DNA of 63,664 nt, filler included, from Salisapilia sapeloensis CBS 127946 (Eukaryota > Protista > Oomycota): assembly GCA_023334545.1 (NCBI GenBank). It is 12 parts of 12 records of this genome, joined end to end, with 100 filler letters (N's around TTAATTAATTAA, not from the genome) between each part and the next. Parts side by side here need not be neighbours in the genome. Positions count along the whole stretch, not along the records: positions 1 to 18,580 come from JAADVB010000320.1; 11 more parts are not named here. One strand, given 5' to 3'. This document shows positions 1 to 63,664 of this stretch, one piece after another. The notes below the pieces were generated by a model that worked only from the letters and a program-made list of their open reading frames with translations, was not told the DNA's origin and made no database searches. Both the position numbers and the translations under genes were made by a program. Within the stretch, counting starts at the first letter, position 1. The number at the start of each line of letters is the position of its first letter.

Positions 1-1
1 C

Positions 2-230
2 AGTCAGGAGGAAGCGATCTTTGAGAAGACTACAAGCCACGCCTGGTACTCGAAATGTGCACATTTGAAAAAACGCGCGAAAGACTTGGTGAGCTCTTCG
101 CTTTACTTGCGCTAGTGAGCCCTTTGCTATTCTTTCGGAACAGACACAGTACAGTGGTGGATGGAATAATTGGGCAACATTTTTGACTCGCACTGTACCT
201 GTCCCACCGAAATGGCGAAGAGCTCACTAG
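2..230 (+). CDS. 3' end of an unidentified gene (partial; exons <2-88 and 144-230)
   Basis: Open frame SQEEAIFEK...KRAKDL, then GTGAGC...CAG intron 89-143, then in-frame TQYSGGWNNWATFLTRTVPVPPKWRRAH-stop. Product not recognised. Confidence 0.35.
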
Positions 231-1038
231 CGCAAATAAATCGAATGCAACTTCAACCTGGAGGGTTTCGGAGGATACAGCACGATACGCTCGACACTCT
301 TCTATGCTAAAACATGACAGAGGAACGGACGATACACATAGATAAGACTGGAAAGGTAGATAGCGATGGAAGAGCAAGACGAGCCGCCAAAGCCTTAGAC
401 ATTGATTTCTAATACAATTCATCCATGTTTTTCATAATAACCGATTATCCGCTTAACGAATACGGAATGCTTGTTTTGGCGCCTGTCCACTACTGTCCGC
501 TGTATAGCTTGCCTTGCATACTTTTTTACGACCTGACAACTCTTCTGTGGTAACATCACCGGAATGTCCAAGCTGACTTAATCTAGACTTCAACATCACA
601 CTTCTCACCGGAACATGTTATTACCGCCACTAGCGTTGCAGCACCTACTACTACACGATTTATTGGTCCATGTCGCTTGATCAGCATGTCAGCATGCCAA
701 CGTGCACCTCCATCCTACTAGTGATACCTGTCAAATCTTCAAAGGTCGTACTTAAGGTACTGCTAATCCTCATGGTTACCATACCTCCAAAATCCCCATG
801 AACAATCGCAGCATTTCCAGCCTACATTTCCATCGACATATATCCTCGATAATCTTTCGACCTCCAACCACCCTCCGTCCGTCGCATACAAGTAAAATAA
901 ATCCATTCTTTTCTTCGCCTCAAATCGATTATTCGAGAATTTTTTGAAAATGTTCGAGAAGTTACTACTCTTTTTTTGTCCTCTGTCTATGGGATCTCAT
1001 TCGATAATTTAGCAAAGAGCGCCAAGGTAGATATTAGA

Positions 1039-2124
1039 ATGGGCAAAGACTACTACAAGATCCTCGGTGTCGCGAAAGACGCGGATGATGCTGCATTGAA
1101 GAAAGCGTATCGAAAATTAGCGATTAAGCATCATCCGGACAAGAACCCCGATAATCGGGAAGAAGCTCAAAAGAAGTTCCAAGAGGTCGGAGAAGCTTAT
1201 GAGGTGTTGTCGGACAAGCAGAAACGAGAGATTTACGACCAGTACGGTGAAGAAGGATTGAAAGGAATGCCAGCAGACGGAAGTCCGGATGGAGCTGCGG
1301 CAGGTGGTGCTGGAGGTATGCCTGGCGGATTCCCTGGTGGATTCCACTACTCTTCCAGTGGCGGTATGCCCGGTGGTTTCTCATTCCACTCGTCCGATCC
1401 GTCCAAGATCTTTGAACAGTTCTTTGGCACGAGCAATGCGTCGGAAGCGGAAGGCATGGACCCGTTCGCATCCATGTTCGGTGGCATGGGCGGCGGACGT
1501 CGTGGTCGCCGTGGCATGGGTGGTATGAATGGCATGGACGATATGTTCATGGGCGGTGGCATGGGTGGTGGCCGTCAGAAACCGGAGAAGCTGACCAAGT
1601 CGCTCGAGTGCACGTTAGAGCAGCTCTTCACGGGATGCACGAAGAAGATCAAGATCACACGTCGTGTCTTTGATCCGAACACTCAGCAGCTACAGGAAGA
1701 AGCCAAGGTACTTGAGATCAACGTGAAACCTGGCTGGAAGGACGGCACGAAGATTACGTGGGAAGGATACGGTGATCGATTGCCGGACCGACCGCCTCAA
1801 GACATTGTCTTCGTCGTGAAGGAGAAGCCACACGCCAAGTTTACGCGTCAAGGCGACAATTTAATCTACAAGGCTAAGATCAGTTTGAAGAATGCGCTTG
1901 TCGGACAAGGCAGTACGCTCACGATCAAGTCACTCGACGAGCGGGAGCTCCCGGTGAAGCTTAGTGGTATCGTCCAACCAGGAAGTCGTCAAGTGGTTCG
2001 TGGAGGTGGCATGCCGCTACAAAAGAATCCAAGTGCTCGTGGCGACTTGATCGTCGAGTTTAACGTCCAGTTCCCGACGTCCTTGACGGAAGCGCAGAAG
2101 AAGAGTCTCCAGGAGACATTGTAA
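1039..2124 (+). CDS. DNAJB: Hsp40/DnaJ class B co-chaperone (Sis1/DNAJB4-like)
   Basis: [12 protein letters not shown]-domain with HPD motif, G/F and G/M-rich linker, and C-terminal substrate-binding domain ([31 protein letters not shown]). No zinc finger. True start taken as ATG 1039. Confidence 0.95.
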
Positions 2125-2189
2125 GATATTTTCGTCCAAGCGTACGAACGAAAATATATTTAAGATTTCAAGTAAAAGAGATGGTGGCA

Positions 2190-3136
2190 TTACATTGTTC
2201 CGCGACGAACGTGCTGGTATTGGAGCATTTCGGGTACGAGTTTCTCGGCCGTGACACTTGATGGCCAGTTGAGCGCAGCATCGTCCTTGGTGGTCTTGGA
2301 TAAGTCCTTGGCTTTCTTCATCTGCTGGTCCTTGAGCTTCTGGATGAACGCGTGCATGCCTTGGAGAATCGCATCAGGGTCCGAGCCACAGTCCGAGCGG
2401 AGACGTTCGAGCTTGGACTGGATCTGATCGAACGTGACGAGGTTCTCCCTCGCCATCTTGCGCTCCAGTCGTTTCTTCTCTGACTGCATGCCAGCGAGCT
2501 GCTTTTGGAGCCGGTTCACGAGGAATTCTTGTTCCTGCTCCAATTCGTTCTCCAAATGCACCTTTTCATGGAGAATCTTGGCGAGCTGAGACTCCAACGC
2601 CGCTCGGACACTACTATCTTCATTCGAAAGTTCGAGGAGCAGCCTCTCCTAGAAGCATGTTAGATATAGATTTTGTATGTAAGTGGAATCAACAAACTTT
2701 TTCGGCCTTGGCTGTCTCGAGTTGCTTGTACAGTTTGTTGACAATGTACTCTTGCTCATGCTCGAGTTTATTCTCGAGCTCGACCTTTTCACTAGCAATG
2801 CGTCCATTAGTATATCCATCATGTATCATCATTCGAGAAGAAAGACTAGTCGTACGTTCGTAGTTGGTTGAGTTTCTTCTGGAGCGTATTGGTAAGTAGC
2901 TCTTCCTCGCGCTCCACTTCTTGTGCTAACTTTTCCTTTTCTTCCTTAAGAGTGTTTAAGCGTTTAATGAGGAAATTCGTAATGCGCTCTTCCTCGACTT
3001 CTGTCGACTCGCCCAGTTGGACGAGTGCTTCCTTGAGCTGCTTGACTTCAGACTCGAGTGCGTTCGTACGTTGCTTTTCCAATAGTAGCTGCTCCTTGAC
3101 GTCCATGTCCTCACATCTCTTGGGTGGCGACTGCAT
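2190..3136 (-). CDS. CCDC6: CCDC6-like coiled-coil protein, 3 exons (3136-2856, 2791-2698, 2648-2190)
   Basis: Repeated EEE.ITN.L.K.L / ELE.EQE.LVN.L.K motifs typical of CCDC6. Two GT-AG introns (64 and 49 nt) join the ORF fragments in frame. Confidence 0.8.
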
Positions 3137-3374
3137 CGTGCTCGGCTTACGGTAGAATACTGACGCGAGGATATAGTGGAAAAAGAGCCGATAATATGGA
3201 ACGAGTCGATGAAAGAGAAGAAACGTGGTACGTTTTTTAGACCACTTGGTGGCTAGGGAATGGCGTCGATTCGATCAAGTACGGTTGAAGTGACGCTTGA
3301 AGATCGCGAGGATACAGCTACCGAAATGACTCGAGGTAGAGGGATGGGAGCGAAACGGACGAATAGGAAAAGGC

Positions 3375-6300
3375 ATGGAGTCGAACAAGCGGGGGAGAGA
3401 ATTAGGATTGCCTGCTTTAAGTCAGAGTAATCAGCGCGATAGTGCGGAATCGACGGATCTACCTAGCTTTGACCATGTCGTTGTGAATGCTGGCGTGCCA
3501 TCTAGTGACTATTTTACATTCCGTCATGAGAATTGGGGAGAGATAGATGATCAAGATATTATACGTCCACCTCAACAAGTCTCTCGTCCTAAACGTCAGC
3601 GGACGTGGTATCCTCCTATTCGTGTGCCATTAGCACATCGAAAGCTAGTGCATATGGACTCGGTATTAGCGACACCGACGCGACCGAAAAGCGATTATAT
3701 TAGTCGCAAAAGCTTTCGTCGGCACACAATCGATACTGGCATCGTACCAACTGCTAGTAAAACCTCTCTTATAAGGCCAATTGTAGCAACAGCTCCAGAT
3801 GAGAACGAGTCGAGAGATCGATATAGAACAAACGTCATGGCTTTACGGCATCGTCATCCACGTACATATGATCAGCTTGTAGCTCGGTACAAGAATGTAC
3901 GTAACTTGTCCCCGGACAAACGCTTTCAAGGACGTGTTAAACAGACTTTGAGATCGAAAGAGACGTGTGAACCTTTATTCCGTGTAGAAGACGCGATACT
4001 GTTGTTTCTAGAGAAGAAGCACAAGCATCATGTATGTTACCTCCAATCCAATGACTTTCGAAAGCATATAAAGGCTAGACGAACAGAACGTCTATCATCT
4101 CCAGGAAAGAAACAGGAAGGAACGAAGTGTGATGATCGGATGATGCCGTACGATCTAGTCGAAGTTTCTGAACCTCCAGACCCAGGAAATGGGGATTATT
4201 ACATTCTGTCGGGAGCAGCATTAATGCATCATCCAAATAACGCAGTAAGAGAGATAGAAAAAGAGGAAGGAGAGGTTATACCGTTGGATGAGTGGATTTT
4301 AGAACGACAGGCGTTCACTCTCATACTTGCCGGTATTCCGCTCTTTCAAAAGTTTACTCTTCGACGATTATTTGTACAGTGGAAGGAGAATGTACAAGGC
4401 AGGCTGTATCATGAAAAGCTTGTGCATCTATCTCAAGTTCTACCATTCGCTCAAAAGCATCTCGTACAAGCACTTTTGACGTCTCTCGTTCACTTTCGAA
4501 GGATGCAAAGCGTCTACGTACTAGAGTTACCACTACGAACAGGACATGCTATATCGATGCAGGATGTCGTACAGAACTTTAAAATCTTACGCGGACGAGC
4601 AGATAGCGAGTTGTTAGATGCAAAAGAGTGTGCGTTAGTTGCGATAGAAGCAGTAGTCACGAAGCTGGAGAGTTATTTACACTCGGAGCCGATAGATGCC
4701 ATTGATAGTCTTTCTAGTCCTGTAGCTAAAGATTTGCACATCCTAGATGCCAAGTGGAAATCTCCTCCTCTATCTGCTATTCATTACATTCGAGACAGCT
4801 TACACACGAAGCAACAAGCTGCTCGACATGAATTAAAGCAAGTAGGCAATTGTCTTTGTTGGATGGCATACGTGTATGCTGGAAGCTTATATAAGATGGT
4901 ACTTGGTAACGTCCAACGCCTTGCGATGGATTTACAACGAGAGCGAAATGCTGGTTGCGTTAGTATAGCTGTACGCATGACAGACGATGGATGGAGTTTG
5001 ACACCAGCTTGTCATGAAGTCAAAGAGATGATACTCGAGGCCATCGCACAGTTCATTCGTCTAGCATCTAGCTTTCATTTCTCTCGGAATACAGTACAAT
5101 GGAGTGAAGGTCGAGGCAATGGAAAACTCGCATTCATCCTACGTCGTCATGCAGGACCTTGTGAGATTGCATTTAGCCTCGGACAAGTCCTACGAATCGA
5201 TCGTGACTTTGATATAGCGTCTAGTACTCTACTTGACTGTATTGAAACTGCTTTTGAACGTGGTCGTTCGGAAGTAGATATCCACGATACGTTCCGATCG
5301 ATATCGAAAGATGTTCATGACTCTGTCCGTCGTAGCTACAAGCGTCGATTAGCTCTCGAGCTGGCATTATTCGGAGGTAAGAACAGACCTAGTATTAACA
5401 GTAGCCAAGTCAAAAAGTACGAGAAGAGTTTATTGCAGTTAGAAGCTTCTTATCATACATGTGCCAAGCTGCAGTCAATGTGGAAAGCAGGTTTTCTAGA
5501 AGTCCAATGTCATGATCCAGTGGTTGAATTACAGAACGTTATTCATACAGAGCGACATGAACAAATATCTTCACTTGAGAAAGCGAGTGCGTTGAGTGTT
5601 CAAAAGTGTATTGAAAAGCTACAACGAGCCATCGGTATTTTAGATGAGCGTCCACAGGTGGCGGATTTATTCTGTAGGCAAGTAAAGGAGGCAAAGGTTT
5701 TGAAAGAAGATGATAAACGTATTCATAAAGAAGCCATGACACTAGAGAATGCGATCATAACATTAAAAAATTGTACAACAGCGAATATCGAGGAGAGTCA
5801 AGTACCGATGAACTTACTTCGTCGTCTGTATGCAAAGTACACGACAGCATTACGATCACAGCAAAAGTTTGAGGATAGTATGATGCCAGTGATTATTCAT
5901 CAAGTCTCAATTGCACTGCAGAAAAATGCTTCTACTTGCCATCAGCTTTATGCTTTATACGATGAACATCGTGATCTATCTACAGAGGACGAATTGGAGG
6001 AAAAGATAGGATTACTTCAAAGCTCAATTGACCAAGTAAGGGAAATAGCACTTGCGACGACTTTATACCAAGCGTATCAAGAGGTCATCCAGCATCAGCC
6101 AGTAGTCGTAGAAGCCTTGCAGGAGACAGTTGAGAGGTGGGAATACGCTGAAGAGGTGATTGAAAGCGTACAGGAATGGCGTCGTATGCTTCACACAATA
6201 CTGTTCTCCATCGTGTTTTATCATGACTGGGTCGGGCAGCTACAAGCTGTAGACGAGTTACTTCATAAGCTGGAGCGAGTACAAGAAAAAGGATCGGTAG

Positions 6301-9300
6301 AGAATAACAAACTTGCGTTTGGGCGTTGCTTACTGCAGAATGTTCAAAATAGTATGACAGCATGGCGAGGTCGTATGGAGCTTTTGCTTGCTGTAAACGA
6401 ATCGCGTCTAGACGTTCAGGAACTGAATCTGATTGCAGATATGCTTGACCTTTCCATCGTATGCAGTGAGACTACAAGAGCCGTGATGCTACCGGATGGC
6501 TCACCACTTCTTGTTCATCATCTAGAAGACAAGAGTTTCTGGCAATTTGCCCTTGAAATTCGTCAGATACTTGAGAAGAGTAAAGATGACAAAGTCATTA
6601 AGTATTGTGTGGACGAGATAAGTTTGCAATTGAAAGCTCCAGTGGCTTTCATTATCGAAAGCAGTGGCTGCTGCATGTTTAATGCCGAAGCAGCAACCCA
6701 GGCATGGAAGCACCTTCGAAAGTGTCAACAAAATATCACTTCTACGTGTTCATCGAAGCATTTGACAGAAGTAGTGGTAAAGTACTTGGATGAGGTACGC
6801 ATGTGTCAGAAACAACTTACAGAATGGATGAAGGTGGAAAGAGAATGGGAGAAGATGGCTCGAATATATTGTTCAGAAGATGTCGTTCAGTATCACGGTG
6901 GGAAACCTATCAAGTTCACAACACTCTCTAAGAATTGGCAGGAAGTCATCGGACAAGCAAATACTTCTACTAGCCTAGGACAATGCCTACTACAAGTGGT
7001 GCAGCCAAGCTTTCTTAAATATTGTCGCTCATCTTTAAATGAGTTGGCAAGTGCTTTGACTGGATATCTGGATAAATTACGACAAGAATGTTCTCGTTTT
7101 AATTTTATCAGTAACAACGACCTTATTCAGGTTCTTGGCCTTGTAAACGATCGAGAAGTATTTGTACAAGAAGGAGTACGTCGTTGCTTTCCTCAGATTA
7201 CTAAAGTCTTTCTCCAGAAAGAGGGTGGGGATTTGGATGATCTGAGGATTGTGGGAATTCAAGGACTTTTGTCTACATCGTCGTTAGAGATCACTCCAGT
7301 GTCTATTACGAGTTGCTTTGCTGGATGGATGAAAGAGCTTGATGAGCACATTCGAGATGCAATGCAAAAGCAATTTTCAAGTATGTTTGCTGCAACCATT
7401 ACTCCTCTCTACGAAGGACACTTTAGTTATGCTGAAGACAGTCTATCATCTGAAGAGGAAGTAGAATGGACGATAGCGCCATGCCAACTTTATGTCTTGG
7501 GTGTTCAAATACTACTAACGACAGAGCTGGAAGAATTTGCGAAAACATCATGTACATCGGAATGGGATAGATTCTGGCAGAGGTTTGGAAAGAAAATAGA
7601 CAACTTAAGCGAGATTCTCCGCTTATCCAGTTTGGATAAGACCACTAGATGTATCGCCCGATGCGTTCTAATTGCTCTTCTTAATCGCGAGCCAGCAATG
7701 CGGGAACTTCAGGAGCAATTGATGAAGAACGAAGGTGTATCAACGACAGCTCTATTTATCTCATCTTCGCTTATGCGCTTTCACTATTTTCATGAGAATC
7801 AGTCTTGTGCTATCTACCACGGGCTTCAGACCTACGACTATGGGTTTTCCTTCTTAGGTTCTATGCATCCGATTGCAACAGGCTCTACTTGTGACACTAG
7901 CATGGTTTCCATAAGCAACATGTTCGCAGTAGAAGTAGGTGTATTGGTATCTTCATCTGCTTTGAAGGGTAGTCGGATACGCGATAAAGAGCTAGTGTAT
8001 CACCTGGCAGCTACAGTTGGGATAGAGCCTATGCTTATTGATCTTGCTTATGATACATCATACCTCCATCGCATGGTTGATGGAGTTATCCAAACACAAT
8101 TTGTGTGGGGAATAATTGACAATCTAAAAGAAGCCTTCTATACCTCTGCAGCAGGGAAGCAACAACAATTTACAAGTGTCATGAGCATGCTTTATGATAA
8201 ATACAAAGAGCGACTTAGTAGTATGACGAGACCGTTGGGATCCTCCGATAAGCTTCACTCTTATACGAAGTTTATCGCTTTATATAACATGAAGACTGCA
8301 CAGAGCTGGAGCGATGAATGTCGTTGCCATTTAGAAGATAACTTTGCAGCGATAACTATCGAGGCGGTAGATCGAGCGCATATGCTTTGTACACTGGCTA
8401 CAGCAGAAGGATTAGTTGAGCAAGAAACAGCTATCGGACAGCTTTTAGACAGAGTTCTAGGTGATCTGGAGCAGGTTGTCGATTGCTCAATGGCTGTATC
8501 CTTGTTCGATCAATATTTCTTGGCATTCTTCATGCACAAGATTGCTCTTCAATTCGGATTATCCACAAACAAGTCTCTTGTATCATGTGTGCAGAACGTT
8601 ATTATCGACATTATATCTCCTTCGATGGATATGCATAGATTATCTTTTCTTTTCCACGCTACTCACGACAGCCTCGCTGAAAATGAAAGGGTACTTTCAC
8701 TTCCGACAGACAAGGTGCTTAGTCCGTTGCTTGAGCTGGGTCTTGATGCCGACAAAAAGGTCATAGACTTAGGTGTATGCAGACAAGACCATGATAGTGC
8801 AAATGTACAATCAAGTGTGGCTGACAGCAGAAGTGGAAGCTTACATGAGCTTTGCAATTTGGTACGAGCAAATCATTTCATTGCCACAGATACCTTTTTG
8901 CGGAGCTTGAGTCATTTAAAGACTGCTGTACAAAGCAATGATGTAGTCGTATTGGTCGGAGATGCTATGACAGGTAAATCGACAGCGATTAGTCTATTAC
9001 GTGATCTGTATACTTCAGAAGAAGCTACCTATCAAAACCCATCGATTCAGCTAATAAAAATGTATCCGGAAGCTTATTTACCGCAAGATCTATATGGTAG
9101 CTATAATGAAGACAACGATATTTGGATGGATGGACATTTTACTCGAATAATGCGTCAGGAGAAAAAGGAAGTAGACACAACACAACAAAATCTAACTTGT
9201 GCCTCGCAAAGCTTATCATCGCATTGGATTGTGCTATCTGGTGGCGATTGTGTTGCGGAAGTAATTGAGCGATTAGACAAACACATTTGTCAGCCGGTGA

Positions 9301-12300
9301 ATGCGAAGCATTGCCTCTCAATGTTACTGCCGAATAGTGACCATGTTAAAGACACAATTCATCAGTTAAAAGTGTTGTGTGAAGTAGACTCACTGGCAAA
9401 TTGGTCACCTGACGCCATTTGTCACACGAATATCGTTAGTTTTCATTCAGAAGAGTCTGTTTCATGTACTGCTTTAATAGGAAGCTGGAGATGTAGAGTC
9501 GAAGCCCAGTATAAAGATATCGATCATGCTCGGCAGTTTGTTCAGGAGACTATCGAATGTGTAGTAATGCACTTGGAGTCTCTTGTGGACTTCTACCAGC
9601 AAACCATGAAGATGAGTGAGCCTTGCCCACGCCTGTCTAATCGGCACTTGGTACATAACGTACTTGGTGTGCTGAGTACCTTGATAGCTGAGGTGGCAAG
9701 AGCATTGCTCCCAACTAGTGCAATTGACTTATGTACTGTTTCAATGGTCTTCATATTGGCTCTTACAATGTCATTGGGATCGATGGCTACTCAAACTGTC
9801 CGCGAAGCATTTCATTACAAATTGATGACAATATTTCCTATGCTTTTGGATGATCAAACTACTTTTCGACTCTTATCAAAGTCCGCTGTGAATGTGTTTG
9901 ATATCGGCTTTGACATGGTCGATGGACAGCTCGTACTTTACTCTTGGAAGGATCGTTTCCAGGACATGATATACTCATATAAATCCAATCCATCTTCAAG
10001 CCAAAATATTGCAGCACAAACCAATTCGAACGTTACCAGTCGACACGAATCGACCATTGAATCCACCCTGGAAGATTTATATCACACTCCCAATGTCTTC
10101 ATTCCAACAGGAGAGCTTTTGCAGACTGAAAGCAACTTGCGGTATTTTGCAAAATCAAATCTGCATGCCTTTATCTATGGCAAAGCTAGTACAGGTAAAA
10201 GTACGATTGTAAAGCATGCAATTCGACAGCTTCAGCGAGGGCATGAAATCGATGCACAAGTTGTACAGACTAACGCAAGTTTTGGTCACAAGTCACTTGC
10301 GACAGCACTTGATGGTCTTGGAGAGCATACAGCTAGCCGAAAGCGACACCCAGCTATGCCAGCTAAGTCGTGCCTTGTCTTGCTGGAAAATCTGAATTTA
10401 GAATCTGACGTGAGTACCTCAATACTTATTGAATCAACAAAGATACTCTGGCTTATTTTTAATTTTAATTCGATGCATGATAGAAACCCCGTGGAGAGAG
10501 AAAGACACAACCGTCATCTTCACTAGTTCAGCAGTTATGTGATACAAACGGGTTTTTCTCGACTTATACCAAAAGATTTGTAAAGCTAGCTAACTTTGCT
10601 GTTTGGATAACTCATACCACATCACCGACATTAACATCAGTGAACAACTACTCGCCTCGTCTCCTCCGTCATTTCCATTTCGTAAGAAACAAATTATTTT
10701 TTACATGCATGAAGTGTTTAATGATCACTGATATTGCTTATCCAGGTACGAATGTGTGGGGAAGGAGAAGCTATCAGCAATGTTTTACATGCCATTGTTA
10801 CAAGCCACTTGGTCGCAAAACATAGCTTGAAAAATGAAATGAAAGCACAGATAGAGCAAGTGTTCCAGTACCCTCGCCAAGTCTATGCAGCTCTGCAGCA
10901 TTATCCAGCACCGATGGGGTTCTCGACAAGCTCAAATCCTTCCTATCTGGTTCGAACGATGCAGCAGCTTGTACTTACATCTCCGAGCATATTGTTGAGT
11001 CGATTGGAGCTAGAGAAACTAACATTGTACACCACACTCCAGTCGTATGTATCATTGGTATCTTTAGAAGCTAGTCGTCAATTCTTCATTTCTGCGCTAA
11101 AGAAAGCTCACAATGCTTTGGGTTTTAAATCCAAACCGATGAAAATGGACCAGGCATCGAAAAGGTCGTCATATTTAATTCATGAAAACACCAAGACATT
11201 GCGCGAAATTGGCTATGAAAATGCTTCACATCACTTTAAGACTGGCCACGAGCATTTGTTGTGGAGTGAAAGTGGTCGAGGGATCAAAGGCGACAACGGT
11301 CCAGCTCTACATGCTTGTCCAAAATCTGTCGAGATCTTGATTTCTATGTTAAATGCATCATATACAGGATCAAGAAACTTTATACTACGTGGAGGATATG
11401 ATTGGGAACGTTTTGGAATGGCTCAAGTCTTTGCAGGTAGCCTAGGTCTCCGTTTTCAATCGGTTCGACCACAATCGAACATCCAACTTTTAATTGATCA
11501 AATTGACGCGATAAGGAGCGATAAGCAAATTAGCCCGCAACACAAGATACTATATATTGATCACGACGTGCTTTCACAAGAAGAACGCTTGGCAATCTTA
11601 AACTACTTGCAAATGGAGATGTTTCGACTGGCTTTTGAAGAGGCAATACCAAGTGAGGCATTAGGAAGCGTGTATGTCGTCCATTCCAGTGACTATGTCG
11701 ATGCCACCGCTGAAATCAAATCTTGCTGCCCGACTCTCTTCTACCAATCCAATATCATCAGCCTCAGTCGCTCCGAGTTAGAGGATAATGTCGCGATGCA
11801 TTTCGCATACAATAATTTCTTGTATTCTAACGAGAATATTCTTGAGGCAATTGAACGCCGAGGTACTTATCAAAGGTTTGGAAAGTTTCCACATCAGTTG
11901 GAGGAATGGCTAGTGCATATTCACAGTATCTGCAGTAAAAGACCATGGACGACAGAATCATATGATTCAACGAGTAGATATAGAGACTTTTATAAGCCAT
12001 CTTTTGAAGGATTCTTAGAGCGCATAAGCAAAGTATTTGCTTACCAGATGCATCAACGACAGAATCGGATACAGAAACTTGGCAAAGCTCTTTATCGTAT
12101 AGACGAGATGTCTGCTGAAATTACCACAGAGCTCGCTGAATTCCATGAAAAGGAGCAAGAGTATCAAGTTGCTGTTCAGAATGTAGTTAAGGCTGAAAGC
12201 ACTTTACACGAGCATGAGACCGCCGTATCAGAAGCGAGAGATGCATTCTTAAGAGACGATTCGATGCTTGGGCAGCTTCGGGAAAATATTAGCTATGAAA

Positions 12301-15300
12301 ATGATCAAATCAAGGAAACGATGAATCATATACTTCCAGAGTTAAACGGTGCCACGCAATCTCTAATGCGTATCAATAAGCATCACATTCGTGAAATGAA
12401 ATCTTTCGTCAAGCCTCCACAACAAGTTCGTCTCACCATGCAAGCTGTCTGTGTCCTACTAGGTGTCCAACCAACGTGGGAAGAAGGCTTGCGACTGCAA
12501 GGAGACATGCATTTCATTAATCGTTTGACTAGTTTTGATAAGGACAGTATTCATGCGTCTGTTCTTCGACGCGTAAAGGTGTATACGAGCCAGCCTGAGT
12601 TTTCAGTCGAGCGTGTTCATCAAGCATCCGTCGCTGCCACCACAATATGTGAATGGGTGCTCGCATTGGTCAAGTATACAGACATGAAGGAGCAGACTGC
12701 ACCATTGCAAAGACATATTGACATGAAGGAAGAAGAGTACCAGGAAGTTCAAAGGCAAGTTCAGTCTGAAAAAACGAGATTGGCTTCCATGGAAATTCGA
12801 CTTCAGAACGTTCGGTCTGAGTGGAAAGCTCGTGTGCATCATCGAGATGCTTGCCAGGCGAACATTGCAAGTCAGCTCGAGTGGAAAGAGGAATCGATAG
12901 AGCTTCAAGGTGTGTTAAACGAATGGAGACGAAAAATGAACAAGTTAAAACAAGACTGGGAAGGCGATATAGAGTTCTGGTTACTACATGATTGTGTCAT
13001 CGTTGCAGGGATTGCTGAATACATGAATCATGAGTCTAGCGATGCGTGGATTCAAACATGGAAGAAGCTACTTGCGCAATCACCATATAGTACAAAAGAA
13101 ACCCGTCGTAGCTTTCTACGTAAACTCAAGCTAGATTTTGGACTCGACGGTATGACTCGACTGGTAAAGAACTGGATGCTTGGCAGTAGACCGTTTCAGC
13201 AGAGTTTGCTGACAAAGAAGATTGGGTGTGGAAACTATAGCGAGCAGCTTGTGCTTAAGCTTGCGATTCTGCAGGAGGTCGCTCGATCTGTTACCGTGCA
13301 CCCAGTCGTTGTGGATCCGTTTAACCATTTCTCCGACGTGTATAAAGCTCTAAGTACTTTGGCTACGAGGCCTTTAACAGGTCAGGAAAAGAATGTAGCG
13401 TCGGAGATGGAAAGCTCTCGTTGCTCAGAAGATGAATCGCCGTATCGACTGCATTACATCAACGACTCTGATGGTATTGATTACATAAAGGGTTTGATTG
13501 ACAAATCACATCCTCAAGAGGTAAGCGAGTACTCTACCTTTACTAGGTGTGTACGACTGATTCACAGTATTATTCAACTCATCATTATCTATCGCTAGAT
13601 ACTAGCTTTTGAAGTCTCGCGTTGTACAGATTATCAAATGCTTACTTTGCTCGATACGATGGACGGTCGTAACAAACTGTGTCAGTCTACTTACTTCATT
13701 GTTCAATCGATTGACTGCGTTGCAGCATGGAAGCCCAAGGTAATGATTTAATCCTCTTGCCACTGCATATTCTGCTGAAATGATTGACGCTCTTTGAATA
13801 CAGATCCAAGCTCGCATCCGAGCCGTTAGCTTTAGTATGAATGAGCTAGAACTGCAGGCTTATATGTCAAAAGTGCTGTGTCGCCAGTACGCACGGAAGT
13901 TGTTTGAGGATATGACAAGCCTTCAGATGCAACAAAATAAAACTCAAATGAAAGACCGAGCTGCTGTGCAAGAGACAATTATCGAATTAATGAAAACACA
14001 AATGACGGATAAGCTTCAATGTAGAAAGGTAATAACCAATTACCTACATCATCATAAGGAAGCAGAAGAGAAAGACAAGTGCCTAGCTTTACAGCTTGAA
14101 GCGACATGGAAACAAATTTGGAGCTGTTTTGAACCTCTTGCTCGAGCTACCTTGGCTCTTCTTAAAGCTGAAGCGCACTTCAACTGGATTGATCCAGCCT
14201 TAAAACAAAGTCCACTGGAAACAAAGCGAAGAATGAATAAGCTCGTTCGCAAATATACTACAGATAGGTTGAAGAGTACGCAGCTGATAGACAAAGATTC
14301 TAAGGCCCAAGGCGTTGTCGATGAGGTAATAGTGCCCATGTGCAGAGAGTTTGTTACTTGTAGGCTGTGTGAACTGCCTCGAAAGATACACAAAACATAC
14401 AAGGTACTGATTGCTGTGTCCATTGGTGAAGCAAAAGATATGGTCGATCCGCCGTTAGCTCAATTCATTCGGTCATTGCTCTCTCATAAGCATACTCGGC
14501 CAAAAGCTATATCTACTAAAATACGTGAGGAATTTAAGCTGGGTGAAGAAAACTTAGCTGGTAACGACATCTATCAAATAAGTGAATTGATCGTAGAAGA
14601 GTACTTGCAATTAGCAAGCTTTGAATTGTCACTAAAACCGAGAGATCATAGCAATGTCCTAGATATGTATCAGGATAAGAAGCATGACATGAGCATTAGT
14701 ATGCGTAAGGTGTTTATGGAGCTCTACATCAAAGTCTACAGACGTTCCTTGCATCAGTCGACACGAGAAAAGTTTGGTATGGCATTAATTGAAAGTTTCA
14801 TTCAAGAGCAAGCGGATTGGGACATCTACCAGTTGAAGCAGACAGTCAATATCGATGACAGCATCACTAGTTTCCAGCCAAAGTCCTTGAAAACTTTGAA
14901 TCCGGCTGAAAAGCTCGGGGTAGAGCTAAGCTACTTTGGCGATGTCAGTGATCACATGACAAAAGAGCTAATCACGTGGTTGTATGGGGAAGAGCTAGAT
15001 TACGATGATAGGTTGCGTACCACTACAAATACTGTAACAGGTATCTACGAGCCATTAACGTCCATGGTGGAGCTTTATAATGACACAATGAACCTAAGCG
15101 AGTACCATGTAAGCCATCGTGATGCGATGGATGCAAATTCCACTAGGTCAACTGAATGGCGTACTCTGTCAGCATCTATGCTGCTATTTCATCGCATCGT
15201 TCAACTAGTGTCTCCCAATTCCATGGTTTCGCATAGCAATCTACGTCGCGCTATGGCTACGCTCGATCTTTTCATTCATCAGACAAATAACAATGCCGTG

Positions 15301-15585
15301 TCACGAGATGTCAGCATCATTAGGAATCTAGTCAGCTCTGTCTATGAAAGCTACATGCTTCCTGAATACAACACAGAGAAGCTAATTCTCATACTAGCCT
15401 GGTGCTTTACGCAGCCATCGTCGGACGTATCGACATCTATTCTCTCTACATACCAAAGCAATGGCAATCAAGACCGTCTACACCATCAAATCGCTCAACT
15501 ACGAGCAGAGCTATCTCGAAGAGATATCCAGTCTAGAGACTTGGACGAGATAGACGTAAAGTTAAGAGCACTACTTTTCATTTAA
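3375..15585 (+). CDS. Highly divergent axonemal-type dynein heavy chain, ~3,976 aa, 5 exons (3375-10409, 10484-10681, 10746-13520, 13599-13739, 13804-15585)
   Basis: Linker region (YLDKLRQECSRFNFISNNDLIQVL), AAA2 GDAMTGKS...PQDLYG...WMDG, AAA3 GKASTGKS...SPRLLRHF, stalk/MTBD (IREMKSFVKPPQQV...ASVAATTICEWVLALVKY) and AAA5 (VVVDP). Four GT-AG introns (74, 64, 78, 64 nt) join the three ORF-track ORFs in frame. Confidence 0.9.
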
Positions 15586-15637
15586 ACATCATCGATATAC
15601 TTTGTCTCCTGATCTCCATTTTCCTCCTCGCCTATTC

Positions 15638-17843
15638 TTACTCAAGTCCAAATCCAGTAATTTCCATTTGTAAAACCTATTGGATCATCAGTAGTGAGTA
15701 CGCTACGAGAATAATTTATGAAAACACTTCGACTTACCAAAGTCAAGTATGTCTCGAGCTCATCCTTGTCGTCGTAGATCGGCAAGTCGACTCTGTTAAA
15801 GCACGTGTGTGCATGTGGACATAAACCAGCAGGAGGTGTCCCGCGAGGAACAATTTGTAGCGTAAAGATATGAATGTAACCACTAGCACTCATGAGAGCA
15901 CGGAAGCCTTCAACAGGCACGCGAGTGGCACCTGTCGCAAATTGCAGTAGTCGCCCAAGCTGCTCTTCCGAAAAGTTTTCCACAACTTCCCAGAACCAGT
16001 CGACGACTTTCTTTTCCTTTTCACGTTGTTCTTTATGAACTTCATGCGCATGATGAATGACGCGAGAGTTTGACTTCCAATCCATGACATCAATCGATGG
16101 TAGCCCACACATGAAAAAGTCGAGTTCTTGATAGTCAAAGATACCCAAAAGACGTTTCGGAATGACCTCGTACATGCCTGTGAGCATCGCTCCAAGCTGC
16201 TTATCGATGCCACCGAGCAACTTGTAACGTAGCATAGCAGCCAAGTACTCTTTCTTATTACCATCCGTGACTTCGATATCAGCGCCACCAGGTATTAACT
16301 CGACTTCGGAGCCATCCACAGCCGTCGTTGTGAACGTCAGGCAGAGCTGGTCGACGTTATCATTGTCACGTACCCAGACGCAGTTCCTGTAGAGCTCATC
16401 ATCGAGGAACTCGAGGTCAGAGAACGAGATTGGAACACCAAGAATGTGCTTTAAGAGCGGTAGAGCGAAGCGAACTTCAAAAACTAGGCCATCCAATATC
16501 GCTTTGCCAAACAATCTACCCGCGAATGTAAAGTACGTGAGGTAGTCTTCGACTGAGTCACTAGCAGGGTTGATCCAGTAGCTTTGGCTCTCGGCGTGTG
16601 TCGAGATGAAGAGTCCTGTATCTGCACTAAAGAGTTCTTTACAGACGATGCCGAACCATTCACGCAAGATGCCACCAGCATCTAGTCCAGGTTCACCATC
16701 GAATGTAATGTGCAAATGTTCTGTCATGCATTCTTGTGGTATGTATCCACCAAGCAACTTGACAGAGTCTTCGAGCACGTGATCACGTCGGATTTTCATC
16801 TTGGTCATGCCGTCCATGTAGTGGACAGAGAGGTCAGCAACGCGATTAATAAACCACTTTCGTTTCTCATTAAATGTCATGGCGAGCAGTCCCTCAAAGT
16901 CGATCGTAGAGTCTTGGAGGATGTGGTCACTTGTATCAAGAGGCAGCGTGAAGCTCTCCATCTTTTTCATTTGGACATCGCCGGTCGAATTGACCTCGGA
17001 GAAGAAACCTCCGATGGATTTCAAGTTCTTCCGATGGAGCTGATCTGCTAGCGACTCGTCTAGTTGATCGACGCTAAGAGACTTGAGCAATTGTGATCGT
17101 CCGTCATTTAGTTTCTTCACGAGTGGATCCATCTTCCGTCCTACGTGCTGAGATGTACGCACCCAGACGTACGTTCCATTAGCTATCGGCACACGCTGCC
17201 ACATGCGTCGCTTACTAGCACCTCGCTGACGCTGGTTGAGCTGGATCTCATTCAGCCGACGATATCGAAGAGCTCGCTGACGCATATTCGTCATGGCGTC
17301 GTCCAGTTCCGTTTGGGCGCTAACGACGGAAGAAGAGGATTTGAGTAGGGTGCTATTATGAAAGGAGCTCGTGGAACTGAACATGCTCATGGTGGCATTG
17401 TGTCGACTGATGAGCATCGAGTCTGTCAGGTCAAAGCTTCCGAGTTTCGACGCTGAGAACGTCGACGTATCTGCGGCGGCACCACAGAGAAGACATTTCG
17501 AAGCGTCTGGATGATTCAGATGGGCACATACGATGCACTGCCATTCAACCTGTCCTTCGGACAGTACGACTGAGTTTAAATCCTGACGCGTGAGCAGATC
17601 TCTCGTATCCACCGCTTCGATCGTATCACTCTGTCGTTTTTGAAAACAGAAGCATATAACGATCACGATGAAGGTACAGACAAAGGCGACTACGACAAAT
17701 AACGCGATCATACTTCCATCCATACTCTTGGAATCATCCATCCCAGCGTATATATCGTCGACATCAGAGGATACTGAATGCGGATTTACGTAATTCGCTT
17801 CAGATACGGAAGAGGAGTATGCTATCCGTAGATGGCGTACCAT
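15638..17843 (-). CDS. HECT E3 ubiquitin ligase with N-terminal transmembrane helix and RanBP2/NZF zinc finger (start uncertain: 17843, 17741 or 17711; last intron 15737-15677)
   Basis: Hydrophobic helix IALFVVVAFVCTFIVIVICFCF, WQCIVCAHLNHPDASKCLLC, and a HECT domain (FDGEPGLDAGGILREWF ... HAHTCFNRVDLP with catalytic Cys). The spliced end reads TLVLQMEITGFGLE-stop. Confidence 0.92.
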
Positions 17844-18258
17844 TTCTCTCCAGGTCAATTCTGAAATGAAGGGAGGATCTGGTCTCCAAAGTAGGAGGAA
17901 TGACGCGAGATTGATAGGTACAGATGGTACGCCACGCAAAGATCAAGTCAGATGGGCATGCCAGAACACAGACACTCATCTTCTTTCTATGTGGCTCCAA
18001 GTGTCTAGTAGCGTGTCCAGTGACTAAAACATCCTACTCTCGTCTCACGGCCACGAGTTAGACCATGTGACGGATAGGTACACAGATAAAGTCTAACGCA
18101 ACGTGGATACTGATATCCATTCAAGTAGGATACTGCATTCCTGTTGCTATGCATGAGAAGATAAGGAGAATGAAAAAAAAGTTGGTCTTGCTGTATTTCA
18201 TTTGCCTACGGTGGACTACTAGTAGCATGACACGCATGGACGTATCCTTCAGTCAGAT

Positions 18259-18580
18259 TTACATATTTGACTGGATCAATGGCTTGAGGTAGTTCTCATA
18301 GCCTTCCACCACTTGCGTCCTGTTCAGTGGTTCATCCGCAGCACGTTTCACGAGAGCATTGTAGATGTCTCCGTCGTAGTTACCAAGCGCAGAGTTCAAT
18401 TCAAAGTCATCATAGTCCCACGCATCCGTGAGCAAGACAACGTTCTTACGCACAACAGGTAAGAGCTTCATGAGCTGCGCACGTGCCATCTCGGCCTGTG
18501 CCGTCGAAACATAGTCATGAGCTCGGAACTCATCCATGCGTTGTGTCATCATCCACAGACCAAAGAGGTTGGCTAGACTC
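18259..18580 (-). CDS. ACOX: Peroxisomal acyl-CoA oxidase, C-terminal fragment (cut by contig end)
   Basis: LLPVVRKNVVLLTDAWDYDDFELNSALGNYDGDIY...EPLN matches the ACOX C-terminal signature. Ends SNM, a PTS1-like tripeptide. Confidence 0.85.
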
Positions 18581-18680
18581 NNNNNNNNNNNNNNNNNNNN
18601 NNNNNNNNNNNNNNNNNNNNNNNNTTAATTAATTAANNNNNNNNNNNNNNNNNNNNNNNNNNNNNNNNNNNNNNNNNNNN
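18581..18680. other. Artificial contig linker (44N-TTAATTAATTAA-44N)
   Basis: Fixed 100-nt spacer with a six-frame stop motif. Confidence 0.98.
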
Positions 18681-19878
18681 AAGTCTAGGCGACCTCTGGC
18701 TACCAAGCGACCGATCTTTTGCTTAAAAACGTCGCACGTGCTCTGGAAACTTGGCCCTTTACTTTTACGTAGAAGATCATGATTGGTAGGATTTATGTGA
18801 TGAAATGGAAAAAACAGAGTAACACCGTCATTACCACATATTGGAAACCTGCTTTCTTTCTGCGTGACCCCAGGACGAAAGGCACGAACGAAACTGACTG
18901 TGACTTTTGGCTGGTGGTATTTCGCTTTCAACCGATTTTCCAAACCGGAATGAATCAATCGTTCAGACAATCGTTCCAAACTCGTTTTCTATACACTTTC
19001 CTCAGCAGTGCGAGGAGCTGCGCTACCAAAACAGAGCACAAGTTCGCGTGTGACTCGGTTAGTAGAAGAAGTAAATTATAGCCTATTCGGATTGTTGTAT
19101 GGTTCGGTTGTCCTTGCATCGTAGGGAGAAGTCGCTCCAAATCTGGAAGGTCGAACGAAGCGCACGATAATGTCGCAACCGTTCCACCCGAGGGTACGGA
19201 CTGCTCTTTTCTATCACGTTACACTAGTACGCGTTTCGTGCCTTTTATTTTCCATGGAGCAAACATTCTGAAGATATAGGCACTTGAACAATTTTCTATT
19301 TACTGGCAAACCAACTTTATTGGGAATTGTGATGTTAGTTATGATATCCTGTCATCTTACCGAGTTGAACGTAAAGTTGGGGGTGATGGCAGCTTTTATC
19401 CTTCTCTGATTCTAGTACATCAACCTCGAGCTCTGATCCGACACCGGTAAAGTTTCGGTTTCGGATCGTATCATGTCGTTTCAGGGCCTTATCACTTTGT
19501 TTCCAGATTCTGCTTGTTGTCTCAGAAAGCTAGGCATAGATTGATGTGTACTATGCAGGTCATGTCCAGAAGGCGACATATCCCGTCGGAGGTAAACTAT
19601 GTCGCACTGGCGACATTCGTGAAGCGACGTTACATCGTATAGCATTGGTAGATCGTAGCACTTAGTCATGTCAGAAATCTTTTCTTGGTGCGGCATGGAA
19701 AATCGGTTGAAGCTGTTGGCTCTCCGTGCTCACCATCGTGACCTTTAGTACGTGAATATGATTGACATTTTTGATGAAAAACGGTCTACTACATAGCTGC
19801 GCACGTAAGAGACTAAGCGATCGGATGTGAATAACCGCTGGGAACTACTAGAAGGAATTGAAACAGCACCTGATGGGT

Positions 19879-19978
19879 NNNNNNNNNNNNNNNNNNNNNN
19901 NNNNNNNNNNNNNNNNNNNNNNTTAATTAATTAANNNNNNNNNNNNNNNNNNNNNNNNNNNNNNNNNNNNNNNNNNNN
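19879..19978. other. Artificial contig linker
   Basis: Same 100-nt spacer. Confidence 0.98.
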
Positions 19979-20183
19979 ATCAGACTACTAGACTTTGAGC
20001 TTCTATATACCTACTAAATCCTAATACAATCTCCTTAATCTTCATCTTAGTATGGAAAGGTCTAACGACCATTCTTGCTCCTTGTACCTTTGTATTTGCA
20101 TCACATGCTCCAATACAAGAACCCACTTCAAGATCCGGAATGTTACCCCAGCTTGGGATACATTCATGTAACTTCCCGTTACA
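19979..20183 (+). repeat. Left arm of terminal inverted repeat (205 bp; partner 22560-22764)
   Basis: Reverse complement of 22560-22764. The first 141 nt are identical, with a single mismatch at 20120. Confidence 0.95.
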
Positions 20184-20473
20184 GAGATGCTCTATATGTC
20201 AATAATGACGACTTTTGCAGCATTTTTTCCAACATGAGGCTTTATTATTTTGAAGAAGTAAAACATTACAGGGAGCAGTTCAGGCAATTTCAACAGTAAT
20301 TTTGATTCTCCAAGTTTAAAGTGGGATATACCTAGCTACAAAATTAGTTGATCTATCATACTACGTATCCACAATTTCACCTTTTTGAAAATGAGTATAA
20401 GACATAAGAGATAATGGTCGTCGAAGCATCAACGCAAACAATTTAACAGCTCATTATTCGTTTCGCTTTCTTT

Positions 20474-21335
20474 ATGTCTCGCCGTTTACGCCCTATGACG
20501 AAGTAATAATATCACGACAGCAAGCACCGTTAGCTTATTCTCAAAATTGCCTCAGAAGATGGAGACAGGAAACTCGCTGTTCTTCATACTGCGTTTCCTA
20601 CTAATACAAACAACCACTGAATATATTGAGCTCCTGGAACGAACTCGTGGGTGAATGAACAGGAACAACGAAAACGCTGTAGTATTTAAAAATCATTCGC
20701 TTTTCATGTACAAGCTTTATTACATGAGTTAACATGAAATCCCAGCCTAAACTAAACCGTATGCGGGACTATATTCAGCCGCTGTTCGACGTTGATATTT
20801 ACTCTGAGACCACCCAAAAGGCTTTGGACCGGCATGGGTTCACCATCAAGCAAATCCACCATGACGTGACAGCCCGAAGCACACTACTGATCACGGAAAA
20901 GAGGAAGAGATAAGTGAAAAATTTGCGAGCATGAATTTTTCAATGGGAAGCGTGCGTTGTATTGACAAAAAAATCGATTTGTGGTGTACGCGTCGGCCGG
21001 GATGGAGTCGTGCTCGTGTACACTCCCTTGAAATCATATATACCAGTAAGGGACAAAGAATTTACGTTGCAGCATTTCTAGGAACCGAAAAATTTGTGCT
21101 TTATACATGGAAACTTTGGATATTTAATCCTGGTTAATCCTGATGCCTGAGGCTACTTCATTCGACACTATTGTGACAAGTTGAAGAGCGCGACAATCTA
21201 TCAGACTTTACCCTTGTGATAGAAGGTGCTGCTTGTCATGCTTAAACAGATCATGTATTTAAAGGAGAGGATAAACGTATAAATATATTGCATTCATTGC
21301 AGTGTTCAATAGATACTCCGAGAGCAAAGGAATAA
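20474..21335 (+). pseudogene. Decayed Tc1/mariner (IS630-like DDE) transposase
   Basis: Manual translation across stops and frameshifts: MSRRLRP...LILKIASEDGDRKLAVLH (HTH), ETTQKALDRHGFTIKQIH...EKRKR, VRCIDKKIDLWCTRRPGWSR...TSKGQRIYV (first catalytic D region) and FTLVIEGAACHA (degenerate DNAPCH). The order and motifs match oomycete Tc1/IS630-like transposases. Confidence 0.72.
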
Positions 21336-21544
21336 AACTTGTATCAAAATCATCAACTTTTAGTTTTCAGGACAAAAATAAAAGCGGTTTGAAAAAATTA
21401 ATAGTAAAATGCTGTAGTGAAGACGTAACGTAAAACAAGAAACTTTAAAATTATTGAATGGCCAATTTTAAAGTATAGAAGAACTTGCGTAAGACTATTT
21501 AACAGGCATCAATTGTGCGCCAAACAAATGCTATCAAAAGTTTA

Positions 21545-21616
21545 TGCCCCCAGGCAGGATTGAACTACCGACCTTCCGCTTACTAAGCGGGTGCTCTACC
21601 ACTGAGCTATAGGGGC
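21545..21616 (-). tRNA. trnT-AGT: tRNA-Thr(AGT), intronless
   Basis: GCCCCTA-TA-GCTCAGTGGTAGAGC-A-CCCGC-TTAGTAA-GCGGA-AGGTC-GGTAGTTCAATCCTGCC-TGGGGGC-A folds as a cloverleaf. CCA is not encoded, and a TTTT Pol III terminator lies just downstream. Confidence 0.95.
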
Positions 21617-22559
21617 TGACATGATCAAGATGTAATTATTTTGTAACATTTCCGTGTCTAAAACATGAATAGACTCTACAATTCGATGATGTACATCAAT
21701 TAAATATTGGTTAAACCGTTATGGTCAGTTAATTACCGTACAGGTGCAAACATTCATTCACTTCGGTGTAGCTTGGACTATCGCCAAACATTGTCTTATT
21801 TGACAAACTTTTAAAGCAATGCAAACACGCTTCTCTCAGAATATTTCAATTATGACTTTTAACGTAAATAAAGGCAAAGGCACAAGAATTGATACACTTT
21901 ATTACTTGTAAATGTATATATTGCCCGGATTCGTATCTAGTATAAAAAAGTTTATATGTAATTTAAAGAAATTAAGCGGTAAAAAGAGAAAAGAAATTTA
22001 TTCTAGTAGATCAACTTGATCTTTCTATATAGCTGGGTAGAAAGTGGCTGGTGAACGAATCATTTCCAAAGTTTCCTGTATCAATTACGCCATCTCATTC
22101 GTCAAACTACGCCTCCAAACAGCAAAGAATGAGCTTCATCCCAAGTTATCGCTAATGAACACGAGCAAGGTGCCCATCCTACCGCTCCAGACGTTGTAAA
22201 GCGCGTCTCTTTGAATAAATAAAGCAAGCTTACACACGATGCCTTCAAAATGTATCAAATTGGACCAAGTAAAACAAATATAATACAGACGAGTACTTTG
22301 ACCATGATGGCCAAATTCATCATAACGTGTTCATCCAAGACGATTTTGAGACTTTCCTACTCGGAAACGAAAGTCTGTTCGAGTGGGAACACTGAACAGT
22401 TACCGCATTTAAGTCAAAGATTTGTACCGAAAAAGAGACATTGAATTACCTAAAACTTTGATAAGGATATGGCTACTTCCCTTTCTAGATTTCGACGAAT
22501 GCAAGCGGTTAAATTACAGTCAGGAGGTACACATGAGTCAGGAAAAGATACATTGCTAT

Positions 22560-22764
22560 TGTAACGGGAAGTTACATGAATGTATCCCAAGCTGGGGTAA
22601 CATTCCGGATCTTGAAGTGGGTCCTTGTATTGGAGCATGTGATGCAAATACAAAGGTACAAGGAGCAAGAATGGTCGTTAGACCTTTCCATACTAAGATG
22701 AAGATTAAGGAGATTGTATTAGGATTTAGTAGGTATATAGAAGCTCAAAGTCTAGTAGTCTGAT
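22560..22764 (-). repeat. Right arm of terminal inverted repeat (partner 19979-20183)
   Basis: Direct sequence comparison. Confidence 0.95.
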
Positions 22765-22864
22765 NNNNNNNNNNNNNNNNNNNNNNNNNNNNNNNNNNNN
22801 NNNNNNNNTTAATTAATTAANNNNNNNNNNNNNNNNNNNNNNNNNNNNNNNNNNNNNNNNNNNN
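22765..22864. other. Artificial contig linker
   Basis: Same 100-nt spacer. Confidence 0.98.
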
Positions 22865-23518
22865 AGCTTCCAGTGACACAATGACGTACGGATTTAGAGG
22901 TATACAGGTCCAAATCAAATGCTTTCCTGGAGAAGGTTTGAAGTGATATCGCTCGTAGAAAGGAATGGTAGCCTAGGAAAAAGAAAAGAGAAAAATTATT
23001 TAACTGCGTCTCACCATGGACCTTTGTCTCCTGCCAAGTTGACTTTTGGATTCTATGTTCATTATATCTCATCTAAGAGACTGCGTGTCCATCTGCTTGC
23101 ATTGCACGGGGCTAGAGATCTCAATTTTGCGTAAGATAGCATGGCCTGCTTCATAGCATCATTACCTAAATGCACATGAAAATAAATGCTCATAGATGAA
23201 GAGTGAGTTGCTGCAGGATGTGGACGCTATCTCCAACTATGTGGATGACAGAGATGTCTAAATGTCTAGCCGCTTTAAGAACAATAACAAGACCTTTGTA
23301 CTCGGCGCTGCTGTAGGTCGTGAAGGGAGTTGCTTCTCATCCAGATATGCTCAGTGTGACAGGTAGTCATAGTCGCTCGAAAAAGGATCGAATTCAGGCT
23401 CACCAGGATCAGGATTGCATCGATTGCCGCTATGCAGACAAGATGCATTAACGATGGTAGTCTGTACGACAAGCAGATATAGCACTGAACTAAAGATTAT
23501 TATTGTTCTCGATCGGAT

Positions 23519-24772
23519 CTACGTTCTTTGAGTGGCAGCTCTACGCATGTCGCGCCGTAGTTCGTCCATTTTTGCAGCAAAGAAACGGGTGTCAACGTAG
23601 TATTGCTTGGCCGCAATTTTCCCAGCTTCCTCTCGCTTTTGAGTACTCCAACCCAGCAGCTCTTCGACACCTTTACATACATGCTTACCATGCAATGCAG
23701 CTTGGATGCCTTCCGAACCTTTCAACCCCTGTTCTCCTTTATATAGTCCACCTAACAGTTGCTTCTTCTCATACTTTCGCCCAACTTTCAACAGAACGCC
23801 CGAGTCTTTGGAAACAAGTTCGTTCATCGGAGGCACGTCGGTTGTGACGATTGTTGCTCCAGCAGCTCTTGCCTGATTAATGTAATGACCATATCCTTCC
23901 ATCACACTCGGACATAAGACCAGCGTCGACTCGGCCAGGATCTTCCCAAAGTCGTTCGGGCCTAGAAACTCTGGGTAAAAGTGGATGTTGTCAGGAACGG
24001 CACGAAGGTCTTTCATCGGTGCAAGCTCCATGTAGTTTTCATAGCGTTTCGGATGCAAATAGATGTGCAGGTCTGGAAAGTCTGGTCTCTCGGCCCAACA
24101 AGAGAGAATTTGGTTAGTTCCTTTTTGAACGCTGCGGCCGTTTAAGTGCACAAAAGACGTATTGGTGTAGTCTTTATCTCGGATACTTCCCACCGGCAGG
24201 CGTTCCCTCGCCAGCGATGCGACATCAGAGGTGACGTGGCGAGCATATACGACACTGGCGTTTTTCGGATTACCCTGTTGCTCATACCACTTGGACACGC
24301 GCCGGGCACAATCTGCCGTCTTGCAGATGACCTTCTGAACAGTGTGCAAGTGTTCTGGGCGTATCTCGTACATTTCTACGTTTGGCATCATGTAAAGGTC
24401 TTTTGTCTCGGGCCACTCTGCCTGATCGGCGATGCCGTCCCAGTAGTGGTTGAATACGATCACTGGCGTGTGTGGGCATAGTTCCGGATACGACTTGTTA
24501 CCAAACTTTTCCGTAATAGCCCAGCGCGGAAGGAGTCGAGACCTGAGATCTAACATCACAATGAGAAATGAAATAACTCGAATACACTACTACGTACATT
24601 TGGCATAGCCGACGGCATCTTCACAGTATCCCGGATCTCGGAGCCCACCCGGCAGGTAGATGTCAATGTCAGGGCAGTCCTGTATCGCATCGTACACGTC
24701 CACGTCGTTTCGATCCACCAATTTGTAAAGTTCTGCTGATGTCGCATTGCCTTGGTACGCAAAGTCCCATGG
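23519..24772 (-). CDS. GT-B fold glycosyltransferase (GT4/Glycos_transf_1-like), 5' truncated; exons >24772-24598 and 24549-23519
   Basis: LCPSVMEGYGHYINQARAAGATIVTTDVPPMNELV nucleotide-sugar-binding motif. A 48-nt GT-AG intron joins ...CEDAVGYAK-YLRSRLLPRW in frame. Confidence 0.85.
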
Positions 24773-24872
24773 NNNNNNNNNNNNNNNNNNNNNNNNNNNN
24801 NNNNNNNNNNNNNNNNTTAATTAATTAANNNNNNNNNNNNNNNNNNNNNNNNNNNNNNNNNNNNNNNNNNNN
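24773..24872. other. Artificial contig linker
   Basis: Same 100-nt spacer. Confidence 0.98.
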
Positions 24873-24873
24873 G

Positions 24874-25727
24874 TTCCATAAAGGGGTATCTCCTGTCTAC
24901 CAAGAGCCAGGTTTCGATTGCATCAAGACGCTAGCATTAATTGATCCTCCGCATGCGTTGGACCCTATGCATCATCTTCGCCTTAACTGGTATCTCAGCA
25001 GTATCCCCATCTTGAACAACATAGCAAAACCTCGTGATTACATTGCTTTGGCATACACTGGGTTTTGCTTTTCGTCCACTGGAGAGCGCATTGGATACCA
25101 CTTGTTTCATTCTCTAAGTGATCCGGACATTTTACAAGATTTCCCAGGAGTAATTCGAGGAAACTATTCCTTTTGCTGGCTATTACGGCAGCATGATGAG
25201 CAAACGGTTGAGCTGTATGCACCAGGGTTTGTGGATCCGAAAGGGAAAGTGTTTGATACGGTGACGCTCCAAATTACGGCAAAAATCCTGCTCACAGCAC
25301 CCACTCTTCTTGAATGCGGGCGGTCAAAAAAGTTGCAATATTTAATGGGGCAGCCTCAGCCCAGAGGTTGTGATCGACTGCATACATCAGACCGCCGTAC
25401 AGGGAGACAACTGGGGAATTGCAGTATGTGTAAAAAGCAAGTTCGTACAGTCAACCCGTTTGCCTCAATTCCCACCTGCGCTATTTGCCGTCAAGTACTT
25501 CTATCTCGTTGTCACTCCATTGTTCTGCGCCTAATGTATTCTACTGTAAATAGGTTGTATGTAATAAGTGCAGCGTGGCGAAAGAGATCGCGGTGTGGAC
25601 CGTCGGAGAGACACCAGTGGGTAAAATGTGTCGATTTTGCCCACCGTGTTTAATCTTCTCAAAGCAACTATCTGCCGTTGAGGTAGCTCTCGTGACTATG
25701 GACACGAGCTTGGTTGGTGCGCCGTAG
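24874..25727 (+). CDS. Oomycete START-like + FYVE/PHD-type zinc-finger protein, 5' truncated; intron 25495-25553
   Basis: KPRDYIALAYTG...GERIGYHLFHS START-like motif. After splicing the Cys pattern is CSMC...CAICRQVVCNKC...CPPC. Confidence 0.75.
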
Positions 25728-26464
25728 TAAGCGTAAGATTTAGGATATTACAAGTTGAAATAAATCAAACAAAGTGGGCTTCAGAATTTATAATTTCTCA
25801 GAGAAATTTAGTCGGGGGTGACAGTATCAATTGTAAGGGCCTTTGGTTTTGGGGTTCCTTTATATGCTACTCAGAATTCACACCTGTCGGTTGTACTAAT
25901 GAATTGCCCGTCTCAAGCATCATACCAGCATTCATACTCATATTAGAGCCAAGAAAGTACAGTAAGTTCTAGTGAGAGACGGTAGTTGGGGGCTCCAATG
26001 CTTATTTACCACGTTGATACTAGACAATCACAACGAAATCGATTCTTTATTTATAATTTTACGAAAAAGTGAGTTCATTTTCTATTCCCGCATTGACTCC
26101 TCGTACTATTTTAATCGTCCATACATGTACATTGCTTAAAGTCGAGACACTAATGTGTCTCTAAGCTCCATGACGATGTATTAGGCCTGTAAAATCGCAT
26201 GGCAAAGTCCAGGTTTCCATATACCACATTACTGTGTTTTGAAGTATCTGTCAACCTGCGTGACCTTTCAAAAGCTCACCTCTTAAAATGTACTTCTTTC
26301 TTAATTTTAGTCTATCAACTTTGGCAAGAAAATATAAATTACCCTTGGCAAAAAATCACTCCAAGAAATGCGCTTTTGCAGGTGTATCTTTCTAATGATT
26401 TTTGCCAAAAGACAACTCGAGAAAAACAGCAAAAGAATCGAATATTTGAAAAACCCTAATAATT

Positions 26465-26856
26465 AAATTTCGCAACACGTTCTTTATCTTTACCTTTAAA
26501 GTCATCTGATATATCAAATCTGAAGATAAAACCTGGAGAATAGGCTTTTCGCTTTGAAGAATAATATTCAGAATGTTAATCTATGTCCCTGATTATTGTA
26601 TCCGTTCTACCAACACCTTACAACTTAGTTGAAACCTGTAGACTTCCAAAAATACATTTTGGTGGTCTATTTGAGCGAGTACAGAACCGAAATAAATATT
26701 TTTATACGGTATGCAATCAATAAAGACAAAGAATGCGTTCTCCACATCCCGCCAATTCTCAAGCTTTTTGCCTTTGGCATCAAATAACCCCAACCGAATC
26801 TTTGTTGTATAGGAGGATTTTCTAAGGGCAAAGATAAAGAACGAGTTGCGAAATTT
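26465..26856. repeat. 33-bp imperfect inverted repeat pair (26465-26497 / 26824-26856) enclosing AT-rich DNA; MITE-like relic?
   Basis: AAATTTCGCAACACGTTCTTTATCTTTACCTTT versus AAGGGCAAAGATAAAGAACGAGTTGCGAAATTT, with 3 mismatches. No clear TSD. Confidence 0.45.
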
Positions 26857-27654
26857 CTCTAATGCCCATGAAAAGAATACGTAAGTACTACTGTCTAGCT
26901 TTCTTGCCGACTTATCGTTCATTTTCGTTTCATATATATTGTGGAGGTCGCAATTTATTGTAAGGTATTCGGTGAAAGATCAATCATGTTCAAAATCGCA
27001 TTCCCGGTACACAGTTCAACACGGATGAGCAATAAGCCTGCAGATCGCGTGACTTTGCCTATGCGTGATAATCAACAAGCATAATTCAATTCCCTTTCCG
27101 CAATGCCAGAGGATGAAGAACAAGTGTATCACTCAACAGAGCGGCGTGGGGATGGTGCAATGTTGACACCGGGAAAGCAGCCAATCGATGAGGCGCTCTT
27201 TGTCGACAGCGGTAAAAAGGCACACGCGGCGTCCAAACTGAAAGAGGGTTTGTCGGAAACTAGTGATGGAAACGAGTCACGTGCTGCGGAGGACTCACAG
27301 CGCACGGACAAAATGGATGCACCTTGTAGCATTCACATTTTAAACAATTGCGTCTTTGATACGAGTTCGGACGAATCTGGAATTTTTGGTAGTTAGACAG
27401 AGTTGACAGAGTACTTAAAGGATTATTATAAACAAAGCAAATAGATCATTCGCGTGCTCAACACCGTCACTTGTCGGCTACGCAACGAGCACCTGGATAT
27501 AACGGGTGCTCCATCCGTTACTGTAGTTAGCAACTTTGTCTTTCTTTTGTTCTTTTGTTTGGTACTTGTTTGAGACAGATGATTAGGTGACCTGCCTGTT
27601 CCTCCATAGCATATGAGAAGTACTTTTAGTGGAAGGATGTGGAAGGTAGGACAA

Positions 27655-27754
27655 NNNNNNNNNNNNNNNNNNNNNNNNNNNNNNNNNNNNNNNNNNNNTT
27701 AATTAATTAANNNNNNNNNNNNNNNNNNNNNNNNNNNNNNNNNNNNNNNNNNNN
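27655..27754. other. Artificial contig linker
   Basis: Same 100-nt spacer. Confidence 0.98.
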
Positions 27755-27841
27755 GTTGCTGGAGATGTAGCCGACTTGGGCCTCGAGCACACTTTGGCCC
27801 TCAGCATCGCTGGAAGGGATTGCACCGTATTTGCCAGACAT
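27755..27841 (-). CDS. 5' end of duplicated gene, copy 1 (MSGKYGAIPSSDAEGQSVLEAQVGYISSN...)
   Basis: ATG at 27841 reading outward with an open frame to the contig end, preceded by an Inr/FPR-like motif at 27879-27893. Confidence 0.6.
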
Positions 27842-27895
27842 CTTGCGTTCAGGTAGATTGGCTTGAGTAGTTGTCAGTGGATTGAAGACTGAGAT
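27755..27895 (+). repeat. Left arm of 141-bp perfect terminal inverted repeat (partner 29256-29396)
   Basis: Exact reverse complement of 29256-29396. Similarity stops abruptly inward. Confidence 0.95.
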
Positions 27896-29257
27896 CTCTT
27901 CAACTTGGTTGATCGTTTTGCGCTGAATGAGAACCGAAGAGTAGAAATTTACGGAAAACCGTTAGAAGTGTAAGATTTATACGAAAGGTGTTGTACGAGT
28001 GCCGTCGGATGGCACAAGCTCGAGATATTGTAGCCTACAAGCGTGTCCAAAGTGCGCAGTAAAGCATATTTTGGGGCAAGATTCGACAACTGAAATGCAC
28101 AGCCAGTGTTCTCGGTTGAGCTTAGTGAATGTAGAGATACATTCACCATATCTTATTCATGTATATAGCTATCTGTGGGAAATTTCAGCCTGCATTGATA
28201 TATCGCTAAGAGGCAGCTACTAAGCAGGCTCTATAAACACTCCGTGGCATGAAACAATTATAAGTTACTATTTAATGGAGTAATCATTATGTTTTTATGG
28301 CCGACGACCTTAAAGCAATATGTACCAAATATCTCCGCTACAGCACTTGTTCACACTGTGGAGTGATCATATTATAGCTTGCAAGAGTCATGTAGTTAGC
28401 TAGTAGATTTGGAAGTTGAAATGCAAACGTTAGTCTCCTTCAAGAAAAAAGATATGTACAAAATATGGATTGGAACCCAATGCGCCAACTCATGACGCTA
28501 CTCCTTGACAAGGTTGATCGAAACGCGGCAGGAATTGCACGAAGGAAAATGACACTTAGACTCATCCTCTTCTACATAAAAATTTAAGCCAGCATCAGTG
28601 CAATGGATAAGCATCGCCTACTAAAGGCAATGTCTCAATATCTTTTATCTGTCAACACATTGCATGTCAAACCATTTTTCCAGGCATCATACTTGTAAGT
28701 GTAAAAGTAGGGTCTTGCTCGGAAGCCGTATCTTTCAGCAACTACGCGCTTTGCTCTTTTTCTGTCAGTCGTAATGGACGCCAGACCATGATTTTTGCTT
28801 GAACGAGTAGGCGATTGACGATATGTGGTACTGTATCCAAATCACTCAAGCAGCATGCGGGGTTTTAGTGGCTGCCGGCATCATGGGAATGTCCAAAGGC
28901 ACATCAAATTGCGGAAAAGAAGTATTTCAAGTTCAGGCAGAGCGTAGTGACAATCGCATTAGCAATACTTTCGCTTCTAAGTATAGACTGGTACTCCCAT
29001 GCCGGAGGATCTTTTCGTCTCCAAAAAGCTATACGCACAGGTTCTGGTAACCTAGCGCATCCATCTGCATGTGGATAAAAATTTTCTAGCTATTGATACA
29101 CTGGACCAACATATCATCTCGATGTCTCTGCCGTAGATGTGGATGGGAGTCCAGCTCCTGGCTGAGCCTACCCACCCATCCAGCAAGATCTCTTCTAGAT
29201 TTGAATGAAACTGCCGTCCTCTTATCCGCTCACGAGCTTGCCATGAGCCCAAAACAT

Positions 29258-29272
29258 CTCAGTCTTCAATCC
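29258..29272 (+). promoter_or_regulatory. Oomycete-type initiator + FPR core promoter motif (mirrored at 27879-27893 on the minus strand)
   Basis: CTCAGTCTTCAATCC resembles the oomycete GCTCATTYYNCAWTTT consensus and starts about 52 nt upstream of the ATG. Confidence 0.5.
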
Positions 29273-29309
29273 ACTGACAACTACTCAAGCCAATCTACCT
29301 GAACGCAAG

Positions 29310-29396
29310 ATGTCTGGCAAATACGGTGCAATCCCTTCCAGCGATGCTGAGGGCCAAAGTGTGCTCGAGGCCCAAGTCGGCTACATCTCCAGCAAC
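29310..29396 (+). CDS. 5' end of duplicated gene, copy 2 (identical to copy 1)
   Basis: ATG at 29310 with an open frame to the contig end. Confidence 0.6.
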
Positions 29397-29496
29397 NNNN
29401 NNNNNNNNNNNNNNNNNNNNNNNNNNNNNNNNNNNNNNNNTTAATTAATTAANNNNNNNNNNNNNNNNNNNNNNNNNNNNNNNNNNNNNNNNNNNN
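29397..29496. other. Artificial contig linker
   Basis: Same 100-nt spacer. Confidence 0.98.
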
Positions 29497-30416
29497 ATGT
29501 GTCCAAATAAATTTAAGCTGTGGGTACAAGTCGGCCAAATAGCTTTCTGCAAATCACCATCAAAAGGCAATGGTACCATTATGGACGAAATCGAAAAACA
29601 AACTTCCATCAATTCTACATGACTATATTCCAAACCCCGATTCTTGCGCACAATCAACCTTTTGCAACCTTGATAAACGCAGTTGAGTATGTTTAAAGTC
29701 ATCCGGCGAGCTTAACACAGGCACTGGTTATCACCTGGGGGTAAAGTTCGTCTCCAATTGAGAGTTTCTCTTGAATATTACAAAGCTGTATTCCCATTTC
29801 ATATCGACTAGATCAGCCCATCGCAAACAGCACGCAAGAGGCTAGGCTTTTTATGCAATGCGATTACAGCTACCCGCAAATGCAACACTGTCAGAAGTAC
29901 ACGGCAAGAAAAATTTGGCTTATCGAAGTCAAATCTTTGTCTGATACTGCGAATGAAAAAGTTACTCCAGAGCTTTTATGTTCCCATATGTAACCACTCG
30001 ATTGATTAAGCGAAAGGATATTGCTCGTATATCCTCACATTACCTAAGAAGCTGGCTTTGACTTCCTTTGTCCGATGTCATTTGTATTGGTTGTCTTGAA
30101 AATGAGGTATCTACACTTTCATCACTTATTACTAGCTATTCTTGGTACATTTTTGAATGTGCTAAGAATTAAAAGCCCTCAAAAACTCAACCTGATACGC
30201 ATCTTAAAAAAGTTGCGAGCGCAGACTCTATTTGGCCATTTTTGTCACCATGATCGCGCGCTGTGATGTTTGCGTTTAAAAGGAAAAGTAGCGAGAGCTA
30301 TGCTACAGACTAACATCCTGAAACGAAAAGTGGATGCATATAAATATACCTATACTGTCACTCTGATGAATGAGACGGCATGAACACCGTTTCAAGTTAA
30401 CCAATTTTATGTAGGA

Positions 30417-33400
30417 ATGGGAGATAAAGTTTTTGGCTTCAAGACCCGTTCTCCATTGGCATCTCCACCGAGGCGAAGCAAAAGGCTTTCTAGAAATCAA
30501 AATACCCATAGGCGATGTAATCCGGCTCGTCAGAATCGTATTTTACTTGAGCCGCTTGAATGTAGTGACAACAGTTCAAGATATCGCGGATCAGAGCTTG
30601 CTGAGCCGAACGAAAGAGATAAAGACCAAACTTCATCTATGATCGCTCCGCCAAAATACTATCGACAGTTGGAAACACTACCAAATCTTGCGCAAACTCA
30701 CGTCCAAGAACTGGTATCCGGTGCATTTGTCAAACGTAGCGCTACACGATGGCAAGAGTATCAGTCGCAACGGTCAGTACTGAATCGAGGTCGCAATCGA
30801 TATGCTATGGAAGCGTGGAACACCGTATGGAGTACGAGCGCTGTGGTTATCCAGGCTCGGTGGCGGTGCTATCGCGCAAAGTGCTTAAAAGAAGCTTTAG
30901 TAGCCGAATGCTGGAACGAACAGATTCAGTCGATAAAAGCGTTCTGCACGCTCTATATCATACCGAAAGACAACATTTTGCTCACCGAAGTAAACAGCTT
31001 TTCGCAAGTCATGTCGATCATACCAGACCGGCAGCTTATGGGCGTGTACTATCAATTTCCCGCAACTTTGATTGCCATTTATTGGCGACATTATATCCAT
31101 AGCAGACGCGTACGCCATTTTCGACGTTCTTCTGTCGTGACTCGACTAATTGACTATCCTATTCAAAATGTATTACACGAAAGTTCGACAGTCTGGCGCA
31201 TTGTTATTAATCTCGCTGTAGAGTGCTTGAGCCGCAACTTGAGATGCTATCTTGCGAATTGTCGATTTTACTATCAGTTTGCGTACATTCATCGAATGCG
31301 TGCAGCAAATCGTATTAAGCGATTTTTCCGCTACGTCTTAGCAAATGCCATCGTGTCGAGACTGCGCCAGTATCGTGCAGCAGTTGTGCTTCAATGCTTT
31401 TGGCGTTCTTACCTAGCTAAGCATTTAGTACATACCCTACGTTTTTGTAGATTTATTAGAACGGTATGGTCAGGCTACGTAACGAAGGCTATTCGGACTG
31501 TCGTTGAATACACGTGCCATACAGCAGCTTGCCGTATACAGGCAAAGTATCGGTCTGTACTCGCTCGATCCTTATGGCGGTCATTATGGTGTGCACGTGA
31601 ACAAGCACGATGGAGATCTAATCCAAGCAAAGGGTGGCGATTATTTCATGCGAAGCAATATCATCTAGCAGCGGTTTACTTTGAGAGTTTCCGGCAACGA
31701 GGTGGTATTCCCGAAAGCCTGGACGAGTTAACGGAACGCAAAGCAGATATGTGTGAGCGAGTTGGTACTCCACTGACGGATATTCCATCGAGAATTGGAC
31801 GTCTATCAGTAAACTATGCGTCAACTTCTTCCATAATGCAATTCTTGGCATTCTGGCAAGCTTACTTGAGTAGCCATTTTGCGCGTTATGAAGCTACGGG
31901 GGATGTTTATAGTCTTGACAAAGCTCGAGAAGGCATATCTTTCTACCTGTTGCATGAAAAGAGACTTCGCTCATCCGTATCGCTGCTTTCCGATGAAAGT
32001 GAGAAAGAGGCAGTATGGTTCTTATATTGGCAGACACGCTTGCGAGGTGCACAATGTCTGTTATGGAGAGGCATGCAGGAAAGCTATGGCCAAGGCGTTC
32101 GAGAAGCTCAGCAGATATATCTTGCCTTGGAGCAAGATCAGTTTCAATTCACAAACAAAGACCATGTGCATGCGAAGCGTCAATGGGTTACTCACTTGCT
32201 TATCATCTTGGCTGAAGATGCAGTACTAAGCAAAGACTACAAAAAAAGTTGTAGATACCTGGAAGAACTTGTAAGCAAGAAATTTGAGGCTTATGCTGAA
32301 GAGGATCTTTATGTTCTTCTTGCTCTGCTGTATATGCGACTAGATGGAGAATCAAGTGACAAAGGAAGTATGTATTTAAAGCAAGCTTATCAACGCTTCG
32401 AATTGTATTCTTCAGTCGGGTACTATCACGGAAAGATGTGTGCTGAGGAAGCAGATAATTTCCTAGCTAGCCAACTTTCCGGTAGCTTTTTGGTGCACCA
32501 CCTTGACTCAGAACTTGTGCTGTGTTTGCGGGTAAAGCTCGACACAGGTGTGCACAGCATGAGGATAGATGTGAATAAAAGTCAGAATCTATGGACCTAT
32601 TCGAGTCCAAAGCAACCAGGAGTTATACATGTTAGCCTACATGGTTTTATCGAGCAACTGCCCGAGTGGAGCGGAGTAGATATGGAAAAAGGCATGCGAA
32701 AATCATTGCATCATCATTGTCTGCATAAGAAACTAGTGCGAAAGCAAGATAAAGATTATGGTGGTCACCTAGCACGATTGCGAAAGTTGTTACCATGGGA
32801 ACAATGGCAAGACCGTCTTTTGAATGCATCCCTTACTGTTTGCACCCGAAATGAAGCATGGTCAGTCGCTTGCTTTGAAGTTGCCAAGTCCCTCGAAATC
32901 CAACAAGCTTGGCACTTTGCCTTGCTTCTTTTAGAGGAAGCAACTGCTTGCTCAAACGACAAGCGTTTACGACCTCGTATACTATTTTCAAAAGCAAGGG
33001 CACATTTCCACTTGCAGCACCAATCTGAAAGCATCAAATGCTTCCAACGAGCCCGGCTAGAAACATCCATGTTCACCGATTTATCAGTGCAGACAGCTTT
33101 TTTAGGCAGAAACTTTACGGCAGTCGAGCGAGGGCTACTCGTTGCAATGGGTAAGACCCATTCGGAGATCTTCCAGAATGAAGTACGGCGTATGCAAAAA
33201 CTAGAGCGTATGTGTATTAGGGCGTGGCAGTTTGATAGTCTTTCAGTAGGGATGCAAGGCGATCCTTTCTTGGAATCACTACTTCTCCAACGAGTCGATG
33301 CTGAACTATATTATAAATGCGCAGATACGTTCTTCCTTCGCTCTTTGCTGCGAGCTCACACCCGAGCTTTTCTACTTAATGAATATAACCTGGATCAAGA

Positions 33401-36400
33401 GCATGTACGCAGAGCACTAAGTGCTGGCAAACATCTTTTGCGCCTCGAAATGGCTTCTGGTACTGCAAACGAGTTCAGTATGAAGCGTTGGTTTCTTGAT
33501 CCAGTGATTTGCACTAAGTTTCTAAACGAAGACTCACGAGGCTCTTGTTTGTACGGTTCCAGCTTGATAGATCAAGATATCTGGAATCGGATACCGTGTA
33601 CAGTCGGTTTAGAGCTAGCGGAAATTCTGTATCGTGCAAGCATTTCGCTTTTACAAGCGGAAGGACTGGATCGTGCTTCACTCATCGCGTGCTACCATAA
33701 ATTGCATGCGAGATGGACAAAAGCAATGCCTACATTAAAAGCCGAAGGAGAGCGAATGCTATTACGACTTGCTTTCCTCTCATTAGAGTACGGATCGACC
33801 GATCAATCATACTTCGATTGGTCCTTATACTATATCAATTTGCTGATAATCAATCGCGAAAATGGACATGCAGGCAGGAATGACATAACTTGGCCAGTGA
33901 ATGCTCGGCTCCCATCCTCTCTGTCGTTACCAGAGTTATATTTTATACGTGGATTCATTCGAGAAACGAGTTTGTATTATACGAATGAAGTTCCTAACGC
34001 CAATCTGACATTACTTTGGTCGGATTATGATCGATTGTATCAACAGCTTCACAAGTACGTACTTGATGATGAAATCGCTGCTAAAAGGGAAAAAGATCGG
34101 CACGCAGCACATAAAGAAGATAATTTGGAAACTATTCGTATTTATATTGGAGCTACGAAGAATGTTGTGTTGAAAGAAGTGCTTCGTAGTCGACCATACT
34201 TGATTGTCGCTTGTGGACGAAAGTCTTATTCGATCCATACGCCTCCAGATTGGTCTACGTTAGAACCGAAGTGGGATGAATATGTAGAAGTACATGTCCG
34301 AGACCCAGACGACACAATCGTCATAAGTTTGTATAATCGGCTGAATTCCCAATCCATGAGCCAAGCTCAATGCGTTGGATCTGTCAAATTAAGCATACGA
34401 GAACTGATGTCTATGGAGAATAGCGAAGGACAATTCTTTCCATTTGTTCATCAACAACGATTGTCCACCTTGGGACAGATCTTCTTGCAATTTCAGCTAC
34501 TTCTGAAAAAAGATATACCCCGACGTTCAAGAAAACTTCGACGACGAGGTCATTGGGATCTCGATGAGCTTCGAAACTATTTGCCTGGCGACGTAGAGCT
34601 CTTTGCTTCATCTCGATGGGTATGGAGCAAGCTCGGTCATATATTCAAAAGAGACAAAGAATTTGCAATTGCTGCATGGTTCTACATAAAGGCCGTCGAC
34701 TGCTGTAGTACTACGCTATTGAAGTCGTCCACGCTTATACAACTTGGGGCAGCAAAAGACACTCTTAGTTTGTTATGGTGTGCAGATGCAGGATCATGTC
34801 AAGCTATTCAAGTCGATACGAGTTATTTAGTACGTCAAGCAGAAAGTCTTCTAGAGCGCATACCTCAAATTAGCTACGACACAGAGTTAGAATGTGCCAA
34901 GCTTTCTGCTGATGTGGAATATTGGCAGACAAAGTTGAACGGTGAGGATACAGTATCTCCATGTACCCAAGAAATACGAAAGAGGAGACCAGCTTCATCT
35001 ACCTGGGTAAAAGTGAGTGGAAACACGTTGGAAGGAACTATCAGTGAAATGTATGTGGATTATTTGAATATCGACACAGGCGAGACGTTTTGCTCTCTCG
35101 CTGGAGAAGAACCCTTGGAGTATGAACCAAATGAGCATGACGCTGCTGAAAATACATCGTATACACAAAGGAGTGTGTGCATGAGTGTTGAAATGCAAGA
35201 ACGTGTACGAGTGTGCCTCGATCAAATCATAGATGAGGATCTTAATGATACAAATCACTGCTACGTTTTAAAAAACAGGGAAGGTAGACTACTGCACTAC
35301 TACCACTCGCACCTAATAGGCAGTATCAGCTCTTTTACGATCAATGAATGGACAATGTACTGTATCATTCGTATGCAAGACACTTACCGAAGATATTACT
35401 GCAGGAAAAGAAAGAGACGAGCATTTAAAGGAGTCCTGTGGTGTGTAGTTAAGGTCTTAAGCTTGTATTCATCTTCGCGTGCTCATTTATATGCCCAACG
35501 CGAGGCTGCAAGAAAGAAAAAGTTGTCTTTATTGACAATAACGATCGAAGATGCTCAGAGCTTGCGAATTGCAGATGCGCTAACAAGTGACCCGTTTGTC
35601 TTGGTTTCGCTAATTGATCCTCAAGGCCAAGTTGTTGTTCAAGGTGAAACTAGTGTCTGTCATAACACGGTGAACCCTAAATGGGAGGAAGAGTTTGAGT
35701 TCGATTATGAGTACACCAGGCATGAACGACTGCGCTTAGCTTGTCATTCCGGTCGCAAGAGAAGACAAAAGCGAGATGTGGAGAAGAACTCATTTGCTTC
35801 CACTCTGGTATTTGAAGTGTATGATTGCGACTATATCTCTTCAGCAAAAACTACGGAGGAAGAGCAGGATTCATCTGATGGATCTCGCGAATTCCTGGGT
35901 ATGGCTACAGTATCCATCGATCAGTTCGAGAATGGTGCTTTATGGACGTTTGAATTGCCATTGAAAGACGAAGATAACGAAACCAGTCCTCGATCAAGAG
36001 GAATACTTCGCGTTGGCATCCAGTGGACAGCAAGAAGACGAGATTTGAGTCTACTTACTGTAAGCAGCATAATTAAATCTTCCCAACCAAGAAGACCACA
36101 AAGGCCTCCCGTACCGGAACAGATTTGCACGAAATTGAATCTGCTGGGAAAGAAAGCGAATACAATTAGTAGAGAGTTGCTTTTACTCGGAACGACCGTA
36201 CTTCCTCAAGTGGCTCAGTTAGCTAGAAAATGGGCTTTAGCTAACCAAACGGCCAAGACAGCAGAGGAAGCAAAAGTGTTGGAAATTCGGCTAAATGGAT
36301 ATGTCGAAGCTGATCTCGCTCCTCGACAAGCTAGTATGAGTGATCAAATGCTAGCATGGAAGTCTCAAGCGAAGGAGTTTCAGGAAGAGATTCGACACTT

Positions 36401-36755
36401 GGCTACTTTGCACATCAGTAACCATCGCGAAGAGCTACGCGCACAGATGCAAAATGAGCTTGGAGACAAGATGAAAGCGCTTGAAGAAATACTGTCAATA
36501 CACGTCGACGATTTTGCAGTGGAAAGCCAGGAGGAGATTGCTAGTTCAATGACAATTTTGCAGTTTTTCTTTGAGTACCAAGAGATCCTGCGCAGATGGA
36601 CAAGTATGATGCAAGAGACTGTGGAATTATTTACAGCAAACAGTGAGGTTACACTTCGCTTGGAGAAAGAAGAGAGATTAAAGACTGTCTATGCAGAGCT
36701 GCGATCTAGCTTTACGCTTTCGTCTCAAGAGAGTATCAAGCTATGGAACGTTTAA
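30417..36755 (+). CDS. 2,112-aa multidomain protein: IQ motifs, helical (TPR-like) repeats, SH2-like domain, two C2 domains, C-terminal coiled coil
   Basis: IQ-like motifs IQARWRCYRAK, LQCFWRSYLAK, IQAKYRSVLAR and MQDTYRRYYCR. SH2-like YYHGKMCAEEADNFL...GSFLVH (~32421-32670). C2 at ~34131-34450 (EPKWDE) and ~35529-36025 (DALTSDPFV...NPKWEEEF...VYDCD...FLG). Confidence 0.85.
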   Translation: MGDKVFGFKTRSPLASPPRRSKRLSRNQNTHRRCNPARQNRILLEPLECSDNSSRYRGSELAEPNERDKDQTSSMIAPPKYYRQLETLPNLAQTHVQELVSGAFVKRSATRWQEYQSQRSVLNRGRNRYAMEAWNTVWSTSAVVIQARWRCYRAKCLKEALVAECWNEQIQSIKAFCTLYIIPKDNILLTEVNSFSQVMSIIPDRQLMGVYYQFPATLIAIYWRHYIHSRRVRHFRRSSVVTRLIDYPIQNVLHESSTVWRIVINLAVECLSRNLRCYLANCRFYYQFAYIHRMRAANRIKRFFRYVLANAIVSRLRQYRAAVVLQCFWRSYLAKHLVHTLRFCRFIRTVWSGYVTKAIRTVVEYTCHTAACRIQAKYRSVLARSLWRSLWCAREQARWRSNPSKGWRLFHAKQYHLAAVYFESFRQRGGIPESLDELTERKADMCERVGTPLTDIPSRIGRLSVNYASTSSIMQFLAFWQAYLSSHFARYEATGDVYSLDKAREGISFYLLHEKRLRSSVSLLSDESEKEAVWFLYWQTRLRGAQCLLWRGMQESYGQGVREAQQIYLALEQDQFQFTNKDHVHAKRQWVTHLLIILAEDAVLSKDYKKSCRYLEELVSKKFEAYAEEDLYVLLALLYMRLDGESSDKGSMYLKQAYQRFELYSSVGYYHGKMCAEEADNFLASQLSGSFLVHHLDSELVLCLRVKLDTGVHSMRIDVNKSQNLWTYSSPKQPGVIHVSLHGFIEQLPEWSGVDMEKGMRKSLHHHCLHKKLVRKQDKDYGGHLARLRKLLPWEQWQDRLLNASLTVCTRNEAWSVACFEVAKSLEIQQAWHFALLLLEEATACSNDKRLRPRILFSKARAHFHLQHQSESIKCFQRARLETSMFTDLSVQTAFLGRNFTAVERGLLVAMGKTHSEIFQNEVRRMQKLERMCIRAWQFDSLSVGMQGDPFLESLLLQRVDAELYYKCADTFFLRSLLRAHTRAFLLNEYNLDQEHVRRALSAGKHLLRLEMASGTANEFSMKRWFLDPVICTKFLNEDSRGSCLYGSSLIDQDIWNRIPCTVGLELAEILYRASISLLQAEGLDRASLIACYHKLHARWTKAMPTLKAEGERMLLRLAFLSLEYGSTDQSYFDWSLYYINLLIINRENGHAGRNDITWPVNARLPSSLSLPELYFIRGFIRETSLYYTNEVPNANLTLLWSDYDRLYQQLHKYVLDDEIAAKREKDRHAAHKEDNLETIRIYIGATKNVVLKEVLRSRPYLIVACGRKSYSIHTPPDWSTLEPKWDEYVEVHVRDPDDTIVISLYNRLNSQSMSQAQCVGSVKLSIRELMSMENSEGQFFPFVHQQRLSTLGQIFLQFQLLLKKDIPRRSRKLRRRGHWDLDELRNYLPGDVELFASSRWVWSKLGHIFKRDKEFAIAAWFYIKAVDCCSTTLLKSSTLIQLGAAKDTLSLLWCADAGSCQAIQVDTSYLVRQAESLLERIPQISYDTELECAKLSADVEYWQTKLNGEDTVSPCTQEIRKRRPASSTWVKVSGNTLEGTISEMYVDYLNIDTGETFCSLAGEEPLEYEPNEHDAAENTSYTQRSVCMSVEMQERVRVCLDQIIDEDLNDTNHCYVLKNREGRLLHYYHSHLIGSISSFTINEWTMYCIIRMQDTYRRYYCRKRKRRAFKGVLWCVVKVLSLYSSSRAHLYAQREAARKKKLSLLTITIEDAQSLRIADALTSDPFVLVSLIDPQGQVVVQGETSVCHNTVNPKWEEEFEFDYEYTRHERLRLACHSGRKRRQKRDVEKNSFASTLVFEVYDCDYISSAKTTEEEQDSSDGSREFLGMATVSIDQFENGALWTFELPLKDEDNETSPRSRGILRVGIQWTARRRDLSLLTVSSIIKSSQPRRPQRPPVPEQICTKLNLLGKKANTISRELLLLGTTVLPQVAQLARKWALANQTAKTAEEAKVLEIRLNGYVEADLAPRQASMSDQMLAWKSQAKEFQEEIRHLATLHISNHREELRAQMQNELGDKMKALEEILSIHVDDFAVESQEEIASSMTILQFFFEYQEILRRWTSMMQETVELFTANSEVTLRLEKEERLKTVYAELRSSFTLSSQESIKLWNV

Positions 36756-36963
36756 ATGGTGTATGAAAGATGCCATTGGCACAAGTACTAGTGATGACAT
36801 ATGCACAGTGTTGTCTGCGCGGCTGCTAGCGCATCGTCCTATCAATCAAAGTCATACATTGTACCGAGTAGAGTTTCGACCATCATCAGCATACACGAAA
36901 CTACTTTGATAACGTTTGATTTGATCGCGAATAAAAAGTAAATTGGCTTTCGTATCACTCTTC

Positions 36964-38058
36964 CTATTCTCGTCCGCATTGCTTACGTACGTGGCTTCTC
37001 AGCGCCTCATCAATGTCTTCCACCTCCTTATAGGACGGGAAGTAGTTCACGTCAATCACATAGTAGTCGTTCGTCGCGTCGTCGATGATAACGTCGTAGC
37101 CAAACAGCGACAACTTGACTTCCTTCTTAATCCGTTCGCCAATTCTTTTCACATCTGCAATAATCTTCTCCATCTGCTCACTCGAAGGTGCTGCCGTCAG
37201 GTCCGGCACGGCTGCAGATGCAGACGATGTCGTCCGGTCCGGCGTTGGGTGAAAGTCGTGGTGATTCGGATACTGCCGTTGGGTATCAAAGTGGACGTGC
37301 TCCGCCTTCTCAGTCAAGTTTGGCAATGACGCTCGCACGTTCACGTCAATGCGCTCGCCCATGACGTAGCCTTTAAATAGTCGTCCACTATGGTTCAAGT
37401 ACTCTTGGAAGAGACAAGAGTACTCGAGTTCATGCAAGTCATCCACACGCGTGATCACGCTCATCTTATGCGAGCGATCCGTAGCTATGAGCATGCAATG
37501 AGAATCTTTCTGCTGCTATAGATAAGGGATAGACATACCACAAGCTTCGATCGACTTGTTGATAACAGGCAGCGCGAGCTCTTCGTTTTCAATCATACTG
37601 CGTAGCTCCTCGAAGTCGTCTTTCGAGTTGACGACCTTGTATTTGGGGACGTGGAAGACGATGCCTTCATCGTCCTCCAAGGGTTTCTCGAGTCCACGAA
37701 GCATTTCACATGCCAAGCTCCGGTCCGTAAGCTGACGGACACTCTCGAGCGGATCGATAAACGTCACTTGGTTCTTGTATTTTTTCTCAAAGTCCTGCAT
37801 GAGATCCAGTCGGGTCTTGGCGACTTCATTCCCGAGCGACGCCGTGACCATTTCGTGCGCTAGTTTATGCAATACAGCATCGAACGGACCATATCTGTCC
37901 ATGACCATTTCAGGCGTAAGGTCTTTAGCGTCTGCGAGTGTCATGATCTCGAAGCGGACGCCGCCACGAGGTCCACCACCAAGGACTTTTTCTAGTCGTT
38001 TGAGCTTAATGTCTGGCAAAATGACTGCCGCAACTACTGTATCGTCTTCGTTTCCCAT
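36964..38058 (-). CDS. ITPK1: Inositol-tetrakisphosphate 1-kinase (ATP-grasp); exons 38058-37539 and 37484-36964
   Basis: FDAVLHKL, IDPLESVRQL.DR, QEYLNHSGRLFKGYVMG and LFGYDVII...YYVIDVNYFPSY. A 54-nt GT-AG intron joins the two ORFs. Confidence 0.93.
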
Positions 38059-38606
38059 GCTTCTGTCGTTGTCTATTGAGTGTTGTAGCGCAGATTCGGA
38101 TATGAGCGTATACTGTGCTGTGGCAGTAGCGAACGATCTTTATAATTTGTTTCGTGCGTGAATATTTCTTAAGGCATTTTATTGGTTGTAAATATTTAGT
38201 AGACAAGTATCTACTCGGGATGAGATCGGTATGGATGGGGTATGTGACACTGGAGTTTGGATAGCTGGGTAGAGTCGGTATATCTTCAATGTGAAGATGC
38301 AGAAAGATGAGGTGGCTGTCGTATACGAGGATAGAGAGAACTGGTGTGTTTTGAAAGAAATGGATGACGCAAGGTGTTTTGCGTCTTCAGAGTGGTGACG
38401 ACAGGATGTATGTGCGAACCTATGGTGTGGCTAGAGTAGAGGCAACTAAAAAGTTCAAGCAACGTTGCAAATCGGGATTGCTACTACTTCCTACGTTTCC
38501 ATTGACGATCGTGATCAAAATGATGAGCACAAACAACAGATCTCTTTCTGATCTTGGATACTTCTGAATATTTGTCTTTTGTTTACTATTTTTACCAACG
38601 AGTCTT

Positions 38607-38859
38607 TCAAGCGTACTTCGGAAGAGGCTTAATCCCACTACCGATATCCTTGGACGTAGACTGGAAGCGACCGGCATCTCGAACGTCGATGCGGGTCATT
38701 AGTGGATTGAGCTGCTGGACAGTGCTTTCGAGTCGCATGCTTTCCTTGAGTTTAAACCGCTGCGGCCTGCTATGATTCTTGGGTTTCGGGTCGTAGTTGG
38801 TAGATCCCAAGACCGTGTTGTGCTTGACAAGCGCGACGGTAGACTGGTTCATCTTTTGC
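38607..38859 (-). CDS. Internal or 3' fragment of an unidentified gene (contig end)
   Basis: The frame is open from the contig end (KMNQSTVALVKHN...KPLPKYA), with a possible GTACGC donor near the end. No family recognised. Confidence 0.3.
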
Positions 38860-38959
38860 NNNNNNNNNNNNNNNNNNNNNNNNNNNNNNNNNNNNNNNNN
38901 NNNTTAATTAATTAANNNNNNNNNNNNNNNNNNNNNNNNNNNNNNNNNNNNNNNNNNNN
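38860..38959. other. Artificial contig linker
   Basis: Same 100-nt spacer. Confidence 0.98.
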
Positions 38960-39100
38960 CGCAGTCGTAATGTTGGCACCACCTAGCGACAGAAGAGAAA
39001 GAAAACGCGAATAATATTTCTTAGATCACCAAACACCAATGGAAACTTGGGCACAAGAAGTTTTTAGGATGGACTTTGCATGTGAAAAGAAAAAGATATG
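38960..39100 (+). repeat. Left arm of 141-bp perfect terminal inverted repeat (partner 40646-40786)
   Basis: Exact reverse complement of 40646-40786. Confidence 0.95.
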
Positions 39101-40645
39101 CGTAATGTAGTTCCTGTGTGGATTGTTGTTAAACTCGAAATAACATGTAATTTTAACTTTGTCGAAATTGAAGATCTTGGTCGTACGATGAAGTAGCCTC
39201 TCCGATTTGAGAAGTGTAAATGAGCGTTATACTTATGAACTTATGACTGGGAGGCGCACAGTAAGAATGCGCTGATTTCAGACAGCAATGCAAATGACAG
39301 AACTTAGATACGTCTACGTGACTGTTTTCCGAGCTGTACATTAATAGGCTTTCCAGGTCGTATATTTTGAGGCTCATTACCGAGTCGTACGGTGTCTGTT
39401 GTGCTTTGCAAAGTCTTCTGTAAATTTCGGTCAACGAAGTAGCTCATAGTAGCTCGTGTAAATTCCTTCACTGTTATAGAGCGAAAGTACCAAGCTGCGC
39501 CACATGAAGTCGATTTACATTCTCATCAATGACGCAAAGCACAGCTTTTGTCCAACGGTTAGAATCCCTCATAGTTTTGTTGAACTATGATTCATATCAA
39601 AGTGCTAGACGATAATGGAGAAGTGAACTCGCACATATAAAAATCTCTAATCACAACGCGGTTAGATGATGTTGGCATGCTGTTTTCTCTTAATCTGAGC
39701 TCTTTCGTCATGTTTGTGATACTTTTCTCCATTATCACGAATATCGATAAGCCACATTGGGCTCAGCGTGGCCACCTTATACATGTAGCATCTACCGGCA
39801 GCACGACGATTGAAAGCATTTTGTAAACAATTATTTGTATGAGACTACTCCTTCATTGTATGCTGCCTACAAAGTCAGCAAACCTCTGTTCTCCTCTTTA
39901 AAGCTAAGCCACCTACGATGTTCTTACCGCGAACCGACAACCAAAAGACTAGCATTTTCTTTTACTTGATGTCAAAATTGAGGCATCAATAATAGAAGTG
40001 TGATACTGTCCATCATCATGGGGATCGTAGCTACGATCAGGAGGATACAATTGGCTTCAAGTATCTATAGAGTAGAGCAAAAGCCAGCTATGAGCAGACG
40101 GATACCTTTGTGTTTAAACATCTTACTGATAGTTACTGTAAGGGTAAATGACTTTCATGTCCTCTTTTCTTCTTGGCTGTATTCAGATTCATGCAAATGC
40201 TAATCTACGATGGAAGATTGCCATTTTCTTGTCTACAAATCTAGCTACAAAGCAGAAGACTGCATTTTGTTTACTCTTGCTTGCTGATGCAAATCTATTG
40301 CTCTGCTTAAAGAATAGCATTAGGCCTTGAGCACTACCTTCATCCAGCTATGGACGAATGTCAGCTAGACAGACTACGTGGAGTATCATGTACAAGATCA
40401 ACGCAATAGGGATCCGCACCATGTCAAACTGAGACTATAAATGTGTTCCAAAGTCGTCAGCTTGATTATACTTCATCTAAAATGACAATTTACGTTTCAA
40501 GAGCTCAAATAGGTTATCTTTAAAAACTAAGAACAGAGGCATCATAATATGATCAACAGCAACACTACAAAATAATTTATACACTGCACTGATCAGCACA
40601 CTGAAGACCAATTCACTTCATGCATACTTTTGACGTAAATTACCC

Positions 40646-40786
40646 CATATCTTTTTCTTTTCACATGCAAAGTCCATCCTAAAAACTTCTTGTGCCCAAG
40701 TTTCCATTGGTGTTTGGTGATCTAAGAAATATTATTCGCGTTTTCTTTCTCTTCTGTCGCTAGGTGGTGCCAACATTACGACTGCG
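40646..40786 (-). repeat. Right arm of 141-bp terminal inverted repeat
   Basis: Direct comparison. Confidence 0.95.
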
Positions 40787-40886
40787 NNNNNNNNNNNNNN
40801 NNNNNNNNNNNNNNNNNNNNNNNNNNNNNNTTAATTAATTAANNNNNNNNNNNNNNNNNNNNNNNNNNNNNNNNNNNNNNNNNNNN
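40787..40886. other. Artificial contig linker
   Basis: Same 100-nt spacer. Confidence 0.98.
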
Positions 40887-41626
40887 CCGAATGAAGACGA
40901 AGCACTGGATGACCAAGTGATCACCGTCTATTGTCCAAACACGGGGCCCATGGTCGGCTTGCTCGACACCCCGAACGCCCGCGTCCAACTCTCCAGGAGC
41001 AACGACACCAAACGCAAGTACGCGTATACGCTCGAAATGATCCAAATCCACGTAATCTTTCCAACTACTTGGCATATCCGAAAATCTAAACAATGGCGTA
41101 GAATGGAGAGCGCCACGTATGGGTCGGTGTCCACTCCGCCTTGGCCAACAAGATGGTCGAACGAGCACTAGCCCGCCACTGGCTGCCGCAGCTGTCCAAC
41201 GGCTACCACACACTGCGTCGAGAAGTGTCGTACGCCAAAGCCAGTCGAGTCGACTTTGTCCTCTCGAACGAGACCAAGGAAAAGTTCGTCGAAGTTAAGA
41301 GCGTGACGCTGGGTCTCTCATGCAATCAAGATCGATGCGCAGTGTTTCCGGATACCATCTCCACTCGCGCCCAAAAGCACGTGCAAGAGCTGACGGAACT
41401 AGTCGATGACAAGCACACTGGTGCCATCATGTTCCTCGTCCAGCGAGATGACTGCACTTCCTTCGCTCCATCCGACCAGCACGACGCTACATTCGCAGAG
41501 CTATGCTCGCAAGCACGTGACCAAGGCATCCAGCTACTCGCATCCAGCGCCCGACTGGAGCCGAACGAAGAGGATAACACCGGCCGAGTCGTTCTTCTCG
41601 ACAGCCTCGAACCGAAAGACATGTAA
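40887..41626 (+). CDS. sfsA: SfsA-family (sugar fermentation stimulation) PD-(D/E)xK nuclease-fold protein, 5' truncated; exons <40887-41051 and 41102-41626
   Basis: YCPNTGPM, SNDTKRKYAYTLE, WVGVHSALAN, RREVSY...SRVDFVL...FVEVKSVTL, FPDTISTRAQKHVQEL and FLVQRDD are all SfsA hallmarks. A 50-nt GTAATC...TAG intron joins the frames. Confidence 0.92.
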
Positions 41627-41976
41627 CTTTGTCATCAACGCGCTCGTTTCGATCGAACTAGATGTCTCGTAGGAAGACAGGACCGATGCTAAAGTTTTCC
41701 CAGCGAACGAGCGACATGACTAGCTCGACCATCCAATGGGACGCAAAGGAAGTCATGCCGTGAGCCAGCGACCCACCAAACTCTAGTTCGCATGTATTCA
41801 CTTCCTCTGCCTCGTCTCGAACGTTGGTCAGCTTCGCCCTACAAGTTGTATCAGCATCTCTCTCCTAGCTTCTATCACCTGAATCGTACCACATGAAGTT
41901 TTCCATCCATTGCTCTCTTTCCTGCAGCCTACTGCGAATCGTCGTCGATGGCAACGTACGCATGACGACGAGATAC

Positions 41977-42076
41977 NNNNNNNNNNNNNNNNNNNNNNNN
42001 NNNNNNNNNNNNNNNNNNNNTTAATTAATTAANNNNNNNNNNNNNNNNNNNNNNNNNNNNNNNNNNNNNNNNNNNN
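41977..42076. other. Artificial contig linker
   Basis: Same 100-nt spacer. Confidence 0.98.
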
Positions 42077-42078
42077 AG

Positions 42079-42318
42079 ATGGTGGACGAGAGCAAGGCGG
42101 ATGAAATGGAGTCTGTCAAGAGCCTCGTGTCGGAACACGTTGAGCGCACTGGCTCCGGCTTGGCCAAGGACATCCTTGAGAGCTGGGAGACGGAGAAGCA
42201 CAAGTTCAAGCGCGTGATGCCGCTGGACTACAAGAAGGTGCTGATCATGGAGGAAGTGATGAAGCAGGGCGGCGTGAACGAGGCCGGCGTCCAGCACAAG
42301 GCGACCACGTACCTCTGA
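42079..42318 (+). CDS. gltB: Glutamate synthase (GOGAT) alpha/large subunit, C-terminal fragment
   Basis: LVSEHVERTGSGLAKDILESWETEKHKFKRVMPLDYKKVL matches the end of the GltB GXGXG domain. Confidence 0.88.
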   Translation: MVDESKADEMESVKSLVSEHVERTGSGLAKDILESWETEKHKFKRVMPLDYKKVLIMEEVMKQGGVNEAGVQHKATTYL

Positions 42319-43487
42319 TCTGGTGGTCCTGCGTATGCGTCCCTGTGGCTGTCTATCCTCTCGAGTCGGCAGTGACGATGTTCGGCAGTAGTTATAGCGA
42401 GGTGGTCGACTCCTGTTCGAGATTCCTCCTGCCTTTTTTATCAGTATGCAATTTAATGGTAGAAACACGAGAGGTGCGGTTCGTTTGTTTTGTCAGTCTG
42501 TGTATGTGCTGTTGGTGGGGGTAGCTTTGTGGTGAGGACTTGGAGAAGAGGCGGGTGGAAGTGGATGGTAGTTGGAACCGAATATTTGTGTCTGTAGCTA
42601 GGGACTGCTGTCAGTGTACTTGGATCAAAGTTTCCATGTCTAGAGGTGATCATACGCATTCCTCAGGTCAATACGAACAAAGCCTACGGGTGCAAATGTC
42701 CAAAGCATCTTGATGCGGATTCCCATCCCGACGCAGAGTGAAGTAGTCAGAGATGGCAAAGAGGTGTCCATTCTGTTGAAACTTTCCATTGGTCTTGGTG
42801 CTTCTGTCGTCCACTTCCTTTGATCAGACCTGTCTGTCGACCTCTTTGGTAGAAAGCAAAGACAAATGCCACTTTTCAGTTTGCCGACGTCTTCATAGAG
42901 CAGAACGAGGACGTGACCGTGACGGACAAGCACTTCTGCAAGCTATAGCAGAGGACTGTCAGGCATCTCACTTCCTTCGGAGACTGTCGTATACGTCCGG
43001 TGAACCCTGCAGCTAACAGTGGTAATCTGGATGTGGTCGTGTCACACGACGAAGGCCAACAGAAGATATGCATCAAAGATATAATGAACTAGGCTTTAGC
43101 CGACAGACACTTCTATGAGCTCCAGTGACCTATCGGCAGCATGTTTGAAGAATCGATCCAAGCCGCAAAGCCACAAAGCCAAAATGCACCATGAGACGGC
43201 CAACTTCTCTTTCTCCGTTGATTGCATAAAGAGAATCAAGAGTTTATCCTTACTGAAGGTCTCGAAATTACCACCTTTAATAGACAAAGAGAGAAGGCAT
43301 TATCGATACTAACCAAGTAGCCTCCAGCTCTTCGATGCTTTCTCGGAAGTCTCAACGTATCCAGTTATACAAGAGCTGACTTCTAGGTAAAGAACAACAA
43401 CGACCATTGAACTCTTTATCGCGTACAAGCAACAGACTTGACGCACTCACGCTCCATCGCCAACCCAAACACATCGCATAACAAACT

Positions 43488-44673
43488 TCACTTGTGCTTG
43501 GACTTGCGATGTCCTGTCCGGCGCTTCGACCTGGGCGTTGAACGCTCTGTTGTAGCGGTTGATGACAGTGGAAACTCAATCTCTGCTTTCGGCTGCCGAA
43601 ATGGCAAAAGCCACTCGGCCACGCGATCCGCAAACGAGACGCTCGAGTGGTTCTCGTCCACCTTCTGTCGCTTCCATCTCGGCTTCCCACTTACCTCGGG
43701 CTGTCCTGCGAAGCGATCCATAGAATGCAGATGGTATCGTTTCCGCTGCTGGATGGCCACGTCGGAGGTTGTCGTGGACACGGGCAAGTCGTAGTCAGAG
43801 GTCACATCCTTCCCCTTTAGCTGCTGCATCGGCACCTGTCGATCGCATCCACCAGGGCTTTATCCTTTCTAATACTGTCTGGGCATGAACATGACTACGT
43901 ACGTATTGCTCCGACGTTTCATAGATCGTCGGATGGATGTCGGCATAGCTCTGTAGCTCCCGGATCTGGTTCTGTAGCAGCTCCGCTTCGCACTTGACTG
44001 CCTGCAATCGAGACCGGCTGCATCGGAGTCCGAGCAGGACCTCTCCGACGGGCTCTTGGTTGTCGTTGGCGATCGTCCTCCATTCTTCCTGCAGCCTTTC
44101 GTCTCGAAGGTCTGCCAGTGCTAGCCGCACGCTACCGATGACTGTGTCTCTGCCAATCTACATTTGCCATTGTGTCAAGAGCTTCTCTTACGACGCTGTG
44201 TGACAAGTAAGACGCATACCCACTCTTCCTGCAGAACGCCCACGTGCAGAAATACTTGGGAATGACGCACGGCTGAAAAGACCAGCCTCTCTTGCCACCT
44301 GTTCCAGGACACGACCGTCAATTACCACTCCAACCGAATGACACTACAGAACTCGTTACGATGGACAAGCCGACGCTGGCTGCTTCCGAGTACACTGGTC
44401 GCTGTCGCCCACCATGCAACTGCCGCGAGGCTCCAGCAACATACGCAAGTACATCGCTCCGGCTGCAAAGAGCCCCGACTTGAAGTGCAAGTTGCGTCCG
44501 CCGGCGATGGTAACCTCGACCGACGCGAGACTCCTTCCTTCGGAGTCGACATCCACACCCGCTTCGGTGTGGTAGAATCTGCTTTGGCCGAGCGTCTGGA
44601 TCTCTAGCTGCTTGGCACGCAGCTGCGTCTTCAACTGCTGGATCTGCGCCTCCACGTCCTCCACCAAGCTCAT
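43488..44673 (-). CDS. C2-domain protein flanked by coiled coils, 4 exons (44673-44360, 44298-44220, 44157-43903, 43835-43488)
   Basis: VEVTIAGGRNL...PSWQERLVF...IGRDTVIGSVRLALADL...GEVLLGL is assembled by three GT-AG introns (61, 62, 67 nt) that keep the frame. Confidence 0.75.
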
Positions 44674-44748
44674 AACCTCTTGGTAATGTCGTCTGCCCCT
44701 TGACGCCTTAGCTTACTCGTCGTCAGATTTCGTTGGTGGAAAATGAAG

Positions 44749-44848
44749 NNNNNNNNNNNNNNNNNNNNNNNNNNNNNNNNNNNNNNNNNNNNTTAATTAA
44801 TTAANNNNNNNNNNNNNNNNNNNNNNNNNNNNNNNNNNNNNNNNNNNN
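44749..44848. other. Artificial contig linker
   Basis: Same 100-nt spacer. Confidence 0.98.
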
Positions 44849-45670
44849 CTTTCATGATTTGTCCTCAGTTAGCCTGCCTATTACACGAATGCAAGGATCC
44901 CGCACTCAGATCCGAGAAGTAGGATCGTGCAAGTCGTGTTGGAATCGGAGCTGAATACAGTCCCGACATGTCCGATCACTATACTCGGACATGCACATTC
45001 GAACTCAGTGGATCCTCACAGCTACTTACTGTCTAAGGGTTGAAGCATATATTGTGGTTTTATAAACGACGCATCAGTAGAAACTTGGACTAGTTTGGAA
45101 AGCATTGATAGACCGGCGTGGGTGGCAACTGGTGCTAGGGTCGAGGGAATGACATGGGCTTTACTAAGTTAATGCTAGATATTTGATTCCATCGCAATGG
45201 TGTACGCAACGCCAAATGAAATTGAATATATGTATATATATACATACAGCGTTAAAGTACTGAAGACGGTCGGGTTCGATACGGTGGTTCCGTCCAACTA
45301 TCTATGAAGTATCTCGTGCACATTTGCCTTGCTTCGTGCGAAAGTTTGTAACTAAAATTTCCTTATAGATTTCTCCTGCATATTAGTATGACGAATTAAA
45401 AATGTCCTTGTGCCGTAGTCTGCAACACATTACTGACTTATGGCATTTTTTCGATGAAAGATGGCTGTTCGACAACGAAGCGAATCCGTTTGGCTTTCCT
45501 GTTACTATAGCATCACTATGCATGACATTTAAACACCATACCTAAATTCAGGCAGCGTAAAGCGAAGGGCAGGAATAGCGTATACAAGCGCATGATTGGA
45601 CCAAGGGATGCTTTCGCACAGACGGAACACTTCATTGCGGTAATTTACTTTTATGTAATTGGAAGATTGC

Positions 45671-46669
45671 TTAATGGACTTTGGTACACCGATTCGGCGC
45701 CCAGGCCTAAAGAAATGATAGTGTGCAGTAGCTAGGCTAAGTCATATTTTCCACAAATAATAACCGAAAATTCTTTTAAGTGTAGAATTGACCGACCTGA
45801 TCGCTCGCTAAGAGCCTGCGCAGTCGTTCTTCATCTTTATCTATACTTAGAATCTCTCTATTCTTTCCAATCTTTTCCATTTTGCTCTCTTGAGCAGCAT
45901 CGATTAAGCTTTTAAGCTGCATCGCTGATAGCGATGAGTTCTGCTTTTCAATCAAGCTCAATATTTCTTGCGTTTGATTTTTGTAGTGCAGTTCACGGCG
46001 AGTATGTAGTCGCTGTTTTGCTAATAAAGGGCCTTCCATTGCGGCTTGTTGGCTTCTCGTTATGCGAGCTTCATCATCTTTTCTTGCAGAGAGGAGAGCT
46101 TGCTTTGCTTCGAGTTTCGCTTTTTGGACGCGATCTTGGCATTGACGTGCCTACATGAAGATTATGCCATGAAAGCGAAATTCGTTGATAGGTTGAGTGC
46201 ATCTACCTTTAGAATAATTTCCTCAGGTGGCATATAGTGGGGTGCACACTAAGAAAAGATTTTCTTAATACATGCATCATCCCCAAGTCGTAATGGACGT
46301 AGAAAATCAAAATACGCGCTATTGGTAGGTTTGGCATACCTGTGGTGAACTGTCCATAGCGGAAGGTTTCTTCGTAGTTCGAACGTTACGTACAGGAGAA
46401 GCATGACCTGAAGAACCACTTATTGATGGGAATTTAGGAGGATAGTCGATTCGATTCATCAGATTTTGGAGTTGCTCGCTAGCTAGATTTTGACGACGAG
46501 ATTTGGCGTCTCGATGGCGAGCACCTGCGTACAAAAAATGAATCTCGAGTAGTGGAGCTTGCTGCAAATTGTGACTAGCAACGTACTTAGATGCGCCATT
46601 TCTTTGTCGACGTAGAGCTTGCTCAGACAATTAGAAACTTTGTTACCTCTCGTATCTATTTTTGTTCAT
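45671..46669 (-). CDS. Multi-exon hypothetical coiled-coil protein (boundaries approximate)
   Basis: MNKNRYE-SHNLQQAP..., CAPHYMPPEEIILK and ARQCQDRVQKAKLEAKQ...LLASDQ exons are bounded by GT-AG. No family recognised. Confidence 0.4.
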
Positions 46670-46752
46670 TCGAGTAGACTACATGGGCCACAAACGACAA
46701 AATGATCACAAAACTTGGATTGATGACTTTACCAATTCCTCAAATGTACAAA

Positions 46753-47753
46753 TTAAAAAAATCCTCGAAGGCTATGTCTAGCTTTCGATAATGCGTTGCC
46801 GTATTTCGTGTGCATCGTATTATGGTGGTGGAAATCGGTTACTCTATCTCTTTCGTCCATTTTCTTGCCTCTGTAGTCCACTTTCATCTGACTAGCAAAA
46901 CGATGCCTTGCACACATTTCAAAGTAGTCATTTCTCCGCTGGACGTCGAGGCCGGATTTAGCACCCTTTGCAACCAGACTTTCAGACCAAAGCTTTGACA
47001 GAGTAGATTTTTGACGAAGCTCCAAATTACCATGTCTAGGGTCAAGGCGCTCGTCCTGCTGTAGAATTGCATTTAACTGCTTGACATGCTTTCGACAAAG
47101 CTTTTGTGTGACGTGAAGCAGATCAGAAGCAAGTTCCTATCGACAAACATTCAATGTTTCGCCCCACTACAACTTACAGCATTCTCTGTGTAAGACAAGA
47201 CTTACCCTTCGTCGCTCATACAAAGGATCTAGTATGGGTCCATCACCATCCTTTTCTGCTATAGGTTCGGGACGAAGATTCAATTGCCGATTTGCACTCG
47301 ATGCAGTTGTATCCAGCCGGAATGCAGGTAAGGTTGTATAGGCAGTTGAGCATCTCGCGGATGATTGAAACTGGGCTCTTGACGCATACTTATCCACTTT
47401 TCTATCGGGATGTATGGGCTTGAAAACAGTGGCTGTGCTGTCCTTCTGACCCTGTAACATAAAAGATTAATCGATGGTCAATGTTGCGAAAAGATTGTAG
47501 AAAGGATTGCACAGTATTAAAGCACATAGGACAAAACTGTCAGTATGTCTACTCTTCTCACCTCGCACCTACGAGTCCTTGAACCAGTTTTAATCCTTTT
47601 TGTCGTTATGGGTCTATCCTTAGACACATATCGTCCAGGTGCTCTCCCTAAAGGAAAACCTTCATCCAGCCGATAATTGCCATTGACAGGATCTTCAATT
47701 ATATCTTCTGCTTGACATTCTACCTTTGTTGGTTTGTACTTCCTCGCTGACAT
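46753..47753 (-). CDS. Multi-exon hypothetical protein (boundaries approximate)
   Basis: Three consecutive minus-strand ORF segments (47517-47753, 47167-47460, 46753-47025) are separated by intron-sized GT-AG gaps. Confidence 0.4.
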
Positions 47754-48118
47754 GTAAGAATGTATATTCAGAGTATGCGGAAATCTAAGCGTGTCGCTTT
47801 GAAGACCATAAAGTTGGTATCAAGATCTTATGCAGCTAGGGCCAGATCGGACGCCAGTCGATTACTAGCTCTCGCGTTTGTATGGACTATTTTTAGCTTT
47901 GAATAAGGTTGTTCGCTACATTGCTTTACACATCACAGCAGTCATAGTCTCTGGTGAAGACAAGATTCAAAGCATTGTACTTTAGGTACTTATAACAAAT
48001 TTGTAGTAACGCATCGTCCCCACGACCTTACATGCATACTAAGTCTGGTCCCGGTCTACCAGTTTAAAGCAGAATTGGAAGACCTTACTTCTCTACTTCC
48101 TGAAACGTGGAACAAAGA

Positions 48119-49685
48119 ATGGCATTTCGCCCGTCAAAGGAGCCGCTAACAGTTGACACTGGTATGCGATATTCTCTAGCTCCGTCCAAAAAGTGCCATC
48201 GAATGGAGTGGTTTGAGGGTGGGAACGATCACACTAGAAGACCGCTTTCGCCCCTAAAGAAGCACATGCAGGAAGCATCCTTACTTAAGCAAGCATCGAG
48301 CAGACAAGTACTACCATCTAACGTCGACAACAAGTCTTTCACAAACAATGCGCCAAAGACGCAATGGTAACCTACAACTTTTATCTTCTCCGCATAGAGC
48401 CATCTTGAGGCATACTCATTGATGTAAAATTAGGGACTCAGCTATCGACGCAGCGCTGCTTTTGTTTGACCAAGGAGAAGATGTGATACTCGAAGCTTTA
48501 CCCATCTTGCAACTTCTTTCGGTAGTTCCATCCGAATACGATGAACTTAAACGTGAGTGTGTAAAAAGCTTAAAAGCTTTGCTAAAGCGAGCAATTCTTA
48601 GCTCTCAACAAGTGGGGTATATACCGGAAGATGTTGCAAGCGATGTAGCAACTGAAATTCTTTCTCCATCGGGCTTTCCACAAAATTATCCTTTGAGTAG
48701 TGAATCTGAAGGCGACAAGAGTGATCTACCGACTATAGCCCACTCAACAGCCTATATGAAGCCAGAAAGAGACAGCGGACGGCCGAAGAATACAAAGCGT
48801 ACTGCCAGTGATCGAGATTACATTCTCGCTTACGTAAATGAAATTCATGATCTGGAAGACCCCCCAGCACGGTTCGATTATGCTGAAACGTGTGCCTCTG
48901 CATCTGTAGATGGGAGTCAACAAAACCTTTGCCAATTCTTTCATTTGGAAAAGGAAATAACATTAAACGGTTTCGACGATGCTTCAGATGCAGACACGAC
49001 GTCCAAGAACTCTCATAAAAGAACAAATGGTCAAAAGTACAATTTCCATTTTACTCGACGCTCAAACATTTGGGACCATGAAAGCAGTCGAAGTCATTCG
49101 AAAGATAATGATAAAATAGTTGGAAACGAGACACTAGGAGAAAACGGATCAGAACTTAGTGACCTCTTATTTCGAGCCAATTCGGTTGACATGGATGCAG
49201 ATTATGCGACGGATGATAGCGAGTGTGAAGAGAGGTCGCTGTTCAATGAGTTTCAATTTGAAACAAAGCAATATGATGAAGAAGATAATGATGTACACAG
49301 CTTCACCTCCATCGCTTCGACAACCCAGAGTGAAGGCATTGAAGTACTAAATTCTATTCGGAATCGCATTCTTTGTCGCCAAGCGCTATACCAAATGCGT
49401 CGCCTGGTTCGTTTGAAACAAATGAGAGGCAAGTGGGAAAGTTTCTTGGTGAAAAGAGATGCGTTTACAGCATGGAAAGAAAAAACTGAGCGGTATTCAC
49501 CTCGTACGACGGAATATCGTCTAGTGGGGAAGAGTGATGATTTGTACGAAGACAGCAGTGCGCCTTCTCTTCAGAGAAATTACTACGCGCCATGGATCGT
49601 TCGTGTTCTTCTAGTAGCTCTCTCTTCCCACTCGGAAGTTTTCACGACAATAGCTCTCGCTTATATGTTGTGTATATGGTTTTGA
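48119..49685 (+). CDS. Hypothetical acidic/Ser-rich protein with C-terminal hydrophobic tail, 2 exons
   Basis: ORF 48119-48367 splices (GTAACC...TAG) in frame to DSAIDAALLLFDQGE.... The C-terminus is WIVRVLLVALSS...TIALAYMLCIWF. Confidence 0.55.
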
Positions 49686-50555
49686 TCGTACCGTTTGGTC
49701 AGCGGATGGATCAATGTAATGAGTACCAACACTGCTGACTGTATCCGAATTAAAATCACTTTGCATGTTTTCTCTTTGCACCTTACTTTTGTTCAATTTT
49801 TATGTAGATACTGTCCAAGCGAGGAATTACTTGCGGATTGAAATTGCAAGCAATGACCAGGAAGTCTGGTCGGCACTCTAGTAGTCGAGAAGAAAGAGGC
49901 GGTAACCAACGACGCCATTGTGCCTTTAAATTATTGACACAGAGATTTAAAGTCCTTCTACCTTCTCGCTCATCTTTCAAGCCCATAAGTGATAATTATA
50001 GCGGTAAGTTGTAGTCAACTTATAGACTCGTTCATTCTAAGAGATATCCTTTCTAGCGCTAGTTTTGGTAAAATCAGCCTTGATTTCCTAGTTACGAGGG
50101 AATTGAACTTCAAACGTTGAATGTTTGTCTGAAGGTACTATATCCATTGATCTTGTGCTTCTGCAATAGAGACGCGGTACCTGATTATAGAACATACGAT
50201 GCTGCGCACGTCGAAAGAGACAAAGTTGTAGAGTCCAAGTTGAGCATCGTAGGGATCAATACAAAAGATAATTTATACTCTTAGCTCAGGGACTATGCTA
50301 GCACGCACAAGCACTTTTCATTTAAAATTTAGGCTCAACGGACAAAAGATTGACGGACCTACGAAATAGTACTTTGGGAGAGATCCGAGGCACATAGTCT
50401 AAATGCATCTCTTGCAGATGAGATGATGTGATATCCAAGCTCAGTCTGTTTATAGTTTGACGACGCCATAAGGAATCGAGCAACGTAAATCTTTGTTGAA
50501 AAAGCGAAAACGGAAAGTATATCCATCCATCATAACTTGCTTATAGGGACTCTAT

Positions 50556-51438
50556 CTACTGATAACGACGGCGACTTTCAAACTTGCGGAAGCGTGCAAC
50601 AGCAGCGTCGTCACTAGACTGCTCTTTTCCAATCGTTCGGAAACCGATTTCTTTCTTTTCGTCCTTGTCAAGACTTTTTAATTGGCTGATGTACTCATTC
50701 CGATGTCTTTGGTAGTCGGCACTAAAGTTACTCGGTAGGGCAGAGCTATTGACAACCTTTTTGTCCTTATTCTTAACCTCCCGTTCCAATGCCTCTTGCG
50801 TTGCTTGCTCCGTACGCTGCTTGTATGTGTCTGGTAGCTCAACTTCAGCAATACCAGTGTTCAACATCAAGACACCTCCATCCCCACCTGTGTCATTATT
50901 TTCTTTGGATGTGCGATGGGTCGGTAGGTCGTAAAGCGCTGCTTCTTCATCTCGGGATGTGCGAGTGGATGAAGACGTCTCCTCCTTCTTTTGCTTTGGT
51001 CTAGACGTTTTTAAACGCTCTTCCACATATGCATTTCTATAGCATTTATCTATGAGTACAACCATATAAACCGCAGACTTGACAGCAATGCACGTACTTG
51101 AGCTTTTCGTACTGGTCATCTTGAGTGACATTCGACTGGCCTGTAAATTGGCCATCGAGTAGGTTCACCAGTTTCTTCGAAGCCGAACCTTGCTTCTTTG
51201 GATCATGAAGTCCATATTGGTTCGTATCTGCTTTACTAGTTGCCTCCGTGGATGCTGCTTTCTCCTTTTTAGTAAAATTGAGATGCTTGCGTAGCTTTTG
51301 ATCCTCCTTTACTTCATCCAGAATCTCTGCTACCGATCTATAATCCTCTGTATTCTCTGTCTCTTCGTTTGAGGCCCTTCGTACGCGCTTACGTGTCTTG
51401 AAAGTGCCATCCTCCGTCTTCCTCTTCTTACGAAACAT
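50556..51438 (-). CDS. C9orf78: C9orf78/Tls1-like splicing factor (Hep_59 family); exons 51438-51098 and 51036-50556
   Basis: LLDGQFTGQS, NAYVEERL, AALYDLP, NTGIAEVELP, LPSNFSADY and SSDDAAVARFRK. Joined by a 61-nt GT-AG intron. Confidence 0.82.
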
Positions 51439-52196
51439 TTTAGTGCTTTTCTTTTTCTTTTGTTGTTCTTTTCTTATTCTGGTGTTTTCATCCCGAATGG
51501 ACAGATGTATCTTGGATACGACCTCACGGGATCGCTGCGTTGCAAGGGAAGTTTTCTGTCAGTGATACTTTGACATAGAGATCGTTGGAGGAGAAGTGTC
51601 GGCTTCATTTTCAATCAGTCATCCTTCTTTCTCAGATTACTTTCTAGGTACTTGATAGGTTAGGCGGTAGTAGAATGGTCACGCCATATTGACATTGATT
51701 AACAACGTGCAGTACCGATTAACTAAAGCATTTTAGCGTCGAACCAAACACAAACGATCTAATCGATCCAATCTTTTGTTTACATGGTACATGGCGCATG
51801 CAAATAAGCTGAACCGAATGAATGATAGATCTAATATCTGCTTCTCGTCTCATATCTGGACTCATCGCGGGAAAAGATTGCAATGATGCTGTCCGGTTGA
51901 AGTGCCAAAGGATAGGGATGGATCTTTCGTGCTTTTCATGTGATATTCAAATTCAAGGTGTACACTGCGCACAATTTTAACAGCAGAGTTGTGTAGTGCG
52001 AAAATGTTTGGTGGTATATTTTATAATGTATGACTCGAACAAATGGATCTCGTTAAGGGCCATACTTTGATGTGGATTCGTTGGATCGCCAGTGTCGAGA
52101 CCGCGTCATGCTGGTTACACCAGTCCTGTCGACAGTCATTACCTCCGACGTATGCATGCACAGTGTCCATGAGTACCATTGCTAAAAGCCAACCGT

Positions 52197-52211
52197 TCAT
52201 TTGGAAATTTG
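52197..52211 (+). promoter_or_regulatory. Oomycete Inr + FPR core promoter motif
   Basis: TCATTTGGAAATTTG starts 52 nt upstream of ATG 52249. Confidence 0.45.
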
Positions 52212-52248
52212 CATCTTTCCTCTCAAGTATCCTCGGACCGTTCACACC

Positions 52249-52965
52249 ATGTTGATCCCCTTTCGCATGATTTGGAACCTCTCCACTGGCATTACGCGCC
52301 ATGCAATTGCCAAAAAGGCGAATAAATATACACCTGGAAGCTTTGTGTCCAAGCCGTCCATATTCAAAGGTCGAGCCTTCATAGGTGACTGCGACACACA
52401 AGGCCACTTCACGGAAGACGCGTACTTTCGATGCGTCGAGAACTCTCTTTGGTTTGCCCTAGGAGCCAACGGCACGGTGCCTATTTTACTGAAGAACGGA
52501 TGGTTCTTCGTTTTTGGTTCCCAATCCATTCGTCGTTTCAATGGAAACTTGACTGCTATGCAACCCTATGAGGTGCACAGCACGATGTCGTATTGGGATG
52601 ATGACAAGTGGTTCTATCTCGAATCTCAAGTCAAGTGTCCAGACACTGGCAAGGTCTATGCCGAATGTATCAACAAAGCGATCATGCGCAAAGGCCGAGA
52701 ACGTCTGGACGCTAGATTGCTCGTCAAGGCGCTTGGCATGGAAGGCTATCCGGATCCCGAGATGTCCGACTCCATCCGCACGTACATTGCGTGGGAAAAC
52801 GAAATTGCCTTGAGCATGAGCAGGAAGAGAGAGGCTGTAGAGCAGCTACTTGCGGCTAAGAAAAAGTCAAAGTCGTCCTCGATGCCGGAACTACCTGCCT
52901 TCGACTCGTGGTTACCACGACCGCGTCGAGGTCAAAGTGGAGTTCCTAGCAGCATTGCAAACTAA
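52249..52965 (+). CDS. Hotdog-fold thioesterase-like protein (THEM6/4HBT_2-like)
   Basis: GRAFIGDCDTQGHF...AYF, GSQSIRRF, PYEVHSTMSYWDDDKWFYLE. Start taken as ATG 52249. Confidence 0.72.
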   Translation: MLIPFRMIWNLSTGITRHAIAKKANKYTPGSFVSKPSIFKGRAFIGDCDTQGHFTEDAYFRCVENSLWFALGANGTVPILLKNGWFFVFGSQSIRRFNGNLTAMQPYEVHSTMSYWDDDKWFYLESQVKCPDTGKVYAECINKAIMRKGRERLDARLLVKALGMEGYPDPEMSDSIRTYIAWENEIALSMSRKREAVEQLLAAKKKSKSSSMPELPAFDSWLPRPRRGQSGVPSSIAN

Positions 52966-53183
52966 GTTACGACACGACCAAAGGTGGCGACATAGTTTAA
53001 GGAGCGAAAGTCGATATGGTAGAAGAGAGACTGTCGTGGGCGTAGGTAGCATTTGTGCCAATCGAGGAATAGATCACTATCGCCAATCGAAATGTATAAT
53101 TTGAGCTTGATATTTGTACCATTCAAGTTTCTTGGAGGCTGGTAGAGATAGCGAAGAGTCACAATCTTTTTGAGCGTATCAGC

Positions 53184-54680
53184 ATGATCGAGTCAAGCGT
53201 GACGCCTCTCCCAAATCTCCATATTCAATCAAAAGATACAGAATCTCAATCTACTCGAGTGAAAGTAAATGACTGCGGTCTCCACTCCTTTCGTAGTGCC
53301 CCAAGTCTGGGAACGAAAGACTGTAGTCAAGAATGCGATATGAACGATGGAGTTAGTCACGGCACGAATGACTCGACACCTTCCGCGTTCTCATTTATCA
53401 ACTCGGATGATGATTTGGAGGACGACGAAACGAGGCGCTCTTCCATGACAGAGGACAACAATGTCTCTGATACTTACAATTCATCCCAAGAAGCTATCGT
53501 GCTCCAGCAAGAGCTTGCGCATGAGCGAGACACGGTTCGATTGACAGCGCAAATGGGAAAGGTACTCTTGTCTCAACTCCAGGCAGCCCAAGATGAGCTG
53601 TTTGCCGAGAAACAAAGGCTTCGAGCAGCTCAAAGCGAAAATCGTCACTTGCAGAGTGTCTGCATCGACCTCCAAGCGTCTGCACGGAGCAATCAAGCTA
53701 ACACTGATGACGCATCTAGCTTCGCGACGTTGTCCAGCGATAAGCACACGTGCCATCGCTGTAAGAGCAGGGACAACGTGATACAAGATCTGGAGGTATC
53801 CAACCAGCAGTTGCATGAAACATGTAGTAACCTGGAGCACGAAGTTGCTCAGGCGAAAGCGAACGTATATACGCTGAGCGAATGGAAAAACTATTCGGAG
53901 AGGCTACTTGCCAGCTATCGTGACAGCAATACGATGCTGACGATGGAGATAGCACAGCTTCAGACGCAGCTCCGTGCTGCAGAGGGCAACGCAGCAAAAT
54001 CTGAAGAAGAGAAGCAAGAGCTATTGCGCAGGCTCGAGGAACTGGATGCTCAAGTGCAAGCTTCTCAGAACCGAGTGTTGGAAGTGGAGACGGTCTTGCA
54101 CCAAAATCGGACGGAACGAAAGAATTTAAAACTTGAAGTACAGATGTTCAAGCATCGACTACATGAGATGCAGGTCGAGAAACAGGCTCTACGATCATCC
54201 CTTCGTCAGAAAGAGGCACAAGTGGTGCAAGAGGCGGATCATACAAAGTGTCGGGAGGAAATCGTACATCTCACGAAGCAAGTGAAAGATGTCGAATTCC
54301 TCTTTGAAAGTTCCACCAAGCAAGTCCGGACGTTAAAGGCAGAGAACCAAAAGCTCCGAACGCACGGTACGAGGACGCAACAAAAGGATGACAGTGCACA
54401 AACGACATTAGGAGGAGTAACTACCGAAGATGTCAAGCAAGACACGTTGACCGCATGTGAACAACTGACGACGTGTGCAGACGTGTTGGCGGAAGATGAC
54501 CGGCAAAACAAAGAAAAGAACATGGAAACGGAAGAAAGTTTCCGACTTGTCGAGAAGAATGCAAAGGAGAAACCGCAGCGGATGTCTAATCATCTCCACG
54601 TAGGTGTCGGTGTCTCCCTCGTGCTTTGCGCTTCGATTGGCAAGTATATTGCAACTTACTATCGAGAAAAGTATAAATGA
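53184..54680 (+). CDS. Long coiled-coil protein with CC1-box-like motif and C-terminal membrane anchor
   Basis: 498-aa ORF containing heptad-rich central ~300 aa, RLTAQMGKVLL, and terminal HLHVGVGVSLVLCASIGKYIATYY followed by basic residues. Confidence 0.75.
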   Translation: MIESSVTPLPNLHIQSKDTESQSTRVKVNDCGLHSFRSAPSLGTKDCSQECDMNDGVSHGTNDSTPSAFSFINSDDDLEDDETRRSSMTEDNNVSDTYNSSQEAIVLQQELAHERDTVRLTAQMGKVLLSQLQAAQDELFAEKQRLRAAQSENRHLQSVCIDLQASARSNQANTDDASSFATLSSDKHTCHRCKSRDNVIQDLEVSNQQLHETCSNLEHEVAQAKANVYTLSEWKNYSERLLASYRDSNTMLTMEIAQLQTQLRAAEGNAAKSEEEKQELLRRLEELDAQVQASQNRVLEVETVLHQNRTERKNLKLEVQMFKHRLHEMQVEKQALRSSLRQKEAQVVQEADHTKCREEIVHLTKQVKDVEFLFESSTKQVRTLKAENQKLRTHGTRTQQKDDSAQTTLGGVTTEDVKQDTLTACEQLTTCADVLAEDDRQNKEKNMETEESFRLVEKNAKEKPQRMSNHLHVGVGVSLVLCASIGKYIATYYREKYK

Positions 54681-55220
54681 ATGAATGGAAATATGTCTTA
54701 AGCAGTATGTAAACACACTTGGTTTTGTCTCAATGCACGTAGGAGTTTGTAGTACCCAAGTTCGAATTCAATCTTATTCCAGTGTCCAGCGATATTGGCT
54801 GAGAGCAAAGTTTCTACCTACAAATATTCCCGGTCACCCATGCTTTCTCTGGATACTCAAAAAAGAAATGAAACTTTTAAAATCCACCAAGACTCTGCCA
54901 CTGGTTTAGAGAAAACTGCACTCGAAATACTGCAGTTTCGCCATTAAACGAAGCACTTCCATTCAACCATCGACCTTTCCATACACACGACAGCCCTTTC
55001 GATACCTGATAGCTACGGACCGGAGCACACGCACAACTAATTAGCTACCACATAGTGCGACAGCCATCTGACGACGATCAATTCGAGACAACTCGACTTT
55101 TTGCCCAATCGTGTCTCGTCAAAACATATACCAACCAATCACAGCGTCCGTCCGATCTGATTACCAACGCAGTGCTATCGGCCGACACTTTTTTCTTACT
55201 ACAATCGAAGGGCACCGAGG

Positions 55221-56423
55221 ATGGAGCGCTATGCCGCAGCTCGCAATTCTCGCTCAAGAGAGCACTCAGTTAATACATTATCAGCATCGGCACACACGCC
55301 ACTCCAAGCGTACCGCGACACAAAATCGAACATGGCTCCACAGCTCAGCCAGTCCATGCGCGTCGCGTCCGCCGATGAAGAGGCTCCGATCATGGAGTCA
55401 GAGGCTTTTGACAACTTCGACCGTACCAGTGTTTCCAGTCGAACGAGTCTACTAGCCTTCCCAGCTTCGCGACTCAAACATCCTCCGCCAACAGGCTTCA
55501 AACCACCCACGAACGCCGCCTTCTCCGTCTATGACAGCGTTCGTCGGTCCAATCGCTTTCAACCGAGATATTCCTCCCATCCGCGTCTGTCGGAAGATGG
55601 TAGTCCGACAAGCACAATTAGCAGTATAGACTTGATGGAATATGGGAATACTCCCGTTTCTCGTGACTCGGACCCTGAATTAGACATTTCTCGAGAACGC
55701 GACTCCACCGTGATCATGCCTCTATCCCACCGGAGCTCTCGTGGGCTTTCGAATCAGACGAGCCTTGATAATAGTAATCAGGAAGAGGGACGGTCTCGGA
55801 CTCGGACCTTGAACAATAGCGAACTGCCCATGCTAGAGATGGAACGCGAGAGCTCTCATTACAAGGACGTGGATGCCATCAAGTGCGACCCAGGTCGATT
55901 GACAAAGACGACGAATATCGTCGATGAAGACGGTCTGTTGATGACGAGGGAGAGTCTGATGATGAACGTCGAGCAGTTAGATCGCGGGAGTGTCGTTAAA
56001 GAAGGACTTCTATTTAAGCAGGGCATTGGCCTCATGCATGGTGGGTGGAAGGTCCGGTACGTGAAACTCACGGCTGATGCCATGACATTTTATAAGGAGC
56101 AAAACGGACGCAAGCGAGGAGAGATTAAACTGTCTAACTGTGCGAGCGAAAAGCCGGTGGAAGCTATGCCTAGGGACTCGGTCTTTGACGGCGCGAACGC
56201 GACCATGTGGAGATTCGCGTTGCGAGGGAAGAAGAACCGCAGGATCGTGTTTGCAGCGTATACGGAAGGAGAGATGAAGGAATGGCTACGATGCTTGCAC
56301 GTAGCGCTGACCATCCAGAGAGGTGGACAAGGGCGATACACGGACGTCTATATACCAAGCGGTACGTTCTTGGCAGACAAATCAGATGGGCAGATGCGAT
56401 CGTCTGGAGGCTATGGTCGGTAG
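55221..56423 (+). CDS. PH-domain protein with long disordered Ser/Arg-rich N-terminus
   Basis: VVKEGLLFKQG...WKVRYVKL...RGEIKL...FAAYTEGEMKEWLRCL. Confidence 0.88.
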   Translation: MERYAAARNSRSREHSVNTLSASAHTPLQAYRDTKSNMAPQLSQSMRVASADEEAPIMESEAFDNFDRTSVSSRTSLLAFPASRLKHPPPTGFKPPTNAAFSVYDSVRRSNRFQPRYSSHPRLSEDGSPTSTISSIDLMEYGNTPVSRDSDPELDISRERDSTVIMPLSHRSSRGLSNQTSLDNSNQEEGRSRTRTLNNSELPMLEMERESSHYKDVDAIKCDPGRLTKTTNIVDEDGLLMTRESLMMNVEQLDRGSVVKEGLLFKQGIGLMHGGWKVRYVKLTADAMTFYKEQNGRKRGEIKLSNCASEKPVEAMPRDSVFDGANATMWRFALRGKKNRRIVFAAYTEGEMKEWLRCLHVALTIQRGGQGRYTDVYIPSGTFLADKSDGQMRSSGGYGR

Positions 56424-58870
56424 AGAAGACCTAGGCGAGAGACTTTCATTTTCATGTTTTGATAACGCAGTTATAAATTAAGTATCTGTCAAACTGCTGT
56501 CATTGTTGTCCAAAGACCCATTCCTTGCACTTGTTCGTCGCACACATCTTTCTAATTAAAGCTTCTGAGTCAGGTTGTTGAGCATCTTGCATATCTGTTT
56601 GGCTCATCTAGTTGATTGGATGTACGGAATGGACATGTCAAGCACCGCCCGATGCTGCGAGGGTAAGACGCTTTACACTCTTTCTGCGATGCCAGCAGCT
56701 TTAATAGCCTCTTATCGCATTAAGACGAGAGAACGACAGGACCGAAATGACCATGTCGACATGCTGAACGCTACCTAATGATAGCATGATGTGCTCACGT
56801 AGTAGCACAAGTGCGTACGCGTCTGTCGTGACCTTGCTCTACAACTGAATGAAGGGCTGTGAGTAGTAGCAGTCGTTGTTCGTCAAGTAACCAAACTTAT
56901 TAATAACCAGCCAATACCGCTGCTTCGCTCGATAGAATGACTCGACAAGAGCGATGCTCCACAGTTCCATCTTTAATACTCTCTTAGTACAGTTCCAAAG
57001 GCTTCCATCACCAATTAATCCACACTCATAAAAAGCAAAAGAACCAGTACTCTGTTGTGCTTTCATGATGAACATCAACAAACTTGCTGTATATATTATC
57101 CAAAGCTCTATCGGCTTGTACAGATCAAGTTGCGATGTCTAGTAAATAGCAAATATACACCTATCGAAAGGTTTTTCGTCTATTTTATGATGCCTTGGCT
57201 ACAATTCGTGCATCAAATTGCTATGCACGTATGCTGTATGACTGTTGAGGATTCTATTTGTGTTGACCGTAAGCAACGTCGGACGAGCAAGAGGTGAGTC
57301 AGAATGGCTACATGGCAGCACATCTTCTCTAGTAAAATTCTTACTAATTAATTCAGCTACAGCTCATTGGCATGGTTTAAGTGAGCCGTGATGTTGATGA
57401 TAGATCTACACATTAGTGCAGTGTTATCTTCGAGCTTGAAGCAACCGCTATATTATGCAAGCTTATGGACGTTGCAAAACGATAAACATAGTCTTCTCAT
57501 CCTTTCGATATTGAATATGATTACCCTATGCTTTATGACACATTTGCCGCGTAGAGTTTTCTTATATATTTCGTAGACCATCATCTAGTCTGTCTAGACT
57601 ACATTTGACGTTTCAATGACAGCGTTATCAAACTTTAGATCCGATGTTTGGATGCTTGTGAAAGAACTCTAGAGGATACTTCATGCAGGGTTTCTTATCA
57701 GTCTCAAATACCTTACCAGAGAGGCTCTATGCTTTATTTATCTGTTAGCTCCACGTTAGACTTGCGCATGATTCAGGTCGGTCATCAGGCTCGCCTCTAA
57801 AGAAACAATATCCATCAACTTATTGCACTTGATACAACATTCCACTTTTACCTCATCGAACAAGACTTAGGAATTAAATAGTATTCCGAACTACAGCTTA
57901 ACAAAGACGAGAGCACTGGGACGGAGGCCAGTTTTGACGGATAGTCCGTTGAAAGATGACATATATTTATCATCCACGTCCACCAGGTTATCACTGGCTT
58001 TCTCGAACTTACAAAAAATAGGCCCACATTAACCATAGAAGGTCAGAAGCCCCAACTAATTATAGAGTGCACATCATGTTCCGTCATTAATGTACACATG
58101 GATGCTGTACCTCATGCACTATCCGATCCAGTCGACCAGCCATCATCGATAACTTCAACTTTGCTTCAACATATACATGAGCTATTCCTTCAAGGGGCAG
58201 ATGAGCATGTTATCGGTTCATGGAATTGTATGTCTTTAGAAGGATAGGAAAGAGATTGAACACACAGGTGGTGGTATCAATGTTCAACACGAAATATGTA
58301 TCGGCATCACAACTGGTCTATTCGTTGCTCAGCTTATCTTCGGAGCAATACTTATCCAAACAAGACTCTTTTCGACAAGAAGCCCAGCCTCATCACACTA
58401 GCTTCTAAAGTCATAAAAGTATCGATCAAATGACTGCATTTCACTTGTGGGTCAAGTTCTCTAGATAATACGATATCATGCTGTTATTAGGAAGCACACG
58501 AACACCTTTCCTAGGCCATATGCTAGGTAGCTTCAGCAATGCAAGCTACATTTCTTCGCTGTCGATCATACAGAGTATCGAAATCATACAAGATGCCTGA
58601 GTCTATGTGCAGAAATTTATAATGATGAAGTTACCTGTTTCATGCAGTATCACGATCGCTCATGCCACGTCGAATATATGAGCCATGAAGGAAAATTACA
58701 TCTATACTTGTCCATCGCTAGGTCAATATGAAGATTCCTGTAACTATAAAGCAAACGAAGAAAAGCAATAGACGCTATTCAAGTCCAAATGGCAGCTTCA
58801 CTGAAAGCTACGTTCGGTTTCATCCAAGAGACAAACAAAATCGATTTTCGTTACGTTGACCCTACAACCT

Positions 58871-59371
58871 CTACTTGTTCTCCTTCTTCTCGTACACTTT
58901 CTCTCCTGTCTTCGGGTCCACTCCAAACAGCTCAATGTACGCCACGGACGGGATACCCCAACTACTCGTCATCTGGACAAAGACACGCTGGAGAATCATG
59001 TTCTCCTTTCCATTGATCCTAGTAATCGCCCTCATTTTTCCATCCACGAGACTCAAAAAGTTGTCTCTATCCTTTAGGGAACTGATAACGACATTATAGT
59101 CCCCCGGCCGCATAGTTGACTCACTATAGCTGACTCCGTACGCACTATTACGCTCTAGTACCGTCAGTTCTTCCGTCGGATGTCCTGCCTTCTCATACAT
59201 GATCCAGTAGACATGAAGTGGTTTGTCTGGATTGATTTTCGCACTGTCATCTGGATGCCGACGACCAGCGTACACGACCGTATTTGTATTATTACTACGT
59301 TGGATGATGAAAGCGACATCAGGCTCCTTCTTCGCCACTTTCGAAAGCGCTTCATCCATTGGAATCTCCAT
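58871..59371 (-). CDS. DUF4833-family protein
   Basis: FIIQRSNNTNTVVY, PLHVYWIMYEK, ELTVLERNSAYG, RING and PSVAYIELFGVDPKTG match the DUF4833 motif order. Confidence 0.78.
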   Translation of the reverse strand: MEIPMDEALSKVAKKEPDVAFIIQRSNNTNTVVYAGRRHPDDSAKINPDKPLHVYWIMYEKAGHPTEELTVLERNSAYGVSYSESTMRPGDYNVVISSLKDRDNFLSLVDGKMRAITRINGKENMILQRVFVQMTSSWGIPSVAYIELFGVDPKTGEKVYEKKENK

Positions 59372-59451
59372 TTTCTTCTTACTCGGCTTCTCCTTGCTGC
59401 TACTCCTGTTCGCATCGTTAATACAAACAGTGGTACAATGATAGCTACATT

Positions 59452-59889
59452 CTACCTTGTCGATTCCCCCTCCTTTTGCTTCTTCTTCTTCTTTGGCTTT
59501 GACGCTTTCGTCGACTCTTCCTTGGGACTCATCGAAGGAGCTGTAGCTTGACTTGTACTGCTCTTCGGCGTGCTTTTGACAGAACCATTGCTCTTCTTCT
59601 TTTTCACAGACCCTTTCTTCTTGACTTCGTTGCCAGCAGCATCCAGTAGTTCTTGCTTTGAGCTGATGATACTGTCAATTTCATCCAGCTCTTTCTGTAG
59701 CTTGCCCTTTCGATCTTCCAACTCGCTAATCTCAGACGTGAGGAGCGCCTGGTACTCCTGATGCTCTCGACGCAGCGCTGCAGTGAGTGCCTTGACCTTG
59801 TCGTCACGTTCATCCACCTCGGTCTGCAGCGCCGAGATCACCAGTTGCGCTTGCTCCGTCGTCTCGTTTCCTCCCCACAGCCAGCTCAT
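59452..59889 (-). CDS. Small coiled-coil protein with Lys-rich tail
   Basis: MSWLWGG start (ATG 59889), a heptad segment and a poly-Lys C-terminus with coding-like codon usage. Confidence 0.6.
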   Translation of the reverse strand: MSWLWGGNETTEQAQLVISALQTEVDERDDKVKALTAALRREHQEYQALLTSEISELEDRKGKLQKELDEIDSIISSKQELLDAAGNEVKKKGSVKKKKSNGSVKSTPKSSTSQATAPSMSPKEESTKASKPKKKKKQKEGESTR

Positions 59890-60585
59890 CGTACCGGTCC
59901 ACGTGCCCTGATTCTGTCTTTCAGCTGACAGCTCCTTTCGGAATTGCGATCGGATAGCTCGGTTATTGTATATACATACAATTAGATATACGGATATCTG
60001 ATCCGATGAGGATGGAGGCAAGGACGTTGTGCTAGTGTGGATAGAAGAAGATGCAATTGCGATAGCATTAATGCCACACAGAGTAAGATGCAGCTTTGTT
60101 TGTCGGGTTAGATGTGGATATGTTTACTGTAAAAGTCAGGTAGGATTCTGGTCAAATGGGATCGTATAAAGATGTGGCGAGGAATGAACCGTTTTCTGAA
60201 GCTTTGTCGAGTACAGTTGGGATATCTTCGACAGTTGAGGTTCATGGCTTTTGCCTTCTACCCTATAAGCGTTTGCACTAGACCAGATCTACTACCAAGC
60301 GAGAAGCTCAAGTGGTAACCCACAGCTTTCGCATACTAGAATTAATCTCAAATACTATCCGCAACGCTTTACAAGAGCTATCAAAACTAGGCTTCTGCAC
60401 AAAGTGCGCGAGTAAAATTTCATGCACACGTGACCGCGAAATGAATTCTGTGTGGTGATAGACGGATTCGCAAAGTCGACTACATGAAAATAAGTCTATC
60501 ATTATCACAACTATCAAAGGCTCAATGAGCCCTCTCGGCATATCATCAAGATTATTCATTTTCAAGCGTACACTACAGGCTCTAT

Positions 60586-60871
60586 CTACTTCTTTTCCTT
60601 ATCGTTCGCTGAATTACTGTCGCTTTCATCAATTTGTTTACCTTGCTCATCTGAACCGGACGGAGACGCTTCATCCTGCGTGTAGGAGATCGTGGTCACT
60701 TCCAAATACTCTTGCATGCTCTCAAAGTTGTGAAAGTGCTTCATCCCGACCAACGGCTCCGGCACCTCAGGATCCTGGCCTCCCTTCCGCCACGCTCGAA
60801 GCACACGAACGCTCCGCTTCATGCTTCGGACCTCGAGTGATTGCGCGTACCCTTCGTCCGGACAGTTATGA
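60586..60871 (-). CDS. 3' fragment of an unidentified gene (contig end)
   Basis: The frame is open from the contig end to the stop at 60586, with an acidic C-terminus. Confidence 0.35.
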
Positions 60872-60971
60872 NNNNNNNNNNNNNNNNNNNNNNNNNNNNN
60901 NNNNNNNNNNNNNNNTTAATTAATTAANNNNNNNNNNNNNNNNNNNNNNNNNNNNNNNNNNNNNNNNNNNN
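60872..60971. other. Artificial contig linker
   Basis: Same 100-nt spacer. Confidence 0.98.
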
Positions 60972-63267
60972 CTATTGGAAAACTTCGTCGCGACTTGGGC
61001 GCAAATGGGTGTTTACTGTCAGATAGATACGAATGACTTTATCCACTCCGTTTTTGCTCTCGAAGTACCGCACATTCCCTCCATGCTAATCCAGGCTAGT
61101 GGACTTCCTGCTAGTCTGTCGGCTCACGATGCCCTAGCGGTCGTACAAATCTTGTGCCAGCATCTATGGCAAGTCCATGTTGGTAGTGTCCTCCATATAA
61201 TTTGGAGGTGGTATCGAAGCTACCGGCTAGATGATGCCTCTTATCACATCTAGTGTGGAAGGTCTACAGAAACTTATCCAATACTTCGACATGACTTCAA
61301 TGATCTGGAATGGCCGATGGATGGAAGTCAGCGGAGCCGACCTGGTAAAAACGAAGCTCTGGAACCGATGCATTTATTCGATACAAAAGTACATCAGTAC
61401 GCCTAGGTTGGAGTGGCTGCCTTACGCAAAACTTACTGCTCTTCGGTTGCTATCTATAGACGGACATCCAGTACAAGTGGCCAAAGCTTTTTCATTTTTA
61501 CTTCGATGTGGCCCTCTTATAAAAAGAATGATTCATTGGCGATTTTGTGACAACGCACGTCTTCAAATCACACCACTATGTCATCCTGCACGACTGACTT
61601 CAAGATTCAAGGACCAATTGCGAATGCTAGTTCAGCTTTTAATAGCAAATTACCCTCATCTGCTAGTAGATCCTTGTTGGTCCTCTGATGTGAATTTCAT
61701 GACTACACCACAGCAAGATGAGCATAGAATGTCGACTAGTCCGACCTCACCACACATACTAACGATTCTATCTCCTGCCTAGGCAGGAGATAGCTCCCTA
61801 CCCAGTGGAAACGATGAAGGAAATCGAACTACACCTGAAAGTTCACCTCCCGGAATCTAATGCGCTAGCGCACGTCCATCCACATCCAATGATTAGTCGG
61901 TTCACATGCTTGTGGGCAGGACATAGACGATGGGCACTCCCACGGAAACAACTACGGAGAGACTACAAAGGCTGGTGAACTGTCAATGCTCTGAAAAAAG
62001 GGTGCGAAGATCAACATAGTCACCGTGACAAATGGCAAGCATCGAACGACGAGGTGATGGAAGGACTATCCCAATTAGACTGGAAAAAGATCCGTCACAT
62101 AGCGGGTACCAATCCATGGTGTAGACAATTACTATACCGTGTAAAAGCTCATGCGATACCGTTGTACAACATGAACGCAGAAAGGCATGGGCGTCCGCAT
62201 GAAAGTTGTACCCATCTCTCACATATCACTCTGAGTCATGTATTCGTCACGTGCCCCGCAGCGGTCAAGCTATGAGATACTTTTCTACGCCGATGGGAAG
62301 AGCTTGGAATGACTGATACTAAAAATGCCAAAGCGCTTTTTGCGCTATCCTTACCAGTTTTCCGATGAAGATTTGGCGGTTGGTGACAAAGGAGGCGCCT
62401 CACATGGTAGATGAAGCAAGCGTTCAAGTCACGCAATTGGTAAACTCTATTACTGAGAGCTGCTGGTCAGGCGGAGTGGCTACGCTATTATATGCGATCT
62501 GGCAATGGCGAGCAGCTCATTTTGACAGCGAGACCTCAACCAGAGCAGGTACGCACAAAGCGCGGTTACAGGCTAGACTGCGTCAATGTTATTCGAATAT
62601 CTTCCTGACACTACCCCAACACTTCGATACTTTGGTGCACAACGTTGCTGTACGCACGCTACGTATAGCGTTCTAAACTCAAAGTCAGGCTCCACGCCAG
62701 CTACCAGTGAAGCAACAAGTCAAATATGTTCTCTTCATTGCTGGACACATGATCCCATCATTGATGCGAGGTAGTGCAGACCTCATGATCGTACAAATAG
62801 GCTACTCAATAGCAGAGGCGAAAATATGCTACTCAATGGGCGAACCATCTCATCCGGATCGCTGTACAACGCAGATGCATCAAATTCACCACAGTCTCCT
62901 CCTCGGACTAAAGGCATGCATCGAACGTGATTGGGGACGAATTCATGTGGTCTCAGACTCCAAAGTTATCATGAGGCAGTACGCAACTCGTGTACCACCG
63001 ATGAAAAAGCACCTTCATGCTTTGTATTGGAAATGCCGACGGATGGCGGACACCCACAAGGTTGCTTCCTGGATCACCATCGAGTCAACCCACAATGAGT
63101 CTGCACGCAGCCTAGCGAGCTGGGAGGCGCAACAACGACAGCTAATTTCGCATCCACCAAAACATGCACGGCCTACCCGACTGGAGATGCATTACCCAGA
63201 CCAAGTCATGTCTGAAGTTAGTCGGTGGCTCGAGCTCATGGACACTCAACCTACAGAGTCTAAATGA
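60972..63267 (+). mobile_element. Decayed 3' part of an L1-type non-LTR retrotransposon with zf-RVT-like region and C-terminal RNase H
   Basis: WKKIR...RQLLYRVKAHAIP...TLSHVFVTCPAAVKL (zinc-knuckle region, ~62078-62275) and LLLGLKAC...IHVVSDSKVIMRQ...LHALYWKCRRMAD...HNESARSLA (RNase H, ~62720-63120). Many stops and frameshifts. Confidence 0.72.
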
Positions 63268-63496
63268 AGAGAATAGGTAGGCACCTTTTGCGAACGGCTG
63301 GGCCGGTAGGGCGGTATACGACTTGCGTGTACTGTGGACGGACATTAGACATGATAAGTAACTTGACATCAATGTACCTCACCTACAAAAAAAGAAGCTC
63401 ATCACTGAATGATTCGACCGCTAAATTCCTTCAGTGGAGGCAGTGGCTGAGTTCGTATCGATCTGTGGAAGGATATCTCTTATGGTAATCTAGTAT

Positions 63497-63556
63497 AAGC
63501 ATAAGCATAAGTATAAGCATAAGCATAAGCATAAGCATAAGCATAAGCACAAGTAT
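63497..63556 (+). repeat. (AAGCAT)n hexamer microsatellite, 10 units
   Basis: AAGCAT x7 with AAGTAT x2 and AAGCAC x1. Confidence 0.95.
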
Positions 63557-63664
63557 CCATCAATAGACTCCTATTTCAACTTACTTCTTCTTGTTGCTTA
63601 TTATCGCTCCTTCTGGGTATCACTCCTTTTACTACTAGTACACATTCTCCTCACCTCCGCCTGA

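What the first reader, a model, noticed from the sequence alone, without database searches (positions are those of the whole stretch)
7830..12680. Dynein heavy chain with a dead AAA1 engine but a conserved microtubule-binding stalk
Seen: AAA1 aligns positionally with the canonical YGYEYLG...GPAGTGKTET...WACFDEFNRI but reads YGFSFLG...VSSSALKGSRIRDKE...WGIIDNLKE. It therefore has no Walker A lysine motif, and Walker B DE has become DN. AAA4 (ILRGGYDWERFG) also lacks a P-loop. AAA2 (GDAMTGKS, 8958) and AAA3 (GKASTGKS, 10179) keep Walker A, but the AAA3 Walker B reads LLENL. In contrast, the stalk/MTBD (~12330-12680) is the best-conserved part, and the ~3,976-codon frame is intact over 5 exons, which argues for purifying selection rather than a pseudogene. 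Established: AAA1 hydrolysis is essential for dynein motility. Inference: a non-motor 'pseudo-dynein' acting as a static microtubule cross-linker, brake or scaffold in the zoospore axoneme, conceptually like the divergent animal DNHD1.
Basis: partly seen in the sequence, partly recalled or inferred. Interest (0 to 1): 0.72.

Follow-up and report, generated by a model that had tools for sequence, protein, structure and literature searches.

The report
Oomycete dynein without a working engine
This is an expressed, correctly spliced gene for a dynein-like giant protein that has lost every ATP-burning site but keeps a strongly conserved microtubule-gripping tip. It belongs to an old, oomycete-only dynein family that shares this defect, so it most likely acts as a microtubule tether and not as a motor.

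Summary
The + strand gene 3375-15585 has 5 exons and encodes 3976 aa. All four GT..AG introns are removed in RNA-derived contigs from two samples.

The protein is a very divergent dynein heavy chain.
- At the position that aligns with canonical AAA1, by sequence and by predicted structure (Z 15-19 to human and yeast AAA1), there is no P-loop. The Walker B Glu is Asn, and the sensor-II Arg and the AAA2 arginine finger are gone.
- Only AAA2 and AAA3 keep P-loops, and neither has a catalytic Glu. AAA4 has no P-loop.
- No other P-loop exists in any frame of the piece.

It is not an orphan. HMMER finds an oomycete-only clade (Phytophthora, Nothophytophthora, Pythium, Globisporangium, Achlya). It is collinear from tail to stalk, and every member has the same two P-loops and a dead AAA1.

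In that clade the MTBD is by far the best conserved part (82% identity within the clade, 53% to this protein), followed by the tail. dN/dS between two Phytophthora orthologues is 0.12 overall, 0.15 in AAA1 and 0.04 in the MTBD.

The family probably corresponds to Kollmar's oomycete-specific DHC classes 14-16, whose ATP sites were not analysed. Non-motile dyneins are already known in animals (DNAHX, DNHD1). An axonemal location is inferred, not shown.

The parts
3375..10409 (+). Exon 1 (2345 codons): start ATG, family-specific tail (aa 1-915), linker (DHC_N2, aa 915-1335), AAA1, AAA2 and the N-terminal part of AAA3
   Evidence: The RNA-like contigs start at about 3340 and run unbroken to 10409. 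There is an in-frame stop upstream of the ATG. Pfam gives DHC_N2 at 6e-27 and AAA_7 at 2e-7.
7782..8954 (+). Degenerate AAA1 module, large and small subdomains (aa 1470-1860)
   Evidence: No Pfam AAA_6 hit. The AF2 model built with the family alignment has pLDDT 71.5. It superposes on AAA1 of human, yeast and dynein-2 motors with Z 15-19 over 270-290 residues.
7950..7991 (+). Position of the AAA1 Walker A: SSSALKGSRIRDKE instead of GPAGTGKTETTKDL
8106..8132 (+). Position of the AAA1 Walker B: WGIIDNLKE instead of WxCFDEFNR (catalytic Glu replaced by Asn)
8550..8576 (+). Position of the AAA1 sensor II: QFGLSTNKS instead of DYGMRAVKS (Arg replaced by Ser)
   Evidence: The role of this Arg comes from general AAA+/dynein knowledge and from PMC11785096.
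8958..8981 (+). AAA2 Walker A GDAMTGKS, retained
9402..9431 (+). AAA2 'SPATVSRCG' (SRC-type arginine finger pointing into the AAA1 site) reads WSPDAICHTN (Arg replaced by His)
   Evidence: The assignment as arginine finger rests on my own knowledge of the AAA+ box VII/SRC motif.
10179..10202 (+). AAA3 Walker A GKASTGKS, retained
10374..10403 (+). AAA3 Walker B LVLLENLNLE (canonical D-D/E replaced by E-N). This matches the family consensus LENLNLE.
10410..10483 (+). Intron 1 (74 nt, GT..AG)
   Evidence: Joint seen in contigs of X2, X4 and X5 and absent from the DNA run X1.
10484..10681 (+). Exon 2 (66 codons), continuation of AAA3
   Evidence: It is collinear with family members at 32-38% identity.
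10682..10745 (+). Intron 2 (64 nt, GT..AG)
10746..13520 (+). Exon 3 (925 codons): rest of AAA3, AAA4 without a P-loop, stalk, MTBD and the start of the post-stalk region
   Evidence: Pfam MT at 1e-20.
12036..13055 (+). Stalk coiled coil with the MTBD. The MTBD core lies at about 12336-12725.
   Evidence: phmmer gives E 8e-30 to DNAH2. No insertions relative to canonical MTBDs. MTBD identity is 53% to the family, against 14-30% elsewhere.
13521..13598 (+). Intron 3 (78 nt, GT..AG)
13599..13739 (+). Exon 4 (47 codons)
   Evidence: Weak collinear matches to P0137 and P0300.
13740..13803 (+). Intron 4 (64 nt, GT..AG)
13804..15585 (+). Exon 5 (593 codons plus stop): unrecognisable region where AAA5/AAA6 should be. 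It ends about 600 aa short of the Phytophthora orthologues, so there is no Dynein_C.
   Evidence: No Pfam hit, no PDB hit at E<=10 and no dynein-like features in the Atlas search. It has weak collinear matches to family members. Phytophthora orthologues carry PF18199.

Best explanation
The gene encodes a 3976-aa member of an oomycete-restricted clade of dynein heavy chains. The clade has kept the dynein architecture: family-specific tail, linker, AAA ring, canonical-length stalk and MTBD. It has lost all catalytic ATPase chemistry.

State of the AAA sites:
- In this protein AAA1 has no P-loop, no Walker B Glu, no sensor-II Arg and no trans-acting Arg finger.
- AAA2 and AAA3 keep P-loops but lack a catalytic Glu, so at most they bind nucleotide.
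- AAA4 has no P-loop.

Shown:
- the gene is transcribed and spliced;
- the clade is under purifying selection;
- constraint is concentrated on the two ends of the molecule, the MTBD above all and then the tail.

Inferred:
- The protein cannot perform an ATP-driven power stroke.
- It works as a passive, or at most nucleotide-binding-modulated, microtubule tether. The tail would anchor it to a fixed structure and the MTBD would hold a neighbouring microtubule.
- The most likely site is the zoospore flagellar apparatus, because the tail has the length and Pfam profile of single-headed inner-arm dyneins.

The window's copy is the most derived member. It has a very long branch, has lost even the Lys position that its relatives keep in AAA1, and lacks the C-terminal ~600 aa.
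For: Gene model and expression:
- Four GT..AG introns are removed in contigs of runs X2, X4 and X5 (two samples, one study) but not in the DNA run X1.

Dynein identity:
- Pfam finds DHC_N2, AAA_7 and MT, and there are PDB dynein hits.

Dead sites:
- Alignments.
- Only two P-loops exist in six frames.
- The AAA1 model superposes on AAA1 of solved dyneins with Z 15-19.

Family:
- HMMER hits at E 1e-74 to 1e-26 are all named oomycetes or unnamed Logan/MetaClust proteins. Canonical DHCs start at about 1e-16.
- The match is collinear at 25-28% identity over about 2400 aa including the tail.
- The tree puts the clade at 100* apart from canonical DHCs, with the query inside it at 99*.
- Linkage to DnaJ is conserved: 31 kb apart in P. 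oleae, and on contigs of the same length (6,421,089 bases) with nearby locus tags in P. ramorum.

Selection:
- dN/dS between P. capsici and P. citrophthora is 0.118 over 3331 codons, 0.149 in AAA1 and 0.038 in the MTBD core.
- Domain identities: MTBD 0.53 to the query and 0.82 within the family, tail 0.30 and 0.51, AAA1 0.19 and 0.37.
Against: - No biochemical or localisation data exist for any member.
- Nothing here shows that this organism makes flagella, or that the RNA samples were zoospores.
- Most relatives keep a G-K-R remnant in AAA1, and all keep P-loops in AAA2 and AAA3. Nucleotide-dependent behaviour is therefore not excluded.
- The query's terminal branch is very long (2.72 substitutions per site, against 0.03-1.4 for relatives). 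Its ring and C-terminus are barely recognisable, so constraint on this particular copy is weaker than on the family.
- dN/dS was measured on Phytophthora orthologues, not on this gene.
- The test of flagellate against aflagellate species was inconclusive.
Confidence: 0.62

Rival explanations
1. It is a nucleotide-gated switch and not a purely static tether. ATP or ADP binding without hydrolysis at the retained AAA2 and AAA3 P-loops, and at the GK remnant of AAA1 in relatives, would set the stalk register and so the microtubule affinity.
For: The AAA2 and AAA3 Walker A motifs are conserved in every family member. The stalk has canonical length with no indels. DNAHX keeps ATP bound in a non-hydrolysing AAA1 (PMC11785096).
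Against: In the query the AAA2 Walker B Asp is Ser and the AAA1 P-loop is gone altogether. There is no evidence of nucleotide exchange or of a partner that would drive it.
Confidence: 0.2
2. The family works in the cytoplasm, for example on flagellar rootlets, the spindle or cortical microtubules, and is not part of the axoneme.
For: The tail has no Pfam domain. Its only similarity to an axonemal tail is weak (E 0.019). No flagellar proteome or expression data could be linked to the P. infestans orthologue.
Against: Kollmar 2016 reports that the tails of the new classes align with axonemal tails and infers axonemal localisation. No family member was listed from the Peronospora, Hyaloperonospora, Bremia, Plasmopara or Albugo proteomes, although at least the Peronospora, Bremia, Plasmopara and Albugo proteomes are in the database. 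This is weak evidence, because the zoosporic Plasmopara and Albugo were not listed either.
Confidence: 0.25
3. In this lineage the gene is decaying. It would be a relic under relaxed selection that is still transcribed.
For: The terminal branch is 2.72. About 600 C-terminal residues are missing and exon 5 is unrecognisable. AAA1 is more degenerate than in relatives.
Against: A 3976-codon frame across four correctly spliced introns is intact. Divergence is strongly uneven, with the MTBD at 53% identity against 14-25% for most of the rest. That is not what neutral decay gives. RNA-like contigs from two samples cover the laid stretch without differences.
Confidence: 0.08
4. It is still a motor, using non-canonical catalysis or a catalytic residue supplied in trans.
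For: The linker, ring order, stalk and MTBD are all retained.
Against: No site combines a P-loop with a catalytic Glu. The AAA1 Walker A, Walker B, sensor II and Arg finger are all lost. AAA1 hydrolysis is required for dynein motility by established knowledge; PMC2533788 names AAA1 as the main hydrolytic site.
Confidence: 0.05

Closest known systems
Oomycete-specific dynein heavy chain classes 14-16 (Kollmar 2016, PMC5100056)
   Same: They are restricted to Oomycota and are bona fide DHC homologues with divergent motor domains. Classes 15 and 16 have class-specific extensions in AAA domains and a unique region where AAA5 normally lies. That matches the roughly 55-60 aa insertions between AAA1, AAA2 and AAA3 and the unrecognisable post-stalk region here. 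The paper reports loss of the 'C sequence' for class 14 in Albuginales, and the window's protein also lacks it.
   Different: The paper states that ATP hydrolysis and microtubule-binding sites were not analysed. The loss of all catalytic sites and the extreme MTBD conservation are therefore not described there. I could not tell which of the three classes this clade is, because no supplementary sequences are held. The MTBD shows no extended loops, which argues against class 14.
DNAHX (sea urchin non-motile dynein heavy chain, preprint PMC11785096)
   Same: It is a full-length DHC with poorly conserved AAA1 motifs and is proposed to be non-motile.
   Different: DNAHX is animal-only and derived from the outer-arm alpha chain. 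It still binds ATP at AAA1 and keeps a Walker B, and an insertion has disrupted its MTBD. Here AAA1 has no P-loop at all and the MTBD is the best conserved part, so the opposite end of the molecule is preserved.
DNHD1 (animal 'orphan' dynein heavy chain)
   Same: It is a divergent DHC that lacks the AAA1 Walker B catalytic residues and is needed for cilia and flagella (as summarised in PMC11785096).
   Different: No sequence kinship was shown. The query's nearest relatives are exclusively oomycete proteins. Kollmar's class-12 dyneins, a Holozoa-wide class named in his text, are described as having an unusual stalk without a typical MTBD. That is the opposite of the situation here.
Single-headed inner-arm dyneins (DNAH6, DNAH7, DNAH12 type)
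   Same: The overall length is about 4000 aa, with a tail of about 900 aa before the linker and no DHC_N1 domain. DNAH6 and DNAH12 are the best PDB matches for the linker and AAA1 region, and DNAH2 for the stalk.
   Different: Those are active motors with canonical GPAGTGKT and DEFNR motifs. Identity to them is only about 20%.

Membership tests
Dynein heavy chain superfamily | Linker domain (DHC_N2) N-terminal to the AAA ring | tested here: met
   Pfam PF08393 at E 5.9e-27, aa 915-1335. PDB dynein linkers align.
Dynein heavy chain superfamily | Antiparallel coiled-coil stalk with a microtubule-binding domain between AAA4 and AAA5 | tested here: met
   Pfam PF12777 at 1e-20. phmmer gives E 8e-30 to DNAH2 and also hits isolated MTBD structures.
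Dynein heavy chain superfamily | Catalytic AAA1 (GPAGTGKT Walker A, DE Walker B), the main ATPase | tested here: not met
   The fold is retained but the motifs are lost. No PF12774 hit.
Dynein heavy chain superfamily | Six concatenated AAA+ modules | tested here: inconclusive
   AAA1 to AAA4 are placed by alignment. The 800 aa after the stalk have no detectable similarity to AAA5, AAA6 or Dynein_C.
Oomycete-specific divergent DHC clade (Kollmar classes 14-16) | Forms a clade with oomycete-only DHCs apart from the nine canonical classes | tested here: met
   HMMER ranking and source names. Tree support is 100* for the clade and 99* for the query inside it. The match is collinear including the tail.
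Oomycete-specific divergent DHC clade (Kollmar classes 14-16) | Organism is an oomycete | tested here: met
   The neighbouring DnaJ has best named hits that are all oomycetes at 58-63% identity. DnaJ-DUF2046 synteny is shared with Aphanomyces; Phytophthora and Peronospora carry an unnamed gene of similar size and strand at that place.
Oomycete-specific divergent DHC clade (Kollmar classes 14-16) | Assignment to one particular class (14: extended MTBD loops; 15/16: AAA extensions and a unique region in place of AAA5) | tested here: inconclusive
   No MTBD loop insertions. AAA insertions and an unrecognisable AAA5 region point to class 15 or 16. Reference sequences of the classes were not available.
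DNAHX / DNHD1 non-motile animal dyneins | Sequence or phylogenetic membership in those animal subfamilies | not tested
   No DNAHX or DNHD1 sequence was in hand. All close relatives found are from oomycetes. The published range of DNAHX excludes protists.

The most novel reading that the evidence does not exclude
Oomycetes carry an ancient clade of dynein heavy chains that is conserved across their two main lineages. In it every ATPase site is catalytically dead, while the microtubule-binding domain and the tail are under the strongest purifying selection. This would be an independently evolved protist 'pseudo-dynein' that works as a passive or nucleotide-binding-gated microtubule tether in the zoospore flagellar apparatus. 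It would mirror animal DNAHX and DNHD1, but with the opposite end of the molecule preserved.
Probability: 0.45. Interest if true: 0.65.

Novelty: new variant of a known kind. Interest (0 to 1): 0.55.

Why it matters
Dynein heavy chains are treated as motors by default. Non-motile ones were recognised only recently, in animals, and were reported as absent from protists.

An oomycete-wide clade with no catalytic site and a highly constrained MTBD and tail would show that 'dynein as a static strut' evolved more than once. It would also give a natural experiment on what the ring, linker and stalk do without ATP turnover.

Oomycete zoospores are the dispersal stage of major crop pathogens, so a lineage-specific flagellar component also matters for understanding their motility. 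The finding fills a gap that the published classification left open, since it did not analyse the ATP sites.

Tried and rejected
1. The word-index search with exon 1 found only canonical DHCs at about 21% identity. This was a sensitivity limit and not absence of relatives, because the exhaustive HMMER search found the family.
2. The exact look-up of the DnaJ protein found nothing in the collection.
3. The AF2 model of AAA1 built with only canonical DHCs as alignment had pLDDT 38.9 and was discarded. It worked once family members were added.
4. I tested whether the dynein sits next to DnaJ in other species. In P. ramorum and Aphanomyces it is not within 10 kb. In P. oleae it lies 31 kb away.
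5. I walked along the syntenic block in the aflagellate Peronospora effusa to see whether the dynein is missing.
   - The block DnaJ, 276-aa gene, TMF, Trm112, GN3L, RPAP2, ECH, PAP is kept.
   - The fetched DNA ends 727 nt past PAP. That is just short of where the dynein would be, since the distance is 808 nt in P. oleae.
   - Stepping further needed spliced proteins that have no reference, so I stopped. The result is inconclusive.
6. Exon 5 gave no Pfam, PDB or Atlas match. The tail gave no Pfam match.
7. No supplementary files are held for Kollmar 2016, and no paper cites the P. infestans accession.
9. A hidden canonical AAA1 exon is rejected. There is no other P-loop in any frame and no alternative joint in the RNA contigs.
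10. The joined spliced protein was never sent to any search tool. Exons were searched one by one by reference, and scripts treated the exons separately.

Full report
**Gene model and expression**

The + strand carries one long gene. Mechanical ORFs at 3375-10526, 10734-13598 and 13837-15585 are its pieces.
- Contigs of three runs (X2, X4, X5; two samples, one study) lie on 7850-13849 with no differences. They skip 10410-10483, 10682-10745, 13521-13598 and 13740-13803.
- A DNA run (X1, possibly the source of the assembly) keeps these stretches.
- All four skipped stretches begin with GT and end with AG. Although the records only guess that the runs are RNA, the contigs must therefore come from spliced RNA.
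- By arithmetic on contig positions the transcripts begin near 3340. The ATG at 3375 has an in-frame stop upstream.
- I did not send a joined protein to any search tool. Exons were searched by reference, one by one.

**It is a dynein heavy chain, but a very divergent one**
- Pfam finds DHC_N2 (6e-27), AAA_7 (AAA3, 2e-7), a weak AAA lid and the MT stalk (1e-20).
- Pfam does not find AAA_6 (AAA1), AAA_8, AAA_9 or Dynein_C.
- PDB dyneins match the linker and AAA1 region (DNAH6, 8e-18) and the stalk with MTBD (DNAH2, 8e-30).
- The 916-aa tail has no Pfam domain. Its only match is a weak one (E 0.019) to a Chlamydomonas dynein heavy chain of 4185 residues.
- The last 593 aa match nothing in Pfam, the PDB or the Atlas.

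**The ATP sites**

MAFFT alignments with 8-10 canonical DHCs give the following.

| Site | Canonical | Here |
|---|---|---|
| AAA1 Walker A | GPAGTGKT | SSSALKGS…RD |
| AAA1 Walker B | CFDEFNR | IIDNLKE (Asp kept, catalytic Glu now Asn) |
| AAA1 sensor II | DYGMRAVKS | QFGLSTNKS (Arg now Ser) |
| AAA2 SRC motif | SPATVSRCG | SPDAICHTN (Arg now His) |
| AAA2 Walker A / B | P-loop / FDGP | GDAMTGKS / LSGG |
| AAA3 Walker A / B | P-loop / FVDDLNMP | GKASTGKS / LLENLNLE |
| AAA4 | P-loop | no P-loop under either plausible alignment |

- The Arg of the AAA2 SRC motif is, to my knowledge of AAA+ box VII/SRC motifs, the finger that reaches into the AAA1 site.
- A six-frame scan of the whole piece finds only the two P-loops at 8958 and 10179. 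No canonical AAA1 exon is hidden, and the RNA contigs show no alternative joint across AAA1.
- An AlphaFold model of aa 1470-1860, built with a family alignment, has pLDDT 71.5. Foldseek matches it only to dynein motors.
- The model superposes with Z 15-19 over about 270-290 residues on human dynein-1 residues 1845-2169, yeast 1735-2025 and dynein-2 1633-1931. All of these are AAA1.
- The AAA1 fold is therefore kept and correctly placed, while its chemistry is gone. No site in the protein combines a P-loop with a catalytic glutamate.

**Organism and neighbours**
- The upstream gene (1039-2124, +) is a DnaJ-B protein. Its best named relatives are all oomycetes at 58-63% identity: Globisporangium, Phytophthora, Plasmopara, Albugo, Aphanomyces and Saprolegnia.
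- A DUF2046 gene lies on the minus strand at 2190-3136. Aphanomyces has a DUF2046 gene at the same place next to DnaJ. Phytophthora and Peronospora have an unnamed minus-strand gene of similar size there.
- The organism is an oomycete with no close relative in the protein collection.

**The family**
- An exhaustive HMMER search with aa 1150-2345 of exon 1 gave a top group at E 1e-74 to 1e-26. Canonical dyneins start at about 1e-16.
- The named members of that group are P. capsici, P. infestans (annotated 'dynein heavy chain'), Pythium oligandrum, Globisporangium splendens and G. ultimum. Achlya hypogyna follows at 1e-20.
- A search seeded with the P. infestans protein adds full-length orthologues of 4500-5044 aa in at least 12 Phytophthora species and in Nothophytophthora.
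- The window's exons 1 to 5 are collinear with these proteins at 25-28% identity over about 2400 aa of exon 1, including the tail.
- A maximum-likelihood tree separates the clade from canonical DHCs (100*). It places the query inside the clade, sister to the Phytophthora/Pythium group with Achlya outside (99*). Its terminal branch is very long at 2.72, so the exact position is uncertain.
- Linkage supports orthology. In P. oleae the dynein and the DnaJ orthologue lie 31 kb apart on one contig. In P. ramorum they are listed on contigs of the same length (6,421,089 bases) with locus tags 12 apart.

**The dead engine is a family trait**
- Every member has exactly the two P-loops, in AAA2 and AAA3. 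Two stray far-downstream matches in P. capsici and Achlya look like chance.
- At AAA1, all members lack the Walker B acidic pair (for example CCTGLEI and LFSGVEV) and the sensor-II Arg.
- The AAA1 Walker A is degenerate in all members. Most keep a G-K-R remnant, which the window's protein has also lost.
- The family AAA3 Walker B is [DE]-N, and the window's LENLNLE matches that consensus.
- The Phytophthora orthologues still score on Pfam AAA_6 and some on Dynein_C. The window's protein does not, and it ends about 600 aa earlier.

**Selection**
- Codon alignment of the P. capsici and P. citrophthora orthologues covers 3331 codons with dS 0.47.

| Region | dN/dS |
|---|---|
| overall | 0.118 |
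| tail | 0.083 |
| AAA1 | 0.149 |
| stalk with MTBD | 0.060 |
| MTBD core | 0.038 |

- Identity by domain is shown below.

| Domain | Query to family | Within family |
|---|---|---|
| MTBD | 0.53 | 0.82 |
| tail | 0.30 | 0.51 |
| linker | 0.24 | 0.49 |
| AAA1 | 0.19 | 0.37 |
| post-stalk | 0.14 | 0.27 |

- The two ends of the molecule are the constrained parts and the ring drifts.
- The MTBD has no insertion relative to canonical MTBDs, and the stalk has canonical length.
- In the window's copy the uneven conservation, the intact frame and the splicing argue against a pseudogene.

**Interpretation**
- The best reading is a non-motor dynein-like tether. The tail fixes it to some structure and the MTBD holds a microtubule. 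The ring serves as a rigid, or at most nucleotide-binding, spacer.
- An axonemal site is plausible but not shown. Kollmar infers axonemal tails for the new classes, and the tail here resembles single-headed inner-arm dyneins in length and in lacking DHC_N1.
- The test of flagellate against aflagellate species stayed inconclusive.

**Relation to what is known**
- Kollmar (2016, PMC5100056) defined oomycete-specific DHC classes 14-16. He noted AAA extensions and a unique region in place of AAA5 for classes 15 and 16.
- He stated explicitly that ATP hydrolysis and microtubule-binding sites were not analysed. This clade is almost certainly one of those classes. I could not tell which.
- Non-motile DHCs are known from animals:
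  - DNAHX has AAA1 locked with ATP and a disrupted MTBD, and is reported as absent from protists.
  - DNHD1 lacks the Walker B catalytic residues.
- The oomycete clade is an independent case with a different combination: AAA1 emptied and the MTBD preserved.
- I found no paper that describes this.

**Verdict**
- The 'pseudo-dynein' interpretation is supported at the sequence, structure-prediction and selection level. Location and mechanism remain unproven.
- The gene is a derived member of a known lineage-specific dynein class, and its loss of all catalytic sites appears not to have been reported.

Noticed in passing
window 1039-2124 (+): Intronless DnaJ subfamily B gene (J domain plus DnaJ_C). 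Its best named relatives are all oomycetes at 58-63% identity, and I used it to place the organism.
   Followed up: yes
window 2190-3136 (-): Two minus-strand ORFs (2190-2597 and 2846-3136). The first hits DUF2046, and together they probably form one two-exon gene. Aphanomyces has a DUF2046 gene at the same place next to DnaJ. This region is therefore not a set of upstream dynein exons.
   Followed up: partly
window 15642-17939 (-): HECT ubiquitin ligase with a RanBP2-type zinc finger, convergent with the dynein. Only 56 nt separate the two stop codons. By their lengths, the RNA-like contigs of X2 and X5 appear to run from the dynein on into this gene, so the 3' ends probably overlap.
   Followed up: partly
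window 18259-18552 (-): ORF matching the C-terminal part of acyl-CoA oxidase (Pfam ACOX, 9e-31). It is probably the last exon of a gene that is cut off by the end of the piece.
   Followed up: no
window 13804-15585 versus P0297/P0300: The window's dynein ends about 600 aa earlier than the Phytophthora orthologues, which carry a Dynein_C hit. The C-terminal domain seems to have been lost in this lineage.
   Followed up: partly
tree: The window's dynein has a terminal branch of 2.72 substitutions per site, against 0.03-1.4 for its relatives. The neighbouring DnaJ is not unusually divergent. The dynein has therefore evolved exceptionally fast in this lineage.
   Followed up: partly
L007 (P. oleae), L008, L009/L010 (Peronospora effusa): A block running DnaJ, a 276-aa minus-strand gene, then, in Peronospora, TMF, Trm112, GN3L, RPAP2, ECH and PAP is shared among Peronosporales; the P. 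oleae loci show the part from Trm112 to PAP. In Phytophthora the dynein sits just beyond PAP, next to a WD40 gene. In the window it sits directly after the DUF2046 gene, so the region has been rearranged.
   Followed up: partly
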